From Ylistrum balloti (Eukaryota), in the NCBI RefSeq assembly GCF_031769215.1, contig NW_026782411.1:248001-312000 (forward strand): a stretch of DNA of 64,000 nt, in the 5' to 3' direction. The position numbers and the translations under genes are program-made. The number at the start of each line of letters is the position of its first letter. The first letter of the stretch is position 1. Under the pieces are notes generated by a model, which searched no databases, was not told where the DNA came from, and worked only from the letters and a program-made list of their open reading frames with translations. Below are positions 1-64,000 of the stretch, piece by piece.

Positions 1-660
1 TGGAGCCTCTCCAGTTCCACCATTCGATCCATGATGTCTTCTGTAATGCCATCATTTGGTCGGTCTTTGGTTTGATCACGCCAGCTCCATTTCAGTCTAG
101 CAATCTGTCTAAAATCAAGTTCTCTGAACGATTCTGGTAACACCTCCTCAAATTCGTATGGCGGAATATCTGTTTCATCAACATCAAAGTCAAATTTTCG
201 CCATCCTTTCGCGGAGTCTGGTATCACGAAGGAATCCAGTTTTTCTGGTCTGAGATTAAGATCAGGGACGTCTCTATTTCTGTCCACACTGGGTTCGTAA
301 TCACTGTCTTCATCAGAACTACTACTACTACTACTGATATCCTCCTCGGCTGAGTGCGTACTATCTATCCCACTTGTGCTGACGTCATCGTCCTTTGGAG
401 GCGTTGTTGATTTCTTGTTTTTATCTTCCACTGATTCCTCTCCGAAGTGACCACGGTCCCCGTATCTAGGGGCAGTTTTGTAAGAATTACCACTGATGAG
501 GTTAGCCAACACGTTCGGAGTGAGGGTGTCGAAGTTCCCAGGACGAACATCAGTTGGCGTGTCTGAGCGTCGGAACCCACTCGGAGGCCGGCTGGAACCG
601 TTGGGGACGGATCTTGGGCGGCATAGCCGTGAAGGAGACGGGCCTCTCGACACTATAGGC
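1..660 (-). CDS. FAM217: FAM217-family-like protein, large exon (continues beyond the window start)
   Basis: Open frame from acceptor tacattattttctatcgtatttttcag| (AG at 662-661) to the window edge: (R)PIVSRGPSPSRLCRPRS...SSSSSSSDEDSDYEPSVDRNRDVPDLNLRPEKLDSF...PPYEFEEVLPESFRELDFRQIARLKWSWRDQTKDRPNDGITEDIMDRMVELERL. The phase 2 start matches exon 4830-4607. The motifs resemble vertebrate FAM217A/B as recalled (PDLNLRAEEID / YYYPNFLPSPFSSWDLRDMA / YIDRLIQLEWLQ). Coding status is strong; the family call is moderate. Confidence 0.85.
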
Positions 661-811
661 CTGAAAAATACGATAGAAAATAATGTAAGGTGATTCGAAT
701 ACAAATGAATACAAAACATATAGAGAGGTTCTAGATATCTATTAGATTCCTTACGAACAGTAATTTGTATCAGTACCAATAACATGTCAGATATATACAC
801 TATATGTTTGA

Positions 812-2092
812 CCTTACTACATTATACACTTGACACTACTACACTATATATCTGACACTACTACACTACATATCTGACACTACTACACTATATATCTGAC
901 ACTACTACACTATATATCTGACACTACTACACTACATATCTGACACTACTACACTATATATTTAACACTACTACACTATATACTTGACACTACTACACTA
1001 TATATCTGACACTACTACACTACACTATATATCTGACACTACTACGCTACACTATATATTTGACACTACTACGCTATATATCTGACACTACTACACTATA
1101 TATCTGACACTACTACACTATATCTGACACTACTACACCATATATCTGACACTACTACACTATATATCTGACACTACTACACTATATACTTGACACTACT
1201 ACACTATATATTTGACACTACTACACTATATATCTGACACTACTACGCTACACTACATATCTGACACTACTGCACTATATATCTGACACTACTACGCTAC
1301 ACTATATATCTGACACTACTGCACTATATACCTGACACTACTACACTATATATCTGACACTACTACGCTACACTTTATATCTGACACTACTACGCTACAC
1401 TATATATTTGACACTACTACACTATATATCTGACACTACTACGCTACACTATATATCTGACACTACTGCACTATATACCTGACACTACTACACCATATAT
1501 CTGACACTACTACGCTACACTATATATCTGACACTACTACGCTACATATCTGACACTACTACACTACATATTTGACACTACTACACTATATATCTGACAC
1601 TACTACGCTACACTATATATCTGACACTACTACACTATATATTTGACACTACTACACTATATATCTGACACTACTACACTATATACTTGACACTACTACA
1701 CTATATATCTGACACTACTACACTATATATTTGACACTACTACACTATATATCTGACACTACTACACTACACTATATACTTGACACTACTACACTATATA
1801 TCTGACAATACTACACTATATATCTGACACTACTACACTACGCTATATATTTGACACTACTACACTATATATCTGACACTACTACGCTATATATCTGACA
1901 ATACTACACTATATATCTGACACTACTACACTATATATTTGACACTACTACACTATATATCTGACACTACTACACTATATACTTGACACTACTACACTAT
2001 ATATCTGCCACTACTACACTATATACTTGACACTACTACGCTATATATCTGACACTACTACACTATATATTTGACACTACTACACTATATAG
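812..2092. repeat. Minisatellite, ~21-22-bp unit TGACACTACTACACTATATATC, roughly 55-60 copies
   Basis: Directly visible array with 5-bp ACACT/ACGCT insertion variants. Confidence 0.97.
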
Positions 2093-2753
2093 TTGACGTT
2101 ACTTCACTATATTTGTGACGCTAATGCCTTTTACTAAAAATCAATTGAAAGTATTAGTGTAGAATGACAATAAGCTGGTATTTATACACAGAATATCTAC
2201 GTTTTATGCCTAACACTATATATATATATTATCCTGTACGAGTTCCTATTTGTATGTTTCCTGTCCCGACTGTACGTCACGTCATTCCTTTATAGTGCGG
2301 GGCTTTTTTATACAAGGACATGTTATATAACACATGAAGCAGTAGAATAATTATAGCAATAAGTGCCGAGCACGAATTGGCGTGACTGATCGACCCACGT
2401 GACGTAATTAACTGTCTACAATAATCAATGTGGGGAACAGTTTTTGTATGTCAGATACTGAGCACAAATGAAGGTATAAATAGATATGTTCACATTTCAA
2501 ACGTGTGGCTTCAGTGTCTGTCAATAGTTATCTGTTATTGTAAACTACAGAAAAAAAATCCATCCAATGTAGTTAGTGTTATACAAACAAAATCAATTTT
2601 ATAAGTACTGTCAGTTGATCGAGGACATATCACAATTCCATAAATAATACGAAAAAGAAGATTGATTTTTTTACCGCGACGAAATCGCCTCAAGGTATGA
2701 TACATGTGTTTTAGTCAGAGCATCATTCGATAGCACAGACAGTGCCCATTGTA

Positions 2754-2938
2754 CAGGACACCTCAGATAACACCTCAGATACTGGTCTGGATACATCACG
2801 TGATACATGACAATTACTACTCAAGTGATGTCACGGCTTGATAAGTAACGCGCAGGACACCTCAGATAACATCCAAAATACTGGTCTGGATATATCACGT
2901 GATACATGACAATTACTGCTCAAGTGACGTCACGGGTT
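2754..2938. repeat. Direct duplication, 99-bp period, ~2 copies
   Basis: caggacacctcagataac...tactggtctggata(c/t)atcacgtgatacatgacaattact(a/g)ctcaagtga(t/c)gtcacgg starts at 2754 and 2853. Confidence 0.9.
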
Positions 2939-3730
2939 GATTATGTAACAATACATTTGTATATTAGTCTTGTTATGTCTATCTCTACACCAATGTATTT
3001 GTAATATATGGTCATATCATTATGATTATTGAATAAGCAATACTAATTGATCATCGATCTGTAATTATTTTTCATGTCATATTCTATTAATACATACTAT
3101 GTAATGGAATATGAATTGATGGGGGGAAAACACGGCCGGTAAGTTTGGATACTAATTAAGCTAGTTTAAACACAAGTAAATAACACAATATGATTGATGA
3201 AAAAGCATCACAATAAATAAGTATTTTTACCTACAAATTCTGGTGAATATTACAGGAGTGTCATGCTTTTTCATTATTATTATCATTATTATTAAAAAAG
3301 AAATATTCCAAGTATAGTATTATGAGGGCCAGAAAGAAAGTCATACACAGCGTTATAACAATGAGATAACCATACATCCCCAACAAGACAATACGTCCCG
3401 ACATTTGCCAGTACCTTGATAACACAATTCATTAAAATTCACGCTCAACCTGTGTGATATAACCAGTCGAGAACATTTCTCACTGATAAAAAATGTTAAT
3501 TTCCACAACCTAATTGCGTTAATACATTACCAACCACCTGCGCGTTATTGAAAGGAAATATTTCCTCTTGATTAGAACCTAGACTACCACAGGTAACACG
3601 ATACTATACACCTGAACACTTCTCACCTGGTGATAAATGCAAGTTCTACTGGGTGTCTTCGTTCAGTTTCCCTGTCATAGGACCAACGGAACACTCATTA
3701 ATTAGCTACCAGATAAATGTATCTACTTAC

Positions 3731-3750
3731 CTGTGATACAGATACACCAT
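3731..3750 (-). CDS. Candidate alternative first coding exon (MVYLYH-R) for a short isoform
   Basis: gcATGg start and a perfect CAG|gtaagt donor. Phase 2 is compatible with the acceptor at 660. Confidence 0.3.
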
Positions 3751-4606
3751 GCAATGTGATGGTATTGACAGACAGTGAAACGTAGTACAAGGGGAAGCAT
3801 CATATAATATTAAAGTATAGCATATTTTTCAGATTATAACATCTGTGCCAATCTTCTGCTTATTTGTGAAGATATAAGATTTCTCTATTGTGTTTTTCCA
3901 TATTTAGATATCAACAATTTTGTTTCCCCATTCTACAGTGTTCACATGTCGCAATGGATTCGATATACAAGATCTTGTTAACTATATCACGATTTTCGTA
4001 CAAGATTTCAACAGCTAACAAATAAACATATGGTCGACATAATGATCTCCTTAGGAAATATATTATCTTTTGTGCGATATGAAGTTTGGCATGCTTGATA
4101 CCCGTGAAGCTCGTTAGAATACCTGGTAGTTCCGTTGTTGTTAACATTGTTCTTATTTGGGAATGTGGCATTACTTACTTGGATTGACCAAGAATTAGAA
4201 TTGGGGTGTCGTGAAGCTGAAAACGTGCACCTGTTGGAACATGTGGTATTATTCACTTCATCCTTTTTTAAAGGGTCTTGTAAATCTTTCATTTGTATGT
4301 GTCTTGCTCTAGTCTCATCGATTTAATGTTTGAATGAAGATTCTGTTGACGTGCCAATAATAACTTTGTTCTTTTGTCGCAAATCTTATCAATGTAAGAA
4401 CCCCATCATCTAGATTCGAAACATTCTTTCATATTGATAAAAACACACGTATATTTAAAATGATCGAAGTACAATTTCAATCTATATATGTCTCATGAAA
4501 TCTGGTAAAGAGATGAAATATATTTGGAGTCCGGATTAAAAATTACCATCATTGCTTATTTTTCAAAAACTATGTACATATGACGTTATCAGAAAAAAGT
4601 GCTTAC

Positions 4607-4830
4607 CTTTCAGGTGCTTGGCAGGTAACCGGTTTACATCTGAAGAAAGAAGGGTCGGTATCAGAGGATTTGAGAGGGGTCCAGTCTTTGGGCTTGAACG
4701 CTCTTAGGCTGGCGGCCAGCTGGCTGCGGTAGATATTGGTGTTTGTGTCGGCGTACTGTTGTTGTTGCTGCTGCTGTTGGGCTAACTGGTTCTGAATACT
4801 CTGAATCTGCTGTTGCTGGTGGTACAACTT
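4607..4830 (-). CDS. FAM217: FAM217-like gene internal exon (Gln-rich), 224 nt, phase 0 to 2
   Basis: Acceptor tacatttcag| and donor AG|gtaagc. Translates KLYHQQQQIQSIQNQLAQQQQQQQQYADTNTNIYRSQLAASLRAFKPKDWTPLKSSDTDPSFFRCKPVTCQAPE(R), in frame with exon 660-1. Confidence 0.85.
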
Positions 4831-5348
4831 CTGAAATGTATTACAGGCACTGTCATTAACAATCTCTTATATGAGGAAAACGATCCATTGATGGTGCAGC
4901 CACATGCAATATGCAACACATACCAGTAATTACGCTAGAGGATGGTAGATCGCGTAGAAAATATATATGTCACAAGTAATGTGTCACATAGACCAATCGT
5001 GTAGAAATTGAATGTGGTCACCCTTACAAACACGATTTACAAAACCCCACAGAAACATATTGTTTTAGCTCGTACTTGAAAGTCATCATTTGTGATTGAT
5101 AGTATGGTCCACAAAGCGAAATGACTCAATGCAAATGTTATCAGGTGTAATTAGCTTAAATCCATTGTTGTGCTGACGTGTTCGCTCATCCAGTTTGTTA
5201 ACCCATTGTAAATATCCAATTAATTATCTGATACCAGTCAACATTCACAAAACAAACAGTAGCCAGCCTTCCAACCTCACATGGCTTAAAGTATAAAGCA
5301 TAGGCAAATCGCTAAAGCATCCACTCAGTTCTGATATACTCTCATTCT

Positions 5349-5398
5349 GTTTCCATAGAAATGAAGCGCAACGCACGTAACCCGTTGCTAGGCGAGAC
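5349..5398. promoter_or_regulatory. Paired RFX X-box-like motifs
   Basis: GTTTCCATAGAAAT (5349-5362) and GTTGCTAGGCGAGAC (5384-5398). Confidence 0.4.
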
Positions 5399-6309
5399 AT
5401 GCGGACATAGCAAAGCCATTACAAAATGATTAATTGCAAAGGAGCAAATCCTGTACAAGCTACATATCGATATATATTATGGATCATTTGATCTTGTTAG
5501 AACGCATCAATTATCGTATTTTAAATTACAGGAAGTAGCGTAGGAAGCGACGTGAAATCCCTTTGTTGGGGCGTAGGACAGTAAATGTGTTGTGGGTACT
5601 GGCTGAAAGGGCAGGATTCGTTCCAGACAATAAGTTAGAACAAATTGAGTACATTATGATCTTCCCCTGGGAAATCGTTGATGATAATTAATGAAATATT
5701 TATTGACTTTTGATCATAGTACATGTATTGATTCCCGTATAACCAGTTGTTTGATTATTTAAAATTTACCTACATCCGTTCTGCTTGTGCAGGTCCCAGC
5801 TATAATCAGGTCATGTCCCTAACGGCCAACTTTCCCTATTTATGTCATATATTCTAGAAGTTCAAAATGTCAAATTAATTAATTATATATCTATCTACAA
5901 GCTAAACTGTCGGATACATGACTACATGTAAAACACAACATATAGCCCCTATATAAACAGACCTGTTTTAGCTATCCTATATTTATAATAATTTATATCC
6001 CTAATTTACTTACGTCTGGGACATTCGGGAAGCTGAATGTACCTATTGAATGTAATGACGTGACCGTTTAGATCAGAATTGTGTTATGATGCAGAAGATA
6101 ACGATATCTTGATTTGTCTAGGGGAAGTCGGTTTAACCTTGAATCTTTAGATATAGTTAGCAAGGCTGATTTTTGACGGTCATTTTAGAACATTTAAGAT
6201 GGACAGGTATTTTAATCGTCTGGGCCCTTCTTGACTAAACAGCTTTATCTGTTATCTTGTTGACCAAATGTTTAAAGTCTAAGGGTTTCGTCTAGATATA
6301 TCTCTATCA

Positions 6310-6382
6310 TTTACGAGCAATTCACTTCAATTGGTGACGCTCCGAGAACGTGATCAGTGGAGTTAAGCCACCTTTAAAACAG
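6310..6382 (+). other. Candidate non-coding 5' exon of the FABP gene
   Basis: Perfect donor ACAG|gtaagt at 6383 and a plausible acceptor gtgtttttatctaag| at 7014, 61 nt upstream of the ATG. The 5' boundary is approximate. Confidence 0.4.
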
Positions 6383-7075
6383 GTAAGTTTCTCAGTCGTA
6401 TTTCTGACTGTTGTCAATGCGATAATTTAAGTATGTAATCAGAGAGTTGGAGAAAAACTTAATTTATAGTAAATTTGAATGGATTTGATATCAACAACCC
6501 ACGTTAATTATGCAGACTAGGTTTCAAACGAAATTGGTTAATGTATTGCCTATCAAATTAAATTGTCAAGTCAATTGAACATAAATAAATCATTCGAACA
6601 TGGTCTGATCATAGGTTCATAGGACGTTAATATATGGTTACGTACCGATACCACTTATCCACTTGTAGCTATTGGACACAGAACAAGAAAACCATACCAT
6701 TATGCACATTAAGATATTTGATATAACCTGTATACCGTAAAGTTCCAAATATAGGTGTGTCGAATTAATCGTCTGGGTCCCTCTTGACTGTTATCATGTT
6801 GACCAAATGTTTTAAAGTCTAAGGGTTTTCTTCTAAGTATCTCCATATCCTTAATAAACCACTAACTTCCATTTGAAACTCGATAAGTGGCATAACGTGG
6901 GTCAAAACCCACGTATTATGCAATTTATTATTTTTTTAGTAACAAATTTAAAAACAAAAGCAGCATTGTTAAATAAACTAAGTGTATATATCCTTAAGTG
7001 TGTTTTTATCTAAGGTCAGACCCGAACGGAAGGTTTACTGACATTCATCCACGTGGCAGCAGATTCTAAGTGACC

Positions 7076-7148
7076 ATGGCGGCGGTTTTAGGATATTGGA
7101 AACTGGACAAGAACGACGATAAATGGGACGAGTACATGAAAACCGTCG
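7076..7148 (+). CDS. FABP: Fatty acid-binding protein (iLBP/FABP family), coding exon 1
   Basis: accATGg start, MAAVLGYWKLDKNDDKWDEYMKTV(G), 73 nt, phase 1 donor |gttggt. Size and phase match the canonical FABP exon 1. Confidence 0.93.
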
Positions 7149-9187
7149 GTTGGTATTGTATCGAAAGATTGTAGAATAAAGTAATACGCGATATCCAAGA
7201 CTGCTCTTAAGGACAAGGTCAAAGGTTAAATTGTAAATCAACCATTACATGACTCCTTTTCTACAGATAACCAAACACACTATATGCCAGTATTGATAAC
7301 TAAGGTACTTGTCGTAGTGAATATAGAGTAAACTCTCGTGTAAAAAACGCGTGGCCTCCTGACGTTTTTTGGTTCATGTTCTTGTGAATGTTGCTATTGT
7401 AGTGTCCATGTTTTACATTCTAATACTGCGCAGATTTTACAATACCAGTCCCCAATCTTCTAGAGTTACGATCACTTTCGCCCTCTGCACCCCTGGAACA
7501 TTTCCTTTCAATGACCAAATGGCCATTGTTTTTCTTATTACCGGAACCGGAAACCACCATTTACATAATGTTAATCATTTCTGTTAGTTTGCTTGAATTA
7601 AATTTCATTCTGTTAAATTAATCCTATTTCAGTAAAAGTTGATGCAGAAGTCCATCTAATGTGTTGAACTCGTTTCTTACTTCTTTCCGACTGACTTTAA
7701 CCTCTTGATAAAACACATATAACTGCTATACCATCTGTTACATTAGGCGTCAGACATTCATCATATTTCATAAAGCCATTATTGTGTACCGTAAACGATT
7801 GTTATATATGATGTAACTACCCATGAAAACAATTTTGCGTCACAGAGCAAAAAGTGTCAACGATCATCAATTTTAAAAAGTCGTTTGATGAGGTCGATAT
7901 ATGTCTTTATCCTTTCTAGCCAATCAGTAAGTGTGAAAAACATTATTTACTACAGAACTCGTGAACCTTTAAACATGTAAGGATCTGTACAGAATGAAAA
8001 ATGACTTCAGAAATTTTAGCTGAACTATTGATGATAACTATAATAACCTATCTATACATGACGTCACTTTATCAGTAAGGCAGATGATAACTAACATCTT
8101 GTGTTACATAACCGTAAAGACCACTCCATCAGATCTGATAACGTCTGCACCGGACAAAAAAGCTTAAACACCTTAATTTTGGTTTGATAAAAAACTGAGG
8201 TCAAGGCTACTCCATATATTAGATAATTATAAACGGAAAAATGAATCAGAATTTATTTTTCATGGATTTAATTAAGATGACATTGTGGTATCGATAACAT
8301 TTTGAGCAAACGCTTTGACACTATTTCACTATAACACCACTGGAAATTCCATCACTAGTTCTATTTCCAGCATGCATCCTTAACGACCTTTGTCTACTTG
8401 TGTAATACCTGTGTAGCCTGTAACATGGACCCTGATTACCATCACGCCTTCGCTATTGTAACACAACAGATCAATAGATCATTGACTGGCAGACATGGAG
8501 TAGAAATATGATCATTTATATATAATTACCGGAAATATCACTTGTCACTTGATTATCTCTGATGTCCAACGTCTATTAAATTCAGAGTAAAGATATTCTT
8601 AGCTCTGTTTTATTTTAAAAGCCCATAAAATCAGTACTTACCTATGTGCCTACATAAACACGTGATGGCTAGTGTGCTATAAATACACTTTCAAATTCAA
8701 GGACACTGCTCTAGGGCTCATTCAAGGGATAACACGTTTTTATATCAGGACAATCAGAAGCGTAAAGAAGCCTTATGTTGTAGCAGGCTCATTACATAAC
8801 TTCGTAGGTTGGTGGTATACATGGTCCAACACATGTTTTAAAATCATATATACAATAGGTTAGGTAAATATTGATAAAATAAAATTATGACGTTTATTGT
8901 CAATCTCACCATGAATGCCTATGGATTGTATAATACGAAGTGTTATTACTGGTTTCATAAACAGTCTCCTACTCATAAGTTTCGACCGTAAAGTCACTTT
9001 TCCTATCACGAAAATTATTGCACGGGGATGAACGTGACAATACCAAAGGTTAGTTTAAGTATCGTCTCATGTTCAGTGTATCTGGATGCTGTCAAAGGTA
9101 TACTGACAATACTTTGTGGTATTTGATATGCCTACTTTCATATTTTTTTCTCGTGATCTAATAGGTGATTATTTTTTACATTTGTAG

Positions 9188-9360
9188 GGGTCAATTTCGT
9201 ACTCCGTAAAGTAGGAAATTCTATCACGAGTTATGAAGACATTGTACAAAATGGCGAAAACTGGGAGATGCATTTGTTGTCAACATTTAAAAACCATCAT
9301 CTGCAATTTAAGATTGGAGAGGAGTTTGACGAGGTCACTCCAGATGGAAGAAATTGTAAG
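9188..9360 (+). CDS. FABP: FABP coding exon 2
   Basis: Acceptor tttgtag|, 173 nt (the canonical FABP exon 2 length), VNFVLRKVGNSITSYEDIVQNGENWEMHLLSTFKNHHLQFKIGEEFDEVTPDGRNCK, donor |gtaata. Contains the hallmark FKIGEEFDE.T.DGR motif. Confidence 0.96.
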
Positions 9361-11382
9361 GTAATAATATTATTCTATATGTCACATCTTGTTTTGAGTC
9401 ACAAAAGCTGAAACTCTCGGGTATTAGTTAATCAGAAATATCTTTTCTATTTTAATATTTTATTCAATAAAAATGATAAAAAGCAGTAATTTTTTTGTTA
9501 ATAATCGCTGTTTCGAGCGTGTGCTTAAGCATACAAGCATACGTTATTGTTACGTCACTGGTGTATGTACATACAAGATGATTATTTTCCTTGTAAATAA
9601 GTATATGATATGATATATATATGCCCTATTAGACATGCATCTCTTTATAAGTAGAGATGTATTTGATAAGTATGATATATGAGGAGGTCCTGGCTGGCAA
9701 GAAAACGAAAAGACATAATAAACGGGTGTGATAGTATGTGACCTTAGTTACAACATTTGTGTACCTGTTTATAACGGTATCACTGAAGGAGTGCTTCACG
9801 TGTTGACACTGTAACTATCCTACCAGATAGCCAGTCAAACATTTACCCGTCAGGTATACATAAACCTTTTTATTCCTTGAATATTTTAAGTTTCGGAATA
9901 CTCTTTACCATTCGATATCTATCCAATTTTTAAATACCAGAAAGGTGCATAATTAGGCCATCAGGGCGCCACAGTTTGGTGAAACAAGGAGTTTAGTTGT
10001 ATTGGTGATAAAGACTACGATATGATAGAAAGTTGATTACATATTCAGTATCCACAACAAAGGTGGCTGTATAGTTCTTAGTATGTTGTGTCAGTTACTT
10101 ATAGAGCCATCACTATCATTTCTTATCCAATCACTCGGAATAGCCGAGCCTTATCATCATTAAGTGTGTCAGTCAGAGAATATGTTGATGATGTCTTTTG
10201 TGAAGATTAAAGATATTTACAAAACGTAGCCAGTACCGATTAAAACTTTTTATGGTGTTTTCATCGATAATTATTAACTTATTTGTTTATTTATGAGAAA
10301 TCAGAAATTATCAGATTTTTAAAAAATTCATTAGTATATTGAGCTTAACAATAGCAGTCAAATGAACCTTCATTAACATAACGAAATTAATTATATATAG
10401 AAAAAAATGGTGTTAATAACAATTTCATCACCTTTTGATATTTATCTCCAAAACTGTTTCGCAATTAAAAAAACCGCTCTGAAAACTGAGGTCATATAAG
10501 TTATAAACACATAGAACAACAGTTGATGATATATTATACTTGAACATAAATAGAGATATTTTGAATCAAATATATACTTTTGCTTACCTTTAGACCTGCT
10601 CTTTCGTGAAAACCGACGTTAAATTAATCTGATATCTATACTTCGTGAGCAGACATGTATTGTTTGTGACACCCTTTACGTACTTGTCAGACACATCGTG
10701 TGTTCTCATATAAAGTATCCTTTACTTCAGCATACCAATGTGATAGCAAGTTTGTGACACTTTAATATGACTCTTGACCCACCAATGAAAAAATCACGTT
10801 TAAAACATTTTTGTAATAAGGTTAATTGCAACCGAAATCGACTCATAATATATATCCAAGATTTTTGCGTTGGGACTATTAAAGCTTTACGAGTCTATCA
10901 TTAAATACTTATAGAGGACACTGTAAGTTTAACAATACCAGAAAACAGTGTGATTTAAGGCTCTCACGATACCTTTTACAACCTTAAGATATATGGAAAC
11001 TTTTATCACATCAACTAGACTCAATACGTACTAATGGGTTCGAACAAAGGCGGAAAGTTCATGTTTATATAGAAATGATTGAACTGTTTATGATCCTTTA
11101 ATATTTGTCTGCACTACCATGTAAAGGGACATTTCGCCAGATATTGTTTCGGACCTTACTGATCGTATCCTTAGATTTGACTGGTTCCCTACTATCCTAC
11201 GGTTTTGTAGTTTAAATATCGACGGTGCTCATAAATACGATATACACTTTATCAAAATAATGGAAAACAGTAGTTTGAATAAGTACACGAATATACCATT
11301 TAACCTGTATGTTATTATTGAGAAACTGGTAATTACTTCAGTAACTTTGAAAAATGTATGATATCATTTTGTTTTGTTTCAG

Positions 11383-11496
11383 TCAACATTTGTAATAGAA
11401 GGGGAGTCTCTTGTACATTACCAGAAAGGAACAAAGGCTGGAGATGTGAACTCTAAAATCACAAGGACTAGATTGGACGACGATACAATGACAATA
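11383..11496 (+). CDS. FABP: FABP coding exon 3
   Basis: Acceptor gttttgtttcag|, STFVIEGESLVHYQKGTKAGDVNSKITRTRLDDDTMTI, donor |gtatgt, phase 0 to 0. Confidence 0.93.
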
Positions 11497-12061
11497 GTAT
11501 GTTTATCTAACATACTAGAATGTATACCATTAACGAGACATAAGTATTGTACAATATAACAGGGCTAAACGGTTTACGATTTAAAACTAAATGTTAAACC
11601 GGAACTTCACATTTTTTATCAAATGAACCTATTATTCAAGACAACTGGGGTAATTTCAGTGTAAATGAAACATAAATCTAATCGTAACGAATTTATGAAG
11701 TGATAATGATTTTGAAAATATAGTTATGAGTTACACCGACAAAAAAATTGAATCGATTATATGTTTAGTTAAATATTATATAGAATAAGTCCTAAATATA
11801 TATGGATATGAAATACTATGTCGCACTTTTAATCATAGTAGCTAACACACAAAGACTTGCTATTCTATTGAAATAGTATGGGATTTATTCAGTATGCTGT
11901 GTCATACATTCTTGGCAAGCTGATCAAAATTCCACATGGATGAGTACCACTCCAAGACCGAGGGTAAACATGGCTGATTAACCTCGCCAATTAAGTCTTT
12001 ACTACCATTACGATAAAACATGATAGCTGTATAAAACAATAACGGTACACACTTATTAACG

Positions 12062-12351
12062 TTACACTATCACACATACATTCAGGTATAAACGCTATCA
12101 TGATTTACACTTAATGACTTTACACTATCACATTTACATTCAGATATAAACACTGTACTGATTTACACTTAATGACTTTACACTATCACACATACATTCA
12201 GGTATAAACACTATAATGATTTACACTTAATGACTTTACACTATCACATTTTCATTCAGGTATAAACACTGTACTGATTTACACTTAATGACTTTACACT
12301 ATCACATATACATTCAGGTATAAACACTATCATGATTTACACTTAATGACT
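12062..12351. repeat. Tandem repeat, 58-bp unit x5, in FABP intron 3
   Basis: Unit ttacactatcaca(c/t)(a/t)tacattcaggtataaacact...tgatttacacttaatgact. Confidence 0.95.
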
Positions 12352-12398
12352 CTAAAATGTTGAGTTATCAATCAATAATGTCTTTTCTTGTTTTACAG

Positions 12399-12464
12399 AC
12401 ATTTGTTGCCGAAGGAAAAGATATAACGTCAGTGAGAATATACAAGAAACATCCAAAATCCTGA
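12399..12464 (+). CDS. FABP: FABP coding exon 4 (stop TGA); full protein 141 aa
   Basis: Acceptor cttgttttacag|, TFVAEGKDITSVRIYKKHPKS*. Carries the R-x-Y ligand motif. Confidence 0.93.
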   Translation, partial: TFVAEGKDITSVRIYKKHPKS

Positions 12465-15400
12465 AGAGCATACATATAGTAACAGTGATAATTTGTAACA
12501 CAATATTGTCTCACAGAGAAAGACGAGAAGATAAGACAATGCAAAGGAGTGTTAAGTTTATCAGTAACTGAATATATGAATGCTATTACAATGCTCATTT
12601 AAGTTTATATGTAATATTTGCTCAGAAATTTACTAGGACATCCACTTACAACTTGTGTTGACTAGTGTGAAGAGATGCAAAAGTGTCGACTGAGACAAAA
12701 CTATACCATTTGTTCAACTGGATTTTTAGTGTCATCGATCCTTCAGGTATAACTTCGATTATTTCAAAGCAGGGCGTTAAACACATGTGAACAAAACAGT
12801 TTATGATTAATTTCTAAGCATCCCAATTTTTTTCGGGATATGACGAGGCAATAAAGGTTATATACCATACCTGTATCATGGTATTTTTTTCAGAAAATAA
12901 CTCTATATGTTTTCTATACAAGTAGACTAATTAATCAAGATTATTTAAATGTAATATAGCTATTCTGTTCAACAGTTTGTCACATGATAATCAAGTAATA
13001 TACCCAGATAATTACATATTTCACACATGTGATAAAGTCAATTTCAATGTCGTAATAGAGACCATATTTTGTATAGATTGTAAGCTGTATATAATTATCA
13101 TGTAGATTATTGAAAGGAACACGAGCTTGCTTTATGTTACTAATTACATTAATATGTTTTGGTATTATTCACATGTAATATGACCTAGCGTGATCGGTTG
13201 AATGTTCCCATTGTTTGCAATATCACGTCATAGTTTCATCATTACAAATACATTGCGACATCACCAAAGAAATAGATATAGAATGAGAATATCGCTTATG
13301 CTTAGTATAATAAAAGCCTAATTAAATGCCGTTTTCACGAATATTTGTAAAACTTTTAAAGTTATGGGATCAATAGAATCTTGTATTTGTTTCCAATTTA
13401 CAAAAGGCTCGGTAAATTGAAAACCTCTAAGACTCGTTTCATAAATCTAATCTTGTAGGGTTCAATGTTGATTAAACAGAGCAGAAATCTAAATAAATAT
13501 CAGTATACTGATGAGCTGATCTGTTGAATTTTAACATATAAAAAGCATACTAAAAAGAACTTTGTTTTATCGGCACCACCTATTAACATTTCATGTAAGG
13601 ACATTTACGAAATACCTTTCCATAATTTCAACACTGTGTATATTCATATGTATGGAATTTAAAGGCGGTATTATTCTATGAGATGATAATTTGTGTCAGA
13701 ATTCCAGCTATCGTGGAATAAAGGACAAATCACGATCTTTCTAATCAGTGACTGACCCTTGTTTACTGTTAATTGTACCTGAGGAAGCCGTACCGACAGA
13801 ATACACACACAGCGTGGTGGTACCCTTTGTGGTAAGAACCTCCCGAGATCTACACATGTAATTTCTGTTCCATGTGAAGTGCTGTCAATACGGGTTCGAC
13901 GTGTACATGTTTCTGCATACATTAATTATGGCCCTGTTTCTTTGTTTCTTAATCTGATAACGACATTTTATGTTTTTCAACACAAAAACAATTATTAAAA
14001 TAGTGTTTCAGATAGACACGTTATCGCCTAATAAGGGCGTTATGAACAACGATTCGTATCATTTAACAAATCTAAATATGATATAGACATAAAGAACTTT
14101 AAATAACTCTTCATGGAAATTCAATTATTTCAAACACATGCTTATCTCAACTTTGTCGATTTGTTTTCTTGAATACGTCAGAAATTTTTTTGACATTAAA
14201 AGAGCGTCATCTTTGAAATTAATCATCTTCCTTGCTTCTATATATAGCGCATTTCAAATTGATAAATGACAGCAATTATAATGTAACCGATATTGGTGTT
14301 ACCATCTGTATACCTGAAAGGTAACTGCTACAAAACAAATCACGTGACCTTTATTGTTTTAAGATCTAGGTGACACAACGGTGATATTACTTAGATGTCA
14401 AAATGATCTTTAAGATTTTATTTTTTTTGAATTTTTTTAAAAAATTTAATAAAGGCATCAGCCCGCAGCAATTAAACCTGCAAGCATTTGTTAGTACTGA
14501 CACCAATGTCACCAATATGCTGAGTTGTGTTTTGTTGGTATATTTTCATTTGAACAGAAAGGCTGTAATCATTTTAAACAGATCTAACCTAGTTAAAATA
14601 TCATTACGATTTTGGTAAATATGTATCTTTCAGTAAGTCTGGCACACCATAGAAGGAACCAGTTGTTCATATATAACCTCGGTAGATGCAAAGTAATCCG
14701 AATGTTCATGTTGTGGCTACCAAAGTATCAAAGTTGCTATGAAAACGTTGTCATGTTTCTATATTACCGTTTCAAGGACGCATCAGAATTTCAACGTGAA
14801 GATAACAATGTAATCAAATTATAAATCAATATGCAGCAATTTTCATCATGTTGGCGACGTAAGTATCGGGCTGTATTGACAGAATATTCTGAACTTTGTA
14901 CTAACCAAACCTAAAGAATATGTATGGATTTTTAGTGGAGAACATTTCCTCAACATTACCATACACTATTCAATTTCCCTTGATTTTACTATACTGTTCC
15001 AAGTCTTATCAGGAACCACCCGCAGAATACTATTGATCGTGACGTGGTTTTATGCAAATATAACATGACATGGAAGATTTGAACTAACTTAACCGCTGTA
15101 GTTCAGTTTTATAAATTATTTTAATGCCACATTATTCACAGTAACGTGTGTTTCGATCAATAACACAAAATCTGTGATCGTCAGACATTTACAACCTTGG
15201 TAATTGTATAGGATTAGAATTAGATACATTAAAGCAATTAAAACCCCATCATACAGCTATTTCCATGACTCTTCAGTGATGCTAAGGATGAAACCTAGCA
15301 TTGAAATCTAAAAGGCTACTGAGGAAAATCCAAACTAGTTGAAAGAAATGTCAAAAAACAAGATTTAAAGTTGCATGAAGCTATACATTCACTATAAACA

Positions 15401-15999
15401 TTGCTGACATAGGTAAAGGTTTTTGTAACATGAGCTAACTAATAGGAATAAGATAAAATACAGACCCTTTCTGGACCATGATAAGCTGTAAAAACGACAC
15501 CTATACCGTATGATCTGAATCAATATCGGAAGATTATCTGCCCCGGATATGGAGTTACTGCGGTAATTAATCTAACTTATTCATGGATTAGTGGTGTTTG
15601 AATGGGTAAAAGGTGATAAAATACCTGTAACGTATTGATTGCCTCATTCTAAAAAGCTATGATAGGCTGTTAAGATACTACAAGCTGTAATCTTCCTGGA
15701 ATTTTTTCTATAATCGATCGTGTCTATATCACGTTTACCTGTTCTATGGCCGATAGGTTGACTCGTTAGCAAATATACCGAAACGACATAAGTCGGTCAA
15801 TCAGTGTGACATTTAATTAATTTGAATCCGATAGTATCAGGTTATTCAAGAGTTCTAGCAAAAACGATTATTCATGAGTTCATTGTATCATCTTTCACTC
15901 TAATGATATAGAATTGATATAATCTGACTTGCCTTTGAATTCAGTACAAAGTTATACATAACGAGAGGAGATCCACAGGACAAACTGTACTTTTAATTA

Positions 16000-16830
16000 G
16001 TGAACTGTCTTACCGAAAGAAGACTAGTGTCTTTCCTTGATAAAAAACAAGTGTCTTACCTAGATGAAAAAATCTAGTCTCTTATCTAGATAGGAAACGT
16101 TTATCTTAACAAGCAGGAAATCGATTGGCTTATCAATAGAAGATGTGTGTTTTAACAGGAGAAAACACGGGCGTGATATATAGAGATGACACAGACTAAA
16201 AAAAGCCGTAGTATAGCTAAGAGAAAATAAGAAAGTAGTGTCTTTTCAAGAGAATAGGAAGTGTCTTGCCTTGGGAGGACGCGATTGTCTTACCTAGAAA
16301 GAAGACGAGACGAGTGTTTCTCACCTCAAGAGGAGACAAGTGATTTCGAAAGGAACATGTATCTAACCCACAGAAGTGGCGATTAATCTAGGCAGGATAC
16401 ATGTGTCTAACCTAGAGAGAAAGTCGAGTGTTTAATCTAGACAGGATACATGTGTCTAACCTAGAGGTTTGCAGAAGAGACGAGTGTTAAATCTAGACAG
16501 GGGTCTAACCTTGTTGGTCACATCTGTAGAGAAGAGCAATGTTTAACCTGAAGTCTTATATGCAGAAGAGAAGAGTGTTTAACCTACAGACGATACAAGT
16601 GTCTTATCTAAAGTAGAGACGAGTGTTTTAGCTACAGACAAGACAGGTGTCGAAGCTAGAGAGGAAAAGCGTCATATTTGTAGAGAAGACGAGTTGTTTG
16701 TATGCAGAGGAGAAAGATGTCTAACATAAAGAGGATACAAGTGTCATATCTGTAGAGGAGTTTAATCTAGAAAGAAGACAGGTGGCCAACTTTGACAGGA
16801 GACAAGCGACTAGCCAAGAGATGAGACCTT
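16000..16830. repeat. Old degenerate purine-rich tandem repeat (~22-23-bp unit like AGAGAAGACGAGTGTTTAACCT)
   Basis: Recurrent agtgtctta/agtgtttaa..cctaga..gaagac motifs; boundaries are approximate. Confidence 0.7.
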
Positions 16831-17149
16831 AGGTGTCAGATTATCTCACGGCGATATAGTTGCCAAAATAGATATGATAATAATATGATATTCAAAACAT
16901 AATTCTTCGATGAAATATAGTGGAATGCATGTTGGTATCAAATTGGCTTTGATTGTATAAAAACGTATTCATGTAACAAAATAAAACAATACCGTATACC
17001 TGACAAGACATATGATGAGTATAACAGTGTACTTAATCATAATTTTGGTGGAAATATGATACTATCATTTGATCAAGAGTCAGTAGAAACACAGCACTAT
17101 GCTAGTATCGATATCAATAAATCGTGCCAGATTTTACCTGACAACTTAC

Positions 17150-17197
17150 CCTCAGTGATTTGCGTTTCCGCCGTTTGTTCCCTAGTTTAGTCCCCAT
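17150..17197 (-). CDS. Candidate alternative first coding exon of the FAM217-like gene (MGTKLGNKRRKRKSLR)
   Basis: ATG in acaaATGg context, 16 codons, donor AGG|gtaagt. Phase 0 is compatible with the acceptor at 4830. Confidence 0.4.
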
Positions 17198-19713
17198 TTG
17201 TAATATTACATCACGGGATATTCTCACTTTTAATACGCCTGTATCCTCCTGACTTACAATAGTGTTTTGATATCCACTCAGTTAGTGCAGCACTACTCCT
17301 AAAGTGATACTGTCACACCACCAATGGTTACTGTTACACAGAAGCCACCCTGGCAGTCCAAACACCACGTGGGGTAATGCCGTACATTGATGAGAGCTCT
17401 TGTCTTATAGATAGCTTTGTATCAGACGGCGTTAGTGTGACAGCCAATACAGGTACAGAACAGGTAACGAGGGCTGACCGTACAGGTAGTCTTAATCTTA
17501 ACCCAGACAAATCACACACAACATACAGCTAAATATCCGAACACTCTACTTGTCTGGTCACGTGATGAATGAAAATCAATGTTTAATCAGTGATTATAAT
17601 TAAAGCTCGCAGGAACAAAATCTGAGATTTCAACAAAAGGCATTAGGCTTTAAGTACCCCCAGGTAATCTTGATCCTATTTGAATAATAATTCCGAATAG
17701 TGGACTAGTGCTATACAAACACATTAAGGAATGTATTGGGAATGTTGACACTGAAACACTACAACTGAACACATATAATGACGGCAGATATCAAACTTTC
17801 ATTTCAACTTTCCTGTTACAAGTGATAGTGCTAATCATGTTTTAGTTAGTCTGGTTAAACAAACATATCACACGCCTTCAGTAGTCGTCATAATTATATA
17901 CCTAATTATAATATAAAGCATTCCGAAGCATGGTTTCTAAATTGACATATAAATAAATGGCATTTTGTGACAACATAATACGGTTAATGTCTACATAAAA
18001 TTGCTTCTGTAAAATCTATTCATTACCTTGCTTAAGTGTGTTTACTCCTAGTTTACTGGTTTATTTTAACGTAGAAGTATATATAGATATGGAATATGAA
18101 AACTATTAAACATGAGTGCGCGTGTTTAACACATGACGAAAAATGAAAGAAATGTATACAAGATCATCACATCATCCAATGTATCTTGTCTTAGAGATGA
18201 TGTTTCTAGAAAAGTAAGTTCATGTAAATACTTTTTTACAATACTTATTATGATATAAAAAAAATGTTATATATTGTTTTTAATTTGTATTGAAAGGCAT
18301 TTTTCACTTGCATGTCTATTGTTCAATCTTATCAATTGACGAAATTCCAAAATTGTTTCTGAGGCTAATGAACATTATAAAGACCTGAGTAAGAGTTTAC
18401 CAGCGGTTAGTGAAAAACTGCGATCTTGCCACAGAAAACACATGGGAGGTCCATGCCAAATCAATGCTCACAATATATCAATCTCAACAAATCTACAGCT
18501 GCGAAATGATAAAAGAATGTTCTTAATTCATTTTTGAATTTTTTCACTAATTGTCGGTTATCTCTAACCAGTCTTTGAACAATCGAGGTCTTCATGCTAC
18601 TATGTAAGAGGGGAAATATATTTACTCTATGAAATTAACGTCATCTGATTTATCATGAAGTTTGGATTTGTTATTGTCATGATAGATATATTCTACATTA
18701 AGATAGCTGTAGTTATATAAATAATTGTGGTGTCTTATTAATTAATAAGGTTGATAAGCTATATTCCGGGATAATCAGTATAGATATAACAAGGTAGAAA
18801 CGAAACAAACTGCACCATGCAGCTGTTTCCTCCTTCTAGGACAAAGGTATCTCATTAGCAAAGTGGTATTATTTGTGTTTGATTTCTGCAAAAGATCCTA
18901 TTAGTGGTATACATTAAAACAATCAGAACATTTGGGTTGTATAAAAATATTGTAACCATATCATAAGGAAATTCAATATTTTACGAAGTTTTTGTGTTCA
19001 TAAACACTCACCTATCACTAAAAAACCTCTCTGTAAATAGGCAACTAGATATTGGCAACGTTTATACAGACCATTATTGTTAAAAACATCACGCTTCAAT
19101 AAAATAGTTTATACCTTTTCAAGAACATTCGTGTAGCTTTTGTTAATATTTTGTCTAGTTTAATCGAATTAGTGTTTTGATTAAGATTTTGTTAACGCGT
19201 TGGTATTCTCTATGTTGTTTTCATCCTATAAGTTATTACTTAGATTCGAACAAAACCACCCCAAAAATGTAGATATAATAAAGTACCGCTTGTTGCTTCA
19301 ATACTTGTATTTCCTCAATCAACAGCTATCCCTCTCCTCTATTAAGTCTAAGTGATTCCAATCTATATGTTCCAACAGAATTATTTCATTTTCATTTCTC
19401 GGTAACTTGTAGTCGCAAACTGGTTAATTTTAAGAAGAATCATATCTCATGTTTATCATTTCATTCATTTAAGACTCTCATTGTGTTGGTTATATAACTT
19501 GGACAAAAATCCCATATTTAATCGTTGATTATTCCACAAATAAAGTAATAAAATGCTCATATATCGTTTTTCTTTACTGGTCACGCATTCACAAGTATGA
19601 CACATAGACACAATGCCTGTAAATAATTGATGTGTCTATTAAACATTCAGGTCATAGAACGATAGTAAAACACCTGTCCTCCTACTCAGTTGTACTGAGA
19701 GCTGGTTGTTGTT

Positions 19714-20019
19714 TTGTTTATTCTCGATGTTACAGTAAACAACTATAGACCACCAACTTTAACAGGTTCGTGTTATCATTCATTTAAAGAGGCTTCAAAT
19801 GTACATTTAATTAAGGTCGTCTTTGTGCAATGTCTATCTAATCAATTGATAAGATATCAACGTTACATAGTACAACCGATTAATTCTGTTTACAGTATAC
19901 AACACATTGTTAAATGTAGACTTTTCCAAAGACAAAAGCATTGCATTAGCCCAAGTGTTTCCCACGGTCTGGAATACAGATTTCTACCATTAAAGATCAG
20001 TGTCACTATAAACCCCTGA
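19714..20019 (+). mobile_element. Decayed Penelope-like RT C-terminal fragment (explains the 101-aa ORF)
   Basis: ILDVTV...FKEASNV...CLSNQLIRYQR...HGLEYRF..KISVT resembles YLDL...FLSSNI..YISQLIRYAR...HHDLVDRY.ISVS. Confidence 0.4.
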
Positions 20020-22525
20020 ACCAACAGAGTGCTATGATAACCATCTATCGTTTGATATAAGAACATAACAAGGAATTAGCGAATGCATCTTGTAATCATA
20101 GACGTTGATAATGGTTAGGAGCGTCACAACGTTACAAATCACACCTTTGTCGCATTTCACAAGACTGGGCTTTATACATTATTTTTTTCCAAAAAAAATA
20201 AAGGACATCAATTTAAATATCATGGGGTGTAACATTAAAACTATGTTTTTATTGACAGAGCTCGTTGACGAGATTATTGTTTACCCAATATTGCGGTAGG
20301 GATTGAATTTATAGAAGTGAAAAAACACACACTGCTGTAAACCTCTTATTAATACACACAATAGGAAAATGTATTAATAATTGTAGAAATGGATAGGCTT
20401 TATTCTTACAATCATTGACACGTTCTAAAGGAAAACAATGAAAAAACAATTGTACAATTTATAGAAAACGTCAATAGCAATTAATTTTGATTGGTAAAAT
20501 GTAACAAAAATCCTTGTTAGTTTATCAATATGTATTCATATTTTTATATATACTATTAAATATATGATATACAGGCTGATTTTTTAAATTCAAGATTGGT
20601 AAGAATAATGTACACAATATCAGTAGCAGTGCTGAATAAATATGAAATACGATCGCACGTGTACACGAAGGGTATTTGTTCTTAAATAACTTGAACATAT
20701 GTTTATTGGCAAGTAATCGAGTAATCGAACTGTGAACAACTGGACCATAACGATCTCCTCTTCTATAAAAATTATTGTATTTAGATATTAAGATATTTCC
20801 TCGTCTTGAGTGAGTACACTGATTGAATTCTACAAGTACCAACGAAACGTTACATTTGTGTGATCATGTTTTTTTTAATGGTGGAAATACCACATACGAT
20901 ATCCGTAAGGAATACTAAGACAAGTGATAAGTACGAATTGTCACTTAACATTCAGCGTGCTCTAGCCAACATTTTGTCAGTAGCACAATTACAGACACCC
21001 ACGAACCATCAGTTTGTCCAAGTTTCGACTGATTTGTTGACAAAAACAAATGTCAATAGTATTTGACATCAGGCATTGCTTATCTTGGCCCTCTCCTTAC
21101 AGTGACTACAGGTGGTACAGATAATGGGTAGGAAGAAAGAGATATATAAAGCCGCCTTTGTACACACAGGTTGTACACTACACTGGCTTATTTTCATACT
21201 AGCTATCGTTTCTTTCATATTTCTATTGTTGGTATCCATATACCCATGAATGCCATCTGAATACAGTTTGATGTTCTACCAACATGAGCTCTGATAAAAA
21301 CATGAACCATCAGCAGGCTATCGTTTTATAAACAGCATATAATTTCACAATATAGTTAATGTCAATGTATTCACATGAATACATAAGAAATTGAAAACAA
21401 AATAAAGATTACATGAAATGGCGTGTCAGTACCTAATCAAACATAAACCGGCCGATACAGACCATACTTTTATCTGAGCTTGAAACCTTTGAACCAATTA
21501 ATAGCATGATATATGTATATTCTATCATATCAATACAAACGTTTGGCAAATTGTCTGTTATGGTTTTGATTCTCAAACTATTCAAGCACAAGCACACATG
21601 TATGATCACAATACGATCGTTCATGCATGTGTCGGGACATCTGAACTAGGAAAATGTGCTTATATAAAGTAATACTTAAAGGAAGACACTCCATACTAAA
21701 GCTGGTTTTCTATAATAGTCAATAAGTATAGGTAGTATTTTGCACCTAAGTATCCGATATTACGTAAGGAAAGGCACTTGAAAGCCTGGATCTCTCTGCG
21801 TGATCAATATGTGTCTCAGTAACGTACAAAACCCTACTGTAATCTACCAAAATATCAATACACCTATAGCATGGCTGTCCTAACCTGACCTACCATTCTG
21901 AATATATCTTCTATATCTCTGACGTTAGCATATTGTATATACATGTCTATAAGGTAGCAAAGGGGAATCAAAAGAAAACCTCTTGATACCAAATTATAAC
22001 AGATTCTAGAATTTGTTTAATAAAGGTATGCCTTTTTTCATTGTGTAAATAAACACATTAAAAGTGCATGCCTGTCTGTAAATAGTGTGGTCTATAAGAC
22101 TTATGACAGTATAGGTAAATGAAATGAATGTGTTTATATATAGATGATAAATGTAATAAGTGATAGTATGAACTGTGTTGTATTGTTAGTACCATTGTCC
22201 TAGAGAGAAGGTCACATACCCAGGACATTTAAATGTGTAGAGGTAAGGATCGACATAACCTTAAGTCACCTAAGATATACTATGGTGGACGCCATGTTGT
22301 TTACATAGCAACAACCTGACAACTTGATTATCAGCGGAGTCAGTCTACACGTGTCTGTGTGTATGTTGATCAGTTCTAATTTGTTCATATTTTATAGCTA
22401 CCCGTCTGATATTCACACAGGCGTTATATAGAAACTAGGACCCTGATAATCTGACTCCACTTTTGTAAAGCCTCTATATCACGGCTCCCAATCCCATGTG
22501 ACATTTAACGAGATTAAAGTCTTAC

Positions 22526-22606
22526 CTGATAAGCGGATGTTCGGAACTTGTTCTTAAGGTTCATGTTGACGTCTCGGACCTGGTCACTCAGCCTCCGAAA
22601 CTCCAA
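22526..22606 (-). CDS. FAM217: FAM217-like gene internal exon, 81 nt, phase 0 to 0
   Basis: Acceptor atcttgatttccgacag| and donor CAG|gtaaga. Translates LEFRRLSDQVRDVNMNLKNKFRTSAYQ and joins KLYHQQQ in frame. An upstream in-frame ATG at 22642 (MTALWYNLDFRQ) is an alternative start. Confidence 0.65.
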
Positions 22607-23449
22607 CTGTCGGAAATCAAGATTATACCACAAAGCTGTCATTATGTCTTCGTTTCTAATAACGGTATTTAAGAATATCCATGTGAATGAATATGTCAAT
22701 TAGACCCCTCCCTGCCCCACCTCCTACTCCCTCGTAAGTACTTTCTTCACTCCTGTAAATACACTTCTTTAGAAGTGTCTCGGATGCTATAAAATGCAAG
22801 AGATCACCAGATCATATAATTTGTCAGAAGTTTGGGTCTTCTCGTACCAGGCCTAGCAGTGGAATGTGTACATACATACACAACTATTGACAGTACAGAT
22901 CAAGACGTTTACACACACTCCAACTTTCCACTTAAAAGTTAACTGGCCTATGAGTATTGTTGAATACAAATGAGCGTGACGCCCTGCCCCGCTAGCGTCT
23001 CCAGGTAAAACAAAAAGTGCTTCTCCAGCCTTAAGGTACGATGTTTACCGTCAGCATGCTACGTGATGAGATATACCTGATATATTTCAATACTTGGCCT
23101 ATATCTATGTAATATCCGGCACCATCTAATTATACTTTATTTTATAATAGTTAATTGGACTCGATCTAACCGAGCCAACATGGAGATTGGAGAGCTGAGC
23201 TCGTATTGTAAGGTCGTAAACGCCACACAAAGACCTCCTTCGGCATACTTGTGTATAAAGCTCTACATGCCGTGCTTATTAACTTTGCCAATTGAATTTT
23301 ACATATTCAAATTGTAATATAAATAACGTTCAAAGGAAGTCAATCTGGGCATTAAATGTAATATTGTATATACACATTATCTGACAAATTTATAATCGGA
23401 TTTACATGGAAATATAAATGAATCCTTTAGAGAGTAAAATGAAACCTAC

Positions 23450-23475
23450 CTTAGTCAGTGTACACAGGTTCTCCT
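23450..23475 (-). CDS. FAM217: FAM217-like gene candidate 26-nt microexon, phase 1 to 0
   Basis: Strong acceptor aaactcttctttacag| and donor AAG|gtaggt. The only stop-free phase gives (K)ENLCTLTK, which is exactly the phase needed to bridge exons 26567-26468 and 22606-22526. Confidence 0.6.
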
Positions 23476-23889
23476 CTGTAAAGAAGAGTTTAAACATTAG
23501 AAACATTTTACATATATTACATTTTACCTACTAAGACGCAATCTAGAATTTACATGCATGATTCGGTTGAGGTGACATATTGACAGGTGCCCTTTTAGGT
23601 ATAAAATATATGGGACGGAAACTATGGTATCAGATTTAACATCATTGTTATTACGATACCATGGTTGAAGGAACAATATGCATATGAAATCAAACAGCAA
23701 TTGTCATTACTGGTAGACTAGAGATACTACAATTGTCAAAAGAAGATATTCCAGACAAGGCCCTAAGTTAGATCGTGTGCTAGTCTGTCAGAGCCGGATG
23801 ACGTGATTGTATCATCGATGGTATGAGCATACAGAGTCACCATCATACCATGTAATAGTGATACGTATCACACCCTGACACACGAGACA

Positions 23890-24000
23890 ATACCTCCTTA
23901 CGAAACCCCACACGCCGAACAGTAGCATACGTGCGTAATGTATGTGTGCTTGATACGTCTGTCCGTCCGTCGGCCCGCCCGTCCGTCTGTCTGTCCATTT
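23890..24000. mobile_element. Possible HINE terminal remnant with a GTCC/GTCT microsatellite
   Basis: gtctgtccgtccgtcggcccgcccgtccgtctgtctgtcc at ~23956-23996. Confidence 0.35.
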
Positions 24001-25304
24001 ATATGACGGTAAAAAAAGATGTCTAGAAACATTTCTGCCCCCTCTGTTAACCGTTGACTAACGACAATAATACCTATGTGATCAATTTCAATAACCTATA
24101 CATTCCTTTCATTAATCAATGTAATGATTCTGTTACATTGAATATGTTATTTCTTGAAGAACAGTGCATCATTATTCATTTCAATATGTTAAGTCATCGA
24201 ATGTGCGTGTGATTGTAAATTAACGGAAACCCAATCAAAAGTACTCTTTTTCACGTGAATTTATATGAGTTTTAAAATAAAATCCACTTAATGGAATACA
24301 TATTTGATAACGAGACATTTAAAGCATCAGTGTGTTATTCTAACACACCTACATCTATCTCACGCACTAACGCCTGCAAAGTTGTGTATTTATATAACAA
24401 GTCATTACTGGATTCATGTGTTTCCAATAAGATATATACATCAACAGTCAAACCGAAAAATCAATTAAAAAAGATACAGAAGCAGGAGAATGTCAAATGC
24501 ACAAACATATATCCCATCAATTTTCAATAATACATGAAACATTGATCGGCGTTTACTCTAAATTCGTGACATCCAAGTGAGTGTGAACTATTGTGTGGAC
24601 GTAATGTGAGTAATCAATACCCGTATTGAAGGATCTAGCTTGTCACTATTGACGAATCGTTACTTAACCCTAACGCTATGTACAATCAAATGTTTTGGAT
24701 ACTAGAGACATTTAACACAAGGCTTTATACACTAGCGACTTGACGGCAACGGGAAAATTGTTTCACTTTAGAAAAAACAAATACCTTTTACACTAAGTAA
24801 ATTTTGTACAGAGTAAAGATCAAAGCCATATAAAGGAACAATAACTCAGCGTTAACGCCTTTACTCTCATAGAAAATTAACTGCCAACTTCATAATAAGT
24901 CAGCGTATATATAATGATTATTGTTATACCTAGTATTGTATCCTTTTATACATATTTCCACGCGAGCAATTAGACTAAAGGATCAATCAAATGTTTATCA
25001 TATTCAAGATCTATAATACTGTGGTATGCAACGGTATTTAGGCATTACATGCATTTCTCTTCGTTCTTAAACATTCTTCCTATCCAATCAATGTATCATA
25101 TTTCTTTCTTTCACATTTCAAAGCAGGGCTGAAAATTCTATCTGGTGTTTATTCTCTTACTATATAACTTTATAATCATAATAAAATGTGTTTTTCTAAA
25201 ATAAAATGGTTGTGACTTGAAGCTAAAAGAATGGTGAATGTATCGAAATTATACCAAAACGCTATGAGAATTAATGGTTTTATAAGACAAGGCCTTTGTC
25301 TCGG

Positions 25305-25775
25305 AATGTTATTGGCTAAATATAATGCGTTCTGATGTGAGAACTAGTCTAAATGTTACTGGTTAAATATCGTGCGCTCTGATGTGATAACTGGTGTAAA
25401 TGTTACTGGTTAAATATCGTGCGCTCTGATGTGATAACTGGTGTAAATGTTACTGGTTAAATATCGTGCGCTCTGATGTGATAACTGGTGTAAATGTTAC
25501 TGGTTAAATATCGTGCGTTCTGATGTGAAAACTAGTCTAAATGTTATTGGCTGAATATCGTGCGCTCTGATGTGATAACTGGTGTAAATGTTACTGGTTA
25601 CATATCGTGCGCTCTGATGTGATAACTGGTGTAAATGTTACTGGTTGAAGATCGTGCGTTCTGATGTGATAACTAGTCTAAATGTTACTGGTTGAATATC
25701 GTGCGTTCTGATGTGATAATGATAACTGTTCTTTATTTACAGAATATCGTGCGTTGTGATGTGTTAACCAGTCTT
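25305..25775. repeat. Tandem repeat, 47-bp unit x~10
   Basis: Unit aaatgttactggttaaatatcgtgcgctctgatgtgataactggtgt; period measured from 25351 to 25398. Confidence 0.95.
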
Positions 25776-26467
25776 TATTTACTATTTATTATTATTTTCT
25801 AAAATCGTTGTCTTTGTAGTCCTTCATTTATGTATCACTTAAACATAATATTGAATTAAGGTAAAAGTTTACAGTTTTCATGTTTCATGTATTGGGTCGA
25901 GATCTGACAGAAGACCCAGCAAACGTGACCAGAACATTTAATCGACAGATTTTTGGTGACCCTGGTCGGTTTTGATCTAGACTTAGCCTTCTATGTTGTG
26001 TGTATATGATGTTATGTCAAACAGTCCTGTATAGATTTAGCAGACAGTTAGCCTATCATAGTGAAGGGCATGATCCCGGAAAAAGATAAGCTTAAGAGCA
26101 GTTTGTCCACAAACGGACATAACACTTCACTTTCTCAATGATAAAGCCTGGCAAGTAAATATATCTATAATTTTAGCAAACAGATCAGTAAGATACAGTG
26201 TACACGTTGTATCTAATACTCCCAAACATGGCACTTTGACGTATCATGGCATCAGGATTCATTTTACCAAGAACAGAACACATTAATTATGTACGTTTAA
26301 CTCCAAGTATCACCATTATGATCTATTTCCTTGTGCGAGTTATAGATGATCGCTATCACATCCGCTGCTCTCGTTGTTATGAACCAAATTATTATTTCAG
26401 AATATGGCTTTACTTGGATTGACCTAGATTTATATATGTTTTTGATGATATAAACTTCAATACTCAC

Positions 26468-26567
26468 TTTCTTTATTGTTTTTCTCATTTTCCTCTTCGC
26501 CAGTCATATCTTCATTCGCATTGGCGTCAAGCGCCCCAGAAGACCAGCCAAGGACTTGTAGTGTTGT
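26468..26567 (-). CDS. FAM217: FAM217-like gene internal exon, 100 nt, phase 0 to 1
   Basis: Acceptor cccttttctgttttag| and donor |gtgagt. The single open frame reads TTLQVLGWSSGALDANANEDMTGEEENEKNNKE. Confidence 0.65.
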
Positions 26568-29564
26568 CTAAAACAGAAAAGGGTCAAAGACAATTTTAAC
26601 TAAAAAAACAGACTCTATAAATAATTTGTACCAACACGTGACCTCAATTTATAACCAAAAATATATAATTTGAGTCCAAAAATATCATATAATTGAAAAA
26701 CATACAAAACGAATATATTCCACCGGCGTCATACTACTAGGGCAGTCGTGCATCATCTTGTTGTGGTTGTATGTATAAATGTAACAGGTAATATTTGTTT
26801 GTCTCACAGTACGTTCACTTGTAGTTACTTCCAGTTATAATCCGATTTCCAGCTTTCTCACTTGATATGTATAGTTATGGTACACGTGTTTGTGCCTTTC
26901 AGTGTGAAGGTATCTGACTTCCAACTCTAACTACAAACCACATAGCTCCTTTCACTGCAGGACGAGAATGTTTTGACCATGACTATTTCAATGTTTTTGT
27001 TCTATTGCTGCTTTGGTAATATCCGTCCATTACAAGTGGTTTCCAAGCTTCTGTCTTCCATTCAGTTTACATGTGTTAGTCGTTAAACCCCATGGAAATA
27101 CTCACACTTTGTTGCCTCGTTTGTTAAAGATCCAGATTTCGATATGTTGGTGAATACCATCATACGTATAATCTTGCATTATTAGAAATGTGTGTTATTT
27201 TTGAAAATAAACACATTGACCGATGATTACAAAAAAATTAAACCAGTTTCCACACGTTTCGAACACGTCACATTGAAATATCCTCTTACAGTCTACCTAA
27301 CTAGTCATATTTTGTCACATGTACACATCTATAGTGGTTCCAAAGCTTCCCCTTCTACCATATACATGGAATGCATACATGAGATAAACTAATCACTATC
27401 TACAATATATAGAAATAAATACACGCCAAAGTTAGCAATTCATCGATCGAGCATACCCTTATACATCCGGTAATACTGGTTTTATGTAAAACGTGATAGA
27501 TGACATTTAAATATATATTAAATCGATCCAAACTTTTACTCAAACAGCTTTTACTATTAACGACGTATTCCCGAGATCTTCACACATAGGTGAATAAAGA
27601 CAGTTCGATATTAAATGTGATAATCAATTTGATTAATGGGCGCCTCCTTGTTGAACAACTCCGAAAAAAACATTCAAAGAATACAATTTCTGCAGCGACA
27701 AAAAGTAATCCAAGGTCTGGAGAGAAAAAAGTCTTTTATATATGTCTATGATATGATCATGTCCAATTTGAGAGATTGCGATGTGTTTACCGAAACTTAT
27801 GAATGTTTAATTTCACAAATATCGATAAGGCCGAGTCCTTTAATAACTTGCTCTGTGCTAAATCTAATAACCCTTTAGTTTGAGCTTCAACAAGCTGTCA
27901 ATATGGTCTGTGTTCTCTATTGAATAAGATATCTTGAGCAATGAATTTTGCAAGTTCGATTTTACTCTATTTGCCGATTTAACAAAGGCTTGAAGGACTG
28001 CTTCCTATGTAATTAACATCAACTAAATTCTCTACAATGCAGGGTAGCTAATAACCTGAATTCTCAACCACCTGTTATACATACCATGTAGCTATTGTGT
28101 GTATTCGACAAACGGTACACATATGTAGTAATTAAACCTATGTTTTTCTATGTTCAGATTCACTGGTTGAAACTTTATACATAACGTCTTGGGAGAAGAC
28201 TTATATAGGCTTTAGCTTGTTGTCTAATCATATTGATTGTTTATATCAATAAACTATTTTGAGGGCGAACTTTATACATTTTGCATGGTAATGAAATGAA
28301 TCCGATAAAAATAAAACCATGCATCAATCATGTTTGTTATATGATAAATCATTATATACAAACCTAGACGAGTACATGAATAGTTTAAGTACCCTGTTTG
28401 ATTAAATGACTTCTATACACAATGTTAGATATAAGGGCGTGTTTTCGTTAGAGTTAAGAAAAATAAACATGTCTTTCCTATTTATGTATCACAATATGAA
28501 GAAATCAATAACATCTAAAACCACCGAACATATTACATCTCGATAAGAGTATATTTCATGAAATTCCAAACCGATTTTATATATTCTTTTGAAAACATCA
28601 AACTTGCTTTTTTAGATTTTTAGAAATCATCACAGAGCACAAAAACGTATAAGCTTTCATCGAGAACGTATACGTTTATTACTTTTAACCGACATACATC
28701 TTTTGAAATGAAATTTATTTAATGTTTCGTCATGTATTAGCATTAAAATGTGTGCATATAGGTAGACATCAACTATACATTTTAGAAGTGCTAACATCGA
28801 TTTAATGGGTTTAAATGTATGCATACAAGTTGCTTTTAAAAACCAATTAAAGGTATGTTTACATACACAAAGATATCACAACTCGTAGTAGTGAACAACA
28901 TCAATTCCTCCCTAGTCATCAAATATTTATGGGTATAATAAATTGACAGGGAAACAGCGCCCAGTTACGAAAAAGATATCACAGGTATTGATGATAAGCG
29001 AAGTGGACGTAAAATTAACCAAAAACATCACAATATAATTCAAAGCTTTAAATTTTACAAACAAATTCACAGCTGTGAAGCGATAATGATTTATCTTAAA
29101 GATAAAATAGAAACAAGAAACAATATACCTGTTCAGTACGATTGTAAAACTATTCCAGATCCCTCAAACTGGAAAAATTTCATGAGGCTGAAACTTTACT
29201 TCAAAGACCAATGTTATTTTCTTCGGTTAATCAAACTTTTTCAAATATTGCAACTATGTTTTCCGGTTAATCTGAAAACATTGATCCTCCATCATACGAT
29301 GCTCATGGAAATATTGATATACTACTTACACGTTTACATGTCTTGGCGTCTAGTCAGAGTTTGCGAGTAATCCTTGAGTACAGTACAAATCTATTGCAGC
29401 ACGGCAACATCTAACACTTATATATGTTGGTGTATTATCCTAGCTTCCTTTGATAGTTATTATTTTTAGCAAATCAGTATGTAAATCATAAATACTTCAT
29501 ATAATTACTAATTAATCAATCAGTCTTCTTTTACGTCCCACAATGGTGTGTATAAAATAAAGAA

Positions 29565-29637
29565 GGGGTTCTGATCACCAGGCACCCGCCTTATATACGT
29601 GGTCGGAGGGCGACCTCTATTACACTGGACACACCTC
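29565..29637 (-). mobile_element. Possible decayed tRNA-SINE head
   Basis: Minus strand gaggtgtgtccagtgtaatagaggtcgccctcc...gcctggtgatcagaacccc; degenerate A and B boxes. Confidence 0.3.
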
Positions 29638-30441
29638 AATCAAGTTTGGTCATCTTAATAGCAATAAAGTATTCCCTAAATTGCAAAAAATAAACGTAGA
29701 GAGGAAAACATTTTACCTGACTACTGATTTTCTGTTTTCTGTTCTTTTTCCTACTTTTTCCTATTGGAGCAAAAGTTTTGATTAGTGTAAAGAAAAAACT
29801 GGTCGTTCACTCGGTTAAGTTGATGAAGTTAATACGAATCTCTTTTACTAAGTAATTGTAACTAATATTTCATACCGACATCGACTACAATAAAGGTTTC
29901 CACAACATCACCTAATAAGACAGATACAACGAAATATAAATCCTTAGACCGCACGTGCATCTATCATGCATAAAAGGCAAGATTAAGTATATATCCTAGA
30001 TATCGATCTTAAGGAATCAATTACCCCACAACGATAGAATCAGCCAATATTTAAATCCCTAATCGATAGCCTTATTTATACAGATTTAAAATAAGCCATA
30101 CTCGTAATGTTTCAAAAGTCATTTATAAGGGCAAGAAACCCCATGTTATGTAGATCTTATTTATTTAAAATATATCTGATTAATTTTTCTCCAAAGGTAC
30201 TTTATAGTTGTGTAACACCAAAAGCGTAACATTCTTTTAGCAAACTAGTTTACAGAAATGGACTTTGTCTGGTAGGTAGAGCTCCCACTTGCTAGATGTT
30301 GAGATATGATTAAGGTCTAGGTATAAGAAGAAAGCTCCAGAGAATGTTAAAACTTTTACTTAGCAGTTACTCATTGTGCATATTTTGTTTGTTCTTTGAT
30401 TTTGTTCTGTTGTTATCACTATTTTTTTCTGATTATTTATC

Positions 30442-30610
30442 NNNNNNNNNNNNNNNNNNNNNNNNNNNNNNNNNNNNNNNNNNNNNNNNNNNNNNNNNNN
30501 NNNNNNNNNNNNNNNNNNNNNNNNNNNNNNNNNNNNNNNNNNNNNNNNNNNNNNNNNNNNNNNNNNNNNNNNNNNNNNNNNNNNNNNNNNNNNNNNNNNN
30601 NNNNNNNNNN
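30442..30610. other. Assembly gap (169 N)
   Basis: Run of N. Confidence 1.
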
Positions 30611-31611
30611 NAGGCAACTCGAGAATAAAAATGTCCTTGTTTATGTTAGTTAGGGTGTGTAAAAAATGTTCATGAATCTTTTAACTAACTATAACAAAAA
30701 ACAAAATTACTCAAAGATGAGTTACACTGAGACTGACTATCTGCCTTTTTTCAAAACATTGTTACGCCAGAAGATAACAATACATGTAAACAATAGTGAA
30801 TGTAACTTGACGAAACCATCACGTGCGTGTCAGTAACGTATTGATATAGTTTGTATTGTTGTTATGTACATTTACTTGTTAACTTAATATTCCGGCCGAA
30901 GTTCAGAACCGGGAAATTAACACTAAGTGTGATAATTATCAATGTAATGCATCTCATTAATATATGTATTATCTATTCGTGGGGTGGGTGGAAACATGCA
31001 TACCATAGTGTCTAATAGTTAATTAGTGATATTTAATTAGTGGGCATTGGTCCCTGTAGGGTCAGTGGTATCACACTGTTAAAGGTAACATGTGTTACAA
31101 AATTAGATCGAGTCAGTCAAAATAATAGGAGCAGACAATATATTTGATATCGGTGAAGAACAAACACAGGATAACATTTTCAGACCCTTGAACTCACTAA
31201 CAAATTCCAATAGAATAATACTTTGTATCCAGCAAGTGGAAGCAATGGCGTGTTAACGCGACGGTAGCTTCTTTAAAGAAAAATATTTTTTTTGCAATTT
31301 TGAAGGCACTATTTTGTTTGCCACTTAATCAATATTCAAAACATATCATATTTAATTAATCACATTTTGCATATGATAAATCAAGCAACATGAAGTTGAC
31401 GAAACTTGGTACACTTTACCCGTTAATATACATAAATATCATGAAGCGATTAACATAGTTTAAGTGTTAAGAAGAATGGTAGTGGGTAGTTTTATATAGA
31501 TTAAGATGTTTTTATTCTGTAAAGTATCCTAATCAATACCAAATATCTCAATTCGAACATTACATACGGTGTAACAAGCAAAAACAAAATACCAACACCT
31601 TAAAACATACT

Positions 31612-31698
31612 AGGAGAATAAGACCAGGTGTTTCAGAAGAGTGGATGTCTTCTGCTTCATCGCCAACACCTGCCATGTAAACCTTGGTCAACCCAAAT
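31612..31698 (-). mobile_element. Interspersed repeat fragment homologous to 55574-55655 (3' flank of the PLE-type retroelement)
   Basis: gagaataagaccaggtgtttcagaaga...ttctgcttcatcgccaacacctgccatgtaaaccttggtcaacccaaat aligns by eye with gagaacttgaccaagtgctctgaaaagg...ttctgtttcatcgacgacacccgccatgcaaatctgagtcaaaccaaat. Confidence 0.7.
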
Positions 31699-32099
31699 AT
31701 GTACTGTCACATTATCAAGCAAAATATAGAATATGTTATTCAGTTGTGAAGAAATTATGTCACGTATACCAGAAAATTATACAATAACACCCGTAGCTAA
31801 ATCTCCGCTAAAATAATTGAAATGAGAGACAGTTAGACTTCCGAGAAAATAAGGAAAACGGCCAGGTTGTATCTCAGCGTGTTTATTTTATCGAGACAAT
31901 CAAGTAAAAAATTATTAAGACTTCACTAAATAGATGTTATGTTATCAAGACTTACTGTATGTATTCCACAAGATATCCCTTCAGCAGATTTATCCCCACC
32001 TTATAAACGGGAGTAGAATATTAAATGTTTGTGGATGAGCGAAAGTAATTCAACACATGGATTTATTGTAAGTGTATAGAGCTAGAAGTAGAAATGAAG

Positions 32100-32440
32100 A
32101 TTTCTTTAACATCACCCGCTACTTGATAAAATCTTACTCCAAGTGCTTTGAATGACTGAGATTATGTACATATTAATATTCTAACAATTATACCAGAAAA
32201 GACCTTTATGAGATGTGTTTTTTACTTTATGAGCCATTCGATAATTCAATGCTAAAAGCAATGTCTGGAAGAGATATAAATCCTTTTAACATAACAATCC
32301 TATTGATTGATCGTAATGTATTTTATTACTGGGATTTCGCCTGCTATCGGGCTATATTATCTTTTCTATGTGGGACATATTTGTATAAAGGATTGGTTAA
32401 CAGATTTATCGGCTTAGTCCGTGATCAATTACGCTAAAAC
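32100..32440 (+). mobile_element. Decayed Penelope-like RT C-terminal fragment
   Basis: FFNITRYL, LKAMSGRDINPF (cf. LNKANTSDTEAPF), DFACYRAILSFLCG (cf. DFNFPIVNFPFLCS), LVRDQLR. Confidence 0.35.
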
Positions 32441-33077
32441 AAACACACCACTTTCATTTTACGTGCCTTGACGAGTTACAAAACCATGAAATTTTGATTT
32501 ATTATATTTTATGGATCAACTAAGAAATGATATTATCATTTTTCTTGGATGCAATTGTTATTAATGTACAAATTTAAACAAAACATCTAAATTTTTATCA
32601 ATTTTCTTTGCACTCAAATATGCACTTAAAAGCCTCGTATTCATTTTGATCTCCGTACCTCATTAGTAGCCTACACAACAACATGTATTTGTTCTACCCA
32701 TGAGAGGTAAGGTAGTGTTATAAACACCTGTTTCTTCTAACTCTTATGTTCGTTTGATATGAAACTACATCACATCAACATATCCTTCACACCATGATTT
32801 TTGCCGATAAAAGAGTATTAAATGTTGAATGCTTTGAAATTAAGATCCATTTGAAAAAAGACAAACATCTCATTTTTCACACACATACTTGGTTTAAAAC
32901 GGTGATACATCTAGACTTCCTGTACAGTTTTCACAAACTTAACCATATAGAGAAAACTTACATTTTAACTTTACTGGAAGCAATTAAGTCTTAAATGCAA
33001 GACTACTAAGCGAAAGTATTTCGTGAGTCCAGGAAAAAATATTAAATGTTTTCATTTTATTTCAGAATAAATAGGAC

Positions 33078-33355
33078 TCATCTACACACCATGGCGAAGG
33101 CTGGAGACAAACATCATCTACACACTTGTTTGTTATACATGTCGAAGGCTGAAGACATTTAACGTAATCATCTACATACCTATTTGCTATATATGGCAAC
33201 AGATTACAAACAATAAACAAAATGATCTACACACGTTTGCTATATATGGCAACGAGGTGACGTAATTAAACAAAATCATCGACACACCTATTTGCTATCA
33301 ATGGCGTTATGGTGAAGACATTAAACAAAACCATCAACAAACAAGTGTTTGCTAC
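33078..33355. repeat. Degenerate tandem repeat, ~53-55-bp unit x~5
   Basis: Recurrent catctacacac...tttgctatatatggc...aaacaaaat. Confidence 0.75.
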
Positions 33356-33953
33356 TGGGTCAAACCATTCAGCTAAGAGGGTATGCCAATTATTAACTCA
33401 AGTTTATCATTTAATCTTGCCTTACGGACTTCTGAATTATTATAAGAGTATAAGTATGTTTTGTCGTGTCGACCAGCGACAAATGTTGGAGGCAAGACCG
33501 TAATTCAATATTGAATGTGATGAAATTTATAAGTGCATCTGTGTTTTGGCATTTACTTCCAATGAAGATTTTCCCACAGTCGACTATCATGCTCAAACTA
33601 TTTATGCACTAAGCATCTCGGACTAGACATAGTGTATTTTTTTAATTTGTGGTGGAAGGTGCTACTTGTGTCTATTTGAACAACTAAAAAAGCATGGTGA
33701 TTTTCAGAGGCTTAGTTCACTTTTCTCTCAAACCCTGTCGAAACTTGTATTGATATACATGTATATATATGTATCGTCTTCCAAAATTATTCTATTAAGA
33801 TAACCCATTTCAGTTGCGGATATTTTTTCATATGGTTATTTGATCAATTTTAATTTTAAATTCAAATTTTGTTTACGTGTCGGTATTTCCTGATTGGTTT
33901 TAATCTTATCTAATATTGTCTTCAACATTCACATATATATATTTGTCACATAC

Positions 33954-34185
33954 CTTGTCAAGTTTGGCGAAGTTTCCCGAGCTCACCATGTTGTCGTTCC
34001 TGGTCATCCCCTGGGGAACAGTATAGTCAGTCTCCTTAAGGTTAGATAGACACACAATATCGCTATCCGTCAGCTTTCGTATACGAGCTTTGCTTGACCC
34101 GGGGGACAGGGGACCATCGCACGCCCTATTTTTTAAAAGACGGTATATCAACAAACTTTGGCTCATTTCATAGACCAGTACCGTT
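33954..34185 (-). CDS. FAM217: FAM217-like gene exon, 232 nt, phase 2 to 0 (internal ATG at 34166)
   Basis: Locally GC-richer open frame TVLVYEMSQSLLIYRLLKNRACDGPLSPGSSKARIRKLTDSDIVCLSNLKETDYTVPQGMTRNDNMVSSGNFAKLDK. Donor AAG|gtatgt; acceptor ctttgttgtgtgatttag|. Confidence 0.6.
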
Positions 34186-36002
34186 CTAAATCACACAACA
34201 AAGTTGTGAACACATAGCATAGGCAACTTCTGAGCTCTGTAAAGGAACGATGATGTATTATTATGACAAAATCCTACTTCTACAAACAATGGTAAACAAA
34301 AGTGTGATCGGCCGATGTAGGCCTACTTGCAGTCGTTTCCAAGGTCTTCATCTTCCATATACATGTGAATTTGTCCATAAAATAAAACATTGTTATGACA
34401 CAATTATTACAAACCAGTCGTATTGGTTGTAGTATCGTTGTTTTTAAAGGCTGATCATTAAAAAAATAATAGTTTAGTAAGATCCATTAACGGAAAATAA
34501 TAGGCACTGTGTACTAACTGTAAAGGTTAACACTTTCACTCAAAGTAACAAACAAATGTCAAGTATATTGTGGTGAAATATCAAATATCCGTGCCGACAA
34601 TACAATAGAAAGGTCCACACAATTAGGCATTATTTGACCAGAACAACCCGCACACGAGTAAAGTATACAGTTATATAGTCAACATTAATTGATATAGTGG
34701 TATTTACCGCTACTGTAACATACATACCACTCTCATGTAAACCTCCAATCCTTTGTAATACACTAGTATGCTAAGTAAAACCCCGTTGGTTCAAGTACAT
34801 ATTCATTCACAGACTCAATAATGCATTACGGATTAATAACCATTTTGATACATTTCATTTCCCCCAGTTAAACCACCGTTCTGATATTAAAGCTTCGGAA
34901 CTTATAATATACAACACCTAAAGAATTAATTGTGTAGCAGATATGTATATGTTTTCTATGTATACTACACATTCATGTGATGATTGCCTCTACACTTATC
35001 ATGCTTTCTGTCTTACAGAAAGATTAAAATCCTATATTAAAGTATAAAATTCCCTAGATAGAAGCAGCACCAAAGTTTGTCTTGCTAACATAAATGTTAT
35101 TTCTATTACTTGTACGTAGGAAAACAAAGTAGAAATATAGCCTACATTCTCATTTTACATTGAGATTGTAATGTAAAGATTTAATTGGACGTCTATCAGG
35201 TCTGGAGGGTTATGTAAAGACTATTACCTACACTTTAACGTTGAGTTTAGTGTTGTAAATGTCATAGTGCGGTCCTAGGATCAATGAGAGGTGAATTTAA
35301 GTGTCGTTCCAGGCTACACTTTACACGTTTGGATGTGTTTCAATTCATATTTTAATACTCTCTGGAATTCGTGGGATATATAAATGAAAAGCAGAAAAAC
35401 ACATTCAATTGTGATTTAAACAGACAGGCATTTAGCAAATTAGACGAATAAAGCATAATGTATCAAGTTTCATGCGTAAAATCTGTCCAGATTTAAGTAC
35501 GTTTAAATGTTTTCTTTCTATAATCCCGAGCTCAGACGAAAATTGAGATCGTTGTCTCTGAAACATACGAATCAATGTAAAATATTTTGAACGGATGAAC
35601 AGGTAATGCTCACTACGATTAATGACCATCTATCATAAACAGTTTATTGGTCGTAAATTCCGTTGGACGGAAATGCAACTTAAGGCTCCCATATAAGTTT
35701 GTAAGATGAATGTACAGAGAGAACAAAAACCGATGTTGTAAGAACATATTGGATAGAGAACATCTGTTAAAAAGACACATGTGGTGGTAGTAATTGTTTG
35801 TCAAATCAGTTTTGAGGTTAAATGAATCCAGCGAGATTTGGATAAAAAAACAAACCCAGACATAGTAATATCTAAGCTTCATACTATGACTGTCCATTAT
35901 ATGTCATTTACATTTTCCAAACAAATAGTCAAGTTGTATAGCGAACTGTTTTACTTTGGAACATTTCTTAAGGTTGGTAATGTCAATAGAATTGAAGTTC
36001 AT

Positions 36003-36124
36003 ATAACACAACCAGTAGAGGATAGAGTGTGACGTTTCGATGACTACGCGGTCACCTTCATCTCATAACACAACAGTAGAAGATTAGAGTGTGACGTTTC
36101 GATGACTACGCGGTCACCTTCATC
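36003..36124. repeat. Tandem duplication (~62-bp period) of the hammerhead motif; the second copy has core GAGAUGA
   Basis: Two identical copies of tagagtgtgacgtttcgatgactacgcggtcaccttcatc, at ~36023-36062 and ~36085-36124. Confidence 0.95.
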
Positions 36125-36129
36125 AGACA
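36090..36129 (-). ncRNA. Minimal type I hammerhead ribozyme motif (Penelope-like-element type)
   Basis: Minus strand reads UGU-CUGAUGA-A-GGUGAC-cgcgua-GUCAUC-GAAA-C-GUC/ACA. It has an intact catalytic core, a 6-bp stem II (one G-U), palindromic ACGU in place of helix III, a GUC cleavage triplet (cut between 36093 and 36092) and a 3-bp stem I. Confidence 0.7.
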
Positions 36130-37329
36130 AATGACAAGTGTGGATCGTACTAGGCACTGACGTACGTAGTGCACGAGATGATATTCTAACGAACTGTTTT
36201 TGGTGATCCGTTTTCTAATTGAAAAGCAAAAATTTACAGAGATATGTAACATTTATAATTACTTCTTTAAGTAGTATTTTCAAACATAGGGTGTAGATGA
36301 ATGCCCCTGATAAAGGAATACGGGGTCAAAGAAGCTGATTTTAAGTACAATTATTGCATACACTGACCTTCCGCAATAAAAATAATTTTCCGATATATCA
36401 GCAAGGTTGAGCGGATGTATCAACAAGGACTGAAATGGCTGAAAGAATATTAGCACAAAAACATTTTTTCGGGGAAGTTTTACATACTCTTATTTAAATA
36501 TTGGACTGAAACTAGTGACATAGACAAATACATGTTATAAAGAGGTGGTCACAAGCTGCAGAATTGGGATGTCTAATAACTTTTCACCGAGGAGATTTTC
36601 CTATAGGAAAAAATGTAATCCAACTCTATTACGTTAAGAGACTTACATCTTTAGAGTCATTTCTTTATTTCTTTCTTTGTTTATTAAATCATCCATGTTA
36701 CTGTGATAGCCAAATATATGCCATACTGAAAGACATATCCCGAAACTTACATGTACATACCTTTACTCACACTACAAATATATTCTAAGACACGACATAC
36801 AAATTCTAGATCTATAAAATATATCAATGTCAAAGTTCAAAACATATCCCTATGGAGAAATAACAAATAGAAAATCCAAACAAACTAATAAAAAAATGCA
36901 AACTGATTTTTTATGCATTGAAAGTGTTAAAAAATATTATCCTGAACGTGAAAAAATGACGTGATCAAGATACAAACCCGTCAATTTCGTCATTCGAGCA
37001 CCAGAAATCCTTGTATGCTGTAGTCAGTAAGTTCCGGTCAAGGATGTGTTCGGACATATACATGGATCCCATATCGTCCCATTTACAACGCAAACAATCC
37101 GAAGGAAAAGATTGACCAATGATTAAATGTCCTTAAACTGGACAGCGTATATCTCGCCAACCAGATCGGATTCAAAGACCACATTCACAGTAGAATAAAT
37201 ACATACTTCATAACGGTATGTCAATACTAAACGTTCGATCTCTTATATATACAGTCCGCACCCTATATGTTCGTCCTCACTGGAGTCTTTATCAAACACA
37301 GGTTAAGTGGTGTATCTGTCCATCATAAT

Positions 37330-38150
37330 ATATAGCTCCTAAGTTTGTAGTACTTTGTACAGTATCTCTGCTGATGCAAAGTTAAATAAAGAAAATATTA
37401 AGAAACAGAAAACAAAAGCAACGGGCGAGACGTCGAGAATGTGTTCGTTCTCTTAAGGTACTGAATACCATCTGAGGCGGAAAAAGTGTCGATGAGAGTA
37501 ATACTCGCTAAAACAGATCATTTAACTTATCCAATCTCATAAGTATATCTTAATGCCTGTAAGCGAACCAATGTCTTGAAAGAATTTAAATCTTCAAAAA
37601 TTGCACCAGCTAACAAGTGTTTGATAAGATGGCAAATACTTCGGCTAAGTAAAGTACCCTGTTCTCGCGACGTGTATTGATTCGAGATAAGACGAACGTG
37701 TTAGTTCCCCATTGTTAGCCATCGGATGTAGTACATACACCTATTACTCCTTGGTGGTGGAGCCGCATTGGCTCTCTACAACCTTCTCTTGTGTAAACAC
37801 AACCAACAACAGCTCAGGAAACATAAAACAAGAGTTCAAGTGGATTGGCTAAAATACTTCCCTAAGGCATCAATCCAGTAATATTTACAGTAATTTTTGA
37901 TAAACCGGTATTGATCTATACGTCGAGATCAATACTGAAGTGATTTTATCTTTTTAATTAAGTCGTATCTGCAGATTCTGCGTGCATATCCATCCGGGTA
38001 TCACGTCCTATTGCATCGATCCTCGTCCCCAGGATTTCTGTAATTGACTTTCACCCGCGTAGTTATAGCCAGCCTTGAACCCAGACTTCTTGACATAGGG
38101 TTCTAGCCCAAATTTATCACGTTAAGACGTTAACTTTGAAGCTGTCATAT
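37330..38150 (+). mobile_element. Highly decayed Penelope-like RT fossil
   Basis: Ordered remnants CSTLYSISADAKL (cf. FSTLYTTIPHDKL), YSLKQII*LI (cf. YSETDIIKML), IDLYVEINTE (cf. LDLHLEIDSE); many stops and frameshifts. Confidence 0.5.
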
Positions 38151-40597
38151 CAATCCCGAAGATCCCCTCACTTTCTGGAACAAATCTTCAGATTTCTGTT
38201 TTTTAAATCATAGCTATCCTGTAGATATGCAGGGATTCCAATAATTGATCCCTGTAGGGTGATAACGGATTGAGAAGCTACATATTTTCCCAGCTACTGT
38301 GGAATCCTCACGACAAACTACCGTAGAGTGATTTTTTAGATGGTGTTGTATCAGCAATTCTTTCAGAATTTTGTCCATAATAGAACTAATCACACAACAC
38401 AAATGTCAAAATAATATCCATTATCATCACAACAAATCCATCTGATTTTCTTTCAGTATCCATGATTTCCTTCGACTCATAACGGACTTCAGTCAATCGA
38501 GGTGTAACTAACTTTATATACACAAAGCTACACAATGAATTCCATTTTCCAATATACTTAAATCTGAACAATAGCTAGGCTAACAAACCACGGATACTTT
38601 ATCACAGTTTTTCCGCTATGTGGCTTCAATCAAAATATCTGATTAAGTTGAAAGTAGTTAGATACAGCTACAACCGTAATTTGACATTACTGAACTCATT
38701 TCAAAACAAATGTAACGTATAGGTAGAATTCCTTGTCGTTACTTGTACACATCTGGTAAATATGACGAATTTTAAACTAGAACTTTAGGCTGAAAGTCAC
38801 ATTCCAATAGTCCATTGTACTGTGTGTCGACAATAGGTGCCCAGAACAAAGGTTAATCAAAAAGTGCCAGATTTTCCTCGGCCAGTCATTAACTTGAAAT
38901 TACCTATGTAACAATACATGAAATAACATAATGTCCTCAATTCTTCCAACGAAACCTTTGATGCTCGCAATAAGCTAGCAAATTTATCCATATTACAGAC
39001 AGAAAACGTCCCAAATGGTGATTTATCTGCCATTCTATCTGTATGTATATGGTCAATGTTTGCGATTAGTCGTAACAATATACGCACGTGTCGCTATTTA
39101 TAATTTTTGTCACATATCCATAGACTGTCTATAACTGTACGTCATGGTGAATGCTCTTACAATTCCAGGTAGATTTACACTGTTGACAAAAGTACTGTGT
39201 CTTATTTTTATAACTTATCAAATATCAATCGTGGAAATATTGAGATAATGTTTTACACTATATGTATAATCCATAATATTAACAATTAGCCAATGCCTTG
39301 GGCGACAAAATGAGCCAGACAGTGCGAGACAAGTACACCCAAAGTCACCCTAGTTAGCACCACTGTGTGCAATAGCCCAGGAATTTATTTTTTTCAATCA
39401 TTCTGGTTAGAAAAGTGATCGGGTGATAAATTTAATCACATTTTAGATTTGAAACGATCAGAACTAAGGCCTTCATGTCGGTAATCACTCCGATAATCTA
39501 CAAACTCAAATTTAAAATTCTTCATTTCCTGTCTATGTTGGTAGATAAATAACGATAAAGGTTATACCATTCAAGCGTATTATCTCGTAGAACACAAAAT
39601 AACGTACTTATGTATTAAGAAAATTCAGCCAGATCCCTAACAGTATACACAATAATTATTGTTGTTAAGATACTTTTGACTTTCTTGTGAGCCAGAAAAA
39701 CGATAAGATGTGTAAACGTTAGCCTAGTATTATATCTAAATCAAAAATGATACTGGGAATGATGTTGTAAACCAGTTTACCAGTAAACTTATTCCGCCTA
39801 TTTCCGAGTTCTCGAGGATGGAATAAAGAAAAAACATTTATTGTCTTCCGTGAAAACTAATATTACACATATGATCAATTTTGGTAGCGTGCACCTTAAT
39901 TTGAATAATCTTGATAAAATTAAAAATCAAATATGGCATGCATAGGTTACCGGTGACTATTGTCACATTTAGTTTTTCACAATTTATATCGAAACAGGAG
40001 GCTAACTGGTGGTTATGTCGAGTTCCATTTACTCATTACTAACTAACGCAATCAAATCGGCCTGACTGGCATAATTATAAAGACTTGGCAAGAGAGAACA
40101 TGAACATCTGGGCCACAAAATACTCTATTGTCACAACAAATTATATCATATTGTGTGTCTGTAAATATGACAAATACTGTAACTTTAAGCAGGAGATGAT
40201 CAGGGCAAAATTGGGAAAGATACCTTTTTAATTTCCGTGACTCCTTATACAAAAAAGTATTATGGCATAGAATTTTTAGTTTGATTTAGTTTAATCTTTA
40301 GCATTTGTGTAACTTCAGGGAATACTATATAAGCTTTTGTGTTAATCTATGAAGCGCGCTTAATTACAGTATTGATACACATAAGAATGAAATTCTAATA
40401 CAAATGTATGCTTGTATCATTGCAGTAAATTAAAGTCTCTGTATGCGAGCATTTTAACAAAGTCGTAGAGGAATTCAACGTTCAGATCCTGGGAAATATT
40501 TAATAATGATAGGCGTTATTGTTGCCAGATAAACATTAAATGACTCTACAACAACATACTACCAGATATATTAAAATTAAAAATATATAAATAATAC

Positions 40598-40617
40598 CTG
40601 TAAATAGCCGCCTCCAT
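40598..40617 (-). CDS. FAM217: FAM217-like gene candidate start-codon exon (exon 40630-40598)
   Basis: Acceptor ttctttatcag|, good Kozak context ggcATGg, translation MEAAIY(R), donor CAG|gtatta. The phase 2 end matches the acceptor at 34185. Confidence 0.4.
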
Positions 40618-42559
40618 GCCCAGTTTTAATCTGATAAAGAATCACATTTTGCACACGGATAAATTATCACTATGAAAACTAATACATCAATCATGTGATC
40701 GACTACACATATAATATAACAGGTAAAAAGGAATTTTGTTGACGTACATACTGATACGGCATTCCATAGTGCAAAGTGAATCGTCAGTCAATTGCAGGCA
40801 TTTACAACCAAACTCAACAGCCTGAACACGACGACTTAAGCATGCGTTTGTTAACTATTGGACTTTTTAATAAAGTGTCGATCCCTGACCTCTAGACCTT
40901 GGTTGCTCAAAAGTTAGTTAAGAGTTAACAGTTGGTAAGTGAAAATTCAAATTGCAACCACTGAAAAGACAAGAGTGTTAAATGCAAAATTAACACACAA
41001 ATTATATCAATCTGACTTGTTTCAACAAATCCACAATGTGAAACGACAAAGAATGTTTCCAATTTTCTTTACTTCATGTTTGAAGATTTTCACTAACATC
41101 TGACGATTTCTAACCAGCCTTTGAACAACCGAGGACAGGATGACAGGAGCTATATAGGTTTTTGTTATTGATGTAAACAAGACGGAAGTCACCCGGGAAC
41201 GCCACATGAAATTGATTATCTATTGGTTCATAAAGTTCAAACGTTTCTGTTGATAGACTTAAATGTTTAAGATATAAGGAGGTAACTCATATATAGTGAT
41301 TACATGTTCAAGGAGATGCTGAGAAATACTTAACCTACAATAGGCTTTTATGACTCAGTGTTTACTATAATGCAGACGTAATACAAGTACAAGATATATA
41401 TCATGTATCTCAATGCATGTGAAATGTGCAACACCTAGTATTCCTCCCCCTTCCTTAGTTTTTTTTTTTTCGATTTGTGCCTTCCTATTGATGTGTATCT
41501 ATTTGAATCTGTTTTTGGGAGTACGAAACCTTGATCAACCATATAAAGATTATATCTAAGGCATCTCCACGTCTTACTCTAGAAACAGGTTTTAACTTGA
41601 AACTTTTACGATAGAAATATAGAAAGTGTATTATAATTCTCACTTCACAGTTTGAATTGAATTCCTTTATCGTAACATTTTAGGTGCATTAGAGCATAAA
41701 ATCCGATATAACACATCTACAACATGATGTACTAATTGTCTGCCAAGCACTATACTCATCGTCACGGCAATATTCCCACAGCAAAAAGTGGCCCTTGTCT
41801 TATATGTTTAACACTCGAATGTAGATTATCAACGGTTTACAACCTTCCATTAATATGGCTACTTATGTAACGACTGGCCTTGTATGGGCTCAGACAAATC
41901 GAAAAGTCGTTTTAAACCAACATATTATCTTCCATTTAATCGTTTTTCTAAGTTGTAAATTTTCACTTGCCCTAATAAAAGATTTAAGTACTGTCCACTT
42001 TTACACTGCCTTCAAGGTTGCAAGTTCAAAAATATCACTGGGAACAAAGATTCATAACACCCTTCGATAACTTACTTGATTCAAAACCTGTCGAAAAACC
42101 TGCTCCAAAATACATTGAGGTACAATTAAGTAACACGGTAAATATACAGTACAGCTTATAATTGACTATATTACAGTTTGAATAAAGCTCTTCATATTCG
42201 AACATTACAAGAATTTGCTATAATATATATTTTTTGATAAAACTAGTATATCATGTCAAGTCCTCACTACAGTGTTTCCTTCCTTGTTTCATTACACATC
42301 ATTATTCATATTATTAATAAACAGCATTCTCGAAAGTCCTACTGACCTTATTGTCCGGAAGTCCTTGTCCAGGGTCTGAGTTCCCGTAGAAACCATTAGG
42401 ATGAGCTATCGCCCACTTGATAGCGCCTTGATTCTAGTCTCTTGCATTCACGTGTGATCTAGAAGATAAACCCGACATATATTTTTTAAGACATGTGATA
42501 TACGACCGGGGCACTGACACCAGATTTTGACAATGTTGAATATCAATACAAGTGATCCG

Positions 42560-43450
42560 CATTTAATATCGATGTTAAATCACGAATCGATAGATCAATA
42601 GAAAACCCGTGTGATTTTGTTAACCCCTGATGATAACTGCGTCTCAATAAAACTCTTCATTTCCGGTCTTATGGTCATTTTCTGTATAAAAGAGGTATAC
42701 ATTTATGTGCGAGAAGCTTTGAAAATATACTGTCTTATCGTTTAAACTATTGAAGTTGTTCAGTGAAAATTTTAAACTGATAATGTGAAAATGGGTTTCT
42801 TGTGTACATTTCCTTCACTGCATATTGATAACGCCGGTGTTAGACACCACTTGTCAATGGCCTTAACACCATTGTAAGCCTGCTACCCAACTGTGCACAC
42901 AGATGTTAAACAGTAAACGAACATTCCCAGTATCGATACTGGTTGTCATTCTAAAACCAGTTCCAGAAACAAAAAGCACCTGAAGACCGTAACAAATCTC
43001 CCATCCTTAATATCAACATTTACATTGGAAGTTCTTCTCATCCTGTTTTTGCTTTATGACTTTAGTAGGTGAAGTGAATTGTAAGTTACACATCTATTGG
43101 GCATCCCTCAGTAGATTCGCCTCACAACTTATCCTTTAGTTCTTTTTGTCAGAAAGAACTACCACTCTTAGCTTGATGTAACTACATAAATCAAACTTGA
43201 ATTGATCAGTGCATTTTGGTATACCGTTTATCATGATAAGGACACCGTAAAATACAGTTAACCAGTAGAAAAATCTGTCAAATGGGAAAAATTAGTTCCA
43301 AATGGTGTCACAATGGACACATGAATGTCAAGCATGTGTAGACTGTACCCGTTCCTCTTCCTCCCGAACTTAATTAATATTGATATGCTTAAATGACTCT
43401 TTAGCAATTCTAGTGAAATGTCTATTATTCATAAAGTGGAAATTTACTGA
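42560..43450 (-). mobile_element. Highly decayed Penelope-like RT fossil
   Basis: Ordered remnants STL*IIDISLELLKSHL, FDRFF...MINGIPKCTD..FDLCSY (cf. IDNIF...VGIPMGTNCAPLLADLFLYSY), THFHIISLKF (cf. DDFDFDIVNFPF). Confidence 0.45.
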
Positions 43451-46400
43451 ACGTGGAAACTATATCATCATATCTACACATAAAGTTGGCAGCAGAAGCT
43501 CTTTTTTACGGTTGTCCTTCTCATGAAATGAATGCTTATGTCACTGTGGGTTTCTGAGGTGACATCAAACAACACACATACCTGCACATTGATGACGCTA
43601 CTGAATTTCCTGAAGAATCACATTCGATTCGATTTTGGACACTTCCCTTTCCGGTAACCTCAGTCCTCAGCAATGCTTGATCACAAACCCCAAAGACGCT
43701 GGAGTTGTGCAATATAAACGTCAATATCATCCGTATTTGATAGATCCTCCTATTGGCTGTAAGATAATGGGGAACAATATGGCATCGATTTCATTGCAGA
43801 ACACATCCAAGTGAACGACTTTTGTAATTCAGGTGGAAACTAATCATCGCTGGAAAAATGGTAAATTGTGATTAGATTTATAGCATTGTGACAACCATCT
43901 TATTGATGTTTCATTAACTTTACATGAAACCAATGAATGTCAGTCCATCTCGAATGAGCTGCAATGCATTTAAAGACAGTCTGAATCAAAGGTCTAACAC
44001 GATATATTAGTTTATGTGACCCATTTTTAATCGATGAACGATCACATTCTGCCTTATCTGTTTACAATCTATGACAATGCCTCGTAAATCTGTCAATCTA
44101 ATTATTGTTATCTACCCTTTAACGCTAAGAGTTCACGCCTGCAAACAATGAAATCCGAAGTCAGCATTCAGGTAAACGTTTGTAACTGTTGGCGATAAGG
44201 CCCCAAAACAATGCACAATAACATGGTCCTAACAGGACATCAACTAGTCACAGATGTGTGCGAGATTCTACAGACAGAGAAACTCGATATACTGTACCAT
44301 TGTGTACGGTAGACTCAAACCAAAACATATCTTATATAGATATAGGTCTCAGGTCAGGGCGCTTTATTCTGGCCTTCAATGTCAACCTAATGACGACAAT
44401 AATGTCCAGAAATGAATTACCTGTCTGCTTTTGCACGTGTTTTTCCACTTTGTTTTTAATCCGAGCATATTTGATTAAAGCGCCAAAACACAACATGAAA
44501 TTGTGGAACTTCTGAAGAATGAAGACAATCAAAAATATAATAAAAAAAGTTCTTGTGAGGAGATAATAATGTGGTATTTATGTAAAAATTATACTTTGGT
44601 TGGTGATCGGAACGACCTTCACGTGACAATTATTGTATTTCTAACAGTAGGATCAATTAATTATATGTAATCAGTGACAAAACACGAATATGATAGATCT
44701 AACTATCACACTATGTGCCTACCTGCTACAAACGTCTCGAGTGAACCAGTGTTCTACCTGGATTATAATGCAGGGTTTGACATGGGTTTATTAAATCTGA
44801 AATGGAACCCTACATACATGTTTACGATAAAGAGGGAGTGACACGCAGGGTATAATGTGAAGCGTTATTTGTTATAGCTGGTCAGGTCAGTACTTTGCTT
44901 TCCCCTTACACCTGGCGACAAGGGAGTCATTGATATACTCCACTTGGGACACGCCCACTCGTATATCATTACTTATTATATTTCTCAATATCAGTGGAGT
45001 CCGGAAGAAGTTAGGTAATTACACGCTACATCGAATATCACAGGAATACTGACAACCATTCCGAATCAACACTTCATATTCAATTGACACTCTTTGTGTG
45101 TCTTTCGTTAAGACTCCGAGATCGCAGATGGTAGACACTGTTGGTGGACAATTAGTCTCGGAGATTTACTATCACCTGTATGCCAAATTGTAATTCATTC
45201 GAACAGTAGCTCGGCTTAGAGTATACACATGTACGCGACTTTGTTCTACAAAATAGACATCAGATACTAGATATTGACTTTTCTTCCTGTCACTTTGGAT
45301 TTTTCTCAGTCGCCTCTTATGCTTCAAAATTTAGACCCTTAGTACAACTGTCGAGAACTAGAAGGACGATGACGTATAATGCAGTTTAATTCGTTGTTGC
45401 TCTAATCTAACTCCAAATTCGTATTAAAAGGTGTTTTTAATTTTTATGGCTTTTTTACAATGTAGCACCAAAATGTTCGTGTTGATTTTATAGCTGATTT
45501 TGGACTGCTATTTATTCCAGATTTTTTTTAAAATTCCTTTTGTGCTATTGTCTTAAGCTCGGCTCAAACTGACAAATTATTTTTTATAGAAGTATCCCAT
45601 GAAATATAACAGTATTGTAACGTAGCACTACTGAAATGCTTTACTGCTGTGCATGTATGAAACTATGTATGTGTTAACGGTGACCCCCTAGCCTAGAATT
45701 AAAAAGTATACTTAACTTTAGCATGCATCCGCGTGGAAGGCACCCGTACAATAATACTGGAGAAATGGTGGGAAGTTGTTTTTGTATTTTCCACAGTCGC
45801 CTCCTAGACTTCAATAATATAGGTCCCTAGCAACACTAAGGAATCCTTAAAACACAAAACAGCTGTATGATGCAGTTGAATTACGTGTTTGGTTATGCTG
45901 TTTCTAATTAGAAACTTGTGTTACAGGGTGCTATTCACTTGTGTTTTCATTTTTATAATATGTCTTTACCGAGGATTACATACAGCTCGATGGCTACTAG
46001 ATGCTCTCCTCAACCGATAACCAAATAACACAGGGTGGACAATGACAAAATATGATACCATGATAAAACACACACTCTCACACTTTCAATCACACATTAG
46101 CAGAAAGGAAAAAGAAGACTGAGAGGGTTAGAATCCGTTGGGATTCGTGATAAGTTCGAAGACATGGTAATTATTTTAAACCAAATTTAAAAGCTCTGCT
46201 TTAAGGTCTGGATTGACGTTTGGAGCAAAGTGGCTTTTCCTGATAGCCATGAGCCACATAGAACACGTTTTGGTCTCGTTTAGGAATCGGCAAATGATTA
46301 GTCTTTTCACGTGGGAGAATGATATCCGCTAAAATAAATCATTTTTGCCATTGATACGTCTTTCTTTGATGGTTTTGCCACATGGAAATTAACACATTTC

Positions 46401-47893
46401 TTGGTTTCGTCAGAGTTGGATTGTGTGTATTGTGGATATATTATTCGTGTCCATTTCCGTTTGTTTATATAAGACGACTTGAGAGACAAGTTACATGACG
46501 TCCTAATGGGCCTGCCAATATTTCCTTCAGATTTCACTCTGAATTATTGTGTATATAAACATGTATATCATCTAAGATTCTTTTCCTCGGTAAATTCACG
46601 AAATTCTCCATGATTTTGCTCGTCGCACCTTGAAGGAGCGAGCAGTGATTTTTTCTTTCCCCGCGAAAAAAGTTCATAGAATCGGAAGGATGGCAATATA
46701 AGTTATTCTTTGGCCTAAAGTGTCAATTGCATATAATTTGCTATTTAAAATATCTTATTTTGCGTGTGTTTATAGAAATATTTGGCGTCAAATGGTTTAT
46801 AGTTAAATTTCTTGCACAACTCAGTACTGGAGTTAAAATGTTAGTTTTATGTTTTCTCTTAAAAGGTATCGTGCTGTAAGAATCAAGCTAAAATAAAGTG
46901 TCAAAATCTGATAAAAAAGGTCGCAGCCAGCAAGATTATTTACTTGTTTGTTTATATCACGAATGTTTTTGGGTTTTTTGGTATCACTGACATGTCTATG
47001 AAGTAAGTTACAGCTGTATGATGTAGAACTCATTATTTGGATTTATTGTGATGAATTCTTAATTTGTATTGAAGTGTAAACTATTTTGGAGAATACTTGT
47101 TGGTGATTCGGGGCAGGTGAAAATGGGAATCTATATTAGTAATCGGCCATTAAAATCTTCGGTGGTGACCCTGGGAAAAGGCTAGGGAAGCAATATTATT
47201 AGACGGCGCAATTCATTGTCAGTGATGTAAAGGCTATGTATGTAAATATATCTGTTATCGGTTTTGAGGTCTTTCGTCCATCATTGGTCTCCCAAAATGA
47301 GATAACATTGACATCGTTGCGTCACTAAGTACGAGTATGCTGCATATGCTGTCTGTATGAGTACACATTTCCTTATAAAGAATATGAAAATCGTCATTCA
47401 TACATGCGCAGCAACATTGAAATAAGTGTTCCTGTACGTGCTTATTTTGGATGTGTATACACGGGAGCCGAATCTCATGACAATGCTAACAAAGCTGTCA
47501 GCTGCGGCTATGAAGCACCAAGGCTATATTAGCTTGTACACAAAATTTAGCTGTCAAGATGCTTTATCATAATCACAGACATTATCAAATGACGTTTATC
47601 TGGTTTTAAGAACCATATCAGAATAGAACTGTTCCGGTCCGTCATGCATCATTGAAATTTCATAAGGTTGAAAGATCGTAAGTGATCCTTAAAAAAACAC
47701 CTGAAATTGATGTTATAAAATTAGCGCAGTAAGGGAAATAACTCCCATTTAATATTTATCTGTATTAATTCTAACTTTTGTAATAGTTTGGAAGTGCAGA
47801 TGCTAATGCATTTATTACCATCGGATTCCCTGTGAGAAATAAAGTGTTCCATTTTTTTCAGTTGTATGACAGAGTGACCAGCTTTACTGTAAC

Positions 47894-47894
<1 letters not shown>

Positions 47895-47933
<39 letters not shown>
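47895..47933. repeat. (GAT)13 microsatellite
   Basis: Perfect trinucleotide run. Confidence 0.97.
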
Positions 47934-47934
<1 letters not shown>

Positions 47935-47999
47935 GCAGGAAATAACAATTTTAATCAAAATTTAAATAATGTTTATGAACTCATTCAGTAAAGAGTGAA

Positions 48000-48240
48000 T
48001 TGGTTTGTCCTCTGTTTTAGACAGAACTGGTATTTCCTTTGTTTTGTTTTTTGTTTTTTTTTTTTTTTTATAGAATTGGTTTGTCCATTGTTTTAGATAG
48101 AACTGGTTTGTGCTTTGTTTTTTATAGAACTGGTTTGTGCTTTGTTATTGATAGCATTTGTTTGACTTTTGTTTTGGATAGAACTGGTGTGTGCTTGGTT
48201 TTTGAGAGATTTGGTTTGTCTTTTGTTTTGTTTTATCTTA
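48000..48240. repeat. T-rich degenerate tandem repeat (~23-bp unit tttta(g/t)a(c/t)agaactggtttgtgc)
   Basis: The motif agaactggt recurs several times. Confidence 0.75.
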
Positions 48241-51029
48241 TTTGAAGTGCCTAATGCAGATGTACAAAAGGATTTTGACGCAACATACTATTTTATCGAT
48301 TAAATATTTTTCGCATCATAGTTTACACAGACCATATATATACCATAAAAAATGCTTATATGAATTGCCTGTCTTGCTTTGTTAGTATGCTCATTTTTGA
48401 GCCTGAAAAAAAAACCTGGACTTAAGTTGTTTAAAGCATGTAAGTAACAAGAGGTTTCATACGAAAACATTGTCAGCAATCACAAAAGCAGGCAATTTTT
48501 CTCGAATACTGTACTTGCTTTTTTGTTTTGTTTTTGTTGTTGTTGGAGTTTTTTTTTTTTTTTTTGTGACAATTTCTGCTTTGCATTTAGTTTATTATAT
48601 CAACATTCTGTTAGCCTGTAACTACAATTGATGGGGTTTTTTTTAGTAATTTGTACATAATTTTATAATACTTGATGGCTTAATTGAGTGATTTTGTGAC
48701 TCATTTTAGTTGCAGGCAAGAGAGAACGATTTGTTTGAATGATTGCTTTTTGTTTCTTTGTTTTAGTTTTTTTGTTTAAATGTTTCATTCCGATAACTGA
48801 ATATTAAATCATGACAATGATAGATATCATTCACACAACCTGCATGATAAATTCCATTACCATGTAAACTCTTGAATGTTACATTATTACGGAGCAAACC
48901 TCAGTAAATCAAATTATTCTCATTACTGTCCATCGTGCGAGGGGAGACTACTTCACACGTATGGTACGGTTTCGAGTACGAATATATACTATGCATTATG
49001 TCCTCCAGTTTATAGAAATGTATAAACGTAGATTTATTACTGCGCCACTAGTATGAAAAGATTTACAAGCAATACTACTGGATACTAAAATATTACCAAA
49101 GGCTACCGGGTTTAATAAAAGTTCTGTTTTCCCAATTTGTTTTTGATCTTGGTCAAAAAATGTTTGAAACCAAACCACTGTGAAATTAAGCGCATAACTC
49201 ACGTTGATCAAAATAAGGACGAGCGTGGTGATCTTCGTTCCTGTAGGTGACAAACTACCGGTTTCAGTGAATTTCTGGGACAGATTTGTTCATTCACGTA
49301 AAAAGGTAACCAAGAACCTTATTATAAAAGATGATTTAGTGTACTGGACTCTCACAAATATAAGAAGCCACAAAATTACGCACAAACCGTTGGTTTCGAA
49401 TGTACGTTTTCATCCCAAAGGGCAGGTCGGACGTTTTATATTATGTAGTTTACAAGATAATCCTACCCAACTTGTCACAAGGACACTTGTACTCTATGAA
49501 ATGATAAGACTATATCTGTATCCTTATGTTTGTATTTCTTCACAGGCAGACAAGTGTTTGTCTTAGCTCACCTACATTTGGTAATTGAAGTTAAAAACCG
49601 TGCAACAAGACGTATTTTATATAACCGTCTCACATTTTAGAAACATATTAGTAAATAAATCAGAGACATGTAATCATAATATATATAGTAATTATTGTGA
49701 ATTGTCCGGTCAAGTCAGACTTGTGATTTACTAAAATAATGTCTTCCTAGAGATTTATGTTTTTCTAGTCAATATGCACATGTATTCGTAGTCAGTTGGT
49801 AATTAACTAATCAGTGGCTAATGTAGAATTCTTTGCAGGCAAGGATAGTTATGGTGACCTTCCATCCTTAATCTGGTGTATGCTGACTATCTATTTGTGA
49901 TTTTATTTTTGTATTTGTTGTGGTCGATAGTCAGAATTCCTCCCTGTGTAAAAAGAGGAAATTTTAGTATTCAGTCAATGTGTTATATAGTTTACAACAC
50001 AGTTATTTGTATGCAGCGTACATCGATGAAAAGATGAAACATTTCTCTACTAACTTGCATATGTTTCATAGATTTTAAAGGTTTTATGCTGAGTACCCAT
50101 GCTTTTTATAAGGAAGAATTCTGCAATGAATGGTGATGAAGACAAAAATGAATTCCTGGAAATATTGTTTGAATCCTTCAGACCATTCTATCTTATGCTA
50201 CTCCCTCCTTTACAATTAAGTATAGAACTTTCCCCCAAAGACAAAGACAGCTAGGGTTCTTGAACTTCTTTATTAAAGTTGAAGTATCTTCTTAATCTCC
50301 TATACTATGAAGTGACTAACAGCACCAAAGAGATGGAGAAAAATGAAGTTCACAGGCCTGGTTATTTAATTGACAAGTTGATTTGCAACTTTTGAATCAT
50401 ATTAGTTTTATACTTCTTACACTTTGATGAAACCCATTAGATACAATTTACATGTCATTGTCAGTTTACCTCTATTAGTACTTATTTTTTAGAAGTAAAA
50501 GATGTGTATTTCTGAATTTCTTATTGTACTCTATAAACTACTGAAAATTGAAGTAAGACAAAAACCTATCATTGTGTGAAATTCAAGACTGATTCCATCA
50601 CCAGAGTGTAATGCTTATATTCCCGATTCTGTTATTGAAATTCCTAATGTGTGAAATTGTTGAAGTGACATTAAAACAAAGAATTTATCTCACAAATTCA
50701 ATATCCATTTGGCTTTATTTAGCCAGACCAGTGTAGACAGAATATTTGATTTTAGGCAGTTTCTCTGCTTCATTCTATAAAACATACCCCATTGTTGATC
50801 CAGCAACACTGACAAATAATGTAGCAATTTGGAATCAAGGAAGACAATCCATGCTCTGCAGAATTTGTTTTAAAAAAATAAAATTTGCAACTTACAATGA
50901 ATTATTTTATTACATGTAATGTTACAGAGTATGTTTACCAGATCTAACACTTCCATGGAATAAGTCACTTTTCCTGAGTAATAAAGTACCATCATTATTT
51001 CAGATATATGGAGTGAAGAGAACAGCAAC

Positions 51030-51572
51030 ATGAATGTATTTGGAAAGATTACCAGGGCGCTAGGAAGCCGTCTTCTCACAGCAACTCCCAGACCTGTTAG
51101 AATACAACAGGCAATACCACAACCACCTGTGTCTAGTAGACATCAAGTTGGAGTACATTGTAAGGGATTATTTACTTGTCAGCAAGGCAGTCTGAGTCAT
51201 CGTATCAGTTCCCTTAACCTGAACAGTAGTAACGTTCATCATACATCCAGAGTGACAACACTGCTGACCACAAGCAACACCAACTTACAATTCACAAGAT
51301 CATACAAAGTGAAAAATGTGTTGACACTTCGTTGTTCAGGATGTTATTTTATTCGCAGACATGGACGGTTATTTGTTGAGTGTAAAGTAAAACCTAGACA
51401 TAAGCAAATGGCCAAAATTAGTAAGAACAAATTGATGGTAGATGACACTTCAAAAGGAAATGTGAAGAGAGCATGCTGGTGGAAGTTCCAAAAAGAAAGA
51501 TGGTACAAAAAGGGTCAGACTTCTTACGTCAAGTCGGGCTATTTCAATCAAGGCTTGGGTACAGATTTTTAG
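51030..51572 (+). CDS. MRPL36: Mitochondrial large-subunit ribosomal protein bL36m (39S ribosomal protein L36), 180 aa, intronless CDS
   Basis: bL36 domain [36 protein letters not shown] with C-x2-C...C...H zinc ligands, preceded by a long Arg/Ser/Thr-rich, acid-free presequence. Acceptor cattattttcag| lies at 51003, 26 nt before the ATG. Confidence 0.95.
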
Positions 51573-51675
51573 AGAGAAAAAATTGTCGAATATGTATTGA
51601 CACAGTATTGTTATACTGTAAAGGATGTTTAATTTCCATGATTGATTAAGACAAATACTTGTATAAGTGTGAGTG

Positions 51676-51681
51676 AATAAA
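51676..51681 (+). terminator. Polyadenylation signal AATAAA of MRPL36
   Basis: Canonical hexamer ~100 nt after the stop codon. Confidence 0.55.
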
Positions 51682-52774
51682 AGTTTAAGATAATTAACAC
51701 TAGTGTTGCCACTTTATACAACTTGTGATTTGATCCAAATTACACTTGCCTCACTTGTAAAGAAGAAACAGTGCATTTTTGAACATTGTTTGCTTGCTCT
51801 ATTTAGATAAACACGATTCAAAAGGTGGAGATTGTCAAGCGTAGGTTGTATTTATGCAGAAAAGTGTTGAATTAAACACCAACATCATTTCTAAAGACCA
51901 TACAACTTACGTCCTGGTGCTGTATTGTGTGCTGCAGGTTGTTTAACATTTCCTCGTTTATGTTGTATGTATATTGGCTTCAGCATTAGTGATACATACA
52001 TTGGCTGAAGTGAGCTTATACATTTACCCTGGCAATGTGTACATTGTCAATCCAGACCCTTTCAATTTTCTCTTTGCGATTACAAAGCAGTATGTATTCA
52101 TGATATTTGGTCAGTAATGTGTTGAAGTAAAGGGCTCTCAGATGTGCAAATGAATTACCTTGACCCATATTCAAGGTCAGAGGGGCCATATAAGCTACAA
52201 CTCTACAACTCTCAACTTCTGATTAAACGAAAAAGGGATACATACAGTTCTGATATTTGACTGGTAGGTAGAATCTTGGAATGAAGCCAAAGTTTGCAGG
52301 AAAAAAAATGATTGAGCCATATTTAAGATAATGAAACACAACTTCCTATTTTTTAATTGGTTAGAAAACCAATATCTGATACCCTGCCAGAATTCATTTA
52401 GTACTGTGAATTGACTTGTTTTAATCCAATCTTATTAATTGCTATCACTGTCTGCCTCTCTTTCACTTTCTCTCTCTCCCTATCTCACATAAACTGTTTC
52501 CAAGGTGATTTAAAGTTGTCACTGTTGGTCTCCCTTGACTTTCTTTGGTGGCACTAGTGGAAAAAATTACCAGAAGGACTTAGGAGAAAGGGAGTAATCA
52601 AGATAAAGGAAGCGAATCCTGATGGAGCTTTCAAATGGATCAGAAGAATTGAAAAGTACCTGGTAGCCATTATACTGGTGTTGTTTATTAGGAGATAATG
52701 ATAGTATGGTAATGAAATCACATATTATGTATCTGTTTGATATGAATAATATTCTTAAGTGTATATCTGTATCT

Positions 52775-52935
52775 CTCCTTCCTCCTCTCTCAGATATCAA
52801 CATATTCTGTATCTAAACATGTCATCTTGTATTAAAATCTCCCTCCTCTCTCAGATATCAACATACTCTGTATCTAAACATGTCATCTTGTATTAAAACC
52901 TCCCTCCTTTCTCCGATTTCATCATACTCTGTATT
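52775..52935. repeat. Tandem repeat, 61-bp unit x~2.7
   Basis: ctcctctctcagatatcaacata(t/c)tctgtatctaaacatgtcatcttgtattaaaa starts at 52782 and 52843, with a partial copy at ~52904. Confidence 0.9.
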
Positions 52936-53624
52936 AATGCATCAATGTCCATGGTAAAACAATAATATCTGAATTGCATCATATGTTTTGTTGATACAAA
53001 CCACTATAAAGGTTACACAACGCAGTTTTGTTAAACACTGGAAAAATGTCTTCTGAAAGGCTTAAAGTCATATTTTGCTGTCAGGTTCCTATATCAGACA
53101 AAGTTTAGGGGAAAAAAATCAGTCCAGGAAGAAAAATACAGCCCATTTGGACCACTTGTTATAAATTGTTTTGGTCAGAAGGAGCAGACAAGAAAAAACA
53201 ACTGTGGTATTTTCATTATCGTAACATCCACTTGATTCAAAGTATTATATTCCCAATGCTTTTCATATCCCCCAATAATTGAGCATTCTGTTTTTAGGGC
53301 CAGAAAACAAAGCTATTCAAACTTTTTTTTGTGTTCTGATGTTTGTTAGTTTCAAATTGTCCATTTTATTTACATGTTGGAATATTTATGAGTGACACAC
53401 TTGGGCTTACTGTGAGAAAATCACTTGTCAAAGTGCTATTATCAATGGCTGTAGAGAGTGTCTTGATAACCATCAACTGCTATCACGTATATATTGAAAC
53501 GTTCTGATACACTGCTCTCCACCCACCCTATCCTTATACTCTGGTGTTATCTTCTCTTTTCTATCTTGTCTTCACTTCCGAGCCTAAGTGTGTATCCCAT
53601 CTGTTGGTGTACATAATATACGCA

Positions 53625-53950
53625 TAAAACATGTGATGTCATATTACAACATTATTTCATGTAAGATCACATGTGATAATGTATGACAACATATAATGCC
53701 ATGTTAGATGTTTGATACCATGTGGCAACATACAATATATTCAATGTCATGTTACAACATCAGTGATATGTTACAATCTATGATGCCATGTAGCAAATAC
53801 CATGTATATGATGTCATGTTACGTTTTATGCCATGTGACAACCTGTGATGCCATGTGGCAGAATATATGATGTCATGTTACGTTTGATGCCATGTGGCAG
53901 CATATATGATGTAACAACATGTGTACTGCCATGTCAAGGTATATATGATG
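53625..53950. repeat. Degenerate short-unit tandem repeat (ATGATGCCATGT(G/T)(G/A)CAAC-like)
   Basis: Recurrent tgatgccatgtggca / tgatgtcatgttac motifs. Confidence 0.7.
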
Positions 53951-54312
53951 TAGTGATTTAAACTTGGGGGCATGTTTATGTTTCTCGGGAAACTGGTGTC
54001 ACGGATCGTCCTGTACTCCTGTGGTTATGGGCTAGATACTTAACCCCAATTTCTGAGTGTTTATCGAGGTAGTTACTCGTTGCTATGAGGTAACACAATG
54101 CCACCTGACAACATACAACGTCATATGAAAATCATTTTCTGCCCGACACTGACAGAGTGAAACAAAGGGCAGTAACTCTGGGATATCAGAGTGATGAACA
54201 TATGCGTACTGAGTTGAAAATTTAGAACAACAGATAAAATAACTACTCGTTGTCAGCATCTAACATAGCACTCAATTTCGATGAAATAAAACGTGAGCCA
54301 AATATACACAAT

Positions 54313-55549
54313 AACAAGAAGCCCATGGGACTTAAATGTCGTCTGACTATAAAGACCTATATATAGGCCTAAACATAATTGCTCAGCTTACATAGAAGAC
54401 ATTGCTGTTTCATTAAGACATTTTTTGCAAACTTGAAATAATTTTCTTTATACATGCAATACACAATTTCTATTACTCCTGAGTATTGCTTGTTGAAATG
54501 CTAGCTACAGGCCAAGTATCAAGAACCTTGCATTTCGGTTATTGAAAAGAAGTTCCTTAAGCATTTCAACACATCTGACCCCTGTGACCTTGAAAGATGT
54601 CCAATATCAGTACCCTGGTCCTTTTAGTTATTGAAAAGAAGTTATTTAAACAGTTTAACACATTTGATGTCTATGACTTGAAAGTGGGTCAATGTCATTC
54701 ATATTTACAAAGAAGGTAGCCCTTCATCCTAGCATGCTACAGGCCTAACATCATCATCCTTGGCCTTTTGGTTATTGGGAAGAAGTCATTTAAAGATTTT
54801 AACATATTTGATCTCTGTGACTTTTCAAGCGGATCAATGTCATTCCACTTAACTAGGGGTAGAATTGACTTTCTGGGTTTTTTCAGAAATGATTCCCCAC
54901 TCTTAATGATGTTTCAAACAAAATTTGGTTGAAATCCATTTAAGCATTAAGAAAGTGTAGCATTATGAAGAAATATATTGTCATATTTCCCGTTTTAAGG
55001 ACTTGACCCCAAATTTCTAGGGGTCAAATCAAGTTTCTGATTTTAAGAAATGATTCTCCACTCTAAATGATGGTATTTACACCAAATTTGGTTGAGATCA
55101 ATTCCAGCATTTAGAAAGAGTAGCATTTTTAAGCAAAACATTGACTAACTTTCCCATTTGGGGCCAGTCCCCACTCTCACTCTCCACTCTCGATGATGTT
55201 TCAGATCAAATTTGGTTGAAATCTATTCAAGCATTAAAAAGGAGTCGTGTTTTGAATAAAATGTCTGACTTTAAGAAATAATTGCCAACCCCAACTGATG
55301 AATCAGGCCAGACTTGTTGACCCTTTTGGGGCTCAGTCCCTCGCCTCCTAAGGGTCGAATAGAAATTCTGAATTTTAGAAATGATAACCCTCGCCCAATG
55401 ATACATCGGACCAAATTTGATTTAAATCCATCCAGGTATGAAAGAGGAGTAGGGTTTTAAAGAAAAAGTTTACACACAACGCACGACGACGGACGAAACA
55501 CGATGACAATGTGTAATCTTGACCCTTTGGGTAAGATTACCTGAATAAA
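54313..55549 (+). mobile_element. Non-autonomous Helentron-type element (HINE / pearl-like)
   Basis: The 5' end aacaagaagcccatgggacttaaatgtcgtctgact resembles bivalve HINE termini. Two kinds of internal repeat blocks follow (ttattgaaaagaag...tgacc at ~54540/54630/54770; agaaatgatt.cccactct...aaatttggttga at ~54885/55045/55190/55380). A GACG-type microsatellite remnant (~55480-55497) precedes a 3' hairpin gtaatcttgaccc-ttt-gggtaagattac (55513-55540) and an A-rich end. Confidence 0.75.
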
Positions 55550-55573
55550 CAGGGAAAAAAACCTGTAAAAGAA

Positions 55574-56330
55574 TGAGAACTTGACCAAGTGCTCTGAAAA
55601 GGTGCCTTCTGTTTCATCGACGACACCCGCCATGCAAATCTGAGTCAAACCAAATCAATGTCCCAAATAAGATCTAGGTTAACCGCAAAGGAGCAACGTT
55701 TTTACATTTTACAATTTCGAGTGAGATCGTCTTCCTCGTGATCTACATCAGCCTAGCTGCGTCTCCCGAAATCCTATGTTGTTAGTCTATTTGTTATCTG
55801 TCGACATCTCAGGTACATTTTCCTGTCTGTTCCGGGAATCATGAGTCACGAACGTCTAGGTGAAAGACTGGTGCGTTGACCACTGCGCCACCCAATCGTC
55901 CTGAAAATCATGATGTTGGGAGGCAAGTCCTTAGACAATCAACAGCAAATTATAAATATTATATGTAGAGAAAGGGAGTGTTGATATCTAAATTGAAAGT
56001 TTCACGATATGGGGATTGAAGTGTCCAGGTTTGTCATACATCTTGATAAAAAGCTATCATTGAGGTAAGCGGCTCAAGAGTCTGTCGTGCTGTTGATTTC
56101 CGGTTATAGTCAATATTCTGTTTAATATCATCATATCTACAGGTGAAACTGAAGGGATTTGTGTCCTGTTTTATAGCCCTTGATAGGTATGCCAATAGTC
56201 CGTTATCGACATAGCTTGCAATCAAACCCGACGAAGATATTGTTAACCAGATATTAGATCGTGTTGGCGATTTCGTCCTTTGTGTATTTCTTCTTTGCTC
56301 TGGACGGTTTTTTTTCACGAAATACGCACT
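55574..56330 (-). mobile_element. Decayed Penelope-like retroelement reverse-transcriptase fragment plus its 3' flank
   Basis: Frameshifted minus-strand translations occur in the expected order: KKYTKDEIANTI*YLVNNIFVGF...RTIGIP, FSFTCRYDDI (YxDD region), PEINSTTDS*AAYLN, KMYDKPGHFNPHIVKL. They match the recalled mollusc PLE RT consensus KYSE.DI..MLEFLIDNIFV.F...GIPMG / FNFTFRYIDD / LEIKDTTDS..SASYLD / KLYDKRDDFNFPIVNF. Confidence 0.7.
55700..55894 (-). mobile_element. tRNA-derived SINE (head at 55894), lying within the PLE remnant
   Basis: Minus strand GGTGGCGCAGTGGTCAACGCACCAGTCTTTCACCTAG...GATTCCCGGAACAGAC shows an A box and a degenerate B box. The 3' limit is approximate. Confidence 0.6.
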
Positions 56331-57354
56331 AGGTTATTCAGTCAGAACAGAGGAAAAACAGTGAAAAGAAGCGAAAATCCAACCAATTTTTTTTAAAGAA
56401 TTAATAAAGGTCAAACAATGAAGATCTCTGTGGGATCCCTTGTAGGACAGCTTTCACTTTACATAATTGTTTGCGCTTTCTGAACAATTTAACTTTATTT
56501 TTATTAGATTAAGTACTACTAATGCTAAACCCAATTCAGTAGGAACCATGGTACTTTGTTCCCAGTTGTGTTAAGTACAGTGTACATGTAAATCTGTTAT
56601 AATGAAGTTTTTTTATTCAAATTTCAAAAAATCTGTGGAAGATGTAACCACATCAGGTTTAGATGTAGCATCCTTCTCCTACATGTTATTCGGGGAATTT
56701 AAGCCAAGGTCAGAGGTCACAGGTTAGATCCTCTTCTAGGCTCCGTTCTCTACGGGGTATCGATTTGTGCCTAAATACAATCCATGCAGCTAGTACTTTT
56801 GAAGAATTAAATAATGTCAATTTTTACAATCCAAAATGGTCGCCTGTCAGACATTTTATTATCTAGATCAGATCCAGAATTTGATATGTATATCAAGAGA
56901 CCAGAGGAACAGATGATTTGAGAAAAATACATCCTGTATTTCTTAGGAACGGCGATAACTACTTTCTGAGCTGCTGTCTCTTTGTATGACAAGAAAATTA
57001 TCGGGGTTATTTGTTGTTTTATATTATGCTATATTCGCATGTCTTCGTTCAAATTTACACTTCGCTGTATTGGCATATATGCATATTGGACCTTCCGGTT
57101 CCTTAATTATCATTTTCATATGCTGCATGAGCTTTTTTGTCGCATGAGTTTTATTTAGCTAGCAGTGTTTGTAAAGTTATCTGTGATGTATGTTTTAATT
57201 TCTTACTGTGACAAGTTGGTTTGTGTAAATATAATTGTTTTGTTATTTATAGTCGTAATAATAGTTCTACAGAGCTGATGTTTTATTATTCAAAAACACG
57301 ACTCAGGATACTTTTTTGTATCTTTTAGGCATCTGCATCTAAAATGCAATTCGG

Positions 57355-57545
57355 TCGGGTAGGTAGCGCAGTGGTAACGCACTCGCCTATTATCAAGTCG
57401 TCCGGGGTTCGATTCCCGAACAGACGTAAATAGGTAGGAGGTAATCTGTCCGTCCATGTGTTTCGATGTCATCCAGAACAAGAGTAAATAAATTAGGAGG
57501 TAATCTGTCCGTCCATGTGTTTCGATGTATTCCAGAACAAGAGTC
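57355..57545 (+). mobile_element. tRNA-derived SINE head followed by a 58-bp internal tandem duplication
   Basis: A box TAGCGCAGTGG (57364-57374) and B box GGTTCGATTCC (57406-57416), followed by cgaacagac as in the 55.8-kb copy. It has no complete cloverleaf. The duplication starts at 57426 and 57484. Confidence 0.7.
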
Positions 57546-58009
57546 AATAAATGGATCAATAATATCACAATAAACACAATAAAGACACGTGTATATGTCT
57601 CTGATAATATCACAATAAAACGCCCTCCTCGAAAAACCTACCTCTTCGCCAGATCAGTTTGATATAATTAGCAGTAGACAATACACGTATCCGCCTCCAA
57701 ATATTCCTCTTATAGGTTACGCGGTTGAAAAAATGGCGTGAATTATATTGCAAGTTGGGACGCTATAATGGAAAAACCTGGGACGTACCCTGGAAAACTA
57801 ACGAAAGTGTCGGGAGATTACTTGCTAAGTTTATTGATATGAGGGGGCAACATAGGAATTGATCAGTTTCAGATTCTAGATCAGTTGGATTTCAGGTTTT
57901 ACTTAATTGAATCTAAATGATTCAGTAAACCTTCCGGGAAAATGCTACTAAATTACACTGTAAGGTAGCCCGCTTTTCTCTTTGTGCAACTGAAGTCGCT
58001 GATAACAGA

Positions 58010-58380
58010 TAGCATGCGCATTAGAGCGTGGAATTCCAATGTTGTTCCATTCACTCCAAAATATCTCCACTAGATGTCGCTCCAATAATTATCCAATCAG
58101 AAAGCAGCCTGTTCAGAAGTGCGAATTTGCGCACTTGGTAGTCGACAGAGAAGCAGCCATTGTACCGACGGTGGCAACCTCGATTTTCTTCTTTTAATCG
58201 GTAAGTACCGTTTAGTGAACATATATGGTGGATCAGAGTATTCTTCATTGTACCGGACGCCTAAATGAAGTGTGCGATCGGTCCTATTGATGCCGCGTGG
58301 GTATGACTGCTTTGTGTGCTGCTGAATCTGTAGACTTGGTCCTAATGATTTATGAGGGAACGCAAAGCTCGCGAGAACGG
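58010..58380 (+). promoter_or_regulatory. CpG-rich promoter and non-coding first exon (donor at 58200/58201) of a downstream + strand gene
   Basis: CpG enrichment. Motifs: NRF1-like GCATGCGCA (58012-58020), CTCF-like CCACTAGATGTCGCT (58067-58081), CCAAT boxes (58082, 58093), donor ATCG|gtaagt and BANP/KAISO-like CTCGCGAGA (58368-58376). Confidence 0.55.
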
Positions 58381-61300
58381 GCAAGTCTCATTTCCAGACT
58401 CCGGTGCAGGGAAGATCACGAGGCAGAAAAAAATAAAAACCTTAAATAAGGACGGAAAACGATGTTTTAATCTTTGGGAATGATAAATCATATGTTATAG
58501 CTTACTTTAATCTTTCGTTCATGCCGGTCAGGGTTGAAAATATGAGACTCTAAAAATCGCCACTTTTTTTTCTTAACATTGTCTTCAGCGCCCGACACAG
58601 AGTGTCGCTAAGCTTTTTTAATGAACGATAAGTGTCAGCCAATTTAATGTCAAAGGAAATAGTTGAGAATGTTTGTATCGATAAACAACGACCGTCTGAT
58701 GCATGGATTCAGTAATGGAAGCAGATCGACCAATAATCCGGTGATCGGGTGGATCGGTGAATTCGCCGCTCAGCCGGGACAGAAATCCCTTTATTTTTTT
58801 TTATCCACTTTTATTTCATTAGCGTTCAGATGTAGAATATTTTTCTTTGAAATGCAGATTTTAGCCTTTAAAAAAGTTGGGTTTTTTAATTTCAAATTTG
58901 AATAACTAAATAGGATACTCTTGGATTGAAATTTTCTGCCTCTAAGATTATAATTTAATGTCAGTATTTACATTTATTAAGTTGCTATTGATATTTACAT
59001 ATTTATGGACTGCGCTTATTTTAGTGAAAGAACGCTTGTGTCAATGGATGTGGTAAATTTATTCCCGCAATGTTTCCAGAAATTGTTGATTCATTTTAGA
59101 ATGACAGAAGTTTATTTGCCTTACTAAACTTGTCAAACCTTGCAGGATGCTATTTTTAAACCATTCTAGTGATTTTTTTTCTCTCCATTTTGACTTATAT
59201 TCGGCCGCATTCCCAATGCAAAATAGTATCTTTTTTTCCCAATTTAGACCCCAAGTTTTCCCAATTCAAAGGAAAATGTCGCTATTTTTCCCAATTCTAA
59301 GGGCCCCGGGCCCCAGCCCCAAAATGTGGGATATTCAGTGTACCAAATTCAGGGCCAACAACCCCTTGATTAAAGAGTTATTTCCCTTTGTTAAAATTTT
59401 GTGTCTAATTAAGTTGCTTCTAGGAATCTTCCATCGGTTTCTTTGTTTATATAAGTTTTTTTTTTGTTTTTTTAGGGGGGAGGGGTTGTTGGCCATCAAA
59501 GGAAAACTGGCACTGGTGTGTGTCTATGGAATTGAATTTCAGAATATAGTTGAATAATAATATAAAAAATTTGATATAAAGATTGATCATTGATCTTAAC
59601 CACTTCAGCACTTTTTCCCCCACAGTTTGTACATATAGCTGGTTTCTGCTGTTCCTTTACATATTTTTGTGAGATTGAAATGAATATGCCAGTATAACAA
59701 ACAGATTTTCATTTTGGTATATTTAGTTCTCACAATATGATATTGTAGAACTAACTATACCAAAATGGCTAATTTCATGTTGATATCCATAAAATCTTCA
59801 TAATGAACAGTTACACATTTATGTTGCTTTGGAAATAAAAATTGTTACAATAGTAAATACATACAGCACATGTTATGTTTTTAATTCAATGTTTAATTGA
59901 AAATTGCATAATGGTTTTATGTTATTATTTTGTAGGTGAAGCAACAAGAACTGACTGATGTGATTGACAAGAGGTATGACATTCGTAAAGTTCGCGGCCT
60001 AAAGAACTTTCATACCAAGTCTTAAATAAGGAAATATATTGATTAATAATACATAGTAAAATTATGAAACACTTTGAAATTAAGTCGCATCCAGCATATG
60101 TTTCTTTCACATCTTCAAAACTTAGTCTTTTATTGCAGGTTATGATTTGGATTTGGTTAATGATATTACCTACTTAAGCTGTTTTGTAGTTAAATTTCTT
60201 TATACATATAAGAATAATCATGAAGGCTTTTGCAATATTTTGATTTTCTGTATATAATGACAGACTTAATTGATTTATTTATTAAACTTGAAGATTTGAA
60301 CGTAAATTGATGTTAAAATCCATTGTAAATGTTCTCAAGATAAAGATTGGGTTATGTAAAAACATTTAATATATGTCTTATGATGATTAGTTATAACAAA
60401 TACAATGATAGATATTGCAATAGTCTGGTATGTTGCACAAACATTGCATGTTATCGTTTAATATATATTTGTGTACATATATATTTGATATGTAGTCAGT
60501 TTTTATTAAGTATGGAATGTATAAGACATTTTACCTGGTATCATATCAAATCAATCTCTTATGTTTTTGAAATTTAATCGCCTTCTTTGTTTTTCCTTTA
60601 AATAGAAATTCAGAATATAAGACACAAAATTTTCATTTGTTGAAATAAGTATGATACAATAGTTGTGTCAATGATTAGTTGTTTCTTTTAACTAAAATCA
60701 GTCCTCATTTGATATGGTACACGGTATGTATTTTGAATGTTTATTAAGGATTAAAAAATCATTGAGCTTTGTAATTTTTTATCAGCATTTCAATTTATCT
60801 TTTCACATAAAATTACATAAAACCTTTGAATTTGTTGCAATCGTCAAACATGCATCACTTGATGGTATATTTTATTGATTAAAATCAACAGGAAAGATGT
60901 AAAGTTCATATACAAATTGATAAGAATTGATCTTGAGTGGTCAAATGTTTCATGTAATTTAGTGTTTTTTAAGCATATTTTGCAGTTAGTGTTACATGTA
61001 CATATGAAATGGAGGTGTCTGTGCAAACATTTCCAATTCAAATGTATCTTATTCTTTGCTTATGGATACTACAGTTAACTATAGCAAACAGCTCTTAAAT
61101 ATAAAGAATGTTAACTGCAATGATAAATCAATGTGCACTACTTTTTTACCTTCTAGTACTTACATTTAAAAGAACATTTCAATTTCAATTGACATTTTTA
61201 AGACTGTTTCATTTTCTATCAGTCTTCCGCAAAACGAAATATATTTACTTCTGATTCTGGCTGTTTAAGTTTGTTTCATTTCATAAATTTTTGCACAAGG

Positions 61301-64000
61301 TTAAAAAAGATAATTTTTTTAAATTGCAAATTTGTTGAAAATGTCTGGACTTCTGCTTGCCATAACTTGTACATTCTTTATATTTAATGTGGTGTAAATC
61401 TAATGTGACATCCAATACATGAAAATGATCTTTATACCAATATATAACTTAGTTTTATTTTTGTTATGATTCAGCTTGATGTCCATGGCCTCCAGTAATA
61501 ACTCTAATAGATCTATAGCTGTACCACAGCTGTACCTATAGTGAACCAAGGCTGTTAGGGAAGCCACAGCTAGCTGTGTCCATCTGTGACACCTAGACAG
61601 TCAATAGTCTATATACTGTGGTTGGATGTCATATTTCTGGGTATGTTAGTTGTAATGGTTTACTATAGATGTAGTGGTGTTAGTAGTAATGGTACTTGGT
61701 TCAAATATATGCTTGTTCTTTATAAATTTGTAGTACATTTAATTAAGAAACATTAACTTTTGCAAAATCACGTAAGTGTTTCCTATCTGCATTTGTGGAC
61801 ACCATTATCTCAAGTAAATGCCTATCCTTCAAAAATAATTCTTATCTATTATTTTAATGGAAATAGCTTGAGAATTTACAAAAGAAAAAAAACATATATA
61901 TATAGTCTCATATTTCTGTATTGCTTGATATTTGTAGAAGTATTTGGGAGACATTTAATAATCCATATTCAACTGTTCATTATTTTCCAAACTTGATATC
62001 CTGCCATTAAGCATATCAAATCAGACATTTTTATGCCCATTGATTTGTCTGGCCGGAATCCATTTAAAGCAGTCCTGCAAGAAGAAAAGATTAAATGGTG
62101 TTCACTATTATATTGCAGTTTTAGTTTTCCATATAACTGTAAGCTTTAATGTTTGGTTTTATAGTATATGCAGTAACTATACAATTTTGGCCAAATCTTG
62201 TCCTGTGTATAGATATTTATAAGATTGGTCATAGATTTTCAAATATAAATTGATATACTTTGCATGATGTAAGCACAAGAATCAAATCTATATGTAGTTA
62301 GCAAATTACTTACTCTTTGATACATAATGGCTTGACATGTATTTCATTTCAGGTCATCATGTTAACATGTGTAGGACAAGATCATGTATGAAAATTGACA
62401 CTGGATTTAAGGTTTTGAGTTCTGAAATAAACAAGTCCCTGTAATTACCAGGCCAATGAAAATGAATACAGTAATCATTAAAAGTAAAAATTTGTAGAAA
62501 TCAGTGGTAACATTTCATACATAGATTTTCTTGTAATTTGAGCATTTTAGAGGAATTATCTACATTAAATACAGTTACTTATGTAGTTAATTATCAGAAT
62601 AAAGTAAGATTTAAGATAGTAAGTTTGTGCAACAATCCATTTGCTGAATACCGGTAATTGTCAATTGTTCACCAAAAAATTTGAAAAGAAATGCAAAAAG
62701 TTGAAGTCATATTTGTATATATCTGTATGCATCTCTTAAACTTGTGATGCTATGCAATTTTCATTTCTGTATTCATAACGATCATGAAGACCGGCTTATT
62801 CAGTACAATGGTAAAATTATATCATAATGTTAAGTATTCTACAAAGGAGTGATTTTTGGGATGCAAATATCAGGTCTTATTTCTTTTTAAAGAGGCGCAT
62901 CAGTATTTTGAAAAAAAAGTTGCTCTGGACTTACCTGAAAAAATCCACAAAAAACACTTGTTTGTGTCATTTCACGTTAAAATAATGTACTGGTATATGA
63001 GAGGGTTTCAGATTTGTTACTGACTAGGACAATAAGTTACTGCCTAGTACACTAACATATACCTAGTACTAGAATTGTTTCAGAATATTTTTATTATTGT
63101 TAAGTATAACATTTTCAAAATTCCTGATACATCTTTTATAATTTGATGGCAGATTTGACATCTACAATAATATGCAAAATAAAAAATTTGAATGACAAAA
63201 TCATCAACTTTTATCCAAATAAAAATGTCTTATTTTAATAGTATTGGAAAATAAAATAAAAAGTTGATTATTTTATCAATATGAATTACAACAATAAGTT
63301 AATAACTAGTGGTTGTTGTGTATTGGTTTGATGTTTAGATTTGAGTGTGGTGATTTAAGTAACAAATCTTTAAGGGTATTACATAAGATTGAACAACAAA
63401 AGGAATAAGATAATACAGCTTTGATAATATAGTCAAAATATCAGATCTTTTTCTACTATTCAGTCTGCCTGATAAAATGTATTTAAAAAACTTCCAAGTT
63501 ATGTTGTTCAACCTTATCAAAATTAAGTACGATTAAGTGTAATTAGATTTTGTCATAATTAGAATATTATTTAGATAAATGATATTTGATTTAGTACCCA
63601 AGCAGAATTCATCATATCTCTACTACTATTGTAGAGAATTCATTGTGATGCATGATTGTCTCAATATCTAAAATATCCTTATTAAAATGTGATGATCTGC
63701 TCGGATAACTTAATGTAAATATAAGGAAAGTAGTTTACTCATGAAAATTTGTCTTACTTCAATCCATATGGACAAAATTATAAAAACCTGAAATATAATG
63801 TAAAACTTCATGTAACAAAACATTAACAAATAATTACATGAGTAAACTATTTGAAATGTGTTTTGGGTGTTTGTTTGGACAGCTTACAACATACGCTACA
63901 ATGATCATTTTCTATTTAATTGACATATCACCGTTGTTTATATTACCATGATCTGTTTTGTTTTGTAGTAGTTGAACATCAAATACAATACAAAGATACA

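What the first reader, a model, noticed from the sequence alone, without database searches (positions are those of the whole stretch)
36003..36129. Tandem minimal hammerhead ribozymes in the sense strand of a host-gene intron
Seen: the minus strand reads ...UUUGU CUGAUGA A GGUGAC cgcgua GUCAUC GAAA C GUC/ACACUC, with a second copy ~62 nt downstream whose core is changed to GAGAUGA but whose stem II, GAAACGUC and ACAC flank are identical. Known: Penelope-like elements carry minimal type I hammerheads whose helix III is replaced by a short palindrome (here ACGU), so they work as tandem dimers. Inference: the intact core of the first copy could pair ACGU:ACGU with the second copy and cleave at the second GUC (between 36031 and 36030). 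The pair lies on the transcribed strand of the predicted intron 40597-34186 of the FAM217-like gene, so it could cut the pre-mRNA co-transcriptionally and affect splicing or output. Stem I is only 3 bp, so activity may be weak.
Basis: partly seen in the sequence, partly recalled or inferred. Interest (0 to 1): 0.75.

Follow-up and report, generated by a model that had tools for sequence, protein, structure and literature searches.

The report
Truncated Penelope retroelement tail with hammerhead
The motif is real, but it is the 237-bp tail end of an old Penelope-like retrotransposon carrying that family's usual minimal hammerhead plus a partial DNA duplicate that never had a full catalytic core, so it is an ordinary mobile-element fossil with no evidence that it cuts the host gene's RNA.

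Summary
On the minus strand, unit 1 (36126-36093) reads CUGAUGA-A-GGUGAC-loop-GUCAUC-GAAA-CGUC. A second unit 62 nt downstream (36064-36031) reads GAGAUGA.

[quoted passage not shown] The element is a 5'-truncated PLE insertion (about 36189-35953) flanked by an 11-bp target-site duplication. Longer copies elsewhere in the genome carry a decayed RT-like plus GIY-YIG endonuclease frame about 190 nt upstream of the hammerhead. The family also shows graded 5' truncation, head-to-head inverted pairs and two discrete 3' ends 33 nt apart, which is the PLE "tail".

Most copies have one hammerhead. The 62-63-nt arrays arose by DNA duplication whose junction leaves out core positions C3 and U4, so unit 2 is not a ribozyme.

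Only one composite active site is possible (unit 1 core cutting at 36031|36030). It has a 3-bp helix I and is predicted 22.6 kcal/mol above the minimum-energy fold.

No RNA data exist, and the intron assignment is unverified.

The scan reached a similar verdict on another piece of this genome (s1-240642).

The parts
36190..36200 (-). 5' copy of the 11-bp target-site duplication AAAACAGTTCG
   Evidence: Exact 11-nt direct repeat with 35952-35942 (sequence). The control flank gave no match.
36184..36189 (-). 6 nt between the 5' duplication and the first base that aligns confidently with the family (filler or diverged element sequence)
   Evidence: Family homology starts at about 36184/36183. The alignment further upstream is weak.
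36127..36183 (-). Last ~57 nt of the PLE 3' untranslated region ('5' arm'); its end UGU (36129-36127) is the 5' strand of helix I
   Evidence: Aligns with the conserved arm of about 30 other copies.
36093..36126 (-). Unit 1: complete minimal hammerhead motif (CUGAUGA, bulged A, 6-bp stem II, GAAA, CG, UC); nominal cleavage after C36093
   Evidence: It is one of 94 exact copies of this 34-nt motif in the genome.
36065..36092 (-). 28-nt linker following unit 1 (starts ACAC, ends GUGUUAU)
36031..36064 (-). Unit 2: partial duplicate with GAGAUGA in place of CUGAUGA (G3, A4), intact stem II and GAAACGUC. It can serve only as substrate; the possible cut is after C36031.
36003..36030 (-). Second linker; ACA 36030-36028 is the 3' strand of the only possible helix I
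35987..36002 (-). 3' arm up to the family's short 3' terminus (AUGAACUUCAAUUCUA here; AAGAACTTCTATTCTA in most copies)
   Evidence: 8 other loci end at exactly this point.
35953..35986 (-). Optional 33-34-nt PLE 'tail', ending ..GUUCCAAAG(U)
   Evidence: About 27 loci carry it and lose homology just after ..GTTCCAAAA. It matches the 30-40 bp optional tail described in PMC11167929.
35942..35952 (-). 3' copy of the target-site duplication AAAACAGTTCG

Best explanation
Window 36189-35953 (minus strand) is a fossil, 5'-truncated insertion of a Penelope-like retrotransposon (PLE).

What was copied. Target-primed reverse transcription copied only the last ~240 nt of the element RNA into this site and produced an 11-bp target-site duplication. 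That terminal piece normally contains one minimal, helix-III-less type I hammerhead. It lies about 190 nt after the stop codon of the RT-endonuclease ORF and 47-80 nt before the 3' end.

Origin of unit 2. In the lineage that gave this copy, a 62-63-nt segment had been duplicated at the DNA level. The segment runs from U7 of the core to the first four bases of the 3' arm. The second and later units therefore start A/G-A-G-A-UGA and lack C3 and U4.

Consequences (inferred). Unit 1 still matches the family's intact motif, as expected by chance for roughly 6% of copies at this age. Unit 2 is catalytically dead. At most one composite active site could form: the unit 1 core, ACGU:ACGU as helix III, and a 3-bp helix I, cutting after C36031. 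It is expected to be inactive or very weak. I infer no role in the host gene.
For: 1. Dispersed family. There are at least 134 BLAST matches, with arrays of more than 20 units. 640 exact copies of the core-stem-GAAACGTC string occur, of which 94 start with CT. Repeat bins are 2,600-4,400 times single-copy depth in DNA-like contigs.

2. CTGATGA occurs once per array, at the first unit next to the conserved arm. Internal units read AAGATGA, GAGATGA or ATGATGA.

3. In an unbiased sample chosen by arm homology, 18 of 21 first units start with CT and 13 of 21 copies have a single unit.

4. The internal junction TTAT-AAGA-TGAAGG equals the start of the 3' arm (TTAT-AAGA-ACTTC) joined to the core after CTGA. 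The ATGA sub-variant behaves the same way.

5. PLE hallmarks:
- Graded 5' ends from -229 to -820.
- Head-to-head inverted pairs in 6 of 31 loci.
- Two discrete 3' ends 33 nt apart, matching the PLE tail (PMC11167929).
- The target-site duplication at this copy.

6. Coding link:
- L063:1010-1363 upstream of the hammerhead has at least 150 genomic homologues.
- Two of these overlap PF01541 GIY-YIG hits above cut-off.
- Database homologues P0002 and P0003 score 28.7 and 27.4 bits on PF01541.
- An RT-like piece with a YVDD motif (L079) lies 250-640 nt upstream of the endonuclease in the same open frames of 405-587 aa.
- The order endonuclease, then about 400 nt, then hammerhead is seen at C3, C198 (twice), C766, C491, C1068 and C217.

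7. Unit 1 has the bulged base between positions 9 and 10.1, the G10.1-C11.1 pair, the palindromic 15.2-16.2 pair, a long helix II and a short helix I. These are the features listed for PLE minimal hammerheads (PMC4209133).

8. The dimer-hammerhead structure scores -10.1 kcal/mol against an MFE of -32.7. Helices III and I add +3.1 kcal/mol over the two stem II hairpins alone.

9. A C3G change abolishes a PLE hammerhead (PMC11167929).
Against: - No cleavage assay and no RNA data exist, so weak activity of the asymmetric dimer cannot be excluded.
- Nearest-neighbour energies ignore tertiary contacts, co-transcriptional folding and the protein assistance reported for one PLE hammerhead.
- RT identity rests on motifs seen by eye. 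Pfam and PDB searches of the decayed fragments gave nothing.
- Exact target-site duplications were not found at 14 other old copies with my crude search.
- Both units here share the loop CGCGUA, seen at no other of the 94 exact copies. The history of this particular dimer (inherited or locally homogenised) is not resolved.
Confidence: 0.85

Rival explanations
1. One reading: an active asymmetric dimeric hammerhead, sitting in sense orientation in an intron of the FAM217-like gene, cuts the pre-mRNA co-transcriptionally at 36031|36030 and modulates splicing or output.
For: - Unit 1 is an intact minimal hammerhead motif and unit 2 supplies ACGU and GUC, so the topology is possible.
- The element and the coding exon at 34185-33955 are both on the minus strand.
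- A GT at 40597 and an AG at 34187-34186 would join two open pieces in frame (read by eye, not joined in any tool).
Against: - Helix I is 3 bp and helix III 4 bp, formed across 62 nt. The structure is 22.6 kcal/mol above the MFE, with Boltzmann weight about 1e-18.
- True dimers and trimers of PLE minimal hammerheads cleave only weakly and mostly at non-physiological Mg2+ (PMC4209133). One PLE hammerhead needs its own protein, and no reads end at its site in vivo (PMC11167929).
- An intact unit 1 is expected by neutral survival: 94 exact copies against about 1,560 first-look candidates for the arm.
- The 40.6-kb exon has no RNA support and no RNA run exists. The element may simply lie 1.8 kb upstream of the first coding exon.
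Confidence: 0.05
2. A chance look-alike: a dispersed repeat whose hairpin and GAAAC happen to sit next to CUGAUGA, unrelated to hammerheads.
For: - Rfam hammerhead models give no hit.
- Only the junction unit carries CUGAUGA.
- There is no helix III.
- Copies decay neutrally.
Against: - The motif lies in the 3' untranslated region of a PLE, exactly where PLE hammerheads are described.
- It shows four features that were not part of the published search descriptor: the bulge at 9/10.1, G10.1-C11.1, the palindromic 15.2-16.2 pair and a long helix II (PMC4209133).
- 0 hits in 300 simulated windows.
- 18 of 21 first units in the unbiased sample start with CT.
Confidence: 0.04
3. A retrozyme-like or satellite element: the 62-nt units are transcribed as multimers, self-cleave and circularise, spreading as small circular RNAs.
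For: - Tandem arrays of up to more than 20 units exist.
- Animal retrozymes are proposed to derive from PLE terminal repeats (bioRxiv 10.64898/2026.07.22.740005).
- A few arrays (C176/L055, C331, C702) keep CUGAUGA in consecutive 61-62-nt units.
Against: - 85% of exact units lack C3/U4.
- The junction shows DNA-level duplication.
- Arrays carry locus-specific variants, which points to local expansion.
- Most insertions have one unit, PLE-type ends and 5' truncation.
- The window copy has a target-site duplication typical of reverse-transcribed linear RNA.
Confidence: 0.04

Closest known systems
Minimal hammerhead ribozymes (min-HHR) of metazoan Penelope-like elements (Cervera & de la Pena 2014, PMC4209133; Lunse, Weinberg & Breaker 2017, cited through PMC6765202)
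   Same: - Type I topology, with no helix III or loop 3.
- Palindromic ACGU able to pair with a second copy.
- Unpaired base between positions 9 and 10.1, and a G10.1-C11.1 pair.
- 6-bp helix II and a short helix I.
- Located in the non-coding end of a PLE.
- Most genomic copies are solitary motifs in truncated elements.
   Different: - Helix I is 3 bp, against the usual 4-5 (2 bp in D. virilis).
- The neighbouring 'second copy' is not a second ribozyme but a partial duplicate lacking C3 and U4, so only one of the two dimer active sites can exist.
Penelope-like elements with a C-terminal GIY-YIG endonuclease, and their 3' 'tail' (Frangieh et al. 2024, PMC11167929)
   Same: - RT-like then GIY-YIG frame.
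- Hammerhead near the 3' end of insertions.
- Optional extension of about 33 nt giving two discrete 3' ends.
- 5' truncation, head-to-head inverted copies and a target-site duplication.
   Different: - The clade (Neptune, Nematis, Poseidon and others) was not determined.
- In the green-anole element the hammerhead overlaps the ORF start. Here it lies about 190 nt after the stop codon, and I could not see a full tandem copy.
- The tail region has seeded 62-63-nt satellites.
Non-LTR retrozymes and hammerhead satellites of animals (newt satellite 2, Schistosoma Sm-alpha, metazoan retrozymes; PMC7229834)
   Same: Tandem repeats carrying type I hammerhead sequence, thought to act as dimers and probably derived from PLE terminal repeats.
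   Different: Retrozyme units are 170-400 nt, each with a complete ribozyme, and give circular RNAs. Here the units are 62 nt, mostly without a complete core, and they grew by DNA duplication.

Membership tests
Hammerhead ribozyme, PLE minimal type (min-HHR) | Conserved core boxes C3-U4-G5-A6-N7-G8-A9 and G12-A13-A14, with a cleavage triplet ending U16.1-H17 | tested here: met
   Unit 1 has CUGAUGA, GAAA and GUC. Unit 2 does not meet this: it reads GAGAUGA (G3, A4).
Hammerhead ribozyme, PLE minimal type (min-HHR) | Helix II closed by G10.1-C11.1, usually long (6-8 bp), with one unpaired base between positions 9 and 10.1 | tested here: met
   A36119 is the bulge. GGUGAC pairs with GUCAUC over 6 bp with one G-U, in both units. 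The criteria are from PMC4209133.
Hammerhead ribozyme, PLE minimal type (min-HHR) | No helix III hairpin; positions 15.2-16.2 are complementary so that A-C-G-U can pair with a second copy | tested here: met
   GAAA-CG-UC in both units.
Hammerhead ribozyme, PLE minimal type (min-HHR) | Helix I of about 4-5 bp | tested here: inconclusive
   Only 3 bp (UGU:ACA) here and in the family's common sequence. 2 bp is reported for D. virilis.
Hammerhead ribozyme, PLE minimal type (min-HHR) | A second complete motif nearby, so that a two-site dimer can form | tested here: not met
   Unit 2 lacks C3 and U4. No other descriptor hit exists in the 64-kb window.
Hammerhead ribozyme, PLE minimal type (min-HHR) | Self-cleavage at the predicted site | not testable with these tools
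   No RNA run is held. The energy model disfavours the fold.
Penelope-like element (PLE) | ORF with reverse transcriptase followed by a GIY-YIG endonuclease | tested here: met
   At family level only; the window copy has no ORF. GIY-YIG is supported. The RT-like piece sits in the same open frames. RT identity rests on the YVDD and MG..SP motifs, with no profile hit.
Penelope-like element (PLE) | Optional 30-40 bp 3' 'tail', giving two discrete 3' ends | tested here: met
   8 loci end after ..TTCTATTCTA and about 27 end 33 nt later. The window copy has the long form.
Penelope-like element (PLE) | Variable 5' truncation, inverted head-to-head copies and a target-site duplication | tested here: met
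   An exact target-site duplication was found only for the window copy.
Animal non-LTR retrozyme | Tandem units that each hold a complete hammerhead and yield circular RNA | tested here: not met
   Internal units lack C3/U4. Circular RNA is not testable here.

The most novel reading that the evidence does not exclude
The single intact core at the head of a run of core-less but substrate-competent units could act as an asymmetric cis-nuclease. It would pair its ACGU with any downstream unit and cut there. In sense-oriented intronic copies such as this one, that would trim host pre-mRNA. This would be a new way for a decayed retroelement tail to affect a gene.
Probability: 0.04. Interest if true: 0.6.

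Novelty: new member of a known kind. Interest (0 to 1): 0.18.

Why it matters
It matters little for the host gene. The finding is a tidy example of facts already known: PLE tails carry minimal hammerheads, most genomic copies are truncated and decaying, and such tails can seed short satellites.

Two points are useful. First, the duplication junction shows that the 62-63-nt satellite units of this genome are not degenerate ribozymes but partial copies that never had C3 and U4. Motif-based ribozyme counts would otherwise over-call them. Second, the family offers rare arrays (C176, C331, C702) with a complete minimal hammerhead in consecutive 61-62-nt units, which would be better substrates for testing dimer cleavage than the window copy.

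Tried and rejected
- Rfam at gathering threshold and at E<=10 gave no hammerhead hit. I rejected this as evidence against, because the motif lacks helix III.
- The search for RNA runs listed none. The only holder, X1, behaves like DNA, with flat depth of 9-11 over exon and non-exon, and contigs break at the repeat. No transcript ends could be read.
- Pfam on the decayed ORF pieces gave nothing, as did PDB sequence searches.
- A tblastn against phage records was pointless and empty.
- The protein Atlas was busy.
I did not try to pull those letters by another route.
- An exact-match search for target-site duplications at 14 other copies found none. These copies are old, about 80-85% identical.
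- I first took the conserved '5' arm' for a short non-autonomous element with a sharp 5' end at -266. That was an artefact of using L046, which has an inverted 82-nt segment, as query.
- Lunse et al. 2017 is not held.
The in-frame reading of the proposed 40.6-kb exon with the 34.2-kb exon was by eye only.
- The report gives no repaired frame and no full consensus of the element. A script and the alignment tool did print majority-consensus lines during the work.

Full report
**Observation**

- Unit 1 is CUGAUGA (36126-36120), an extra A (36119), GGUGAC (36118-36113), loop CGCGUA, GUCAUC (36106-36101), GAAA (36100-36097) and CGUC (36096-36093).
- Unit 2, 62 nt downstream, has GAGAUGA (36064-36058) and then the same stem II and GAAACGUC (36038-36031).
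- Tandem Repeats Finder reports two 62-nt copies at 95% identity.
- Helix I can only be UGU (36129-36127) with ACA.
- Rfam finds no hammerhead at the gathering threshold or at E<=10. I infer this is expected because these models contain a helix III hairpin.
- A script encoding the published minimal-hammerhead descriptor finds this one site in the 64-kb window and none in 300 first-order Markov simulations.

The motif is therefore real and not a chance match at window scale.

**What the surrounding DNA is**

The unit belongs to a large dispersed family in the window's own genome (648 Mb).
- There are at least 134 BLAST matches, with arrays of more than 20 units.
- There are 640 exact copies of GATGAAGGTGAC-loop-GTCATCGAAACGTC, of which only 94 begin with CT.
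- In DNA-like contigs of a public run, the two repeat bins have 2,600-4,400 times the single-copy depth.
- Homology between the window copy and other copies runs from about 36184 to about 35952.
- The copy is flanked by an exact 11-bp direct repeat, AAAACAGTTCG, at 36200-36190 and 35952-35942. This is a target-site duplication.

**The family is a Penelope-like element (PLE)**

Upstream homology among copies ends at graded positions from -229 to -820 relative to the hammerhead. That is the pattern of 5' truncation.

The longest copies in hand (L063, L079, L089) carry decayed coding sequence.
- One 118-aa piece (L063:1010-1363) contains VYKI..C....IRET.R..G.RLKEH.
- It has at least 150 homologues in the genome, with open frames up to 587 aa.
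- Two of those places coincide with PF01541 GIY-YIG hits above the curated cut-off (C500 and C469).
- Its database homologues P0002 and P0003 score 28.7 and 27.4 bits on PF01541.
- An RT-like piece with MG..SP and YVDD motifs (L079:2434-2862) has homologues 250-640 nt upstream of the endonuclease homologues, in the same open frames of 405-587 aa.
- Read against P0002 and P0003, the frame continues through what I first called the 5' arm and stops about 190 nt before the hammerhead (by eye).
- The order endonuclease, then about 400 nt, then hammerhead, on one strand, is seen at seven loci.

Three further PLE signatures are present.
- Head-to-head inverted copies occur in 6 of 31 loci.
- There are two discrete 3' ends 33 nt apart: 8 short and about 27 long. 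This corresponds to the optional 30-40 bp "tail" explained by two reverse-transcription start sites (PMC11167929).
- The target-site duplication described above.

The window copy has the long form.

**The hammerhead**

In a sample chosen by arm homology, and so unbiased for the core, 18 of 21 first units start with CT. Individual copies carry scattered mutations.

The ancestral first unit was therefore a complete motif. It has the unpaired base between positions 9 and 10.1, the G10.1-C11.1 pair, a 6-bp helix II, the palindromic 15.2-16.2 pair and a short helix I. Cervera and de la Pena list these traits as emerging from PLE minimal hammerheads beyond their search descriptor (PMC4209133).

I accept unit 1 as a member of that class on sequence grounds. 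Cleavage is untested.

**Unit 2 and the arrays**

In that same sample, 13 of 21 copies have a single unit, so arrays are secondary.

Within arrays, CTGATGA occurs once, at the first unit. Internal units read AAGATGA, GAGATGA or ATGATGA.

The 3' arm begins TTAT-AAGA-ACTTC (ATGA in a sub-variant, as in the window) and the internal junction is TTAT-AAGA-TGAAGG. The repeat therefore arose by duplication of a segment running from U7 of the core to the first four bases of the 3' arm, with GA as microhomology. C3 and U4 were never part of it.

Locus-specific loop variants within arrays point to local expansion. Unit 2 of the window is such a partial copy. The change of C3 to G alone abolishes a PLE hammerhead (PMC11167929).

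**Could the pair still cut?**

In a dimer of type I motifs, each active site combines the core, helix II and GAAA of one unit with the GUC and helix I 3' strand of the other. This is my derivation, consistent with Forster et al. 1988 as cited in PMC4209133.

That site needs a 4-bp ACGU:ACGU helix and a 3-bp helix I formed across 62 nt.
- ViennaRNA gives -13.2 kcal/mol for the two stem II hairpins alone.
- It gives -10.1 kcal/mol for the full dimer hammerhead.
- The minimum-energy fold, in which the two near-palindromic stem II segments pair with each other, is -32.7 kcal/mol.

Published minimal hammerheads cleave poorly even as true dimers or trimers (PMC4209133; review PMC6765202). One PLE hammerhead needed its own protein and left no read ends in vivo (PMC11167929).

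An intact unit 1 is not evidence of selection. The 94 exact copies, against about 1,560 first-look candidates for the arm, fit neutral survival of a 34-nt string at about 8-10% divergence.

**Host gene**

The coding exon at 34185-33955 is on the minus strand, and a GT at 40597 and an AG at 34187-34186 exist. The 40.6-kb exon is a guess.
- No RNA run is on record.
- The one run laid is DNA-like contigs.

The element may be intronic, or it may lie 1.8 kb upstream of the first coding exon. This cannot be decided here.

**Comparison and verdict**

This is a new member of a known kind: a truncated PLE tail with its minimal hammerhead and one partial duplicate. It is not a retrozyme, because the units lack cores and arose by DNA-level duplication.

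An earlier follow-up in this scan, on another piece of the same genome (s1-240642), reached the same kind of verdict: inverted Penelope tails turned into satellites, with ribozyme copies mostly broken. My work arrives at it independently for this family and adds the duplication junction and the coding link.

Interest is low. The most novel reading not excluded, an asymmetric cis-nuclease trimming a host intron, I put at about 4%.

Noticed in passing
L055/L056 (G000:C176 about 29,000-29,700); also C331:884891-885107 and C702:564103-564260: Arrays of a different 61-62-nt unit, formed by joining ..TAATCT to the arm's ..ACACTGGTCATTTGT. In L055 most 61-nt units keep a complete CUGAUGA core plus the helix I 5' strand. 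These are true tandem minimal hammerheads and are better candidates for dimer cleavage than the window copy.
   Followed up: partly
L070, L080, L090 (C968:23461-23656, C198:810848-810970) and L048 (C129): Other satellites seeded from the same PLE tail. One has a ~73-nt unit made of the arm's end plus the first half of the hammerhead. Another has a 33-nt unit containing CUGAUGA and half of stem II.
   Followed up: no
L046/L061 (G000:C117 about 41,200-41,330): In this copy an 82-nt segment of the ORF's C-terminal region is inverted relative to all other copies. Upstream of it lies a local repeat array (matched pieces of about 160 bp) running to at least 44.5 kb on that contig.
   Followed up: partly
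window 51030-51572 (+): A 180-aa ORF ending ..[26 protein letters not shown].. looks by eye like mitochondrial ribosomal protein L36. It is a separate plus-strand gene about 10 kb beyond the proposed first exon of the FAM217-like gene.
   Followed up: no
window about 30440-30610: A run of N (assembly gap or masked stretch), left untouched.
   Followed up: no
window 36118-36101 and 36056-36039 (-): Both units of the window copy share the loop CGCGUA. All other 93 exact genomic copies of the motif have a different loop, mostly CGTGTA. This suggests a private sub-lineage or local homogenisation between the two units.
   Followed up: no
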